Source: Octopus vulgaris (taxonomy: Eukaryota). Taken from it: DNA of 64,000 bases. The DNA is taken from the NCBI GenBank assembly GCA_951406725.2, contig OX597822.1, positions 19,344,001 through 19,408,000 on the forward strand, in the 5' to 3' direction. Shown here one piece after another: positions 1 through 64,000 of the stretch (positions are counted from its first letter, which is position 1; every line of letters starts with the position of its first letter). The translations under genes and the position numbers were made by a program. Below the pieces are notes generated by a model. The model did not search any database. It saw nothing but the letters and a program-made list of their open reading frames with translations, and was not told where the DNA came from.

Positions 1-311
1 TGTTTCTCCTTGTTGATAACACAATGTCCTATTTATGTTTTAATCCTGACAAATAGCATTTTTGAAAGTATACTTAAAATATAAGTGTTGTTCTTGGTTT
101 CAATATTTACCTTGCGCGTGTAAACAAAAGCAGGGTATTGTAATCATTCATATTTGTTTGTTTGTCTGTGTGTTTGCAAAATTACTGGGGAACAGCTGAA
201 TGGATTTTCACCAAATTTGGCAGAAATACTCATTGGGAGAGTGGCTCAAAATGATGAAAATTTGGTCTGATTATTTTCAGACATACATAAATACATACAT
301 AGATATGCAAC

Positions 312-365
<54 letters not shown>

Positions 366-1634
366 TGTACAGTGATGGATTCGAGGGTTTTGTTTATTTA
401 TGAGTTGGTTTCTTAATTTATAATTTATTTACGAGTTGATTTCTTAATTTATAAAGTATAAATGCCTCTAATGCTGATATTTAGAAATAAAATTAATTCA
501 GTTCAATTAAAAAGCATGGGTAAGCAATGCATTGTAAGCTACACTATAATTTGCAAAAAAAAATTATCTGCGTGCAAGGTGTGCACTGCCCTTCTGATAC
601 CTTTCTTTTTCATTTATTAATAAAAGTGTGAAGGTAGATGGCATTGTGGTTAGGGTGTTGCTCTCATAATCACAAGATCATGGTTTCAATAGCTAGACTG
701 GCAGTGCATTGTATTCTTGAACAAAACACTCCATTTCCTGTTGCTCCAGTCCACTCAGCTGTAAATAGGTAACCTTGTGATAGACTGGTATTCCATTTAA
801 CCCTTTTGTTACCATATTTCTGTTGAGATGCTCTTTGTTTCTTTCAATTAATTTTAGATATAACGAAAAATTAGTAAAATAATTTAGTTTATCATTAAGC
901 TAGTGTTAGGAACATAAATTGTGATTAAGGTTTGGTGGAAGATTTTAATTTAGAACTTTTGAAAACAAGACATTTGTACTACAGAGCCAGAGGCGGTTTC
1001 AGCCAGGTTGGTATCAAAAGGATTTTGACTGCATCATTCGAAAGCTACAACAATGCAAAGATGAGCATTGTGACTGGTGGTATATAATATCAACCACTTT
1101 ACAGCATGTTCTGGGTGCCCTTTTTGCGACACTTGCACCAGTGGGGTTACCAAGTAACTTGCAAGACAAGCCCCCTCAACTGAGTGGGGAGTAGTGTTGA
1201 GGGAGGTAGTCTTATGCCAAGTAGTGCAAGGTTAAAGTACGATAAAAGGACAGGAACAGGTGTCTCAATGTGGGGGAAATTCATGGTTACCTCATTTGGG
1301 AAAGAAAGGAGATGGTGGTGAAGGTGTGTGAGGGCATATCCTCAAGTTACAGAAAGTTGAACGTAAGAGATGTATGGACAGGGAGGGAGAGTTGCAGATG
1401 GATAGAGAAGGAGATTGAGGGGAGTGCAGTGAGGAGTGGGCATGGATTGAGGCATGGTCAATCATGAATATCAGTTAGAACAGCAGACAGAGGAAGCAGA
1501 TGTGGATTAAAAAGTAATATGAGACAGTAAAAATGTGTGTGTGTATGTGTGTAATATATATATATATATATATATATATACGTTTAAATATTTGTTGTGC
1601 AAGATTTTTTATGTGAAGTCGTGTGTTGAAACAG

Positions 1635-2075
1635 ATATTGTTATATTTCGGAATGGTCATATTGCCAGTTTAGCCAATAAAAACACACGCACTATATATT
1701 TGGTGTTATTTTGCTTCAGTGATATTTATTTTTTACATTAATCTTAATCTTATTTCGGCCAAAGTTCTTTCGTCACACTCCTGTGACCACATCAGTGGTC
1801 CTTTGTTTTCTTCTCACTTATTTGTGTCTCTCCTTACTAACCGTCAGCCATTTTGAATTTCTATTGTATGTCTTCATTTGCGCATGCTTATATCTCTATG
1901 TGCGTCTATGTTTATTTAGTGTGTGTGTGGGTCACAGGAGTGTGATGAAAGAACTTTGGCCGAAATAAGATTAAGATTAATGTAAAAAATAAATATCACT
2001 GAAGCAAAATAACACCAAATATATAGTGCATGTGTTTTTATTGGCTAAACTGGCAATATGACCATTCCGAAATAT

Positions 2076-2083
<8 letters not shown>
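1635..2083. repeat. Near-perfect inverted repeat, about 154 bp arms (1635-1788 and 1930-2083) with about 140 bp spacer
   Basis: Arms are reverse complements with 2 visible mismatches, both at CpG sites; (TA)n on both sides. Confidence 0.95.
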
Positions 2084-2119
<36 letters not shown>

Positions 2120-2374
2120 GTATTTATAATATAAGGGTAAATAATTATTAATTTCAAAATCAACAATTTTTTCCGTATGGAAATATAACCATTATCGGTA
2201 GGAACCTTTTTAAAAGGTTTTATATATATATAAGTAAAATTTTGGAGGGAAAATACGAATTCATTTGTCTATATGGATTTAGCCTGTGTTAATTGTCTCA
2301 TGCTATCTCCGATGGCACAAGGTCAGAAAGCAAGAGGTATGTAAGTTAAGATTTGTAAATCTATCTAAAGGAAT

Positions 2375-2434
2375 GTTACGCTGAAGAAGGGAATGGATTT
2401 GTTTATAATTCTGACCCAGAAACGCATCTGTAAC
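2375..2434 (+). ncRNA. Decayed hammerhead ribozyme motif
   Basis: GTTACG-CTGAAGA-aggg...ccca-GAAAC-gc-aTC-tGTAAC. Both deviations are transitions at inferred CpGs. Confidence 0.5.
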
Positions 2435-3104
2435 AAACCGAAGACTTTGTTTTCGTTATCTTTCATCCTGTTTTACATATGTGAGTTACATGTATATGTT
2501 ATATGTGGAGTTATATTTGTAGAAAATAGAAAGAAGCAGTCTTTGACTGCTATTTCAAATTTTTCGTTATGTGGCTAAGCAGCCTGTTGCTTGCCCTTTT
2601 TATTTATATATATTACTCTTTACTCTTTTACTTGTTTCAGTCATTTTGACTGTGGCCATGCTGGAGCACCAACTTTAGTCGAGCAAATCGACCCCGGGAC
2701 TTATTCTTTGTAAGCCCAGTACTTATTCTATCAGTCTCTTTTGCCAAACCACTAAGTGACGGGGACGTAAACACACCAGCATCAGTTGTCAAGCAATGCT
2801 AGGGGGGACAAACACATACATACATATATATACATATATACGACAGGCTTCTTTCAGTTTCCGTCTACCAAATCCACTCACAAGGCATTGGTCGGCCCGG
2901 GGCTATAGCAGAAGACACTTGCCCAAGATGCCATGCAGTGGGACTGAACCTGGAACCATGTGGTTAGTTAACAAGCTACTTACCACACAGATGTATGTTG
3001 ATGCAAACAGGAGAAACAGAACCCAGACTATGACTCTGTATATCTTTATTAATATTTAGCAGAAGTAACAAAATGACTCAAGGTCTGAGAGTTTTGTGCA
3101 TTGG

Positions 3105-3314
3105 CACTTTGAAAAGTTCCTGGCTTTAAGAGTATTGCAAAAGGTCTGGTTGGAGGCCAAACCTTCCAAGTTCTTTTACAGATCTTAGAAAAACTGAAGG
3201 ACTGCTGTAATAAGAGTGTGGATCTGAGAGGGAAATATGTTGAACAAAATCATAATTAACTGATCCTCCAGTATTTTCTTTTATCCAAAGCCAGGAACTT
3301 TCCAGCAAACCCCT
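3105..3314. mobile_element. Mariner-type MITE
   Basis: Inverted ends aaagttcctggcttt / aaagccaggaacttt. Confidence 0.65.
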
Positions 3315-6300
3315 GTGTCATTACCATCATATATCATTCTCATCATCATCATCATCAGCAGCAGCAACATTTAATGTCCACCTTCTATGCTGGCATGGGT
3401 TGGATGATTTGACAGGAGCCGACCAGGCAGAAGACTACAACAGGTTTCTGTGCCTGTTTTGGCATGGTCTTTATGGCTGAATGCCCTTCCTAACACCAGC
3501 CACCCTGCAGAGTGGGGTATATATATATGGTTCAAATTTACAGAAAACAAAAAAAGAGACAGGTAAGAGAACAACAAGAAGGTGTATTAGTTTGATGCTC
3601 AGGAAAAACGGAAAAGTCTTTGACACTTTGAACCTATGCTCTTTGACAGAAGGGGAAGAAAGGAAAAAAATCAACTGGGTGAGAAAAAATTGTGTCAGGA
3701 TTAATAGTACCACATATTGAGATGACTGGAAGAAAGAGGCCGCTGGAAGGAGAAATAACAGTGACCCAGCTGAACTGGGGTGTACAGGTGCATGTATGTA
3801 AAGATTGGTGTGTGTGAGCAAACTTAAAATTATGAAAACCTGACAGGTATGATTAAGAAGCTTGCATTCCAACCATGTGGTCTCAGGTCCAACCTCATGT
3901 GTGGTACTTTGGGCAAATATTCTCTGGCCTGATCAAAGCTTTGGAAGTGGATCTAGTAGACAGAGATTGAAAGAAGTCTGTTGCAAATGTATATGGATGG
4001 GTGTGTTTTTCTGTATATCCTTGTTTTAACATCACATGATAGATGTAAATAAGCATCACCACAATACGAGCAACATTGTTTGTTTCTAATCTTTTATGGT
4101 AAACCATATCTGGATGTGGGGAAATATAACTTTGCTTGAAAACAGGTGAAGGTTGTTGACAGCAAGTGCATCTAACTATAGAAATTCTACTTCAACAAAG
4201 TCCATCTAATCCATGCAAGCATAGTAGAGATTGCTATGGCTCAATTTCTACAAAACAAATTCCGTTTTAAAGTGATCTTAATTAGAACATTTTATCAAAA
4301 TTTTACTAAATTCTTTACTATTTTCAAAATTAATTGAAACAAAGGTAAAAAGGGTTAAAAAAAGAATCCCAGTACATTAGCATTTGGAAATCGCTGATAT
4401 AGTCTTTCCTGACCCCTACTATTCACTGGTGCCATTTTTGACATTTCGTAACACTTACTAACGACATTAACCTTGTGAAAGGAAACACTTCCGATTTCCT
4501 ATGCCCTTGTTTAATACCATCAAAATTGAGCTTTCGATATAAACTAATTTCTAATTATATCGGCGACCCAAGTCACAAAACTGTTAATTCACTTGTGTTA
4601 GGTTAAATAAAAAATTAACTGTTATTGCTGGCTATTAATCGTACAGCTAGTCTTCGGGATAATAGTTAAAAACTGGAAAGATAAAAATGAAACACCTGCT
4701 CCAGTTCTAAAATAATAATAGGTATTTGTAAAAATGAGTTTTTTTAATGCTGACTATAAAAATTAAGTAAAAGAGTTGTGCCGTAATTAACTCAAAATGA
4801 GATTTGTATAAGAACATGGTTTAATCGAAATACCGAAACGAAAACAAACTGTTCACTATTTAAAGAAAACAATTTACTTTAAGGAGATAAATCTTTTGAT
4901 TTTAAAAATACACGTTTTATGAATTGAGAAAAAATTCAGTTAATTTATAAGTATTTTAGCCAATCTTTCACTTTTATTAAATGCAACGTTGAAAAACCTC
5001 ATTAATTATAAAATGTAATCGTATATAAGAGTCAGCAGAAATTTCGAAAAGTTTCCACCTTTTTTAACTTCTGAAATTATTGCATCAATCAAAACGGTTG
5101 ACAATTCGCAATTTCTGCATTAGAGCTTTTTTTATTTCTGTTTATTTTGTTGTTTTATGTTAGCCATTTCCATAAGTGTTTTTAAAATGAAAGTATTCCC
5201 ATCCTAAGGAAAATGAAAAAAATAATGAAAACCGAATAAACAATATTTTTTGTTTCGTTTCGTTATTTCAAGTAATTCATATTTTTATATATTTCTCATT
5301 CTCTCTGAGGTAGTTCGCAAAACATTATTTATAAATGCATAATAAAATCATTTGATTTATTTTAAATGATTAACTTACAGGAGCTTCTATAATATTTATT
5401 TTTCGTAACCGACAGCCTAAAAACCTACCAATAACCTAGAAGTTTCGTATTGAAAGCTGATTAAATATTCAAGGGAAGCAACCATCAGAAGCTACAGATT
5501 TACTGGTTTCAATTCAATATTTCTCTATGTTCCGTTTTTATTTCAAATAACAAATTAAAGAACACATATAAAACACTTTATATCTTTAGGATATTGTCCA
5601 AGAATGAGCAACAGAAGAACTATAGGTTTTTAAATAAACTATGTAGACATTAATAAAATATTTAGTTCCTTATATTGTTAGTGTTCGTTTACAATTTAGA
5701 ATAATCCTGTGCCAGAAGGATATTTCATTTAAAATTAATTGAAATAATACTATATCTGAATAAAGGAACAAAAAAAAAATCGGGATGAAAATGTGAGAAA
5801 AAATCGTTCATTATGGTTGCTCATAAAGTAAATGAAATCTCTGGTACGTATGCATTTTATTTGATATGAAATGTTTGGATAGTTTTACCGTTTTCATAAA
5901 TGTTGAGTCATCTTGTTTATGTGTGTGTGATCCCACATGCTAAAGTTCGTGTGCATTTTTCTTGTTAATTGCAAAGATAATGCGAGAATGTAATGAATTT
6001 AAGACAATAGGCGATCAGTACATTCAAAATGATTTTGATTCGATTTGGACAACATTTATGTCTTATGTTATTTGGTCGTATGAATTGCATGTTCATTTTG
6101 TCAAGAAATTACGATTGAAACGATGAGACACCAGATTAATTATATTGCAGTATTTTGTTATGTCCATTCTCATTCTGAGAACTAATCTCATTTTATTTGT
6201 TTCATCTCATTTGACCCTTCTTCTACAAATAATTCCAGCGCTTTTCCGTTTTGCCTCTCCCACCTACACTAAGCCGGGCCTTGTTAACAGTATTGTAAAT

Positions 6301-8194
6301 CCCATGCAAAGCAATATATTGGATCCCTGCATGTACAACCTACATGAATGTTGCAGCATACGTAGATTAGCAATGGGTTCTTAGATCCATGTCCCTGCCC
6401 AGCAACTATCCAGTTGTGCTCATGCCTTAAAACGGTACTAATCTATAGAATGTAAAGAGATCGATGATTTTTCACAAGCAGTTTATTGAAAGACATTACC
6501 ATCGAGAACAAATACTTTTCTCCAAAGTAAAATCTTGCCTAGGAAAAATGTGTTTCTTTACAAAGGCATACTACATCTCTGGATGTATCCATCTTCGGGT
6601 CTTCGTTTCCTCACCAGAACTACGAAAAGTGAAATGTGGTGAAGAAGGTTGGAGTAGTTTTATCTAACACAGTATCTTAGCCCTTTGTCATCTCCTTATC
6701 ATCATCAATTTGATGTCCACTTTTCAATGCTTGCATGGGTTGAATGGAGTTCACCGAAGCAAATTTTCTACAACCCTCACTTGTTTCCTAGAAAGGTAAT
6801 ATTTTCCCATGGCCAGACATGTTCCCACCAAAGACAGGAAATGGAGTACACCACTTTTATAACAGTGACCCTTGTTTACAACTATCGTGCAATACCAAGA
6901 CATGGAGAAACAAACTTAAACACACATATCAACTACAGGCTCAGATCTGTGGTAAAAGACACTTGTCCAAGATGTCATGCAGTGTAGCTGAACCTAAAAC
7001 CATGTGTTTGGGAAACAAGTTCTTAACTACACACCTGTGATTGCACCTTCATATAAAAATAAATAAATAAAAGAAGTGAAACAATAGGCAAACTGTAAAA
7101 CAACTCACAACTTCCATATTTTGCCAACATACAGAACAATTACTGATTTGTGAGACAATGATAGAACCATGATTGGTTTGCCTGTTACAGCAGCCAAAGC
7201 TCATTCCAGTTACATTCTGCATTCTTAAATAAAGAGTACACTGGATATGGTAATCCTAGGTTCTGTTACAAAGAGTAAAGTGGTCACAGCTAGAATGCCT
7301 TCAATCATAAGTATGTTTGAAGAGGTGCTGTGATGACATGTTGTGATTCACAGCTAGATCCTTTTGGCCTGAGTGTTAATCTACATTATCCAGGATGATA
7401 AAGCTGTCCCCCACCCAATGTCTAAATAACAAAGGCTTCTTTATTCATAAACATACTACAACCATTATTTCACCCCTGGAATTCTCTCTCTATGGCTGAT
7501 ATTACAATAATTTCTCGTCTTCTGAACCAGTTGTACTATTCGTGTCAAATCCATTTGATTCTTCTTATCCTCATATTAAACGCTTGTTATTCTTGAATCC
7601 ACTATAATCCTTATCGGCTGGCTCACAGATGTTTGAGATGAACTTCGTATTAATCAGCCTCACTCAGCAACATCTATCTAGAGATACTATGACCATTATT
7701 TTTAGATGAATTAGTTGTAAACAAATTGCTGAAAAGATGTTAGTTAAGAGATTTTGTTGTTTGTATCATTATATTACATATTGTAATAGGCATGTGATTG
7801 TGTGGTAAGAAGCTTGCTTCCCAACCAGAAGGTTCTGGGTTCAATCCCACTGCATGGCTCCTTGGCCAAGTGTCTTCTGCTATAGTCATGGGCCAACCAA
7901 AGCCTTGTGAGTGGATTTGATAGATGGAAACTGAAAGAGGCCTGTCAAATATATATATATGTGTTTGTGACCCCCACCATCACTGCTTGACAACTGGTGT
8001 TGGTATGTTTACACCCCTGTGACTTAGCAGTTTGGCAAAAGATATCGATAGAATAAGTACTAGGCTTAACAAATAAGTCCTGGGGTTGATTTGTTTGACT
8101 AAAACCCTTCAAGGTGGTGCTCCAGCATGACCACAATCATGATTGAAACAAATAAAAGAATTGTATGTATGTATATGCATGCATATATGTCTAT

Positions 8195-8945
8195 TTTGGT
8201 CCTTAGTCATCTCTTCTGCGAGGCTCAACATCTGAAGATAATTTTTCACCACTTCATCCCACATCTGGGTTTTCCTCTTCCACAGGAAAATTGGAATTTT
8301 TTTATGCACCTGTCTCTTTACATATGCATCAAATGGCTATACTAGCACAGTCTTTTCTCTTGCACACTACATCTGATGCCTCTTATACACAATTTTTCTC
8401 TCAACATCATAACATATTGTCATACATTGCACATCCAATGCAGCATGCTGGGTTCATTTCTTTCACACCTCCATGTGTTATCTACATTCACAGTCAACAT
8501 TTCACTATGTAACATAGCTGTTAGTACACAAGCATCCTACAATCTGTCTTTCTCTCTAATGCAGAGACCATTTGTTACCAACAAATGTAAAGGCTCTCGG
8601 AACTTTGCCCAGCTGGTTCTAATTCTAGTAACTATGCTTTCAGAGCATCCTCCGCCACTGCTGATTTCATCACCTTGGTAACAGAAACTATCTACTATCT
8701 CTAAGAAACCCCTGGGCATTTGAAAATATTAGTTTCTTGTGTTAGTGTTAATTGTTCCTGTGCATCTGTCACCCACAAAGACTGCTTTCTCTGCTAACGT
8801 TCCGGTGATTCCACTGCTCCTTTTAAGTGTCCATAGCTTGTACTGGGTACACCATATGGAATTTCTACCTTCACCTTTTCTACATAGCATGCAGGGCCAT
8901 TTCCCTAAAAGAATAAGTAATTTGTCTACTTTCTTGCTTGAGATG
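8195..8945 (-). mobile_element. Degenerate RTE LINE fragment
   Basis: Peptides GKWPCMLCRKGEGRNSIWC and LEIVDSFCYQGDEISSGGGC homologous to the long RTE copies, with frameshifts. Confidence 0.85.
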
Positions 8946-9733
8946 ATTGGCAATTTACTGTGCTTGAATGAACCTGTCTAACTAGGTAAAATCAAAACTG
9001 TAAAGGCATTTCATTTATGTCCATTCCCTGCACACAGTCTGTCCTTATCAAACCTCTCCTCCAACAACCCATCTGCCTGACACCTACCCTATCCCTTCAC
9101 CTAGGTTCACCACTTGCTGTAATCTCCTCCCATCAGTCTCCCTTTGCACCCTCGCAAACCAATCAGCACACAATGTGTTCCAGTCAAATCTTTTTCTCAT
9201 ATACCCCACTAATATTCTCTCCCTCTATTTCTGTCCACTCACACTTTCCTTCCCTTCCGTTTTCCCTTCACACTCTTATGAACTTACCCATCCTTGGTAT
9301 TACTTATATAATTCTTACTATAATCTGAGTGTACCCCACCCCATCACATCTTCACTATCAAGTTGCTGTTGTTATTTGAGTTGGAGGTATGAATATGTGG
9401 TTAAAAAGTTTAATTTTTCAACTGTGTGGTTCCAGTCACATTCCCAATGCATGGCACCTTTGACCTATGGTTTCCATAGTCTCGAGTTGATTATTGCCTT
9501 GTGTGGAGATTAGATTTAGCAAACAGAGGTGGTGCAAAGGTTAATTATGTGTTTTATGTGAGTTACATTGTCATGGTATGGCTGTGTGGTTAAGTAGATT
9601 GCTTCTCAACAACATTGATGTAGGTTCAGTCCCACAGTATGGCACCCTAGGTAAGTATCTTTTACTATAGCCCAGGCTGACCAATGCCTTTGAGTGGTTT
9701 TGGTAGTTGGAAAGTGAAAGAAGTTCATTATCA

Positions 9734-9878
9734 GATTCCATGCTACTTCAAGTTGTGAGGGCCCAAACGGAGCCTTTCTCATTAGGCTGGTAATAATCTC
9801 TGACGGATTATTACCAGCCTGATGAGAAAGGCTCCATTACAGCCAAGAGCTTTCAAAACTCGAAGTAGCATGGAATCC
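9734..9878. repeat. Fold-back element whose two arms are decayed hammerhead motifs
   Basis: Outer arms gattccatgctacttc/gaagtagcatggaatc; inner arms ggagcctttctcattaggctggtaataatc/gattattaccagcctgatgagaaaggctcc. Right arm reads ccagc-CTGATGA-gaaaggctc...gagctttc-aAAAC-tcgaa-GTA-gcatgg. Confidence 0.75.
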
Positions 9879-12240
9879 AAATCAAGCTGTTTTGAATAAT
9901 ATATATATATATATTCAACTATCTCTTTCACATTAACAGTTTAGATCTTAATTATAAAAAAATATGAAACCATTATTCTATGCTAATTAAGTTAATTTTG
10001 TCAAGCTTCCTTTTCAGTTTGTAAGATAGAAAGAAATTTATATGTTTAAAAAATGTTTTAAAAGAAATTTAAAGTGCCTACGTGATAACAGTAAACCTAC
10101 TTTTTGGTCTCCCTGTATATATCTTTTTCTCTTTTATTTGTTTCAGTCATTTGACTGCAGCCATGCTGGAGCACCGCCTTTAGGGACTTATTCTTTGTAA
10201 GCTCAGTACTTATTCTATCGGTCTCTTAGCTGAACCGCTAAGTTACGGGGACATAAACACACCAGCATCGTTTGTCAAGCAATGCTAGGGGGACAGACAC
10301 ACACACATACATATATATATACATATATATGACGGGCTTCTTTGAATTTCCGTCTACCAAATCCGCTCACAAGGCTTTGGTTGGCCCAAGGCTATAGTGG
10401 AAGACACTTGCCCAAGATGCCACGCAGTGGGACTGAACCCGGAGCCATGTGGTTGGTAAGCAAGCTACTTACCACACAGCCACTCCTGTGCCTATATATA
10501 TAAAACGTGTGCGTATCCTTGTCCTAACATTACATGATAATTATAAGTGTCAATGTCATTCGTTTGTAGTCTGTGAAAAACATGTCTGCTTATGGCAAAA
10601 TTATCACCTTACTTGGAAGCAGGTGAGGGTCAGTGACAGGAAGGATATCTAGCCATAGCAAATCTGCTTCAAAATTCCGTTTAACTCATGCAAATATAGA
10701 AAAGTGAATGGTAAAATGATGTTGATATATGTATATATTTTTGGGCATCCCTACAGATGTGTACCCCATGACTTTGTTTCCTCATAACTTTCAGAAAATG
10801 GATATTTTTTTGATGAAATTTTCTACAAATATATTTCTGATGATGTAGATTGTCATTATATCGAAATATATGCTGAAAAACTTTTTCTGAGGCTCTGGTG
10901 AGGAGTTTCGGAAAATTCACACAAAACGGTTTCCTTTACTCATAACTTTCAGAAAAATGAGTAATTTTTAATGAAATTTTGTACAAATACTTTTCCGAGT
11001 GTGTAAACTACGATTGTATCGGAATTTGATTGAAAAGTAAAATAGTGAGCATACACACAACATACTGACACACATCACAATTTTTTCCGAAATTTCAAGT
11101 CTCATTTTTTAGATCCAGTACTTTTGTATTGAGAACCAAGGGGACGTAACTAAATACTGCACTATCTACTCTAGCTTTGCACGTCTTCTATTACATTGGT
11201 TTGCTGTATATATTGGTTATTGTAGGTCAATCCTTGTCGAGTAGATCTGTTATTAAAGAACATCCATTTGTGACCATTCGGTTTCTTTTTTTTATATTTA
11301 GCGTAGTGAAAGTATATAGCCCAGAGGTTAGAATGTTGGGTCATGATCATAAAGGTTGGTTCAATTCCTGGACAAAGCAGCACACTTAATTTCATAGTGC
11401 TCCACTTTACTCAGCTCAAGAAGAGGAGTAAGTATCTGTCTGTCACATTCTGGATGCTCCGTTTGGTCCAGAGAGAGAGGACCAAGACGATGTTTACTCC
11501 TACTTATTAAAGCAATTATCGAAAGCATCATACAAGTCATCAAACGCCATGCGCTTGCCAGTGATTGCTGTACTGTACTAGTATATCTAGGACTACATTA
11601 GTTAATGTTACTTCTTGTATTTTAAATGCTCAGTTATGACGAGGGAAAATTTGGCTGCTATTCCTAGCGGAACTTGTTCGTTGGCTTGTTTTAGAAGTTA
11701 TCTTATTTTTAAATCAGGATGCTCTTCTCAAACTGAGAAGCGAAAGTAATCATTAAAAAGAAATTAATTTAGTTCCATTGTTATAATTTTATCGTGTTTT
11801 ATAACAAGAAAACAATTGAATTTTGCTCCAACCTACTCCTCGTCTCCTTTGTCCTATTTATTGTAAATTGTATTAAGTGGTGCTTGCATTCCTTCGAAAC
11901 CACTTCCTGTTTTGGAAAATTCATTAAAATAAATGCTTTCTAATTTAGTCACCAGACCAGCAGTTTCGAGTAGAGGTGTTTAGTCGATAATATTGATCCT
12001 CAGTACTTAACTGGTACTTATTTTTTCCTGTGGGATGAAAAGCAAAGTTGACTTTTGTATGATTTGAATTCTGAATGTGGAAAAGACGAAACAAATATCG
12101 TTGAGTATATCCGGTGTTCTAACGATTTTGCCACCTCGCAATGCTTCTAATATAAGCGTAAGAAGAGCCGGAAAAAAGTAATTTTGTCCGAAATTCTACT
12201 CTGGAATAATAAATAAATAAGACTATTTAATTAAGGTTTT

Positions 12241-12569
12241 GGCGATCTTTCGTCTCTAGTAGACCTTTCCGTCGATTTCCGTAAAAAAATTTTTTTTTTT
12301 ACATATGGGCTTGCGGGAACTTTTGAAGTAATGAGAGCGAAAGACACTAAGAGAAAGCGATTGTATGACGAAGGAAATTCTTTTGAAGTTACCGTGCATG
12401 GGAGCATTGATGTACGTGTGTGTGTGTGAAGAGACAGAGTAATGTGTGAAAGAGAGATAACTGAAATTTTTTACTCGGTGTATGTGTATATGTATGTATG
12501 CATGTATGTGTGTGTGTATATCTATGTATGGAAATCGACGGAAAGGTCTACTAGAGACGAAAGATCGCC
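12241..12569. mobile_element. MITE with perfect 40-bp TIRs and 8-bp TSD (Merlin-like)
   Basis: TIR GGCGATCTTTCGTCTCTAGTAGACCTTTCCGTCGATTTCC at both ends; aaggtttt duplicated at 12233-12240 and 12570-12577. Confidence 0.9.
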
Positions 12570-13394
12570 AAGGTTTTTTTTTTCAATTAATCTAAAAAAA
12601 CAAAACAAAAACATTTTAGTTATGAAATGTATGACAAATAGCTGGGTGGGGGTTAAATTAAAAAAAATAAAAATGCGAATTACAAGTGTTTCAGAATGCC
12701 AAATTTTTATAAAATCACGAAAAAAAAAAAGACAAAAATAATGTTAATAGTGATAGCTATTCTGAAGATACGACGACGAGGTGTGGTGACATTTGAAACT
12801 AATGGATTTTGAACAAAAAAAAAAAAAAGTTAAGCGATTTACAAGTGTTTATGAATTGTGGGACATTGTTAATTGTCGAAAAATCCCAAACCCCCACCAA
12901 GGAAATTCCATTTTATTCGTGACAGCTATTTCCGAAAATCCGCATAAGTTTTTCTAAGTTTCACGTAATGATCTATTTAATACAAAGGTCTATACTCATG
13001 GTTATAATTACAGATAACAATTAAAACTTCTTTTTTCTGATTTTTATACATAATCTTATATATTTAATATCCAAAGAATCATTTTATCCTATGCACCCGG
13101 ATATGTTATTATTAGTTATTATAAGGCAAGCTGGCAGAATCGCTACCGTGCCAGAAAAGTTTCTTATAAATAATCCTTTCTATAATAGGCTTAAGGCCTG
13201 AAATTTGGAGGAAGGATCATTGATTACATCAAGCCAGTATTTAAACTGGTATTTATTTTTTTTCGATCCCGGGAGGATGAAAGGCAAAGTCAACCTCGGC
13301 AGATTTTGAACTCGAAACGTAAAGACAGACGAAATGCTAACGATTCTGCCTGCTTGCCAACTTAAAGTTTCTTATAAATAACAGAAATCTCACA

Positions 13395-13549
13395 GTTACA
13401 TTTCGTTTCGCCTTAGAAAATTGTCTTCTTTTTCTATTCCTTGTTTTACTGTTCCGCGTTTCATTGGTGTTCCGAGTTTAGTTTTACATAAACCCATTGA
13501 AAGTGACACCGTGATGGCGTTGTGAAGGTGAAACCCTAGCGAGGTAAGT
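13395..13549 (+). promoter_or_regulatory. Probable promoter-proximal non-coding first exon of the AURKAIP1-like gene
   Basis: Unique, CpG-retaining sequence; YY1-like GATGGCG at 13513-13519; consensus donor GAG|gtaagt at 13544. The exon at 20516 begins with an acceptor, so an upstream exon is needed. The start position is approximate. Confidence 0.55.
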
Positions 13550-15452
13550 CGCACGTTGTTGTTGTGCAACAACTGTTTGTGGGCGGCATGACCATTAATG
13601 CTAGTCACATCTTCATCATAAACACTCTTTTATTTATCTTAACAACTCGTTTTTATCGCTGTGACATTTTAACTTCATAACAGTTTACCAAGTATGTTGT
13701 GAAATATAAATTTTTATTCATTGAAATCCAAAAGATTTTCAATGTTTAATGTCAGGTTTTATAATTTTATATAGTTTTTTTTAAAAAATGTAGTTTGTTT
13801 AGAATATTTTTCGTATTGGATGTTCACAACTACGAGATACTTATGTTCACACGGGTATTCCTCTAATTTATATCACTAACTCATTACTTGGTCATACTCT
13901 TCTGTGGATTCCGAATTTTAAACACCAATTTCTTGACTGATAGTTTGGACAGTTCACTAAACCAAACACACATTAATAAAGTACCTTATAGTGACCTTCA
14001 TCTCTCATGTCATCGAGAGGGTCCTGCTAGAAAAAGTAGCCAAATCACATACCCTCTTGAAAAAAAAATGCAAAGTCACATTGGATAATAAAAAGACGAA
14101 TGGTTGCAAACTCCCTTCATCATTGTTTGCTTAAGCAAAGTTTACCTCAGACAATAATCGGAATTTAATGTGGAAGAAATTCATTTCGTTATTTTTCTCT
14201 ACATCTGTGACTCTCTATACAGATAGTTCATCATTCTGTTGGGTAACTTGTCCAGAGAGTGCAACTCTTACATACCAGATGTCCTGATTGAGTGATGCTG
14301 CATGAACATCTGGCTTGGTTTTTAGTCTCATCGGTCTTCTTTTACTTGGTGAATTATCACATCTGTGCATCCTGGGACTACAGATGGTTGTAGTAGTTTT
14401 GCTAACAGAATTGTTTGATCCCGACCATTGACAATTTGTTGTCTCTTTTACTTATTTCAGTCATTTGACTGTGGCCATGCAGGAGCAGCGCCTTTAGTCG
14501 AGCAAATCGACCCCAAGACTTATTCTTTGTAAGCCTAGTACTTATTCTATCGGTCACTTTTGCCGAACTGCTAAGCTACAGGGACGTAAACACACCAACA
14601 TCAATTGTCCAGCGACGTTGACAGACACACACACACACACACATATATATATACACACATACATATATACGACGGGCTTATTTCAGTTTCCGTCTACCAA
14701 ATCCACTCACAAAGCTTTGGTCGGCCCAGGACTATAGTAAAAGACACTTGCCCAAGGTGCCACGCAGTGGGACTGAACCCGGACCTGTGTGGTTCGTAAG
14801 CAAGCTACTTACCATACAGCCACTCCTCCCTTAGCAGCTTGTGATATTTGTCATAGATTCAATAAGTTCATTTGCTGAAATAGTTCATATCCATCATGCT
14901 GCATCCCATGGTTTCAATATAACCCTGGCTTGGATAGTTGCATGCTCTTTAACCCAAGGCTGGGTCCCTGACAGGTGCTGTTACTCCAGGTCAGAGTATA
15001 CCTGGGAACAATAGTGACTAAGCGGTTGTTCCACACTCCTCAAAATCCTGGAATTCCCAAACCTGGGTTTGACCACAGATTCTTAGATGCTTTTAATTTG
15101 TCCCTTGTACTGAAAATGGTTCCCCACCCCTGCTTTGTATATTTACTGGATTTTGGTGTCAAATGAAATTAATTAACATGGACTAATAACTCTTAATGGG
15201 CTACATGGTTCAGTACTAATGAACTTTTTGTTTTTCTTTTTTTCTGTGATAAAATTGTGAAAAGTTTGCTTAGGCTTAGATATTTGATTAAGACATTTGT
15301 ACCTTGAGCAAGTGTTTTCTGGTATTTCCTTTGGTGAACCAAAGCCCTGTGAGTGGATTTGCAGATGGAAACTGACAAAAGCTATTGTATGTGTGTCAGT
15401 ATATATCCCATCCATGCCAGCATGGAAGGCGGAGGTTAAACAATGATATATA

Positions 15453-16676
15453 CAGGGTGCGGTGAATAAATTGTCATCTAAATTATGCAAAAATGAAAAC
15501 ACTGACATCTCATTTTAACATATTTACCAAAATTACATAAAAATATCTTGAAATACTAAAGAGTAAATTTATTCAATAAAATCACCATTGGTTTCAACCA
15601 TGGCCTCCAGACGACTTCAGAATCTCTTTCAACTCTTCTGGGCAGTCTCCTTGTTTAAGTTGGTGAATGCTGCCATAATTCTTGCCTTCAGTTCATCTTT
15701 GGTGTTACAAAGAATTTTGTTGGTCTCTCGCCCAACTGCACCCCACACAATAATCAAGGGAGTTGCAGTCTGGGGAGTTAGAGGTGATGTGGTCACAGAA
15801 ATTGTCTGACAGCCATAACTGTGGCTTATGTAGCATGATGCAGAGTCCTGTTGCCAGACATAAGGTCTTCCAGTAGCCACCCTCTTGACCCAGGACAACA
15901 CTACCTCCTCCAGACACTTGATGTAGGCTTCTGTGTTGAATGTGAGGCCATGTGGAAGATGAATGAATGCATAATGTCACCATCATGAGTGATCGCTTCA
16001 AACACAATGATGTTGACTGGACGTTTGATTTTTATCACTTTTGGTACATGTTTTGGGGACATGGCAAGCCAATGGTTGTTCTGTGTTCTCCATCTGATCC
16101 TGGCAGAAATTTTTCTCATCGAAGAAAAACCTAAGAATGTTCACTTGGAAGGGATGCTTGAGTTATTTCCAAAGCTTCGTAGTGCACTCTTTCCTCTTGT
16201 CCTTGATGGCTTGGGATAAAAATTGGCCCTTTCTCATCTTGTATGAGGAATACCAAATGTCTTTATGCCCGACCTGCCTTATAAGAAACTCAGACACTCC
16301 CATGCCCCTAGTGATGGATCTGATTGACTTGGAGGGATCATTGTCAATCATGACCTGGATCTCACCAACAAATTAAGGAGTACTTTTCTTATCAGACTGA
16401 CTGATCAAAGTGAGTTTTCCAAGCTACTGTACCTTCGTAATCACTATTAGACTCATTCAAATCCTCTGCATTGTTCTCAGATTGACACTCAAACACTCTG
16501 AAATGTTCATATTGGAGCTTCTGGTGTGAATGCGAAGTAGTACAGCATATCATTGCATCATGGTGCTGTTTTTCTCACAGACAGTGCCCAGCTGACCCTA
16601 CTATACTGTGTAGTTGACAAAATCAAAACAATGTGCATGTGCGAAATTAAAAATATAATTTACTCATCACACCATG
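15453..16676 (-). mobile_element. Full-length inactive Tc1/mariner-superfamily transposon, probably maT (DD37D) type
   Basis: TA flanks, ends CAGGGTG / CACCATG; fragments GRPYVWQQDSA, SNSPDCNSLDYCV, WGAVGRETNK...ELKARI. The SPDxNPLDY form is maT-like; exact D-D spacing is obscured by deletions. Confidence 0.8.
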
Positions 16677-16744
16677 TATATATAATCTGTTCTGTGATGG
16701 TAAGATCAACAAAAAAATAATACTCCATCTGGTGGGAGATAAAT

Positions 16745-17097
16745 ATTATTTAATAGACACAATACATGTTTTTATGTGCTACTAATAGTTTCATATGTTG
16801 AGAAATACCTCAAACATATAATCATCAGGCACAAACCATATATAATGAAAGGCAGTCAATTGGTGGCAGCTGAAACCAAATGAGAAAGGGAGATAATCAC
16901 ATGACTCAAAAGTTTGATATACCATAAAGAAAAACACAGTCTGATTGAAGACAAGAGGCCTGCTGTAGTCACATGTAGATTACTGAAACCTAGTTTATTA
17001 TGATATGTGATTTGTGCCTGATGAATATGTTTGACATATTTCTCAATTTATGTAACTATTAGTAGCACATAAAAACATGTATTGTGTCTATTAGATA

Positions 17098-17100
<3 letters not shown>
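16745..17100. repeat. Inverted repeat with about 90 bp arms (16745-16835 and 17011-17100); third direct copy at 17754-17845
   Basis: taatagacacaatacatgtttttatgtgctactaatagtt is the reverse complement of aactattagtagcacataaaaacatgtattgtgtctatta. Confidence 0.9.
16775..16833 (-). ncRNA. Minimal type I hammerhead ribozyme motif, left arm of an inverted repeat
   Basis: Minus strand reads TGTGC-CTGATGA-tt-ATATGTTTGAG gtattt CTCAACATAT-GAAAC-tatta-GTA-GCACA: 5-bp stem I, long stem II, intact core, 2 extra nt before stem II. Confidence 0.65.
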
Positions 17101-17149
<49 letters not shown>

Positions 17150-17158
<9 letters not shown>

Positions 17159-17754
17159 TGGAGTTTAATGCAGGTGTAATTCAAATACTGTTACTTCCGA
17201 CACATGTTTTGAAGATATCACTAATATTATTTGAAAGGAATAAAATGGTGTAAAACAATGTAATCTTCTCTTCAGGGAAGTGAAGAAATGAAACTCGTCA
17301 ATAAGATATTTTAACAGAAAATGATGGATATGTATAGTGATTTACTGACTGCTATTAATATTGTTTGAAAAAACGTTTTATGATATAACGTCAGAAGTAG
17401 CCTATAGAAAGAGGAGGGATAAATTAAGGAAAAGTTAAATAAATAAGAAATATATGACTATATGTATATTAAATAAAACCTGATAAACTAGGAAAATATA
17501 TATTTTTTTAGTGAATGTTAAATATAAAAAGAAAATTTATGTTTAAATTATAATGATAGAGATTACTTATATGAACTAAAGGTGTGTTTTTGCCAATGTT
17601 TACATCGGTATGCAATCTCTATAATCGTGTTTACTAGGATTTTTAGAAAAAATAATGAAAAATAGTTCAGAATTACAGAGAAGACAGAATTCCTTGCCTT
17701 TGTCATAAGGTATCGAGATTGAGAGAATCAACCATTCTAAATTAAATTGTTCAT
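17150..17754 (-). mobile_element. Penelope-like retroelement 3' remnant (end of the GIY-YIG region plus 3' terminal repeat)
   Basis: Minus peptide FNLEWLILSISIPYDKGKEFCLLCNSELFFIIFS fits the W.Il....pY.....C.LC..E...I motif ending many Penelope-like ORFs. A hammerhead motif follows on the same strand. Confidence 0.65.
17193..17281 (-). ncRNA. Hammerhead ribozyme motif with one core substitution, downstream of a Penelope-like ORF remnant
   Basis: Minus strand reads ACTTCC-CTGAAGA-GAAGAT...ATCTTC-aAAAC-atgt-GTC-GGAAGT. Perfect 6-bp stems I and II; GAAA to AAAA at a former CpG. Confidence 0.7.
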
Positions 17755-20541
17755 TGTGCCTGATGAATATATTTGACATATTTCTCAATTTACATAACTA
17801 TTAGTAGCACATAAAAACATGTATTGTGTCTATTAGACAATATGTATGTGTGTTTGTGTGTATGTATATACAGAAAACAGTTGAAGGAATACCAGAATTA
17901 AAAAATAAATACTGGGGTCAATTTGTTCAGCTAAACCCTTCAAGGCAGTGCCCCAGCATGACCACATTCCAGTGACTGAAACATGTTACAGATAAAAAAA
18001 AAACATATGAGATCTTCAGGGTTTGTGTGTCTAGGAGTTTGATGTGACTTGGAGGAGTTAGTGCCACACATTCAGATCAGGTTTTTGAATAACTTGGTAA
18101 CTCTTACTAGTTTCAGACATCCTTCCAATTAAGTCATTAAAATAAACTTGTTTAATTGGTCCTGGCTGTTGATACAAACACTTGGAAATAATTATGTTCT
18201 CAGAATTACATTGCCCAAGTTTTCATTCTTCATCAGAATTACATTCTGTAAATCTCTTGTTATAAAGACAGGTTTCCATGTTGCTTATCTCAACTTCCTC
18301 CTCTGTTCTCAGAGGGACACTAGATATAATCCTTCCTCAGCAAAATCTCAAGCAGTCTTAAAAAAAAAACTTTTGAAATTCAAATATTCATTTCACAGAT
18401 TTATCATTATATCTTTTGTGATCATGACTTAATGAGTTTTGTGAGAGATATAGAGAATTGAGGATTTTGATTTTTTTTTTATATGTTACACTTCTGGGTG
18501 ACTTTGATTCCTCTTTTACTCAAATGGACCACAATAGCCATTTGAAGTTTCAAATATCCTATTATATTTTTAGAATTAAATATTAGGAATTGCATGAAAA
18601 ACAGTTGGTGTATTTGTCATCATCATTTAACGTCCATTTTTCCATGCTGGCATGGGTTGGATGGTTTGATAGGAGCTGAACAGCTGAAGGACTGTTCGGG
18701 CTCCCAGTCTGTTTTGGCATGGTTTCTACTGCTGGATGCCCTTCCTAATGCCAACCAGTTTACAGAGTGTACTGGGTGCTTTTATGTAGCACTGGCACAA
18801 GTGCTTTTTATGTGGCACCAGCACCTACTCTGGAAGTATAACCAATTTATTGCATATAAATTGTAACATCAAAATCTTATGTGTACCTCCAAGGGCCATA
18901 TGGACCCCGGTTGAGAACCACAGATTTAGATGGAGATCATTTGTTGTAGTACTATTTGAAAATAGAGCTCAGTTTTCATTGCATGCTTTTCAGTGACTCT
19001 CATATTTTGGTTCTTTGGAGAAGAAGGGGATCGTTTAGAATTCTATAAAAAAAAATCCGTATCTCAATAGATAAAAGAAAGTATTTTTATGGTTATACTG
19101 ACTTAAAAGCCACTTGATAGGGCAGCTTTTAAGCTAGCTCTTGTGGAGGGCTCTTCATTAGGCCTTGGGCCCAACAATGACACTTCATGCATTGAGTACA
19201 TATTAAATTTTATTAAACTTCAACTATATTTTTCAAGCAATGAACAATTTTCATCAAAGCAATGATATACTTTGTCAACATGGAACTTATTGCAAATTGC
19301 ATGATAACAGTATTACCACCACCAGTGCCACCACATCTGCCATATACACACCATTCAGATACCACCACCAATACCTTTGACTTCGCTGCCTTCCCCTCCA
19401 TCACCACTGTCTTTCATATCCCTTACACTCACTGCCTCTATCACAATTACAGCTCATACTTTTACTATCACTCCATTACCATCACAAAAAGGCTAAATGT
19501 TCAGTATGTTACTTGAACATATTAGTTCAGTGGTCAGTCCCTCTTTTGCCCACATACCCACTCTTTCCCTCTCTTATTATTACTCCCACTGCCACCATCA
19601 ACACTACCACTTTTAATAAAAACATTATCAACTCTCCCTAAATTTCTTTGTCTCTCTTTCTCTTCCTCTCTTTTTATCTCTCTCTGTCTTCACCACCACC
19701 CTCACCGTCTCTATGCTTACTATTACTCTCACCTCAATATGAGCAATAGTAGGAGTGTCAATGAATAGTGTGAGAGGGGGTCGAAGTGTGACACACTGAC
19801 ACACAGATATTAGTTTTCGCATTTATTATATTAGATGGTATTATATGACAACAGTCATCATCAGTCTCTTAATGTCCAGTTTTCCATGCTTGTGTGGGTT
19901 GGCTGGAATTTGAGGCAGAAATTCTTTGGCTGGGTGCTTTTCCTGTCACCAACCCTTGCTGGTTTCAAAGCAAGGTAATATTTCCCCGTGGCCACACACA
20001 TTCTTGCAGAATGTTGAAAATTACTGACACGGTTTTTATTATAGTAACATCCATTTGCAATTATCATACAATGTCAAGACAAGAAGACACAAGCATGCAT
20101 ACTTACACACACACATATATGATGAGCTTCTTTCAGTTTCAGTATATCAAATCTATTCACGTGGCTTTGGTTGGCCCATGGTTGTTGTAGCAGTCACTTT
20201 CCAAAGTGTGCTTAACCACACCACCATATCTGTACCATTATTATTATTAAGGTGGTGAATTAGAAGAATTGTTAGCACACTGGGTAAAATGAATAGCGGC
20301 ATTTTGTCTGTCTTTATGTTCTGAGTTCAAATTTTGCTAAGGTTGACTTTGCCCTTCATCCTTTCAGGGTTGATAAATTAAGTACCCCCCCTCTAGTTTT
20401 CAGTCTTTGTGCCTTTAGTAGAAAGGATTATTATTGTGTTAATGACTCAACAATACTATGTGTATATTATAAACATCTTTTGTGTATATTACTATAATAT
20501 TTCTATCTTTTTTAGGTTCAGAAACTAACAGAGTTTCTAAC

Positions 20542-20596
20542 ATGACACCTGCTTTAACAAGAATATGCCATGCCTTTAGAAACCTTATGGTTTCAG
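20542..20596 (+). CDS. AURKAIP1: AURKAIP1/mS38-like gene, first coding exon (MTPALTRICHAFRNLMVS, presequence-like)
   Basis: Acceptor tttttag ends at 20515, ATG at 20542, donor G|gtagg at 20597. The phase-1 join G+GC puts it in frame with the 20800-21378 ORF. The peptide has Arg/Ser/Thr and no acidic residues. Confidence 0.8.
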
Positions 20597-20758
20597 GTAG
20601 GTTTTATGATTTTAATTGGCATCTTGCAATTCAGATTCTTTTCTAACTAGTAAAATTTTGATTGAAATGCATACAGTAGATAATTCTCCAACATGTTATT
20701 AGAACTAGGTTGTTTTTGTCTTAATTTATCATACATATTTATTTTTTTATTTTAATAG

Positions 20759-21378
20759 GCATTAGTAAAAGTGAATGGAAGAAGTGTTTACCTGGTCATA
20801 TGAAATTGTATGATGTATCACACACCAGTCATACATATAGCAGCATGCCAAAGCATTCAACAGACAACCTATTAAATGGCTATGCAGTGTTGTCTACTTT
20901 ACCTCACTCAGGAATTTCTTTAAATTTCACGAGACACAACCTTCGCCCTGCCTTGCCTACAGGTTCAGTGATTGACCCTCTTATTTCACCACTTCCTTTT
21001 TATGAATGTCCTGTGAAATCCAATAAAGACGTGTTCCAACTTCCATTTCATTCCCCGACTATTATCAGCAAGGAAGACCCTTTATCTTTTCTTAATGAGT
21101 GGATTATTGAGTCCCCTTTGGCAATACAAGCCAAAAATATATTGAAAATTAGACGTAGAAAAATGAACAGACATCGACTGAAAAAGCTGCGTAAAAGAAT
21201 GCGATTTGTACGGCGCAAGGAGTTGCATAAACGTCGAAAGAAAAAAGAAAAGCTTTTTCAAGCGAAACTTCAAGCTAAAATACAAACTGGAATAGACTTT
21301 GATGCTGAAGAATTTGTACAAGATAAATTGGCCCTTGCTCGGAAGGGGGGTTATAAAATTGATATATTTGGTCGGTGA
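20759..21378 (+). CDS. AURKAIP1: AURKAIP1/mS38-like mitochondrial small-subunit ribosomal protein (COX24/DUF1713-type basic domain), main coding exon; spliced product 224 aa
   Basis: T-rich acceptor aatag ends at 20758. Motif IQAKNILKIRRRKMNRHRLKKLRKRMRF matches the conserved AURKAIP1/mS38 motif (NVLKIRRRKMNHHKYRKL type). Stop TGA at 21376-21378. Confidence 0.9.
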
Positions 21379-21412
21379 AACTTATTTCTGAAATTAGTTT
21401 GCTCGTATGTTT

Positions 21413-21418
21413 AATAAA
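21413..21418 (+). terminator. Polyadenylation signal AATAAA of the AURKAIP1-like gene
   Basis: AATAAA 35 nt after the stop, followed by T/GT-rich sequence at about 21445-21470. Confidence 0.65.
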
Positions 21419-22908
21419 GCGTGTCATGAAAACTTATTCAAAAGTTTTACTTTTTGATTGTCTTTTCAGAGGGATAAACATCTTTATTTTATATCTTGTG
21501 TCTTAATTAATTTAAATATTGGTTTTTGATTTAGGGATAAGGTCAGCAATTTTTAAAGGAGTGGGGTTAGTTGATTACATCAACCCCTGTACTTTGGCAG
21601 GATCAGAATTCAATAAAATATGATAAATACTGCAAGTCATTTTGTCTAAACATACTAACAGTTTTGCTAATCCAATGAAATCATGTCTTGCACCACTATG
21701 TATTTTGCCAGTGTCTGTTAGAGGGGACAGATGGCAATATAACCTGCTGTCCAATAAGGTAGGATCTTTGCTCTGTGAATAACCTTAAGGGAAGCTATCC
21801 AAGTGCACACTTCTGTAGCTTGCTTTTCTCTAGTATATGATTGGTATTCCTGCAAGGACAGAATTTCAAGAAGTTCACGTGTAGTATTTGACATCCAGCC
21901 GGCCTACATACAAGGATTGAAGTAGTGGTTAGTGACAACTCGTGAATTATTTCGTTCCTTACAACAAAACCTATTCTCTTTTTTACTTGTTTCAGTCATT
22001 TTGACTGTGGCCATGCTGGAGCACCACCTTTAGTCAAGCAAATTGACCCCAGGACTTATTCTTTGTAGGCCTAGTACTTATTCTATCGGGCTCTTTTGCC
22101 AAACTGCTAAGTTACAGGGACGTAAACACACCAGCATCAGTTGTCATACATATATACGACGGGCTTTCAGTTTCTGTCTATCAAATCCATCCACAAGGCT
22201 TTGGTCGGCCCAAGGCTATAGTAGAAGACACTTGCCCAAGGTGCTACGCAGTGGGACTGAACCCAGAACCATGTGGTTCGTAAGCAAGCCACTTACCACA
22301 CAGCCACTCCTATGCCTATACACAGCCACTGACAAAAATGCAAAATAATGTGAAATTCACTGAACAAATCTCCATCTTTTTTTTATGGGACATTCATAAA
22401 CATCAACCTGAATCTCCTCAAAACCATAACTCCCAAATGGTTCAAACACAGCTCTACTGCTGCGGTATAAAGAAAACTGTTCACAAAACCTGGAAACAAA
22501 GTTACCCATCCTCACCAACTAGGTGGCTTTTACCCACCGCTTCATTTCCTGCAATACTACCATCTGAAATGTCTAAGTGTCTTTATGTATTTTCACAGCC
22601 TGCAAACTCTCCTGCCCCACCCTGAATTGCAGTCTTACAAGTTTGATCCCTTACTGAAAAGTTCTCTACTGACTTCGTAGAAATCTCACATCCACTACTT
22701 TTTAACCACGATGGCTCTAAGCTGTATTTCCAGGTAGAAAGTTTCTTCATTTTCATTCAGTTCTATGTTGCCCTCACTTGGCAAAAATTCCACCAATCTT
22801 AACTTCTCTCTTACACACACACAGTGCAAAGCAACCTCCAGTTGCTTCTAATCAACAAGACCATTGGTCCTGACAATATCCTTCCTTCAATGCACTAAGC
22901 AAGTCCCT

Positions 22909-23143
22909 ATCTTATTTCTTTATTGCCCACAAGGGGCTAAACATAGAGGGGACAAACAAGGACAGACAAAGGGATTAAGTCAATTACATCGACCCCCAGT
23001 GTGTAACTGGTTCTTAATTTATTGACCCTGAAAGGATGAAAGGCAAAGTCGACCTCGGCGGAATTTGAACTCAGAACATAAGACAGACGAAACACCGCTA
23101 AGCATTTCGCCTGGCGTGCTAACGTTTTTGCCAGCTTGTCGCC
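22909..23143 (-). mobile_element. tRNA-derived SINE family B with a Meta-like central domain. Others at about 11935-12140, 13172-13360, 20250-20432, 21515-21675, 32030-32510, 55660-55785, 57940-58158
   Basis: ggcgacaagctggcaaaaacgttagcacg ... gagttcaaattcc ... gactttgcctttcatcctttcagggtcaataaattaagaaccag. Confidence 0.85.
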
Positions 23144-24169
23144 TTTTTTTTTTTTTTTTTTTTTTGCCAAACTTCAACCTTACTCTACAGAAATCTATCC
23201 TGTTCACATAATGTTACTCCATTTATTAACTAATGGAGTAAACTTAAACTTTGAACTTACTCCATTAACACATGAAAGAAATAAATTAAAATTGCTGCAT
23301 CAGCCCTTATGTTGCCATATTTCTGCTGAAATACACCAACTTTATTTCAATTAATTTTGAAAATAACGAATTTAGTAAAATAATTTTCATAATATTAAGC
23401 TGATGTTTGAAACCAATTAACATGAAATTTTGGTGGAAAGCACTGTAAAACAAGAGGTTTGCATCATAGAAGCGAGGTGCGGTCTTAGGTGGTTTGGTAT
23501 CAAACTAAGAAAGTAAAATTTAAAATTACTCCATTAACACACTAATGGAATAAAATTAAAAATTACTCCATGTGGTAAGAAGCTTGCTTCCCAAACACAT
23601 GGTTCCAGGTTCAGTCCCACTGCATGGCACCTTGGGCAAGTGTCTTCTACTGTAACCTCAGGCTGACTGAAACCTTGTGAGTGGATTTATTAGGCAGAAA
23701 CTGAAGAAACCTGTTGTATATATTTGTGTGTGTGCCTTTGTGTCTGTGTTGGTGTGTTTACATCCCCATAACTTAGTGTTTCAGCAAAAGAGACTGATAG
23801 TATATGTACTAGGCTTAAAAAAAAAAACTCCTGGGGTGTTTTGTTCAACCAAAACCTTTCAAGGCAGTGCTCCAGCATGACCGCAGTTAAATACTTGAAC
23901 AAAAAAGAATACTAATAGAATAAAATTTTTAAATCACTTTGTTATCATGGTAATGGAGTTAACTTTAAAATCACTCCATTTTTAGACCAATGGAGTAAAC
24001 TTTAGATGACCAAACATCACTTAAAATTACATCCTTCAAAACGAACAACACAGCACAGTGTTGTCTTAGATATATTATGTCTGTAAAACAAAGGGATGAT
24101 CCTGGTTGGATTGCCATTCTATGATACGTCTGGTCAGTTAAAGCTGTCATAAGTCTAAGTAACAATTTA

Positions 24170-25120
24170 AACCCTTTTGATAAAGTTGACCATGGTATGA
24201 TATGTCACATGCTATGTAATCTCAGCAGAGTCAGAAAACTTGGAGAGTGGCTACATGACTCTAAAAGAGTCATGTAGTGGTGGTCAACTGGGCTACCTCC
24301 AAAGAAATGCAAATAATGACTGGTGTTCCATAGGGTGCTGTCTTGTGTAGCCCTCTCAGACATGCCCTCAGCTTCTTAGAGAGCCATACTTGTTAGCTGT
24401 GTAGATGATACACAAGTCTTTCAGAGGATATAGAACTATATATTGCACAAATGCAATAGGTATTGGATGCAATACACAGAGGAGCTGAGAATAGTAACAT
24501 GCTGGAAAATTCCAAGCCCTGTGTTACTAACACATGAAGCTGAATGAAAAGTAGACAGGATACACTGGCCTAGGAGGGACTGCAATCCTTGAATGAAAAT
24601 TGGTGTGTTGCCTGGAAATTGATATGAATAATGATGCATATTACTAAGTTGGCAATAATGCCGATGGTTGGACGCATACTTTCAGAATGAGAGAACAGGA
24701 AACCATGATAGTCCTCTGGGGGATATTTGTCCTCAGCTGTTTAGACTATTGCTCCCAACTGTGGTCACTACACAGTGTAAAATTAACAATGGAGCTCGAA
24801 GCAATCCAGTGAAGTTCATCTCAGTATGACATGTCAGCTACTGGGAGAGACTGAAAAAATTAAAACTACTCCCTAGAACAAAGATGGGAAAGATATACAG
24901 TGAAAGACATTTGGAGAATCCTAGAACTTGTACTAAACTTTGGCATTGAAAGTTACACGAATATCAGAATGGGGCACCACAGCATAGTGCCAAAAATCTC
25001 AACATTGCCATCATGATACAGGACCAGATACTGCAACAGCTTGGATTTGAAGCTCTTCAAAATCCTACCAAAAATGCTTGAGAGATCTACATGGAATGGA
25101 CAGGTGTTTTCAAAACATCT
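24170..25120 (+). mobile_element. Degenerate copy of the same CR1-group LINE family
   Basis: Collinear matches to 34855-35830 (gagagtggctacatgac, gatgatacacaagt, gactattgctcccaactgtggtcac, gagctcgaagcaatcca). Confidence 0.85.
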
Positions 25121-26439
25121 AACTTAGGATCCATAATTGTATCCTCGAATAGATGCAAACTTCATTGCCATTGATGTCTCTTCTCTTCACTGTTGTCACC
25201 CCAATGTACCTCTGTTGTCCATCTCTGTCACTGTACATCTTCCTCCCCACCACACTTATGCTCTGCACATCATGACCCTACTTTCTGATGCATCTACAAG
25301 TTTATGACAGTTTCTCTCCTCCCGTCCTGTGCTATAACTTCTCAGCTCCCATTTCCTGCATCACTTCTATCTCTTTCACCTTTCCCTTCTCTATATATTG
25401 ATGTTTATCATCAGCCATACTGCCACCCCTTGTTCATCACTCACAATATTTAACCTTACCCCCATCTCTGTCACTTTCCCTCATACTCTAATGGAATTAC
25501 CCACCCTCTTTCCCCCTCCAATCCCTTGTCCTTATTCTCTCTTATATCTTGAGAGTATGCTTTGTCAACTCATCACCACCATCTTTATCCTTTTTCTAGC
25601 TACTCACGTCAACCCTCAGATAATGCAGGGTAGCCATATATCTCCTCTATGGCAAGACATCTGTGATACTTTAGCCTCTCAACATCTAGTATAAAATCAC
25701 CTCTTTCTTTCTCAAATACATTTTGAGTCAGTTAAGGAGGCTGTTTCTATTCTTGTCTTGCAAGGTGACCTCATTAGTGCTGGTGTCACAAAAAAAAACC
25801 AACAACAACAAACAAAAAAAATCACCCATAACACACTGTAAAGTAGTATTAGGAAGAGCATCCAGCTATAGAAACCATGCCAAAGCTGATGGAGCTTGAT
25901 GCAGTCTTGCAGATCAAGGAAGACGTGTTCTTGTCTGTCTCCTGTCCAAGCTTGATTTACACGTTCGCCACCACAACCTCATTTAGGCTTTGCAGTCCTT
26001 CCTATTTGTTTTCACTGTCCTGTTTGTGTTACCAATTTTGACCCTCTGCAAAATCCCAAATTGCTTGATACAGTCTTCCTGTCAAACTATCCAACTAATG
26101 CTAGGATAGAAAACAGATATTAAATGATGATGATAGAGGTGAAGGGTTAATAACTGACAGAGTAAAACTGTTGTGTGTGCACGTGAGGTAGCAAATAGAG
26201 CATTCATGATATGGTCTTGTAAAAAGAAGATAAAAATAATTTGTAAAATGAACATTGTGATATTTTATTGACCATTAATTAATGGACTAATTTCATTGAA
26301 GGGGTGTATGCTGCCATAATTTATAATTTCATTATGGAGGTATGTACGGACATCGTGTGTATATGCTAAATTCAGGTTTAAAAATCTGATGCAGGATTCA
26401 TAGGTTTAAAAAAATATTTAAATATTAAAAAAATTAATA

Positions 26440-27875
26440 ACACATTTTATTTCGAGCAAAGTCTATCACAAGTAGCCACAGAATTTAATATTTTGTATTA
26501 CTATACAGTTGACAGGGTCACAGTGTTTAATATCTGTATTACTATACAGTTACAAGGCCACAGTCTTTAATATCTATTACTATACATCTGACAGCGTCAC
26601 AGTCTTTAATATCTGTATTACTATACAGCTTATGGGGGAGAAGGGAATGAAAATTGCTCAGACAGACTGAAGCTAGGATATTTTCTCATGTACTCATCTC
26701 TGAGTAGTGTGATTGTACTCCTTTGTGAATTTCCAGCTTCATAAAGGAAAATTACTAAGAAAACAATATCAATAATCAATAAACTGCACATTACTTCTAC
26801 TGAAGCTGAGTATTTCTGTCCAAATAGGAAATATTGATGTCACCAAAATTAATGTCTCTGTCTGTGAATGGTGAAGTGAATGAGCCATGTAAAATGATAC
26901 ACAACTGACCTCTGTTCCTTGGGAGGAGATGGTTATCTTTCAGTTAAAAATTAAACGAGTGCTTTCTGCAAAAATAATTAGCTTTAGAAAGGGTATTCAA
27001 TCACTAGTAAAAGCATTACTTTAAAAAGCTCTGTTTAAACACATGGAACATTTAAAAAAATAAGAATGATGATGTTAATGGTAATAGTTCTGTGGAGAGG
27101 AATGGACTGAAGCAGTGCCACTCAATGCAAAAAAAAAACAACCCAAAACAAAACAAACAAAAATGACTTGATTAATATAACCAAGATATATGAATGTTTG
27201 AAATTAGAATGATTTGAAAAAACATTATAACAATAATATGCTTACAGTAACTTATTTGTATAGCAAAAACAAACTACACAAATACTTTTGATTTATAAGA
27301 AATATTTATGTATATATAATAATATATACATATATGGCTTGCAAAATAAACACTCTATACAAAATTTACAAATCCAACCATACTTGTTAAATTTTACTTG
27401 CCATTCATGCACATAGAGTCACACATATTTGTACACACACAAAACCCACTCACCCATTTTATGAGTATTTTAAAGATTGAAGTCCCTGTCATCAAGGAAA
27501 TATTTAAGCACATCTCAGGCCAAAATACCTGTAACAAAGTGTGAATTTTATCAAACTAATTACTTGGCCAAATTTATATGAAGGAAAATAAAATAAAACA
27601 AAATTATATATCTTTCCCAAATTTTTCATAGCCCTTTGGTATGGAGTTTGATTGGAGAGTGGCCTAATTAGTTGGTAATATTGACCACAGATTGTTTGTA
27701 GGTTGTGCTGAAAGGTGTGAACAACTATTTGTCTATCCCTTGTTTTATCACATTATGCCTGCACTTCAGAGAGCAAACAATATTTATCCTCTGGGTGCAG
27801 AGTTCAGGAAACTTGCACAGATCTGAGTGGATGAAATCCTGACATCGTTCTGTAACTATTTTCAAACTGTTTTTG
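26440..27875 (-). other. Probable SHC 3' UTR (about 1.4 kb) ending near AATAAA at 26451-26446; alternative signal at 26269-26264
   Basis: Transposon-free, U-rich on the minus strand, directly downstream of the stop codon, with canonical hexamers at the distal end. Confidence 0.55.
26475..26632. repeat. Minisatellite, about 4 copies of a 39-41 bp unit (tttaatatctgtattactatacagttgacagggtcacagt)
   Basis: Four visible iterations of tttaatat...tattactataca. Confidence 0.9.
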
Positions 27876-28004
27876 TCATTTATTACAAACAACTGGTTCT
27901 AAAAGATGAAGTTCCGTGCCTTGTGTTAAAATTGGAAAATGATTATCCTTGTGATAATTTACAAGATGGCTAATACTGTCAAATTTACAATCCTTTGTTC
28001 GGAC
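27876..28004 (-). CDS. SHC1: SHC-family adaptor, terminal coding exon (VRTKDCKFDSISHLVNYHKDNHFPILTQGTELHLLEPVVCNK*)
   Basis: Matches the SHC C-terminus (VRTKDHRFESVSHLISYHMDNHLPI). Acceptor ttctcttccag; joins EGV|VRTKD in frame; stop TGA at 27878-27876. Confidence 0.95.
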   Translation of the reverse strand, partial: VRTKDCKFDSISHLVNYHKDNHFPILTQGTELHLLEPVVCNK

Positions 28005-28649
28005 CTGGAAGAGAATAAAGAAGAGTTCAGGTAAAACTGGGATAAATTTCATCACCAAATATGACAACATTTGAATAAAAATAAAAAGAATTAATAGAGA
28101 TATTTAATTTATTAAATTTATGTATTTGTTTTAGAAGATTCTTGATGTGAGACCATGAGTTGAAACAGATATATTTGGGGATGGTAATTTTTTTCTTTTT
28201 TACCAATTAATCACACACTATATATTTGTTCTTCACTTCAGCATTATTATTATTATTATTCTTATTTTAGTGTCCATTATCTCAAATCCTTCATCACATT
28301 CTGTGACTTCTTTGGTGGCTATTTAGTCCTTTCTGACTGAGAGACAGAATGGACTAAACAGAAGGGGACAGGTGGAATGGAGAGTCACTGAAGTGAAGAA
28401 CAATATAGTGCATGTGGTTAATTGGCAAAAGAAAAAAGAAATGACCATCCCCAAATTTAACAATACATTTAATTTATATTATGTGAAAATTATAAAATAC
28501 AAAATTCTTTTGAAATTCACAAGGAAAGTTTTAAATTAATTGAGAAAAATTCCTTATCTAATTTATAGAAGTTGGGGATAAACCACCCCAAAAAAAAAAA
28601 ATTGAATCTGTAAGCCATAGGAACTGATTGTGTTTTGTTTAATGCCAAA

Positions 28650-28987
28650 CCAGGGTTTGCAGGACATTTCATCGAGCTCTATAGATCTTCCTGGATGAGG
28701 CTCATCTTCCAGGCTGTAGTTTCTAGCTCTGAATTTCTGGAACCACCGTTGACACTGGCTTATGCTTGTTGCCTTTATTGAACTCATAAAGCAAAATATG
28801 CTCCTTTGTCACTTCCATTGTAGCTTTGAAAAAATAACTTAAAATCTTCAGAACTTACACTGAGAATAAATACAAGGTAAAATTACTACCTGCTTCTTTA
28901 TCAAGTTGATGCAGGTATATATCCTGTCCCCCTTCGACTCTTAGTTAATGCAGTTGAAAAAACTGCATTATTCATGGGATGACCCGA
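28650..28987 (-). mobile_element. Truncated, internally deleted copy of the same mariner family (5' end)
   Basis: Matches 62827-63230 including the TIR and the peptide SQCQRWFQKFRARNYSLEDE. Confidence 0.85.
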
Positions 28988-29174
28988 TATATACATATTT
29001 TATTTTTGATTTTTGATTATTAACACTCATGCTTGAAAATGTAAATATATTTAAATTCAGTCTTTTTTATGATCTGTGAATCCTCAAATATCAAAAATTA
29101 CACTGAAGAGATTCTTACCTACAAACAACGGATTTTTATAATTTAATTATGGGTAAGAATCGAAAAACAATTGT

Positions 29175-31086
29175 ATCATCATCATCATCGTTTAGCATCC
29201 ACTTTCCATGCTAGCATGGGTTGGACGGTTCAACTGGGGTCTGGGAAGCCAGAAGGCTGCACCAGGTCCAGTTTGATCTGGCAATGTTTCTACGGCTGGA
29301 TGCCCTTCCTAATGCCAACCACTCCATGAGTGTAGTGGGTGCTTTTTACGTGCCAGATGAGTCTGGCAAATGGCCATGAACAGATGGTGCATTTTACGTG
29401 CCACCGGCACGAGGCCAGTCGGGGCTAAGCTGGCAACGGCCATGAACAGATGGTGCTTTTTACGTGCCACGGGCACGAGGCCAGTTGGGGCGCAGCTGGC
29501 AACGGCCATGTTCGGATGGTTCTCTTACGTCCCACCGGCACTGGTAACTCAGCTGCAATTTCCATTGATCGATTTCGATTCTGATTCTCACTTGCCTCAA
29601 CAGGTCTTCACAAGTAGAGTTTTGTGTCCCAAGAAGGGAGGGTATGCATAAGTGGGCTAGCTACATCCCATGTAGAAGGCCACGGGTTATGGTCTCACTT
29701 GTCCTGCCGGGTCTTCTCACGCACAGCATACTTCCAGAGGTCTCAGTCTCTAGTCATTTCCTCAGTGAGACCTAAAGTTCGAAGGTTGGGCTTCACCACC
29801 TCGTCCCAGGTTTTCCTGGGTCTGCCTCTTCCACAGGTTCCCTCAACCGCTAGGGTGTGGCACTTTTTCACTCAACTGTCTTCATCCATTCTCGCCACAT
29901 GCCCATACCAGCGCAAACATCTCTCTTGCACACCACATCTGATGCTTCTTAGGTCCAGCTTTTCTCTCAAGGTACTTACACTCTGTCGTGTATGAATACT
30001 GACATTACACATCCATTGGAGTATACTGACTTCATTTCTTGCGAGCTTACGCATATCCTCAGCAGTCACGGCCCATGTTTCACTGCCATGTAGCATGGCT
30101 GTTCGTACACACACGTCATACAGTCTGCCTTTTACTCTGAGCGAGAGGCCTTTTGTCACCAGCAGAGGTAAGAGCTCTCTGAACTTTTCCCAAGCTATTC
30201 TTACTCTAGCAGTTACACTTTCAGCACACCCGCCCCCGCTGCTGACTTGGTCACCTAGGTAACGGAAGCTATCAACTATTTCTAGTTTTTCTCCCTGGAA
30301 AGTGACAGAAGTTGGTCTTTCAGTGTTTATTGTTCCTGAGCATATGCCACATACAAAAACCATCTTCCTAGTTAGCCTTCCTTTGACATTGCTGCACCTC
30401 TTATGTGTCCATAGCTTACACTTGGTGTATCTTATAGAGTTTCTACCTACACCTTTTCTAAAGATCGAGCAGGGCCATCTACCTGAAGGCGCTTGTGATT
30501 TGTCTACCTTCCTACTTATTAGGACTTTGCTTTTAGCTAGATTGACTCTAAGGCCCTTCGATTCTAATCCTTGCGTCCACACCTGAAACTTCTCCACCAG
30601 TTCTGATAGTGACTCAGCAATTAGAGCAAGGTCATCAGCATAGAGGAGCTCCCAAGGGCATCCTGTCTTGAATTCCTCCGTTATTGCCTGGAGGACTATG
30701 ATAAATAGGAGGGTGCTGAGGACTGAGCCTTGGTGGACCCCTACCTCGACCCGGAATTCTTCACTGTACTCGTTGCCAACCCTCACCTTACTAGCAGCGT
30801 CCCTGTACATGGCTTGCACAGCTCTCACTAACCATTCATCTATCCCTAGTTTCCTCATTGACCACCAGATAAGGGATCGGGGGACCCTGTCGAAGGCTTT
30901 CTCCATGTCAACAAAAGCCAGGTACAGGGGCTTATCTTTGGCTAGGTATTTCTCCTGCAGCTGCCTTACCAGGAATATAGCATCAGTGGTACTTTTCCCT
31001 GGCATGAACCCAAACTGCATCTCATCTAAACTAACTCTCTCTCTAATTAGTTGGGCTATGACCCTCTCCGTAACCTTCATCACCAT
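29175..31086 (-). mobile_element. RTE-clade LINE, same family, 5'-truncated, about 1.9 kb, in the last SHC intron
   Basis: 404-aa ORF with LLYADDLAL, premature stop at 29872, same 3' UTR and (TGA)n tail as the 38069 copy. Confidence 0.95.
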
Positions 31087-32599
31087 GTAATTTGTATTTC
31101 ATATTTATTAATTTTTTATATATTTTATTATAATAATATAATATAATATTTTGTTAATAAATTTAAATTTTGAATTGATAATTATATATCTCCATTTTCT
31201 TTCCATTTTTCATCATCATCATCGTTTAACGTCCGCTTTCCATGCTAGCATGGGTTGGACGATTTTGACTGAGGGCTGGCGAACCAGATGGCTGCATCAG
31301 ACTCCAATCTTGATCTGGCAGAGTTTCTACAGCTGCATGCCCTTCCTAATGCCAATTAAATATATACCCATGTGAATTGTAAAGTTTTTCTCTACTAAAT
31401 TGGGTATTAAACAGTTGAGCCAGTGAAAGATTAGATGTTTTCATCCCTATTTTCCTTGTTTTTCATCTTTAATTATCCATACAGCATGTACTGGTTTTAT
31501 AAATTTAAATGTCAAAATGAAGAAATTTTACACCTAACTGCTCTTTCAAGCAACAAACAACTGAGCCATGAACTCTGAGTGGAAACTAATCTTCAGCTAT
31601 ATAATTGCTATGAAACCATTGTTAACTTCCACTCTAGGTGTCCTATGGTATACAGTAGTTAAGGCTTTCAGCCTCCATTTGCAATCATTGTGAACTTGTT
31701 CCTTGAATCATGAAATTGAATATTTGAACTCAATAAAACAATTTATTTTCTCAGTAACAGTCTCTAATCCTAACAATTTAACTCAAGTGTTTTCCAAAAC
31801 AATTATTTTCAGTATTTGAGCCAGACATTCCTCTAATGAAATACAACTACAGGAAAAGTTTCTTCAGACAGAAAGCTTTGATGACATGTCATTAGATACA
31901 TGCACAGAAAAGACACACTGGTAAACTACATTCCTAAATTTTCTAACAGAATTCTCACAAGGATCTGATTGGCCTTATGGAGCTCTAAGTTTCTGTGTCT
32001 TTCCAGTATGGTGGTCATAATAATAATAATGATCCTTTCTACTAAAGGCACCAAACCCAAAATTTTTGGGGAGGGGACCAGTTAATTGCATTGACCCCAG
32101 CGTTTCACTGGTACTTAATTTATCAACATTGAAAAAAAACTCGGGATGTAAAGATGGACAAAATGCCGCAAAGCATTTTGTATGGCATGCTAACATGATT
32201 ACATCGATCCCAGTACTCAACTAGTACTTATTTTATTGCCCCCAAAAGGATGAAAGGCAAAGTTGGCCTCAGTGGAATTTGAACTCAGAACGTTAACAGA
32301 GATGAAATATTGCCAAGCATTTTGCCTGGCGTGCTAATGATTCTGCCAGCTCACTACCTTAATAATAATATTCCTTTCTACTAAAAGCACAAGGCCTGAA
32401 ATTTGGGGGAGGGCACTAGTCGATTACATTGACTCTGGTACTCAATTGTTACCTATTTTATAGACCCCAAAAGGATGAAAGGCAAAGTCGACGTCAACGG
32501 AATTTTAATGTGAAATAATAATGATAATAATGACTTTTGCACTTGAAATACAGAAAAATAACAACATTCATATGAAAAATGAAAAAAAAAAAAACTTAC

Positions 32600-32731
32600 T
32601 ACACCCTCAGGATCAATCAGTAATAAATGTTTCACCCCAGCTGAATGTCTGCCACTCAAGACAAATTGACCTTGTGTAGTGGTACTCTCCCTCACCAAGA
32701 AATCTCCTTCATGTTCCAATAATAATTCAGC
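32600..32731 (-). CDS. SHC1: SHC-family adaptor, SH2 core exon ([44 protein letters not shown])
   Basis: FLVRES SH2 signature and [11 protein letters not shown] as in SHC. Acceptor atacag, donor gtaagt, 132 nt, phase 0/0. Confidence 0.95.
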
Positions 32732-33385
32732 CTGTATATCAAAAGATACAAAAACGATCATGCTTATAACACATCAAAATATTTATTTATATATATTTTT
32801 TACTTGTTTCAATCAATGGACTGCAGCCATACTGAGAACCACCTTGAAGGATTTAGTCAAAGAAATTGTCTCCAGGGCTTATTCTAATAGTCTCCTTTCT
32901 GCTGAATTTATAAAGTTACAAGGATGTAAACAAATGAATACTGATTGTGCAGTGTTGGCAGGGACCACACAGATACACACATACGATGTGTTTCTTTCAG
33001 TTTCCTTACATCAAATCCAGTTACAGGGCTTTGGTCAGCCCAGAGCTATAGTAGAGGACACTTGCCCAAGGTGACACACAGTGGGACTGAACTTGAAGCT
33101 ATATGGCTGGGAAGCAAACTTAGCCACACATCCACCTCTGCACCTCGTAGCTATGTCTTGCCAATGAAAATAAAAATACATGTGCAAAGGATAATGTCAC
33201 TACACTAGCATTACCTACTAATTTACAACAGTTAATAGAGAACAAAGATCTGTGAGTAGTGCCTCTAATCAACTGACTAATTAAGAAACATCACAACTGT
33301 GTTACAAGTTATTGCTTATAAAAGTTCTGCTCAATGTTACTATCGTAACTTCTGTAGCATTGGACCATTATCAGTGTGAACTCAC

Positions 33386-33552
33386 CTCCTTTCTGCTTAA
33401 AGGACCATGATACCATTCTTCATATACTGGAGCAAGCACTGCAGGAATCTCATCTTTATTAATCATTGCTGCCTGCAAACTTTCTTCTGGTGCCGGTGCT
33501 GGTGGTGGAGGTTGTGTCATTGATTCATTTAAAAGACACGTTTCAAATGGTT
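33386..33552 (-). CDS. SHC1: SHC-family adaptor, exon encoding the end of CH1 and start of SH2 (xPFETCLLNESMTQPPPPAPAPEESLQAAMINKDEIPAVLAPVYEEWYHGPLSRKE)
   Basis: Not in the ORF track; translated by hand. Acceptor ttgtttag, donor GAG|gtgag. PFE and WYHGPLSRKE match SHC (KPFEDAL...WFHGKLSRREAE). 167 nt, phase 1 to phase 0. Confidence 0.9.
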
Positions 33553-33656
33553 CTAAACAAAAACATAAAGCAAAACCATCGATAAGAAACAGACCAAAAG
33601 GTAGATAGTTGATGATTGATTTAAATATATTCCTTCATTTTCTTATTTTGTATTAC

Positions 33657-33715
<59 letters not shown>

Positions 33716-34132
33716 TATATGCATATACATATATACATATACATATATATATACATATATATATATACATATATATATACACATATATATATATACATAT
33801 ATATATATACATTTACATATATATACATATATATATACATTTACATATATATACATATATATATATACATTTACATATATATACATATATATATATACAT
33901 TTACATATATATACATATACATATATATACATATACATATATATACATATACATTTACATATATATACATATATATACATATACATATATATACATATAT
34001 ATATACATATACATATATATACATATATATACATATACATATATATACATATATATATACATATATATACATATACATATATATACATATATATACATAT
34101 ACATATATATACATATATATACATATACATAC

Positions 34133-34163
<31 letters not shown>

Positions 34164-34517
34164 TTATACATATATATATATATTTATACATATATATATA
34201 TATTTATACATATATATACATATATATTTATACATATATATACATATATATTTATACATATATATACATATATATTTATACATATATATACATATATATT
34301 TATACATATATATACATATATATTTATACATATATATACATATATATTTATACATATATATTTATACATATATATTTATACATATATATTTATACATATA
34401 TATTTATACATATTTATACATACATATTTATACATATATATATATACATATATATACATATTTATACATATATATATATACATCTATATACATATATATA
34501 TATATACATATTTATAC

Positions 34518-34550
<33 letters not shown>

Positions 34551-34677
34551 CATATCTATATACATATATATATATACATATCTATATATACATATCTATA
34601 TACATATCTATATACATATATATATATATACATATATATATACATATCTATACATATATATATACATATATATATAC

Positions 34678-34726
<49 letters not shown>

Positions 34727-34754
34727 CATATATATATACATATATATATACATA
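33657..34754. repeat. 1.1-kb compound (TA)n/(TACA) microsatellite with higher-order units
   Basis: Almost only A/T/C; recurring 22-30 bp units such as tatatttatacatatatataca. Confidence 0.98.
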
Positions 34755-34854
34755 NNNNNNNNNNNNNNNNNNNNNNNNNNNNNNNNNNNNNNNNNNNNNN
34801 NNNNNNNNNNNNNNNNNNNNNNNNNNNNNNNNNNNNNNNNNNNNNNNNNNNNNN
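34755..34854. other. Assembly gap (100 N, true size unknown)
   Basis: Run of exactly 100 n. Confidence 1.
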
Positions 34855-36030
34855 GAGAATGGCTTCATGACTTTCTGAAAGATAGAAGTCAGGTGGTAGT
34901 GGCCAATGGGGCCACTTCCATTAACACGCAAATAGTGAGCGGTGTTCCACAGGGCACTGTTCTGGGACCACTACTGTTCATAATGGCCCTCTCAGACATG
35001 CCCTCAGCCACGCAGAGAGCCACGATCACAAGTTATGCAGATGATACAAAAGTTTCACAGGCAATACAGAACCCTGAGGACACTAAACACCTGCAATGTG
35101 AGCTAGACAAAATATACAAGTGGGCCGAAAAGAATAGCATGCAGTTCAATGCTGAAAAGTTTCAAGCTCTATACTATCAGCATGCAAAACTAAATGCAAT
35201 ACCCAATGAATACACTGGACCCGGAGGAATAGTAATCCCAGAGGCACAATCAGTGCGTGACCTAGGTATTTACATGAGTGATGACGCGACCTTTCATGTA
35301 CATGTTGCTAAATTGGCAATGAAATGTAGACGACTGGCCGGATGGATCCTCAGAACCTTTAGAACAAGAGAACAAGAAACCATGATGGTCCTCTGGAGGA
35401 CACTTGTCCTAAGCCACTTTGACTACTGCTCTCAGTTATGGTCACCATCCAGTGTCAAGTTGATCACAGAGCTCGAGGCGATCCAACGTAGCTACACGAA
35501 GAAGATAGCCTCTATGCAGAATGTAAGCTACTGGGAAAGACTCAAGAGATTAAAACTATATTCCCTGGAGCGTAGGCGGGAAAGATATGCCATAATATAC
35601 ATCTGGAAGATCCTGGAGGGAAGTGTCCTGAACTTTGGCATCGAGAGTTACGCAAATGCCAGAACTGGGCGCCACTGCGTGGTGCCTAGGACTCCAAACT
35701 TGCCATCAAGATGTAGGACAAGATTCTGTGATAGCCTGGGCTTCCGAGGCCCACAGCTCTTCAATATCCTCCCGAAGAACCTGAGAGACCTGCATGGGGT
35801 GGATGCAGATGTCTTTAAAATGAAGCTGGATCTCTTCCTGTCAGGTGTCCCAGATGAACCAACTTCACGGCAGGAGGGGCAGATGAGGGCAGCTGCATCG
35901 AACTCTCTCATGCACCAAATGGCAGTTGCTAGAAAGCTTCCGTGAAGTGAAACCAAGTAGCAACACCAAATGGCGGTGCCCCAGCATGGCCACAGCTCAT
36001 AAGCTGAAACTAGAATCAATCAATCAATCA
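34855..36030 (+). mobile_element. CR1/L2-group LINE, 3' part of ORF2 (open frame to 35945), 3' UTR and (AATC)n tail; 5' part lost in the gap
   Basis: GVPQGTVLGPLLF, YADDTK, VRDLGI, DYCSQLWSP, LYSLERRRER; about 360 uninterrupted codons after the Ns. Confidence 0.92.
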
Positions 36031-36036
36031 AAATCA

Positions 36037-36080
<44 letters not shown>

Positions 36081-36421
36081 CTTATTGTATACAATACTCA
36101 GGTACACTTACTACTCATCAGAAAAAGTAGCCAAGAGTGCATGAACAGTACATAGAATAATGCACAGGAATTGAATAGCTCTGGCTGTGAGGTAAGTTTG
36201 CTTCTCAACCACATTCAGTTCCACTGCATGGCGCCTTGGGCAAGTGTCTTCTATAGCCTCAGACCAACCAAAACTTTGTGAGTGGATTTGGCAGTCAGAA
36301 ATTGAAAGAAGTTCGTTTTGTGTGTGTGTGTGTGTGTGTGTATATATGACAAGAAATAATTTTTGTTTCTTTTTATGGAAAAAAGAAGAGCTCAAGTAAA
36401 ATTGAGACAGAGACAAAAAAG

Positions 36422-37398
36422 TCATTGATTAGAGAACAAACATCAAATTCGGGCCAACGACTTTATATAACCCCACACTTCTATACATTTCATCATATAC
36501 AAATAATACTATGGCCTTCAACAAATAAAAGAAATACATATATAAGTACAGAAGGTAAAAAATATATATGCACATATAAATTTCATTTTTTTTTATATAC
36601 AAAATATATAGAAGAGCTTGTCCAGAAAAAGTATATACAAATTGACTAAAATTGGTGATCGAAAAGAAATTACTAAAACATATCAATTGACTAAAAAAAA
36701 TTTTTCTTTTTCCCCCTTGATTAAAAATATCTCAAAATAATTTGTTTTTAAAAATGAAGCAATCCATGGTAGGTCCAGTATCGAAGAAGCTTAAGAAAGT
36801 TCCAAATAAAGGGTAGGTCAAAATTCACATGTATGGCCATTTCAAAAGTTCAATGCTGTAATCCGATTGCAAGTTAAAGCACATCTCGGCAATGACCCCC
36901 GCACCAGGATGAACAGAACCCTCTAGGAATTTCATAATAAAGTAGTTCACAAGAGTTACAATACGGGCACAATTCTTATTTATAAGATATAAAGATATAT
37001 CTTATTTATAAGATATATTTATAAGATATAAGGACCAGTCCAAAATTCCTAACAAAAAAAATAAATAAATAAATAAATCTATTTTATTTTATGGCTAACC
37101 AGGTAGTCATAAGAATTTTTCTATCCGGTTTCGATTGTTATGTTTAGTAATTCATTCTGACCACCTATTTTAGTTGATTTATATATACTTTTTCCAGACA
37201 AGCCCTTCTGTATATTTTGTATTTTTATATGTGCATATATATTTTTAACCTTCTATGCCTATATATATATATATATATATATATATTTCTTTTATATGTT
37301 GAAGGCCATGGTATTATTTGTATACGATGAAATGTATAGAAGCATGGGGTTATATAAAGTTGTTGGCCTGAATTTGATGTTTGTTATTTAATCAATGA
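36422..37398. repeat. Diverged inverted repeat, about 270 bp arms (36422-36690 and 37130-37398)
   Basis: caaacatcaaattcgggccaacgactttatataacccc versus ggggttatataaagttgttggcctgaatttgatgtttg, with further collinear matches. Confidence 0.85.
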
Positions 37399-38036
37399 TT
37401 TATATATATATCATCAACATTTAATGTCCATTGTCCATGCTGGAGAGCTGCACCAGGTTCCAGTCAGATTTGACATGGTTTCTATGGCTGGATGCCCTTC
37501 CTAATGCCAACCACTTTACAGAGTGTGCATGTTGCTTCGTAATACCACAGTAGTGTTGTTACATGGCACCAGCACAAGTGCTTTTTATGTGGCATCAGCA
37601 CAGGACTTTTGCAGGCCAATCTTCTTCATCAGGAGGACTGGCCTTAACACTTTTGCTGCAAAGTACAGGTCTTCTTGAGTACAGCAAGATGCCGGGCATC
37701 TCGGTCTTTTGTCATCTCACCTGAAAGGTTCGGCATCCTGATGTTGTCCTTCAGTACTTTGTCCCATGTTTTCCTGAATCTCCCACTTCCACATGTTCTA
37801 TCTACTTTGAGAGATTGGCACATCACATGACTAAACCAGCACAGTCTTCTCTCTTGCACACAGCATCTAATTCCTGTTGTGCCTAACTTCTCTCTCAATA
37901 CACCAGCATATATATACATATATGAAAAAATTCAGGGTGAATACTTGATAATTGTAAGCACCTGTGTATGACATTTACTGGTGTAGGTGATAGAGTATAT
38001 TTATCAAAATAAAAACATGATGCAAAGGATTTAGCG

Positions 38037-38068
<32 letters not shown>

Positions 38069-38072
<4 letters not shown>

Positions 38073-40802
38073 TCATTTAGCGTCCGCTTTCCATGCTAGC
38101 ATGGGTTGGACGGTTCAACTGGGGTCTGTGAAGCCAGAAGGCTGCATCAGGCCCAGTCTGATCTGGCAGTGTTTCTACAGCTGGATGCCCTTCCTAACGC
38201 CAACCACTCTGTGAGTGTAGTGGGTGCTTTTTACGTGCCACCCGCACAGGTGCCAGACAGAGCTGGCAAGCGGCCACGGACGGATGGTGCTTTTTACGTG
38301 CCACCAGCACCAGGGCCAGGCGAGGTTGGCAACGGCCACGAACGGATGGTGCTTTTTACGTGCCACCAGCACGGAGGCCAGTCGGGGCGGAGCTGGCAAT
38401 GGCCACGATCGGATGGTTCGCTTACTTGTCACCGGCACTGGTATCACAGCTGCAATTTCCATTGATGTTGATCAACTTCGATTTTGGTGCTGCCTTCTGA
38501 TATCTAATTTGATTTGGTTTGATTTTGATTTTCACTTGCCTCAACGGGTCTTCACAAGTGGAGTTTTGTGTCCCAAGAAGGAAAGGTATGTATAAGTCGA
38601 CTGGCTACATACCAGGTAGAGGCCACGGGTTATGGTCTCACTAGTCTTGCCGGGTCTTCTCCCACACAGCATACTTCCATAGGTCTCGGTCTCTAGTCAT
38701 TTCCTTGGTGAGACCTAAAGTTCGAAGGTCGTGCTTCACCACCTCATCCCAGGTTTTCCTGGGTCTACCTCTTCCACAGGTTCCCTCAACCGCTAGGGTG
38801 TGGCACTTTTGCACACAACTATCTTCAGCCATTCTCGTCACATGACCATACCAGCGCAAACGTCTCTCTTGCATACCACAACTGATGCTTCTTAGGTCCA
38901 ACTTTTCTCTCAAGGTACTTACACTCTGTCGATTACGAACACTGACATTACACATCCATCGGAGCATACTGGCTTCATTTCTTGCGAGCTTACGCATATC
39001 CTCAGCAGTCACAGCCCATGTTTCACTACCATGTAGCATGGCTGTTCGTACACATGCATCATACTGTCTGCCTTTTACTCTGAGTGAGAGGCCTTTTGTC
39101 ACCGGCAGGGGTAAGAGCTCTCTGAATTTTGCCCAGGCTATTCTTACTCTAGCAGTTACACTTTCAGCACACCCACTGACTTGGTCACCTAGGTAGCAGA
39201 AGCTATCAACTACTTCTAGTTTTTCTCCCTGGAACGTGGTAGAAGTTGGTCTCTGCACATTTTCAGTGTTTATTGCTCCTGAGCATCTGCCACAGACAAA
39301 AACTATTTTCCTAGTTAGCCTTCCTTTGACATTGCTGCACCTCTTATGTGTCCATAGCTTACACTTGGTGCACCTTATAGAGTTTCTACCTACACCTTTT
39401 TTACAGATCAAGCAGGGCCATCTACCTGAAGGCGTTTGTGATTGGTCTACCTTCCTACTTATTAGGACTTGGGTTTTGGCTAGGTTGATTCTAAGGCCCT
39501 TCGATTCTAATCCTTGCTTCCACACCTGAAACTTCTCCTCCAGTTCTGATAGTGACTCAGCAATTAGAGCAAGGTCATCATCATAGAGGAGCTCCCAGGA
39601 GCAACCTGTCTTGAATTCCTCCGTTATTGCCTGGAGGACTATGATAAATAGGAAGGGACTGAGGACTGAGCCTTGGTGGACCCCAACCTCCACCCGGAAT
39701 TCTTCACTGTACTCGTTGCCAACCCTCACCTTACTAGCAGCGTCTCTGTACATGGCTCACACAGCTCTCACTAACCATTCATCTATCCCTAGTTTCCTCA
39801 TTGACCACCAGATAAGGGATTGGGGGACCCTGTCAAAGGCTTTCTCCATGTCAACAAAAGCCAGGTACAGGGGCTTATCTTTGGCTAGGTATTTCTCCTG
39901 CAGCTGTCTTACCAGGAATATAGCATCAGTAGTACTTTTCCCTGGCACGAACCCAAACTGCATCTCATCTAAGCTAACTCTCTCTCTAATTAGTTGGGCT
40001 ATAACCCTCTCCATAACCTTCATTACCTGATCCAGCAGCTTGATACCCCTGTAGTTATTTGTATCTAGGACGTCACCTTTACCTTTGTAGCAGTTGACTA
40101 TTATGCTGCTACACCAGTCATTGGGAATGACTCCTTCGTGTATCACCTGGTTAACTATACGGGTGACTAGGCTATAGCCTACACTACCAGATATTTTGAG
40201 CATCTCTGCAGTAATTCCTGATGGGCCTGGGGCTTTCCCTGTTTTCATGCTTCTAGTTGCCTTAACTACTAAGGAACTGTCAACTCGGATTGCTGGTCCC
40301 TCTGTTGGGTCGACATTCGGCAGACTCTCTTTATCCCTTTCATTTTCCTCATTCAGCAACCTTTCATAGTGGCATCTCCAAACCTCTCTCTTTGCATCCT
40401 CATTTAGCGCAAGTGAACCGTCATCCTTGCGAACACATTTCTCTCCTACCACGTCACGATTCTCTCTCACACACTGTCTTGCAACACGAAATATCTCAAG
40501 TCTTTCATCCTCACGGCGCAGAACATTGGCAAATTTTTTCTCATCTGCTTCCCCTCTGGCTAAATACACCTGCCTCCTAGCTTCCCTTCTGGCAATCTGA
40601 TACACTTCCCTGCTACCACCGTTCTTCCAGTCCTTCCAAGCCTGTTTCTTTTGTCTAATAGCCCTGTCAACAATATTGTTCCACCACCACGTTATTTTGG
40701 GTCTTGAGGGGACTTTTCACCAGCCACAGATCTGGTCAGTGGCTTTCAGCAGGTTGTCCCTTAGAAGCGTCCAGTTGTCAGAAGCGTCCAGTTGTCAGAA
40801 GC
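38069..40802 (-). mobile_element. RTE-clade LINE, 5'-truncated, about 2.7 kb, inactive
   Basis: RT motifs NYRGIKLL, QFGF.PGKSTTDAIF, FVDMEKAFD, GVHQGSVLSP, embedded PHD-like Cys cluster, RGRPRKTW. In-frame TGA at 39759-39757; YADD reads YDDD; (TGA)n tail. Confidence 0.95.
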
Positions 40803-41039
40803 ATATATATATGCTAGTGTATGTGCTTGTCCTCCACCATTGCATGACAACTGGTTTTGGTGTTTACCTCCCCATAACTTAGTAGTTCAGCAAAAGAAAC
40901 CAATAGAATAAGTACCAGGCTTTACAAAGAAATAAGAACTAGAGACAATTTGTTTGACTAATATTCTTCAAGGCAGTGCCCCAGCATGATCGGACTCTAA
41001 TGACTGAAAAAAAGATAAGAGTGAATGAATTGTTCAAGA

Positions 41040-41500
41040 AAAAAAAAGGGAGAGGTGGTATAAGGTGTGCTGGTAGCAAATTTGAGGAAACATGGAAGTT
41101 TTGAGGGATGTAGTGTCACAGTAATTAACAACTGATGTGGTTAGTTTATTCCATACTTCAGCAATTCTGAGTGAGAAAAAATGTTTTCGAAAATCATGGG
41201 TGCTGTACTGTTTTTTTGGATTTTGTAAGCATGTCCACGAGTGTTAGACATATGGAATTCAAACAGGTGCCCAAGATTGTTGTTGGAAAGATAGTGGATA
41301 ATCTTGTGGGTGTCTATCAAATAAGTTGACAGACATCGGAGCTTTATTGTGTCCATGCCTAGGGAAGTAAGATGTTCAGAGTAAGGTAGATGCTTGATGG
41401 AAGGTATTCGTTTGGTTGCACTTTACTAATTAGTTTCCAGGAGATTGATATGCTGAGCAAGATAGGAGTTCCAGACTGGTGATGCAAACTTTAAGTGTGA
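41040..41500 (-). mobile_element. CR1-like LINE 3' fragment, different family
   Basis: Peptides HLKFASPVWNSYLAQHINLLE and NTRGHAYKI are typical of CR1 ORF2 C-termini. Confidence 0.75.
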
Positions 41501-42309
41501 TATATATAACACTATATATATAAATATAACACTACCAAGACTCAGTTTCGCTGAGGTGCATGAGTCTTCCCAAGAAATGCCTATCACCAGAACCAGTCCT
41601 TTAATCAACCAGGTGTTTCATGAGTTTGCATCATTCTTGATGAAGCACTGAATTTTATACTGTATTACCATCATCTTCATCAGGAACTGCATTTTTTTAA
41701 TGTCTACTTTTCTGTGCTTATTGGGATGCATTTTTTATAGCTGGATGCTCTTCAAGTAGCTAATCCCCCACTTGATTCCAAGCAGGTTATACTTCACCAT
41801 GACCAAACGTGTTTTCATGAAATATAGAAAATAGGATACCACTTGTATAACAGTGACACTTCTTTACAATTACTGGGAGACATAATCATACACACACATA
41901 TACACATACATGTACAACAGACTTCTTTCAGTTTTCATCTGCCAAATCCACTCACATGACTTATTTATAGCGCCTGAGGCTATAGTAGACGGTTGCCCAA
42001 AGTGCTATACAGAGGGATTGAACTTGAAAGCATGTGATTGGGAAGCAACATCTTAGCCACATAGCCATGCCTGCATCTATCTTATTTGATTTTGTGATGT
42101 GGATTTCTACATCAGATTTATTGTTCAATAAATAAATCATTTCATGATAACTCCAGTGTTTCAAAATTTCTTTAAAAAAATTCCAAATAGTAGAATAACA
42201 TTTTCCTATCTTTGAATTTCTTTTCTATTGTTGATGAGAAGGGAAGCATTCATTATGCAGATGCAAAATTTAAACAATGTTGAACAATGTATTTTGTCTC
42301 CCTCTTGAC

Positions 42310-42872
42310 TGTATGATTCCTGTGTGCGAACAGTCATGCTACCCAGCAGTGAGTGACACATGGGCTGTGGCTGCAGAGGACATGCAAAAGATGAAAAAGA
42401 CGAAGTTGGTATGCTTCACTGGATGTATAATGTCAGTGTGCATGTACAACAGAGTGTAAGCATCTTGAGAGAAAAATTGGGCATAAGAGGCATCATATTT
42501 GGTGTGCAAGAGAGATGAATGATCATGTAATGGATATGGACAGCTGCGTAAATAAGTGCTGATCTCTAACTGTGGAGGGAACCTGTGGGTGAGGTAGATC
42601 CAGGAAGACATGGGATGAGGTGGTGAAACATGATCTTCTAATGTTGGGTCTTATGGAGGTGATGACAAGTGATCAAGACCTATGGCAATTTGTTATGTTT
42701 CAGAAGATTCATCAAGCCAAGTGAAATCGTAGTTGCGGATGGTGACACATAAAAGGCACCAACTATACTCATGGAGTGTAGGAAGGGCATCCATCTGTAG
42801 AAACAAAGACAAAATCAGACTGGAACCTGGTACAGCTCTCTGGCTTACCAGCTCCAGTCAAACCGTCTAACC
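42310..42872 (+). mobile_element. Degenerate RTE 3' fragment; its tail resumes at about 43235-43283 after a hAT-like MITE
   Basis: DTWAVAAEDMQKM peptide. Tail ccagtcaaaccgtctaacc resumes as aacccataccagcgtggaaagtggacgctaaatgat. Confidence 0.75.
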
Positions 42873-43231
42873 CAGTGGTTCTCAACCAGAGACCAGATGG
42901 CCCCTGAGGGTCCATATAAGATTTTGGGAGGGGTCTATGCAACAAAATAGTAAATTGGAGATCCACAATAGTATTTTAATGGCACCTAAAAAAATTTTGC
43001 TTCAGATGGATGTATTGGTATGTATCGCAAGAAACAGCTAGGATTATTTCTCTAACAGTCTACATAATTCAACCTACACCAGCGAATGTGTGAAAAACAA
43101 AACAGAAATTTTGAAAGAAATATCTATAAAACTTTTTAAACACCAAATGGTTATGGATGTCCACCAGAATAATATGATAACCAAAGGGGTCCATAGATTA
43201 ATTTTTTTTTTTTAATGGTTGAGAACCCCTT
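42873..43231. mobile_element. hAT-like MITE; partial relatives at about 18835-18922 and 60067-60215
   Basis: cagtggttctcaacc ... ggttgagaacccct ends; repeated gggtccata subterminal motif. Confidence 0.7.
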
Positions 43232-44418
43232 GATTAACCCATACCAGCGTGGAAAGTGGACGCTAAATGATAAAGATGATGATAAGAGAGTAACACTGGA
43301 TTTGTTGGCGATATATTGGTTTTCACTGAGATTCCCTTGTACCTTGTAATGTAAAGAAATACCGAGTAATGTGATTAGTGTGCGATGTACTTACCAATTG
43401 ATAAAATTACATACGATGAATTTATAGCAAACTGTCCGAGAAAGCCATTGAAAGACCAGGTGGAAGAGTTAAACTGATCGGCAGATTGATTGGCAGTTAT
43501 TTCTAGCACCTACAGGCAGGTAGTTACTGTTGTAGAAGTGTTTATTGTTTGAAAACTGGACATCTCGCAACCGATAATAACAGAATAATATAAAAATAAA
43601 CAAAGACCTGGAGCATAAATAATTTCTTGCAGAAATCTAATATTTATAAAGTAAGGAATTGTGTTAATGCCTTTCCAATAACATGATTACTTAGATCAAA
43701 TGATTAACGGTTTATGGCAAAGTCTCTCACATCAATCTCAATTGTACTCAAATATAAGTAAATACAAATGTTGTGAGTCTACAAAACTTTTCGAGGGGAA
43801 CACCAGTTTCCCTTGGCTTGCAGTTTAAGGGTGTTTCCATCCGTATTTTTGATTATTTCTTGATTTCCGTTTTAATTACAAATTAATTTACAAAAAAATA
43901 ATCTTTTGTAAATAAATCTATGATTTGAAATGAAGGTGCAATACAAAAATAAAGACGATATACTTATAACTCAACGGAAATGTTTGATTTTGGGATTAAC
44001 AATTTGGCCATATATACAAATTATACGGTTTGTGTAGAACAGATATATAATAAAGACCATAGAAGTTATTATCAAGTCACAACTTGCCTCGGAGCACACA
44101 ATTATATATATATATATATATTAGTCAAACTAATACACCTTGATTGTTGTTGCCTCACCTGTCTGTTTTGCTTTTTGTGTTCTTTATGTACGATTTTGAA
44201 CCTATATATATAGGCGTGTATGTATATGTATGCACATATAAATGTGCGTGTGTATGTATATATATCGTTTACCTTTTACTTGTTTCACTCATTAGACTGC
44301 GGTCACGCTGGGGCACTACCTGGATATATATATATACCGGAGTAAACACATAAATGTGAAACAAGGTGGAAAAAAGAGTACTCAAATACCAGTGGTAGAG
44401 TAATATGCTTTATTTAAA

Positions 44419-44497
<79 letters not shown>

Positions 44498-45211
44498 ATT
44501 GTGAATGTATGGTTAGGTTCACAAACCTGATTTAGTTTTGTTACTTGGATTGTTAATATAGAGTTAGGGTGAACACATACCTGGCTTTGTTTTGTTACCT
44601 GAGTATTTTTTTTATGTTGTTTAATGTTTTTCACATCATCGATAAAGTAGCCCGGATATTTCAGAGAGACAAAATAAGTTATGAAGGTATCAACAATCCC
44701 AGGAACTTATAATTATGCCATCTTAGTAGAGCTGAATGAATTTTAGAAAGAAAAATGTAGAAATACGAATACTTTTAGTCGGTTATATTGCAATAGGTCG
44801 ATGGTCGATGTTTGAAGCAAGCGCCATATGCAGCGAACAAGACGATTGTTCTGATTGGACAGAGACGGAACCTATGGAAGGCTGTACATTGGAACTTAAT
44901 AAAAATTTACAGTGGACTTGCCAGATTTATATAAACAGAGGAAACCTTTACCAAATATCTTTTATCACCTTTCGTGGTTGGATTTTTTTTTAATACGCCA
45001 TCTTTTATGTTCCTGTCTGGATACTAATTGTATATCTATCTACTCAGTCGTTCTTTCATTAAGATATCGGTAAGTACTGTGAAACGTATGTTTTGTTGAA
45101 GAGGTCTAATAAGAACGAAAAGTGTCCGATGTTGTCTCCCGTACTTGACATAATGATTAAATGTGATGCAACAAGTTTTGTCTGTGAACAGGTCGCGGTT
45201 TCAAAGCGACG

Positions 45212-45610
45212 AAAATATTTGGTTAATGTTTACATCTTGACCCGAAAATGAAAATCGAAAAAAAAAATACTGGAATGGGTGTAAAACAATGAGTAGGAAA
45301 CGAATATGAAAAAAAAAAAGCGCGGAAAGCAACGGGAGGGTGGGGAGAGGACTTCGGAAAATTCACAAGATCCGAGTTTTTCCCTCATAACTTTCAGAAA
45401 AATGGAGGGGTTTTTTCAATGAAATTTCAACTGGCATTCATTACGATTATAAAGTAATTTGTGGGGGAAATCTTTTCCAAAGAGTGGGGAGAGAACTTTG
45501 GAAAATTTACAAGATCCAAGTTTTCCTTCATAACTATGTGTGTATATATACATGTGTATATATATGTGTGTGTGTGTATGTATATATATGTGTGTGTGTG
45601 TATATATATG

Positions 45611-45643
<33 letters not shown>

Positions 45644-46367
45644 ATATGCGTGTGTGTGTATATATATGTGTATATATATATAGAGAGAGAGAGAGAAAGT
45701 AATAACGAGTGAATGAGAATAACGACGAAGGGTTAAAAAAGCGTAAAAATAATTGAAAATGAAACACAATTGAAGCCAAAACACTTAAAATTATTGAAAG
45801 TGGGTAGAAATAAACACTACGTAGTGTAGTAGTACTACGCTATCTGTATCTTTAAAAAATTGAATGTGATTTCGGAATATAACGAAGAAAAATTCAGATC
45901 TTGGGAATTTTCCGAAAGTCCTCTCCCCACCTCAAGATTTTCCCTACAAATTACTTTATAGTCGTAATGTATGCCGTTTGAAAGGTATTTCTATAAAATT
46001 TCATTGAAAAAAAAACATTTTCCTAAAATCTACGAGGGAAAAACTCGGATTTTGTGAATATTCCGAAGTTCTCTCCCCACCCCCTTGGAAAAGATTTTCC
46101 CCACAAATTTCTTTATAATTGTAATGTATGTCGTTTGAAAGATATTTCTATAAAATTTCATTGAAAAAAAAAAGCCATTTTCCTAAAAGTTGTGAGGGAA
46201 AAGCTCGGATCTTGCGAATTTTCCAAAGCCCTCACCCCACCCTCCCGTTGCTTTGCACGCATTTTTTTTCCATATTCGTTTCCTACACATTGACTTACAC
46301 CCATTCCAGTATTTTGGAGGGGGAGGGGGATTTCCGGGTCAAGATGTAAACATTAACCAAATATTTT
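45212..46367. mobile_element. Foldback-type element with long modular inverted repeats; related fragment at about 10765-11035
   Basis: Ends aaaatatttggttaatgtttacatcttgacccg / cgggtcaagatgtaaacattaaccaaatatttt. Internal module gtggggagaggacttcggaaaattcacaagatcc is repeated in both arms. Confidence 0.8.
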
Positions 46368-46637
46368 GACAAATTAAATTTAAATGTTGAAGTGAATCCA
46401 ACAGATTTTTGCGTGTTCTTAAATGGCTTATAAACATTTTCCACGTTGCCCTTGTAATAATATTAGTTATTGAAGCAATGTCTTTTTCTCACTTCATAAG
46501 TATTTTAATTACGTATTTAGATACTATCTATATTTCGATGCTAATTATTTGTAATGCCAGTTGTTTTCAATAATAATGACATTAAACATGTTTCCACCAA
46601 ATTTACTATTCTTATACACGACCCTTGGTAATTCACC

Positions 46638-46825
46638 ATCATCATCATCATTTAACGTCCGTTTTCCATGCTGGCATGGGTTAGATCGTTTGACAGGGGC
46701 TGGCTAGGCAAAAGCCTGCGCCAGGCTTCACTGTGTTGACGTGTTTTGTTATGGCTGGATACCCTTCCTAACACCAACCACCTTACAGAGTGGACTGAGT
46801 ACTTTTTACCTGACACCAGTACTGG
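46638..46825 (-). mobile_element. Short RTE-tail element. Representative of many copies at about 3340-3510, 6700-6900, 18618-18825, 19855-20090, 25750-26135, 31210-31354, 37410-37900, 50450-50585, 53330-53580, 53840-54195, 60770-61210
   Basis: Shared (cat)n-ttaacgtccgttttccatgctggcatgggtt start and ggctggatgcccttcctaa block, matching the RTE LINE 3' end. Confidence 0.85.
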
Positions 46826-46964
46826 TAATTATACATGGTAATTTAGTTTTTTTAATATCTTTCAGTATTTTCTTCAGTCCTGCTACATTCTGTGTTCAAA
46901 TCCAGTCAATATAGACTGTGTTTTACATTCCTCTGGGACAAACACACATGCATGCATACACACA

Positions 46965-48115
46965 CACATGTGCTAGTATCAACATTTGGGATACTGGATT
47001 GGACACTCTATGAGATACACGGTCAGGGCATCAAAATCAGAAAGACACTGATCACCACTGGCAACTTCCACATTACCAACATTGCAACACTGATAGGATC
47101 TATGTGAGATGAAGCGATGCCGGAAGAGGCAGAAGATCAGTCCAAACAGCCTTTGAATGTCGCATTGTATCACTCAGACAACACCTGCTCAACAGTAAAG
47201 AAAGAAATTAGTACATTCCATGCATACTCAAGCTAGCATCGTACCAACAAAAAGCAATGCATGGGTACATATCCTGTAAGCTAGAGTGTAACAGCAGCAT
47301 TGACACTGGTATAACAGAGTTGATTTATTTTTTTTATCACAATGTGGAGTTTTGGTGGTACCTTTGTCTCTCTTGTTTATCAGGTACTAGCAACATCCTA
47401 TATGTCAGCAGTAATCTCCTTAAGAAGCACTCTATTTCTGATGACCTCCTAAACAATCCCAAGTTAGCTGGACTAACATACCTGAAAGAAGACCTGACTG
47501 TGAAACACTCTGCATACCACAAAAAGTCTAATTTCCTGAAGACTTGAAGATTATGGTAACATCAACATGAAATGCAGCTTCACTTGGACTCACAACAGCT
47601 TCAATACATCACCTTTTGAAGGAGAGAAGATTGCTACAAAATACCTAATAGATAAAAGAGACAGTGAAGCACTTGATACAATCAAAAATGTCAATTATGT
47701 CACACTTTCATGGAAGACATCCTACAAGTGATCATCAGCTTCCCAAAAATGCCATCCTAATAAAGACTGTCCTGGGATAAATATAGAACATCAACACAAA
47801 GAATATTAGTGGAACATTCCCATCATAACTTCTACCAAATACAAACTTCATAGAGGTCAGCTGCCCTGCTAATGTGAATATCTCTTTCAAAGAGAAAAAG
47901 GATATCTACAGACAACTACTTCGAAACCTTCAGCTCCTATGTCCAGATTATAAATTCACGTTTATACCAATAATAATTGGTGCATTTGGTTTTGTGAGTA
48001 AATGCCCAAGTGACAATCTGGATAAGCTGGGATTTTCAGAAATATAAATCAACCAACTAACACACGCATCACAAATACAATCTCTATTAACACTACATGT
48101 CTTTAAAAAGATCTT
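46965..48115 (+). mobile_element. Degenerate R4/Dong-like LINE fragment
   Basis: TFGILDWTLYEI...IKIRKTLITTGNFH; IEVSCPANVNI; LRNLQLLCPDYKFTFIPIIIGAFG, homologous to the 54516-54869 ORF. Confidence 0.75.
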
Positions 48116-48145
48116 CTCTGTGATGTTTAAACAACACACATACAT

Positions 48146-48658
48146 TAAGTAAATCCTCGAGTATAATCTGCATTTTTTTCCCAAAATTTAAAGGTCAAAA
48201 TCCCTAGCGCATACTGTATACGAGGTTAAAAATGAAAAATATTTTCTAAGCAATGTCCAAGTCTCTATTTGCTGTCCAGCAATGTTTATTCAGACACATT
48301 TTGTGATGTCGGGCATGAAAATGCCTTAAGCTAAGCCTGAAAGCAGAAGTCATAAAAGAATCATCCATAACTTGCAATAAGCAACATTTATTAAACGTTA
48401 TTACTGTTATTTCTTTATTTTCTACAAACAAAATGCACAAAAAAGCTACACGTTTGCATTATGTTATATATACAATAATAATAAAGGACATTACTGTATA
48501 CATTTTTACAAACCAACGATGTTATATCGACCTCCTTGACTCAAGTTAGAGAAGGGGTGCGTATTATACACAAGGTTTAGGTTTTTCAGAGGTACAGCCC
48601 CCTAAAAATCCCCTGCGTATTATACTCAAGGGTGGACTATACTCAAGAATTTACGGTA
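48146..48658. mobile_element. Non-autonomous pogo/Tc2-like element (CCGTA-type TIR)
   Basis: gtaaatcctcgagtata ... tatactcaagaatttacggta, with subterminal repeats gcgtattatac. Confidence 0.7.
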
Positions 48659-49014
48659 TGTGATATTGATAGTGTTATATTATTGAACTGCTTCTGTTGC
48701 ATATTCTCAATTTATTCTACTGATGCAGTATAATTGCAGACCAGCAAATAGTTTAAACACTATATGTAAATAGTTCAGTCTTGTGATTTCTATTTTGTTT
48801 TAGAAGTAACGTGAATATGTGGTACTGATGATCCACAGCTACAGTGAAATACAATGTCTGATGCTTTCATGATCACTTCTGGGGCTATTTTGTTTCACAT
48901 AGCTCTGACATATATTGTTTTGTAACACTAAACATCTTTAAAGAGATTTCACTAGAAGGAAAACTACAGCTTCTAGCATTTAAACAACACATATATATTT
49001 AAGTAGTATGTGGT

Positions 49015-49329
49015 ATTCTTCCTTTCGCCCTTTTCAAGCCTAGCCAGGCTTATGGGCCTGGTTTCCTGGTTTCTATGGCGTATGTGTTCCCCCCCAGCTG
49101 GACGGGATGCCAGTCCATCGCAGCATTTCTCAAGAAACAGGAAGAGAGAGTGAGAGAAAGTTGTGGCGAAAGAGTACAACAGGGGTCGCCACCACCCCCT
49201 GCCGGAGCCTCATGGAGCTTTTAGGTGTTTTTGTTCAATAAACACACACAATGCCCAGTCTGGGAATCGAAACTGCGATCCTCTGACCGCGAGTCCGCTT
49301 CCCTAACCACTGGGCCATTGTGCCTCCAC
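49015..49329 (-). mobile_element. tRNA-derived SINE family C (V-like domain). Young head at 56715-56885(+); related elements at 628-796(+) and 11305-11430(+)
   Basis: Head ggaggcacaatggcccagtggttaggg ... gtttcgattccc, then ctgcgatggactggcatcccgtccag. Confidence 0.8.
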
Positions 49330-49789
49330 TGTATGTGGTATTAATAATATTTATATTATAGAGCTACTTCTGTTGCATAAGCTGAATATATATCATAAGG
49401 TGGTGCTCCAGGATGGCCGCAGACAAATGACTGAAACAAATAAAAGAATATATATAGGCATGCCTGTGTGGTAAGAAGCTTACTTTCTAGTCACATGGTT
49501 CTGAGTTCAGTCTCTCTACATGGCACCTTGGGTAAGTGTCTTCCACTATAGCCTTGAGCAGACCAAAACCTTGTGAGTGGATTTGGTAGATGGAAATTGA
49601 AAGAAGCCCATCATATATATGTATGTATATATGTATATATTTATGTGTGTGTGTGTGTTATTGTGTCTGTATTTGTCCTCCCCACTCCATCGCTTGACAA
49701 TCAATGTTGGTGTGATTACATCCCCATAACTTAGCGGTTCAGCAAAGGAGAAAATAGAATAAATACTGAGCTTACAAAGAATATATACT

Positions 49790-50350
49790 CACACGGCCTT
49801 GCTCAATCTGTAGAAAAGGTGTAGGTAGAAACTCCATAAGATACACCCAGGGTAGGCTTTGGACACATACAAGGTGCAACAATATCGGCGGAAGGATAAC
49901 AGGGAAAATAGCTTTTGTATGTGGAAGATGCACAGGCACAATAAATGCTGTAAATGGACAGAAAATAGACTCCATCAACTGCCAGTGGGGCAAGCTGGAG
50001 ATAGTAGATAGCCTCTATTATCTAGGTCACCAAGTTAGTAGTGGAGGTGGATGCTCTGAGAGCATAACTGTGAGAATAAGATTGGGATGGGCAAAGTTCA
50101 GAAGAGCTCCTACCCCTGCTGGCAACAAAGAGCCTCTCTCTCAGAGTGAAAGGCAGATTGTTTGATGCCTGTGTGCGAACAGCTATGCTACATGTCAGTG
50201 AAACATAGGTTGTAGCAGCTGAGGTTATGTGTTGGCTGGAAAGAAATGAAGCCAGTATGCATCGCTGGATGTGCAATGTCAGTGTGCATGTTTGACCAAG
50301 TGTAAGCATCTTGAGAGAAAAGTGAGGAGTAAGAGGTATCAGATGTGGTC
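49790..50350 (+). mobile_element. Degenerate RTE LINE fragment
   Basis: Nucleotide match to the RTE C-terminal region (tgtagaaaaggtgtaggtagaaactccataag ... gaaagaaatgaagccagtatgc). Confidence 0.85.
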
Positions 50351-50357
50351 TGATTGT

Positions 50358-50358
50358 T

Positions 50359-50394
<36 letters not shown>

Positions 50395-50401
50395 CATAAT
50401 C

Positions 50402-50432
<31 letters not shown>

Positions 50433-50453
50433 TAATAATGACAATAATAATCA
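50358..50453. repeat. (AAT)n microsatellite
   Basis: Direct inspection. Confidence 0.97.
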
Positions 50454-50653
50454 TTTAATGTCCACCTTCCATGCTGGGTTGGACGGTTTGACAGGTGCTG
50501 GCCAGGCAGGAGCTTGCACCAGGCTTCTGTGTTTGTTTTGGCAGGGTTTTTATGGCTGGATGCCTTTCCTAACACCAACCACCCATCAGTTATATATTTA
50601 AAAAAAATTTTATTTCATCTAGATTCAGCTCACGAGCTGTGGCCATGCTGGGG

Positions 50654-50708
<55 letters not shown>

Positions 50709-51125
50709 TAAAGAAAAAAGGTTGGTCATTCGCCAAAAATTCTTATAAAAACTTATGATTTCTGATGAATTTTTGACAAAGCAATACATGCTTTCTCCTA
50801 TCAAATACTGTCTACGAATTCTTTCTGTATAAACAGTTATGATTTCTGATGAACTAATAAACAATTATGAACTTATTTTATTGCCTATTTTGAACACTTT
50901 TATGTAAACTGTTTAAACACAAAGCTTCTCTTAACATTTTCTTATCATTGTCAAAGACTCTATCACTGTATTTTAATACATCTATGTTAACTCATTGTTA
51001 ACGCCACAAAGTCTACACAAAGCCTTACACTTTACTTTTGAAAAATCTGTTTTAAAAAGATGTGAAACTGGTCAAGTCAATAAATATCTTTAAAAGACTT
51101 CTGCATTTTCAAATCCTCTTCCCTA

Positions 51126-51184
<59 letters not shown>

Positions 51185-51236
51185 TAAAAAATTAAAATAT
51201 AGTTTTTAGTATCAAACTATGATAAAGTGATATAGA

Positions 51237-51315
51237 GGCCTGATGATTTGGGTTATATTTTAAGAAAGGTTCCAGCAAGGAACCAGGAAATGAACCTCAA
51301 GAAACACATGTAGCC
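51237..51315 (+). ncRNA. Minimal type I hammerhead ribozyme motif with intact core
   Basis: ggc-CTGATGA (51240-51246)-stem II ttgggtt/aacctcaa with inner hairpin ggttcc/ggaacc-GAAAC (51301-51305)-acat-GTA-gcc. Stem I is only 3 bp. Confidence 0.6.
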
Positions 51316-51481
51316 GAGATATAAGTAGTAAGTATTTAAATTAAAATTCTTTTATATGGTGGGATGAAGGGGCCCACTATCTCTAAATGAAAATATATAT
51401 TTCCTCATTGAGAATGATTTGAACCCCTGTTATGCTGGAATTTTTATTCCCTAACAAATAAAATTAAAGATATATATATAT

Positions 51482-51807
51482 ATACAAGGTGAAACTAATA
51501 GAAATGAAAGTATTAAAAGTGAAACTATTAACAGTAAAACAATTGAAAGTGAAACTATTCTATCACATTACACTAGAGATGCTATTGTTTCACTTTTGAC
51601 ACATAATACTGAAACGGTCTAAGAGATTGCTCTGGGCTTGCATTAGGCAAGAAGTTGAAAAATTTTTTTGGCCCATGGCACTCCATGAACCCTAAGTAAG
51701 GCATGTGTAAAGTTTGAATGAAATCGGTAGGATGGTTCTCGAGTTTTTGTGATGCACACATACACACAGACAGACAGACACACATTCTTAGTTTTATATA
51801 TATAGAT
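51482..51807. mobile_element. Helitron/Helentron-like non-autonomous element; similar ends at about 150-280 and 57760-57932
   Basis: aaagtttgaatgaaatcgg ... (caga)n ... ttttatatatatagat architecture with short gtgaaacta repeats. Confidence 0.5.
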
Positions 51808-51924
51808 TACACTATTTTAAATTGCTTAATTGAAAACTTGCTTTTAAAAAAATGATCTCTTTTTGTTGATAGACTGTCCTCTTCCAATGAACAGGTGGCT
51901 AATATATGACAGCTAGAATGACAG

Positions 51925-52222
51925 GTAAATAGATAAATAAACATAGTCAGACAGAGAGACAAACAGACAGATAGGTAGACAAACAGATAGACAGGGTAGC
52001 AGCCAGGCAGGCAGACAAGCAGACAGGCAGGTAAACACACTGGCAGATAAACAGAGATGAATAGAAGGCAGAGACAGCCGGGTAGATAGACAGGCTGGTG
52101 TGTAGACAGACAGATGGGCAGATAGACAGGGAAGAAGTGGGTGAGGCAGATAGATTAACAGACTGAGAGGCATGTAGATAGACCAACAGACTGGCACATA
52201 GACAGTTAATCAGACAGACAGG
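51925..52222. repeat. Degenerate (AGAC/AGAT/AGGC)n tetranucleotide repeat
   Basis: Visible 4-bp periodicity. Confidence 0.9.
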
Positions 52223-52664
52223 AAGATATATTGGCCATAAAAAACGAACATTCTCTGTTGTATTCCTTTATTTATATTGTATTTTACAATAGCGTGCATG
52301 CGTGCTCATGTATGAGTGTGTGTGTGTGTTCTATAGTAAATTTACTACTCAGCCACAGATATTCCATTCCACAATGTCACTGAGATATATTAGATTATCT
52401 GTAAACAAGTTGTCAGACTCATACCAGCAGTTGTAGTTTGCAGTTTGTTTGCTAACTAGTTGGAGACAAAATCTGGCAAAGCAGAAGATTGGCTGCAGAA
52501 AAACTAGTTGAGATTTAACAGTCTCACACTGATAATTATTTGTCGGTGTATCTTTGCTGACAAGCTGACTTTGCAGCAAAACTGCTGTGTTTTAAACACA
52601 GGAATATATTGTATATTGTGTGTGTAGATGTGTGTGTGTGTGTCTCTCTCTCTCTCTAAATATA

Positions 52665-52881
52665 TACTCTTTTACTCTTTTACTTGTTTCAGTCATTTGA
52701 CTGTGGCCATGCTGGAGCACCGCCTTTAGTCGAGCAAATCAACCCCAGGACTTATTCTTTGTAAGCCTAGTACTTATTCTATCAGTCTCTCTTGCCAAAC
52801 CGCTAAGTTTACGGAGACGTAAACACACCAGCATCAGTTGTCAAGCAATGGTGGGGGACAAACACAGACACACAAACATAT

Positions 52882-52934
<53 letters not shown>

Positions 52935-53100
52935 TACGACAGGCTTCTTTCAGTTTCCATCTACCAAATCCACTCACAAGGCTTTGGTCGACCCAAGGCT
53001 ATCGTAGAAGACACTTGCCCAAGGTGCCACACAGTGGGACTGAACCCGAAACCATGTGGTTGGTAAACAAGCTACTTACCACACAACCACTCCTACGCCT
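52665..53100 (-). mobile_element. tRNA-derived SINE family A (CORE-like centre, internal TA/TG microsatellite, LINE-like tail). Other near-full copies at about 2614-2990(-), 7788-8160(+), 10128-10493(-), 14443-14829(-), 21975-22318(-), 23571-23910(+), 32797-33143(-), 49457-49780(+), 60230-60580(-), plus many fragments
   Basis: Head tggttgtgtggtaag (A box) and gggttcagtccc (B box), gcaccttgggcaagtgtctt centre, tail ggcggtgctccagcatggccacagtcaaatgactgaaacaag(taaaagag)n. Confidence 0.92.
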
Positions 53101-53118
53101 ATATATAATATTTTATTT

Positions 53119-53189
<71 letters not shown>

Positions 53190-54239
53190 TAAATAGATAG
53201 ACAGACAGACAGCTGTTGGTATAGCTGTGTGGTTAAGACCTCTGCTTTGCAATCTTGGGCAAGTGTTTTCTACTACAGCTCTGAATCAATGAAAGCCTGT
53301 CATGTATATATTGTTGTCCTCACTGTCATTATCATCATTGCCGTCATTTAATGTCTACTTTTCCATGCTTGCATGGGTCAAACAGAATTCATCTAAGCAA
53401 ATTTTCTATAGCTAGATGCCCTTCCTGTTGTCAACCCTCACCTGTTTTTAAGCAAGGTAAGATTTCCCCTTGGTTAGACATGTTTCTCATATCAGAAGAC
53501 AAAAAACTGGAAACAAACCACATTGTTTGTATAACAGCGATGCTTGTTTACATCCATCACATGGTGTCGAGACAAGGGTTGAAACATGTGCACACGAACA
53601 CACACACACACATGAAAGTTAAAACTGACAACGGAACAGGAATTATGTAATCAACTTTATTAGTTTACAGCTATTTCTACTATAAGATGTAGAGCACCCA
53701 GAGATGAGTGCTTGTGCATCGCCTTAGAACTTTCTCAGAGCCTTTAAAATAAGCTCAATGCTTTATTCTGAAGCATATGCATATAGAGTTCTAACAAGTT
53801 AATATCACTATGTGTAAGCAAAATCTTAACATATATATATCATCATCATCATCATCATCATCATCATCGTTTAATGTCCGCTTTCCATGCTAGCATGAGT
53901 TGGATGATTTGACTGAGGGCTGGCGAACCAGATGGCTGCACCAGGCTCCAATCTTTCTACAGCTGGATGCCCTTCCTAACGCCAACCACTACGAGAGTGT
54001 ATTGGGTGCTTTTTACGTGCCACCGGCACGGGGGCCAGTCAGGCGGTACTGGCAATGACCTTGCTCGAATCTTTTTACACATGCCACCGGTACAGGTGCC
54101 AGTAAGGCGACGTTGATAACGATCACGCTCAAATGATGCTCTTGGCACCTTCCTAACATGGGTACGAGTGTCAGTAAGGTGACGCTGGTAACGATATACA
54201 TACATATGCGCATACATACATACATACATAAATACATAT

Positions 54240-55160
54240 AACCGGATTACTGCCATATGCGTTTGCAATCCAGGAACAGGAAATATCAACCAAGTATCTC
54301 ATGCACAAAACGGATAGAGATGCAGGAAAAGCAGTAAAATGTGACAACTGTAGCAGACTTTGTGGAGTTTACACCGAAGGTATCACCCACATCATAAGCA
54401 GTTGTCTGAAAATGTCATGACATTGTCTACTGATGAGACATGATGTTGTAGCTAGGATACTCTATAATGAAATCTGTCAAAAGGATAATCCCAAGAACAA
54501 AGAAATAAAAACAGTATGGTAGAAGCCATAGCCACTCATAATAAAAAGCAGTACTGGTGTAATATCCCAGTGAAGACCTCAATAAAATGTAAGCACAACA
54601 GAACTGATATAATGCTTTGGGTTAAAGAAGGGAAACTGTGCACAGTTGTGGAAATTAGCTGCCCAGCGGATGTTAACATGAAGCTGAAGATCAGTGAAAA
54701 AAAGAACACCTGTGCTGAACTATTGCGAAATCTGCAGTTACTCTATCCAGATTACAAGTTCAGGTTTACACCTGTAATTATTGGGGCTCTAGGATGTGTA
54801 ACACACTGCCTAAATATCAATCTTGAGAAATTAGGCTTCTCAAAACCAGAAAGGAGAAAGCTAATTTGAAGGCTACAGATCCAATCCATTACTGGAACTC
54901 TAAAAATCTGTAAAACCGTTCAGAAGTTTAGCATTTAATTATATCTAATTATATATGAGCATGTCTAGATATGCAACTCTATGCATGAGAATACATACAT
55001 AAAACAAAACATACAAATCTGCACATATACATACATACATACATACATACATAACCTGTTGTTGATGTTGAAATTCCAGTGAAGGAGCCTTGGGTCTAAG
55101 CTAGAAACTGACTCTTTCTCAATTGGCAAGAAATCTTGAAATAAAACTGAACAATGACGT
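54240..55160 (+). mobile_element. R4/Dong-like LINE 3' fragment (zinc knuckle plus restriction-like endonuclease)
   Basis: Remnants RLCGVYTEGITHIISSC, MRHDVVARILY, then KHNRTDIMLW...TVVEISCPAD (PD-(D/E)xK type) and PVIIGALG. Confidence 0.8.
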
Positions 55161-56121
55161 ACATATAAGCACACACATACATACACACACAGCACACACA
55201 CACATGCACCTATATAATGGACTACCAAAACCCCTCACAAGGCTTTGGTCAGATTGAGTTTAGACACTTGCCTAAAGTGCTGTGCAGTGGAACTGAACCC
55301 AAGACCACATGGCTGGGAAGCCTGTATAGAAAATTTATCATTGAATTTATTGCTAAACCTTATCTTGCTTACTGTGCTTAAAAACATAGTTTCTATTGCT
55401 ATTGCAAGCTGTTAAACTAAACTTATATTTTTAATACCCTTAAGTAGCATTGATTCTCACTGATTTCAAGGGTCTAGATCAATGAAGACACAGTAAAATG
55501 ATTTGTTCTCTGTCGAGAACTTATTATAGTATCTATAGTTCCATATTCTGACATAAATCCAAACTGTATCTTATGCAAGTTAACACTATCTTGTACAAAC
55601 TTTTCTTAGGCTCTCTCAGATACTTTCAAGAACTAATTCAATAGTTTGAAGATTCTGTTATTTGCAGTCAAATCTCACCAAGGTCTTTGCTTTCTATACC
55701 TTAAGGGTTGATAAAATAAAATGCCAATTGATCAAATGTTCTTCTCCCCTCAAATATTTAGCTCTGTTCCAATGTTGGAAATCATTATTTGCTCTTCTTT
55801 GTTACCCTATCTCTGCTAAAATACACTACCGTTATTTGAATTAATTTTGAAAATCACAAATAATTTAATAAAATAACTTTGTTGTTAAGTTGGTATTGAA
55901 ACATAAACTAACATGAAATTGTGGCAGGTTTTAATTTTGATCACTTTAAGTGAGAAATTTTGCATTATAGAACCCAGGGTGGTCTTAAGTGGGTTAGTGT
56001 CAAACGGTTAAGAGCTTCATTAAATCAGATAACCTGATTTGCATTAATAATACATTCTTGGCAGCTGGTCCCTCTTTTTCTACTCACAGGGAAGAGAGAT
56101 TGTAAATGACTGTCTAGTGCA

Positions 56122-56352
56122 TTAACCCATAACTTTTGAATACCAACCTGCCTGAGACCACCCTTGACTCTATGATACCAGTTCTTGTTTTAAAGTGTTC
56201 TAAATTAAAATGTTTCATCAAAATTTCATGTTAATTCATGTTCCAAGCACAAGCTTAATCAGGACAAAAGTATTTTACTAAATTCTTCATTATTTTCAAA
56301 ATTATTTGAAAGAAAGTGTATTTCAACTGAAATATTGCAAATAAAGGGTTAA
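56122..56352. mobile_element. piggyBac-type MITE (TTAA-CCC...GGG-TTAA); other copies at about 797-1024, 4250-4358, 23300-23505, 55795-56011
   Basis: ttaaccc ... gggttaa ends; shared body (ttttactaaattcttcattattttcaaaatt) among copies. Confidence 0.75.
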
Positions 56353-58844
56353 CATCCTGTTGAAAATTATCTAAGTCAAAAACCCAGTACTATAATAATT
56401 CCAGCACAAAATAGAAATAAATGAAGAAGGGTTTTCTCCCTTCATTTTAAAGAGTTATAGTGAAACACCAGCTGACAGTTGAACCATAGCCTTCAGATTT
56501 TCTCAGCCAGAATCACAAACTAATGTAATTCCATAAAAGAAAAAGTGTCATCATAAACAGGATGGGGAGAGATTAATATAGCTGATACACAGCTTAATCA
56601 TCTACAGGTGTCAACCCTAAGGTAAAGTTAAATCATCATCATCATCAGCTGCAGCAGCAGCAGCACCACCACAACAACAATAACTACAACCATCATTATC
56701 AGCAGCAGCAGCATGGAGGCGCAATGGCCCAGTGGTTAGGGCAGCGGACTCACGGTCAGAGGATCGCGGTTTCGATTCCCAGATCGGGCATTGTGTGTGT
56801 TTATTGAACAAAACCACCTAAAGCTCCACGACCCCTGTTGTACTCTTTCGCTCCAACTTTCTCTCACTCTTTCTTCCTGTTTCTTGTCCCCGACTTCCTA
56901 CGCAACCGCTGAGCCTGGATGCGCATTCATCCATCCATCGATGCTCTCAGTGTCGGGAGTTGACCTGCTTTTTCTTCTGCGGGTCTTACGAATAGCCAAG
57001 GACCACGTTTCAGACTTCTCCCATCTTGTGAGCTCTGGGACGAAGACCGTTCGCTCAACAGCAACAGCAGCAGCAGCATCACCATCACTACCACAACCAC
57101 CACCATCATTGACATTGTCATCTACTTGAATGGATCAAATGAAACTTAATAAAACAGTTTTTCTATGGCCAGATGCTCTCCCTGTTCCCAATCCTACCAA
57201 GAAAAGTAGCATTTCCTTTAGTTTTACAAACAACAAGCAGCTCAAAGACTAGATATGTTTTTGCAAAGACACTATTAACTTATGTTTTGGACATTATTGG
57301 CCCAGGCCAAGTCTAACCTAATAGCATCACATGGGGTTGTCTTTTAAGTCATGTCTTAGGACATCATAGCCCATTCAAGTTGAAAGTTGTTGTTTACTGA
57401 ATTGATGGTTAGTCTAGTATTTCTTGGAGAAATTTTCCAGGTACAATTTCAATGTTATGGGCTCTTTTTCTCCTTTAAAGTCTTTTGGAATATTATTGAC
57501 AGACTGTGGTATTGATTATTGCTTTTATGCAGCACTAGCTTAAAAGCTGTGCCCAGTGAAGACATTTAGGCTAGCTCCTGCGGATCAAAACTAAAGAAAG
57601 CAATAATAATAAAGCATTTATTGGTACCCTACCGATATGGTATTACCCTACCAATATGGTGTGACTTTAAATTCAGTTTAAAGGAAAAACTTTAAGTTCA
57701 CAAATTTCCAGAGTTCTTTTAAAATTTGAATTTTCAACTGTTAGTATATAACAAATCCTCATTCAGACCTGATCTCAATGCCGGATGTTCAAGAACCAAA
57801 TGAAGGACAGATTTTCAATCCCGGGATCATCCTGATTCCAAAAAGATATAATGTCTATATAGAACTGATGCAGACTGAGATACAGGTGTCTCAGATGGAC
57901 AGACAGACAGAATTTCGCATTTATTACTATAGAATCAAATAATACTTGTTTCAAATTTTGGTACAAGGCCAGCAGTTTTGGGGAGGGGATAAGTTGATTA
58001 CATCAACCCCAGTGTTCAACTAGTACTTATTTTACTAACCTTGAAAGGATGAAAGGAAAAGTTGACTTTCAAGGAATTTGAAATCAGACCATAAAGACAG
58101 ATAAAATACCACTAACAATTTGTCCAGTCTGCAAACAATTTTGCAAGCTCGCTGCCTTGTAAAAATGTTGCCAGTAGGTGCTTCAGAGAATCAATCTCCT
58201 GTACTTCTCAAACTGCAGGTATATGCTCTGTACCATGACAATAAGCAACCCGTGACAATAAGCAAATATCAAGACAATAGAAAGATAAACCCACACATAC
58301 ACATGCTCACACACAGGCACGCGCACACACACACACACACACACATCAAGGCATGGGGTTGGACCCAGAATCTCACAGTTCCAAGTCAAGCTGGTGAACC
58401 ACTCAGACATGCCAGTATCTACACATCCATACACAAAGCAAATTTATATTTAAGATGGTGCTGTATTTCAACATTTGCCTTAATAAGCAATTAGCTCTAA
58501 GTTTTGTAAATTGATTCTTTGTGTCCAGCTGGTGCTACCATAAAACAATAGGGCAGATATACTGGTGCCAAATCATACTGACATAAAGTCATTAAATTTC
58601 CTGACCTGGTTATCAGCATATTTTTGACAGGAAGTTCACGAAATGTTATAAAATTACAAACTTATGAAGTGCTAAGGCAAAAGGGGGTGGGGAGAAAATA
58701 TTGAAGTCGCACTTTCTCTCTCTGTCTTTTTCTCTTTCTCTCTCTTTCTCTCCCCCTCTCCCTTTCTCTATTACTCCCTCTTACTCTCTTTTCTTTTTTA
58801 CATTGTAACATTTATGCTAGTGGCAACAATGATTACAGTTAAGG

Positions 58845-59150
58845 TGATGAATGATGATTGTGGTGATAATTATTTCCATGATATGATGATGATGATGACG
58901 ATGACGATGACGACGATGCCGATGGCGACGATGCCGATGGCGACGATGATGATGATGATGATAATGACAATGATGATGACAACAACTACAATTCTGATGA
59001 TGACAATGATGATGATGACAACAATGATGGTGTTGATGATGATGATGATGACAACTACAATGATGACAGCAATGATGATGATGGCAGTGATGATGATAAG
59101 AGCAACAATGGCAACGACAGCTCTGATGATGGCAATGATGATGTCTCCAT
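58845..59150. repeat. Degenerate (ATG/ACG/ACA)n trinucleotide repeat
   Basis: Visible 3-bp periodicity. Confidence 0.95.
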
Positions 59151-59254
59151 GACACTCCTGATGACTGTAGATTAGATTTTAATTTAAAATGGTAGTTTTT
59201 TTTTTATCTTGCATGAATTTTGTGCCTATATTTCAACTGTACTTCAGTTAATAT

Positions 59255-59823
59255 ACGTATATACATACATAATATACACACATACATATATAGATACATA
59301 TGCACATACAAATATACATACATATATACATGCATATCTATACACAACATGCACAAACATTCACTTGCATACTTGCACTGACACACATACATACACACAT
59401 ACAAACACACATACATACACACATACAAACACACACACATACATACATACATACACACACACATACATACACACATACACACACACATACACACATACAA
59501 ACACACATACATACACACATACAAACACACACACATACATACACACACACACACATACATACATACATACATACACACACACACATACATACATACATAT
59601 ATACACACACACATACATACATACATATATACACACACATACATACATACATACACACACATACATACATACATACACACACACATACATACACACACAC
59701 ATACATACATACATACACACACACATACATACATCATGCATACATGCATACATGCATACATGCATACATACATACATACATACATACATACATACATACA
59801 TACATACATACACTCACACATAC
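59255..59823. repeat. Compound (CA)n/(TACA)n microsatellite
   Basis: Direct inspection. Confidence 0.97.
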
Positions 59824-61419
59824 AAACAATAATTTACTGCTATCTCCAGCAGGATCAAGCCACCATATAAAGCAGTTATGGGAAATCTTTTTCAAGAAGC
59901 AGGTGGCACAAGACATGTCTCATCGTCAGGTGGGATGCATTAGTAAATAAATTCAAGGTAATTTTTCATTGGTGTGCCATTCAGAATGTCCCTTGTGCCA
60001 CAGTGTGCCCATGGAGCCTCTTTTCTACTCACCTTGAGTAGGTTAATCTTTGCAGGTCTACTAAAGCAGGGGCTCTCAACCATTTTTTATCTATGGACCC
60101 CTTTGATTACTATTTTATTTTGGTGGACCCTCGTTGTTATTTGATGTTTAAAAACTAGTCTTACACATACTTCTTTCAAAATTACCATTTTATTTTCCAC
60201 CCATTCACTTATGTATTTTTTTTTTCTCTTATCATGCTGAGGCATTGCCTTGAAGAATTTTTAGTCAAATGAATTGACCCCAGTATTTATTTTCTTTTTC
60301 TTTAATCCTGCTACTTATTCTATCAGTCTCTTTGCCAAATCACTATGTTGCAGGGACATAAACACACCAGCATTGGTTGTCAAACAGTCGTGGGGGGGTC
60401 ACTCACTGATACACACACATATGATGGACTTCTTTCAATTTCCATCTACCTAATCCACTCACATGGCTCTACTATAGCTATAGTAGAAGACACTTGCCCA
60501 AGGTGCCATGCAGTGGGACTGAACCCAGAATTATGAGGTTGGAAACTAAGCTTTGTAACCCCACAGCCTTGCTTGTGCCTATCTACAATTTTAGCTATTG
60601 CAGTTGTAAATATAATTGTAAACATAGATCTCATTGATATTTCAACATTTCAATGACATATACATCTGTGACTTCTGTTACAGAACCTCTCTTGGATTTT
60701 TAGCCCCAAAACTCAAAGACAATAGTATCAAGAATCCCATGACAATCACAAACCACAATGGTATCAGCAATCATCATCATTATCATCAACATTTAACATC
60801 CATTTTCTATGCAGGCATGCTTTTGACAATTTGACAGGAATTGGCAAGGCCAGGGGCCATATCAGGTTCCATAGGCTGTTTTGGCTTGATTTCTTTGGCT
60901 GGATGTCCTTCCTAACACCAATCACTCCACAGAGTGTACAAGGTGCTTTTTACAAAGTACCAGCCCCCGTGCTTTTTACATGTCATCAACACTAGTACTT
61001 TTTACATGGCACCAGCACCAGTGCTTTTTATGTGACACCTTGGTTTTAGGATCTCAGTTCTGTTGTGGAAAGTGAGTCTTCTCGAGTACAGCAATGTGCC
61101 ACATATCTCAGTTCCCTGTCATCTCCTTAGTAAGGTTCTGTGTTTTGAGATCAGCCTTTAATACATTGTCCCATGTCTTCTTGGGTCTCTCTTCCACAAC
61201 TTCCCTCCACTTCAAATAAATGAAGAGAGTAATGATGGTAGTAATTTCACACAAATTTGAGGCATCCAGGAAAAAAACCAACAAACATCAATGGTAACAA
61301 GGAAGAAATTACGCTTCTCAAAGAATTTATGGAAAGTATTTTCTTAATTTAGAAGAGCAACTTAAAATTTCTGTCCCAGAAACTTATTTTCCTCAAAACA
61401 TGAAATTATTGTAATACAA

Positions 61420-61870
61420 GTCAATTCAAACTGAAGAGAAAAACCATTCTAGTAAGATGTGTGTAACCTGCATTTTACTAAGAAGCTTGATATGAAGAAA
61501 TACAGAAATACATAATGATAAAACTTATTTAACTGTTATATTTGTCAAAGACACTATAGTTGTAGCAGTTTGATACTAAACTAACACATGCAGGCATGAA
61601 ACCATTTAAGTGTGAAATCTGTGTGAAATGTTCTTGTCGCATATTGAATTACAGCAGCACCAACTAAATATCTACTCAAATACTAAATTCAATTTCTGCA
61701 AAATTTGCAAGAAATCTTTCTCGTACAAAAAGTGCTTTAAATAAACATCTCTTTATTCTCTTAGCTGAGAAACCTGTTTAGTGTAATGTTTGCATAAAGT
61801 CATTTTGAGAAATGCTGACAAATTAGACATAGTTAGACATATACTAAAGAGAAACAATTAATTTGTAAGA
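61420..61870 (+). pseudogene. Decayed C2H2 zinc-finger array
   Basis: Hand translation gives HAGMKPFKCEICVK, FCKICKKSFS, ALNKHLFILLAEKPV*CNVCIKSF and YTKEKQLICK: TGEKP-like linkers with CxxC, broken by stops and frameshifts. Confidence 0.75.
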
Positions 61871-61961
61871 AGCTAACTCCATGGATAGTCAACGCTTTAA
61901 CTGGAAACAACTCCAAGTTTTAATGATCAGTATAGCATTTTAAATGTTTTATTTATAAGTA

Positions 61962-63230
61962 TTGGGTTATTCCATAAATAATCTGGGTTTTTTTATATTT
62001 CTTGTATTTTTCAAAAGTAAGATAAACAAAGTTCTCCTTAATCTAAAATATACTTCCCTTCATTTTCCCCAATGCTCTTCTATCTATCTGGTAGACTTGC
62101 AAGGCTCTTCTTCCAAAATTCACTTGTCCGTGACAAAAAATACTCCTCCAGTACTGTTCCCACCTTGTCTACAGAATTCACATTTTTTCCGTCCAAATGA
62201 TTTTGTAGAATGCGGAATAAATGGTAATCAGATGGGGCAATGTCCAGCAAATATGGTGGGTGGGGCATTGTTTCCCATTCAAACTGCACCAGCCTTTGGA
62301 ATGTCATCCTCACTGTATGTGGCCAAGCATTGTCTTGATGGAAGACGACCTTTCGTCTTGAAACCAAAGATGGTCGTTTTTCTTCTAGCGCTGACTTAAG
62401 TCACTCAAGCTGCTCGCAGTAGATCTCCTTTGTTATCATTTGGTTTGGGTATAAAACTTCAAAGTAGACTAAACCTTTCATAACCCACCTAACAGATAAC
62501 AATACCTTACATGTGTGAAGACCTTCTTTAGCCTGGGGTGCCAGTGTTTCTCCTTTCCTTGCCCACTGTCTTTGGTGCTTGACATTTTTATAGAGATCCC
62601 ATTTCTTGTCACCAATCACTATTTGGTCCAAAAATGGTTCATTCATGAGATGTGACAGCAAAGACGAGCACACATTCATGCAATTAGACTCAGAAAGTTT
62701 GTGAGGAGACCATTGACCCAATTCAATGACTTTTCTGATGGTACACAGGTGTTGATAAATGGTTGAAAGACCAAACCCAAGCTTCTCTGCTAGTTCCTCA
62801 ACAGTTAAAATGAGATTTTGTTCCACCAGAATTTGCAGGACATCCTCATTGAGCTCTACAGATTTTCCAGGAAAAGCTCATCTTCCAGGCTGTAGTTTCC
62901 AGCTCTGAATTTCTGGAACCACTGTTGACACTGGCTTACGCTTACTGTCCGATCCCCATATACTGCATTAATATTCTTCACACTTTCGGTTGTGTTGTTG
63001 CCTTTAAACTCAATAAGCAAAATATGCTGAATATGCACCGTTGTCACTTCCATTAGAGCTTTGAAAAAATAATTGTTAAAATCGAACTTCACTCTTCAAA
63101 ACTTGCACTAAGAATAAAAGGTAAATTACTACCTGCTTTTATAGCAAGTTGATGCAGGTAGTTTATCCTGTTCTCTCAGACTTTTAGTTCATGGAATTGA
63201 AAAAACTCCATTATTTATAGGATGACCCAA
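61962..63230 (-). mobile_element. Full-length (1269 bp) inactive mariner (DD34D-type) transposon
   Basis: TA flanks; TIRs TTGGGTTATTCCATAAATAAT / ATTATTTATAGGATGACCCAA; broken transposase with WSPHKL, IVIGDKKW, FHQDNAWPH, HPPYLLDIAPSDYHLF. Confidence 0.93.
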
Positions 63231-63309
63231 TATTATATATATACACATACATGTGATGGTGGTGGGTGTATGTACACACACACACACACATGCGCACACA
63301 CACACACAC

Positions 63310-63380
<71 letters not shown>

Positions 63381-64000
63381 CATATAGATAGTTGAAATTT
63401 ACAGAAAAACAAAAGACAAAGACAGGTGTATGAACAACAAGCAGGGGTATTTGGCATTTGGGAAATTGAGAAAGTCTTTTACGTTTCAATCCAAGGAATA
63501 ACAGAATACAAACAGAGAGAGAATAAAAAAACTTGTAGATTTAGTGATCAAGCATGGCAACTGGTTGGGAAAAGAGAGGTTTGACAGGAGAGGTAGAAAG
63601 AAGGGGAGATGATAAAGTATTGGTGATCCCAAAACAAAGGTGCACATGCATGTGTGTATGTGAGAATGTGTAAGTGTGTGTGTGTGTGGATAGGGGCTAA
63701 TGTCTTAGATGTATGGATGTGTGTGTGGATGATGGTGTGTGGGTCTGCAGATGATGGTGTGTGGTGTGGGTACTGGGAAGTGGTCAGTGCTGGTGTGTGT
63801 GGAGTGGTGTGATGCAATGTGGCGATAGGGTGGGGTGGGACGGGGGTGTGGGGGTATATGTTAGGGGTGTGTGGGTGTAAGGTGTGGATGGAGGGGGTAT
63901 CATTGAAGAGAGAATGTGGATAGGAGTGAAGAGAGGAAGTAGGTCTCAGAGCAAGAGAGGAGAGGAGGGGAGTTGAGCCCATGTTCACAGCAAAGGCAGG

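Follow-up and report, generated by a model that had tools for sequence, protein, structure and literature searches.

How did three copies of one hammerhead-bearing unit, one on the minus and two on the plus strand, come to lie around a fragment of a different element in Octopus vulgaris? The locus is part of a 64,000-nucleotide stretch of contig OX597822.1, here called the window; the AT-rich genome comprises 2.8 Gb in 227 contigs. The original prediction described a compound ribozyme locus at a Penelope-like remnant and offered two origins, either tandem terminal repeats or a 90-bp duplication created on insertion of a second element into a first. The locus is nested debris of two elements of known type, with one uncommon junction scar. 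It is probably composed of truncated ends of two Hydra-clade families, and the insertion of family 2 likely duplicated about 115 bases of family 1.

Layout of the locus

The features are listed by position in the window.

16686..16744, minus strand: tail of family 1, an extension of about 60 nt past the pLTR end, stopping at a short TA run; present at arm A only
16745..16846, minus strand: copy A, 3′ end (pLTR) of Hydra-clade family 1, from the hammerhead descriptor scan and family comparison
16775-16833, minus strand: type I hammerhead of copy A with intact CUGAUGA/GAAA core, GUA site, long stem II and minimal stem III
16847..16991, no strand: spacer between the inverted arms, non-family DNA, a low-copy old repeat
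16992..17104, plus strand: copy B, family-1 3′ end without the tail, from repeat and family comparison
17013-17069, plus strand: hammerhead remnant of copy B, GAAA changed to GTAA, stem II damaged
17105..17148, no strand: (TA)n tract that terminates B and to which the family-2 3′ end is attached
17150..17758, minus strand: 5′-truncated copy of Hydra-clade family 2, older subfamily, with endonuclease C-terminus, 3′ UTR and pLTR
17193..17281, minus strand: type I hammerhead of family 2, long stem II, G12 changed to A (GAAA reads AAAA)
17578..17758, minus strand: C-terminal endonuclease remnant, W..Y..CxLC..E followed by CxH, frameshift near 17640
17754..17758, no strand: 5-nt microhomology TTGTG, where the truncated end of family 2 and the first bases of the duplicated target coincide; found again at 17012-17016
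17754..17870, plus strand: copy C, local duplicate of 17012-17128, comprising B and the start of the microsatellite
17755-17811, plus strand: hammerhead remnant of copy C, GAAA changed to ATAA

The arms A and B (16743-16819 versus 17025-17101) form an inverted repeat of 77 nt with 92% identity, and A and C match in inverted orientation over 81 nt with 86% identity. B and C form a direct repeat (17012-17128 versus 17754-17870) of 117 nt with 90% identity at a spacing of 742. These alignments confirm three copies of the unit, A on the minus and B and C on the plus strand. The repetition of a 90-bp unit was thus correctly recognized, while its size was not: the duplicated unit measures about 100-117 bp. 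The (TA)n tract, the second hammerhead motif and the minus-strand endonuclease peptide are all located between B and C, as described.

Family 2, parent of the central fragment

A genome search with 17137-17758 gave 5350 candidates, of which 40 were scored; 39 of these are other places, matching at 86-95% DNA identity. An ORF-intact family-2 copy is 82-87% identical to 17150-17758. Many genome matches share an end at 17758, and a short element with a fixed end was considered. It was rejected: most of the 29 fetched copies extend beyond 17758 into the ORF, and it is the query that leaves the family there. The copy in the window is therefore a 5′-truncated member of family 2.

A search of the genome with the family-2 protein yielded 19,096 candidates, 150 of which were scored. 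Three fetched copies (L086, L087, L088) contain uninterrupted ORFs of 775 aa for an RT-endonuclease; a fourth has the same ORF with one stop. The unit spans about 3.0 kb from pLTR to pLTR, with a single ORF encoding RT and a C-terminal endonuclease. Full-length copies are bounded on either side by a 147-bp pLTR that contains a hammerhead, so these relatives do carry the motif at their 3′ end. This 3′ end adjoins a TA-rich run in most other copies. Inverted orientations occur together in 18 of 35 family-2 loci, 13 of them clearly with one long and one short end.

In the protein, DKG is replaced by DKT, and GLYRDD and an RT4 region of Hydra type are present. The endonuclease end lacks CCHH and has CLLC (CxxC) before the conserved E and C-K-H (CxH) after N. 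The RWK motif reads RWL. Three database relatives (P0001-P0003), in which all Hydra motifs are present, are 25-28% identical to family 2 in the endonuclease region; identity to P0002 and P0003 is 28-30% across most of the length, and RVT_1 is detected in P0003. Family 2 lacks the CxCX5C linker: cysteines stand in the linker columns of P0001-P0003 but not in its own sequence, which makes it a variant of the Hydra clade and no textbook member. Its placement in this clade follows from motifs matched by eye to the published alignment.

The peptide WLILSISIPYDKGKEFCLLCNSELFFII is read from the minus strand in the frame 17603-17758. It corresponds to residues 711-750 (counted from Met) of the full-length family-2 ORF, with 95% identity over 40 aa. 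Past the frameshift, residues 743-771 follow in another frame at 69% (tblastn against the family-2 ORF), and the remnant was also aligned with Hydra-type proteins. The proposed C-terminus of a Penelope-like endonuclease is supported by the match to the 775-aa ORF. Pfam gave no GIY-YIG or RT match for the window peptide or for five family-2 proteins, and a PDB sequence search with the family-2 alignment returned no match. Atlas neighbours were found at 0.95-0.96, with GIY-YIG in 11% of the members of one set. The GIY-YIG label of the family-2 endonuclease is a lead from this source and from motif comparison.

Family 1, parent of the repeated unit

Searching the genome with the family-1 unit gave 1606 candidates (40 scored), and one exact 21-mer of the unit occurs 250 times. 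Longer copies carry a broken endonuclease upstream with the CxC-x5-C linker, CxLC and C-x-H motifs. The family-1 unit is also present in 23 of 25 endonuclease-bearing loci, one of which is the query's own locus. Several of these loci hold RT pieces resembling an RT-endonuclease protein with RVT_1, and pieces of the DKS/RT4/YxDD region were found in the copies L128-L130. No intact family-1 ORF was present among 150 scored matches; the longest open frame comprises 311 aa, with stops. The Hydra-clade markers encountered are the CxCX5C linker, the CxxC/CxH endonuclease end and Hydra-type RT pieces, and the letters of stem III are identical to those given for Penelope-1_HM. By these motifs, A, B and C are assigned as pLTR ends to a Hydra-clade family that is older and apparently dead.

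The inverted arms A and B

A carries the tail of about 60 nt and B is without it, which is the published pattern of inverted pLTRs. In most other copies, too, the tail follows the family-1 unit. Four inverted pairs were found at 27 further family-1 loci (L033, L038, L043, L055), and in all four the tail is on exactly one arm. Compared with the majority of 31 other copies, which were chosen by their likeness to A, A has no substitution and a 2-nt insertion, against six substitutions in B. The L055 pair is similarly asymmetric (5 versus 12).

The spacer at 16847..16991 has only two other matches in the genome, at 75-76%. Family-1 loci cover 0 of 170 spacer bases; an origin from family 1 was rejected, as was one from a further hammerhead element. 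A contig of a separate run (X7) spans 16859-17079 with one differing letter and two gaps; the junction between spacer and B is therefore no assembly artefact. A and B may be separate insertions, since B is more diverged (six changes versus none) and the spacer is foreign, unlike in the four other pairs, where the DNA between the arms is family DNA. The preferred reading is one event, with the spacer captured then or inserted afterwards, because chance neighbours within 200 bp are unlikely at about a thousand family-1 copies in 2.8 Gb (hand estimate) and foreign DNA between pLTRs has been described (PMC3846280). According to this preferred reading, family 1 would have left a two-armed insertion, A tailed and B untailed, around 145 bp of foreign DNA. 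Afterwards, some six substitutions would have accumulated in B, including the one that destroyed the core of its hammerhead. Both arms match family 1 directly; that they arose together we infer from their proximity and arrangement.

Origin of the direct repeat

B and C have six substitutions in common, each present in none or one of 31 other copies and none of them in A. A diagnostic 21-mer spanning five of these changes has exactly two occurrences in 2.8 Gb, in B and in C; by this exact match, a family-1 subfamily of the B/C type was not found elsewhere in the genome. C is therefore a local duplicate that postdates the decay of B, which speaks against tandem pLTRs.

The ends of the repeat point to the family-2 insertion. 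Other copies continue after TTGTG into the ORF; the window instead switches to the family-1 unit at 17754-17758. The duplicated stretch starts at precisely the base where family 2 is truncated on its 5′ side and ends in the TA tract to which the family-2 3′ end is joined. By a rough hand estimate, a junction match of at least five bases is expected by chance at about one per hundred junctions. The microhomology at the truncation point and the end in the TA tract suggest the geometry of a target-site duplication, with a second-strand cut or strand invasion about 115 bp from the first nick. The ages were also compared. Of 84 sites compared, 4 differ between B and C. Between the family-2 insert and its eight nearest copies, 17 of 603 sites differ (2.8%), a rate at which 4.7 differences between B and C are expected; the expectation against the majority of all 29 family-2 copies is 6.4. 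This agreement of B/C divergence and insert age favours a common event, with the little power that 84 sites give. With common private mutations and matching ages, a duplication made during insertion of the second element, one of the two origins first proposed, fits best.

The insertion would have proceeded as follows. The family-2 endonuclease may have nicked the (TA)n tract after B. The RT would then have copied the RNA from its 3′ end by target-primed reverse transcription, halting after about 610 nt. The cDNA end could have annealed via TTGTG to the opposite target strand about 115 bp away, and the subsequent fill-in would have generated copy C. The order of the segments is read directly from the window, and mechanism and timing are what we infer from it.

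A search for abutting long flank duplications at other family-2 insertions gave 0 of 29 in the older set and 0 of 35 in a further, mostly young set, in which a positive control was detected. Four candidates were discarded: the scores of L019 and L025 came from TA runs only, and those of L099 and L029 from independent, diverged members of a common repeat, which do not adjoin both junctions. With none among 64 other insertions, a long target duplication is not the normal mode of family 2. Sequencing data were also inspected. Part of the stretch is present in 20 of 24 listed public runs, and no RNA run containing it was listed. Contigs of four runs, compared at 88% likeness, were swamped by other repeat copies; among the listed pieces none spans the locus, and no empty allele was recognized amid this noise.

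The absence of such a duplication from all 64 other insertions also lends some weight to a different origin of C from the same two families, by a separate, near-contemporary duplication of the repair type (microhomology-mediated template switch or tandem). Microsatellite-rich DNA is prone to rearrangement. A repair event is nevertheless unlikely, as it would have had to start, with microhomology, at the very base where family 2 is truncated, to end at the TA tract, and to match the insert in age.

Far less probable is a single family-1 unit with B and C as its tandem pseudo-LTRs, into which the family-2 fragment would have been taken up in antisense, in the manner of Adineta Penelope elements. 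The arrangement of A, B and C is that of Pen2a and Pen3a, with one inverted and two direct pLTRs, including the capture of unrelated DNA (PMC3846280). However, the six B/C changes, rare among the other copies and missing from A, place the duplication after B had decayed in place. A second copy of the composite was not present among the 40 scored of 5350 candidates, and the family-2 ends resemble those of an insertion of its own, with TA at the 3′ and truncation at the 5′ side. The alternative of tandem terminal repeats in the original prediction is not supported, as B and C flank opposite-strand DNA of another family and have private mutations in common. A duplication of B during insertion of family 2 remains the preferred origin of C.

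Hammerhead motifs

A type I hammerhead descriptor was scanned over both strands of the 64-kb window, tolerating one change in GAAA. Four matches were obtained, namely A, B, the motif at 17193-17281 and a weak one at 50762; three of the four are within the locus. Copy C was missed by the scan and has two changes in the GAAA half of the core. Only A has an intact core; B, C and the 17193-17281 motif are mutated. An Rfam scan of the window detected no hammerhead family at E<=1, and its 49 matches are microsatellite-like or weak, to other families. Folding z-scores were -3.79 for A, -1.46 for B, -0.85 for C and -0.18 for 17190-17284. A folds below all shuffles (0/200), with a rod that buries the hammerhead core as best fold. 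Since only A surpasses the shuffles, and does so as this rod, recognition of the hammerheads depends on the core sequence and the family context rather than on folding energy.

In family 1, both halves of the core are present in A and in 18 of 31 other copies. In the older subfamily of family 2, the core is intact in most of 32 alignment rows, and position G12 is G in 29, A in two and missing in one. The retention of G in 29 rows suggests that the change to A at 17193-17281 is private, probably of CpG type; through it, this hammerhead is likely inactive. One compensatory pair in stem I, C-G to U-A, distinguishes the family-2 subfamilies, and 96% of cells pair; as the covariation was obtained on 13 related, hand-picked rows, its support for the fold is weak.

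The hammerheads are accordingly predicted, from their sequences, to be passengers on element ends and inert at this locus; A alone could still self-cleave when transcribed. For the Poseidon element, hammerhead mutants left insertion in vitro unimpaired (PMC11167929). A "compound ribozyme locus" in the functional sense was not borne out, three of four cores being mutated. Two remnants on the same strand, 742 nt apart, recall the tandem type I hammerheads that define animal non-LTR retrozymes (10.64898/2026.07.22.740005), but a functional multi-ribozyme element, as a retrozyme-like RNA circle of 742 nt from B and C or as a regulator of host transcripts, deserves next to no credence: neither core retains GAAA, the common change is older than the duplication, B and C fold weakly, and the composite is single-copy in the genome. 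With broken cores in B and C and one copy of the composite, the locus differs from a non-LTR retrozyme. Nothing suggests a function for it.

Comparison with known systems

The comparison follows the consulted parts of the papers cited. The tie between hammerheads and Penelope-like elements, drawn in the original prediction, had already been published for the Hydra clade, including Hydra-1_Obim from octopus, together with hammerheads in the pLTRs, (TA)n targeting, inverted arms and tails (PMC8557442). The families examined here resemble this clade in the single RT-endonuclease ORF of less than 3 kb, DKT, RT4, GLYRDD and the lack of CCHH. Further likenesses are the type I hammerhead in the pLTR with minimal palindromic stem III, the CxxC/CxH endonuclease end, insertion into (TA)n, 5′-truncated inverted arms and the one-sided tail (Craig et al., 2021; PMC8557442). 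The tail of the pLTR has been attributed to two internal start sites of the RT (PMC11167929). By eye, neither family is Hydra-1_Obim, as hammerhead and protein differ. Family 2 departs from the clade in its RW-L at the RWK position and in the missing CxCX5C linker, yet it is located in (TA)n. Stem II is longer in both families than in most Hydra motifs given in the consulted part of PMC8557442, which makes no mention of a target duplication like that of about 115 bp at this locus. The literature covered, with subscription journals thinly represented, contained neither these two families nor long target duplications by Penelope-like elements. New here are two families outside the table of PMC8557442 and one long junction duplication. 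Both families enlarge the thinly sampled Hydra clade, and one has intact ORFs suited to assay.

Pen2a and Pen3a from Adineta vaga share inverted and direct pLTRs with the locus, as well as the optional tail on one arm, nesting in opposite orientation, 5′ junctions with microhomology and foreign DNA between pLTRs (Arkhipova et al., 2013; PMC3846280). Their target-site duplications measure 8-10 bp, however, and the second direct copy of the locus is the duplicate of a target that had already decayed and not a pLTR formed in the course of transposition.

Animal non-LTR retrozymes (Li, Clavereau, Pollet, 2026; 10.64898/2026.07.22.740005) are alike in their same-strand repeated type I hammerheads, which are related to the pLTRs of Penelope-like elements. 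The locus differs in having no tandem unit, broken cores, a single copy and, between the hammerheads, the coding remnant of another family. Hydra-clade enzymes might occasionally reach the second target strand, by cutting or invasion, more than 100 bp from the first nick, and so duplicate the DNA beside the (TA)n tract. As (TA)n tracts already carry hammerhead ends of other families, such duplications would place new DNA between two ribozymes of the same strand. That this is a recurring route to chimeric, circle-forming retrozyme precursors, of which the locus would be an example with both cores already dead, is a speculative and rather doubtful extension.

When Penelope-like elements target (TA)n, the duplication of the target usually cannot be read within the microsatellite; here, it extends into unique sequence. 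The junction scar likely records the point of second-strand joining, a step of these elements left open by in vitro work (PMC11167929). The closest parallel in the comparison, the LINE ZfL2-2, differs in retroelement class and endonuclease and was studied experimentally, while the locus is genomic. In DT40 cells, one of 25 ZfL2-2 insertions had a long target duplication, of 1228 bp; as proposed for the octopus locus, this rare event was attributed to a distant cut of the second strand (PMC2666801).

Hammerhead core of the second Penelope-like family

Within family 2, the second Hydra-clade Penelope-like (PLE) family, the youngest subfamily, which retains intact ORFs, carries a fixed U4-to-C change in its hammerhead core, as seen in the alignment, e.g. 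at the genomic locus L086:5934-6032 (minus). The altered core, CCGAAGA, occurs in 34 of the 53 aligned copies of the hammerhead region. Genome-wide, it has 500 exact matches, versus 427 for CTGA[A/G]GA in an identical context. Stem pairing is retained in the young copies bearing U4C. According to PMC3088659, this substitution considerably lowers in vitro cleavage while still allowing viroid infectivity. The young subfamily offers a naturally occurring experiment on whether PLEs depend on their ribozyme.

Surroundings of the ribozyme locus

The spacer between inverted arms A and B of family 1, the decayed Hydra-clade PLE family, is part of an old low-copy repeat. A genome search yielded two other matches of 75-76%:

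16847-16991 of the window, spacer
L062:1484-1601, spacer relative
L063:1500-1580, spacer relative

No hammerhead was found in the loci L062 and L063. Upon sequence inspection, most private changes of copy B (16992-17104, plus) fall into two clusters within 17025-17052 of the window, each of which perfects a short inverted repeat or palindrome. The clustered changes resemble those that template-switch mutations would leave.

Left of the ribozyme locus lies a decayed high-copy repeat (about 15530-16660 of the window) resembling a Tc1/mariner transposase remnant; a related piece flanks the locus L012. Among contigs of public runs aligned to the window, depth was very high at 16564-16627. A near-perfect 67-nt palindrome at 9769-9835 scored as mir-39 on both strands in an Rfam scan, under the gathering score, and is likely a repeat-derived hairpin.

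Both families elsewhere and the linker

At L127:2511-2604 a family-2 tail adjoins a family-1 remnant, hence the two families also meet outside the window locus. The protein search placed, among the matches listed, eight family-1 endonuclease (EN) matches of identical score on a single contig (G000:C28:6662810-9960373), likely a segmental or tandem amplification carrying a dead family-1 copy.

The CxCX5C linker, the proposed companion of (TA)n targeting, is absent from family 2 in the protein alignment (ORF at L086:3371-5695, minus). Family-2 copies nevertheless end in (TA)n.
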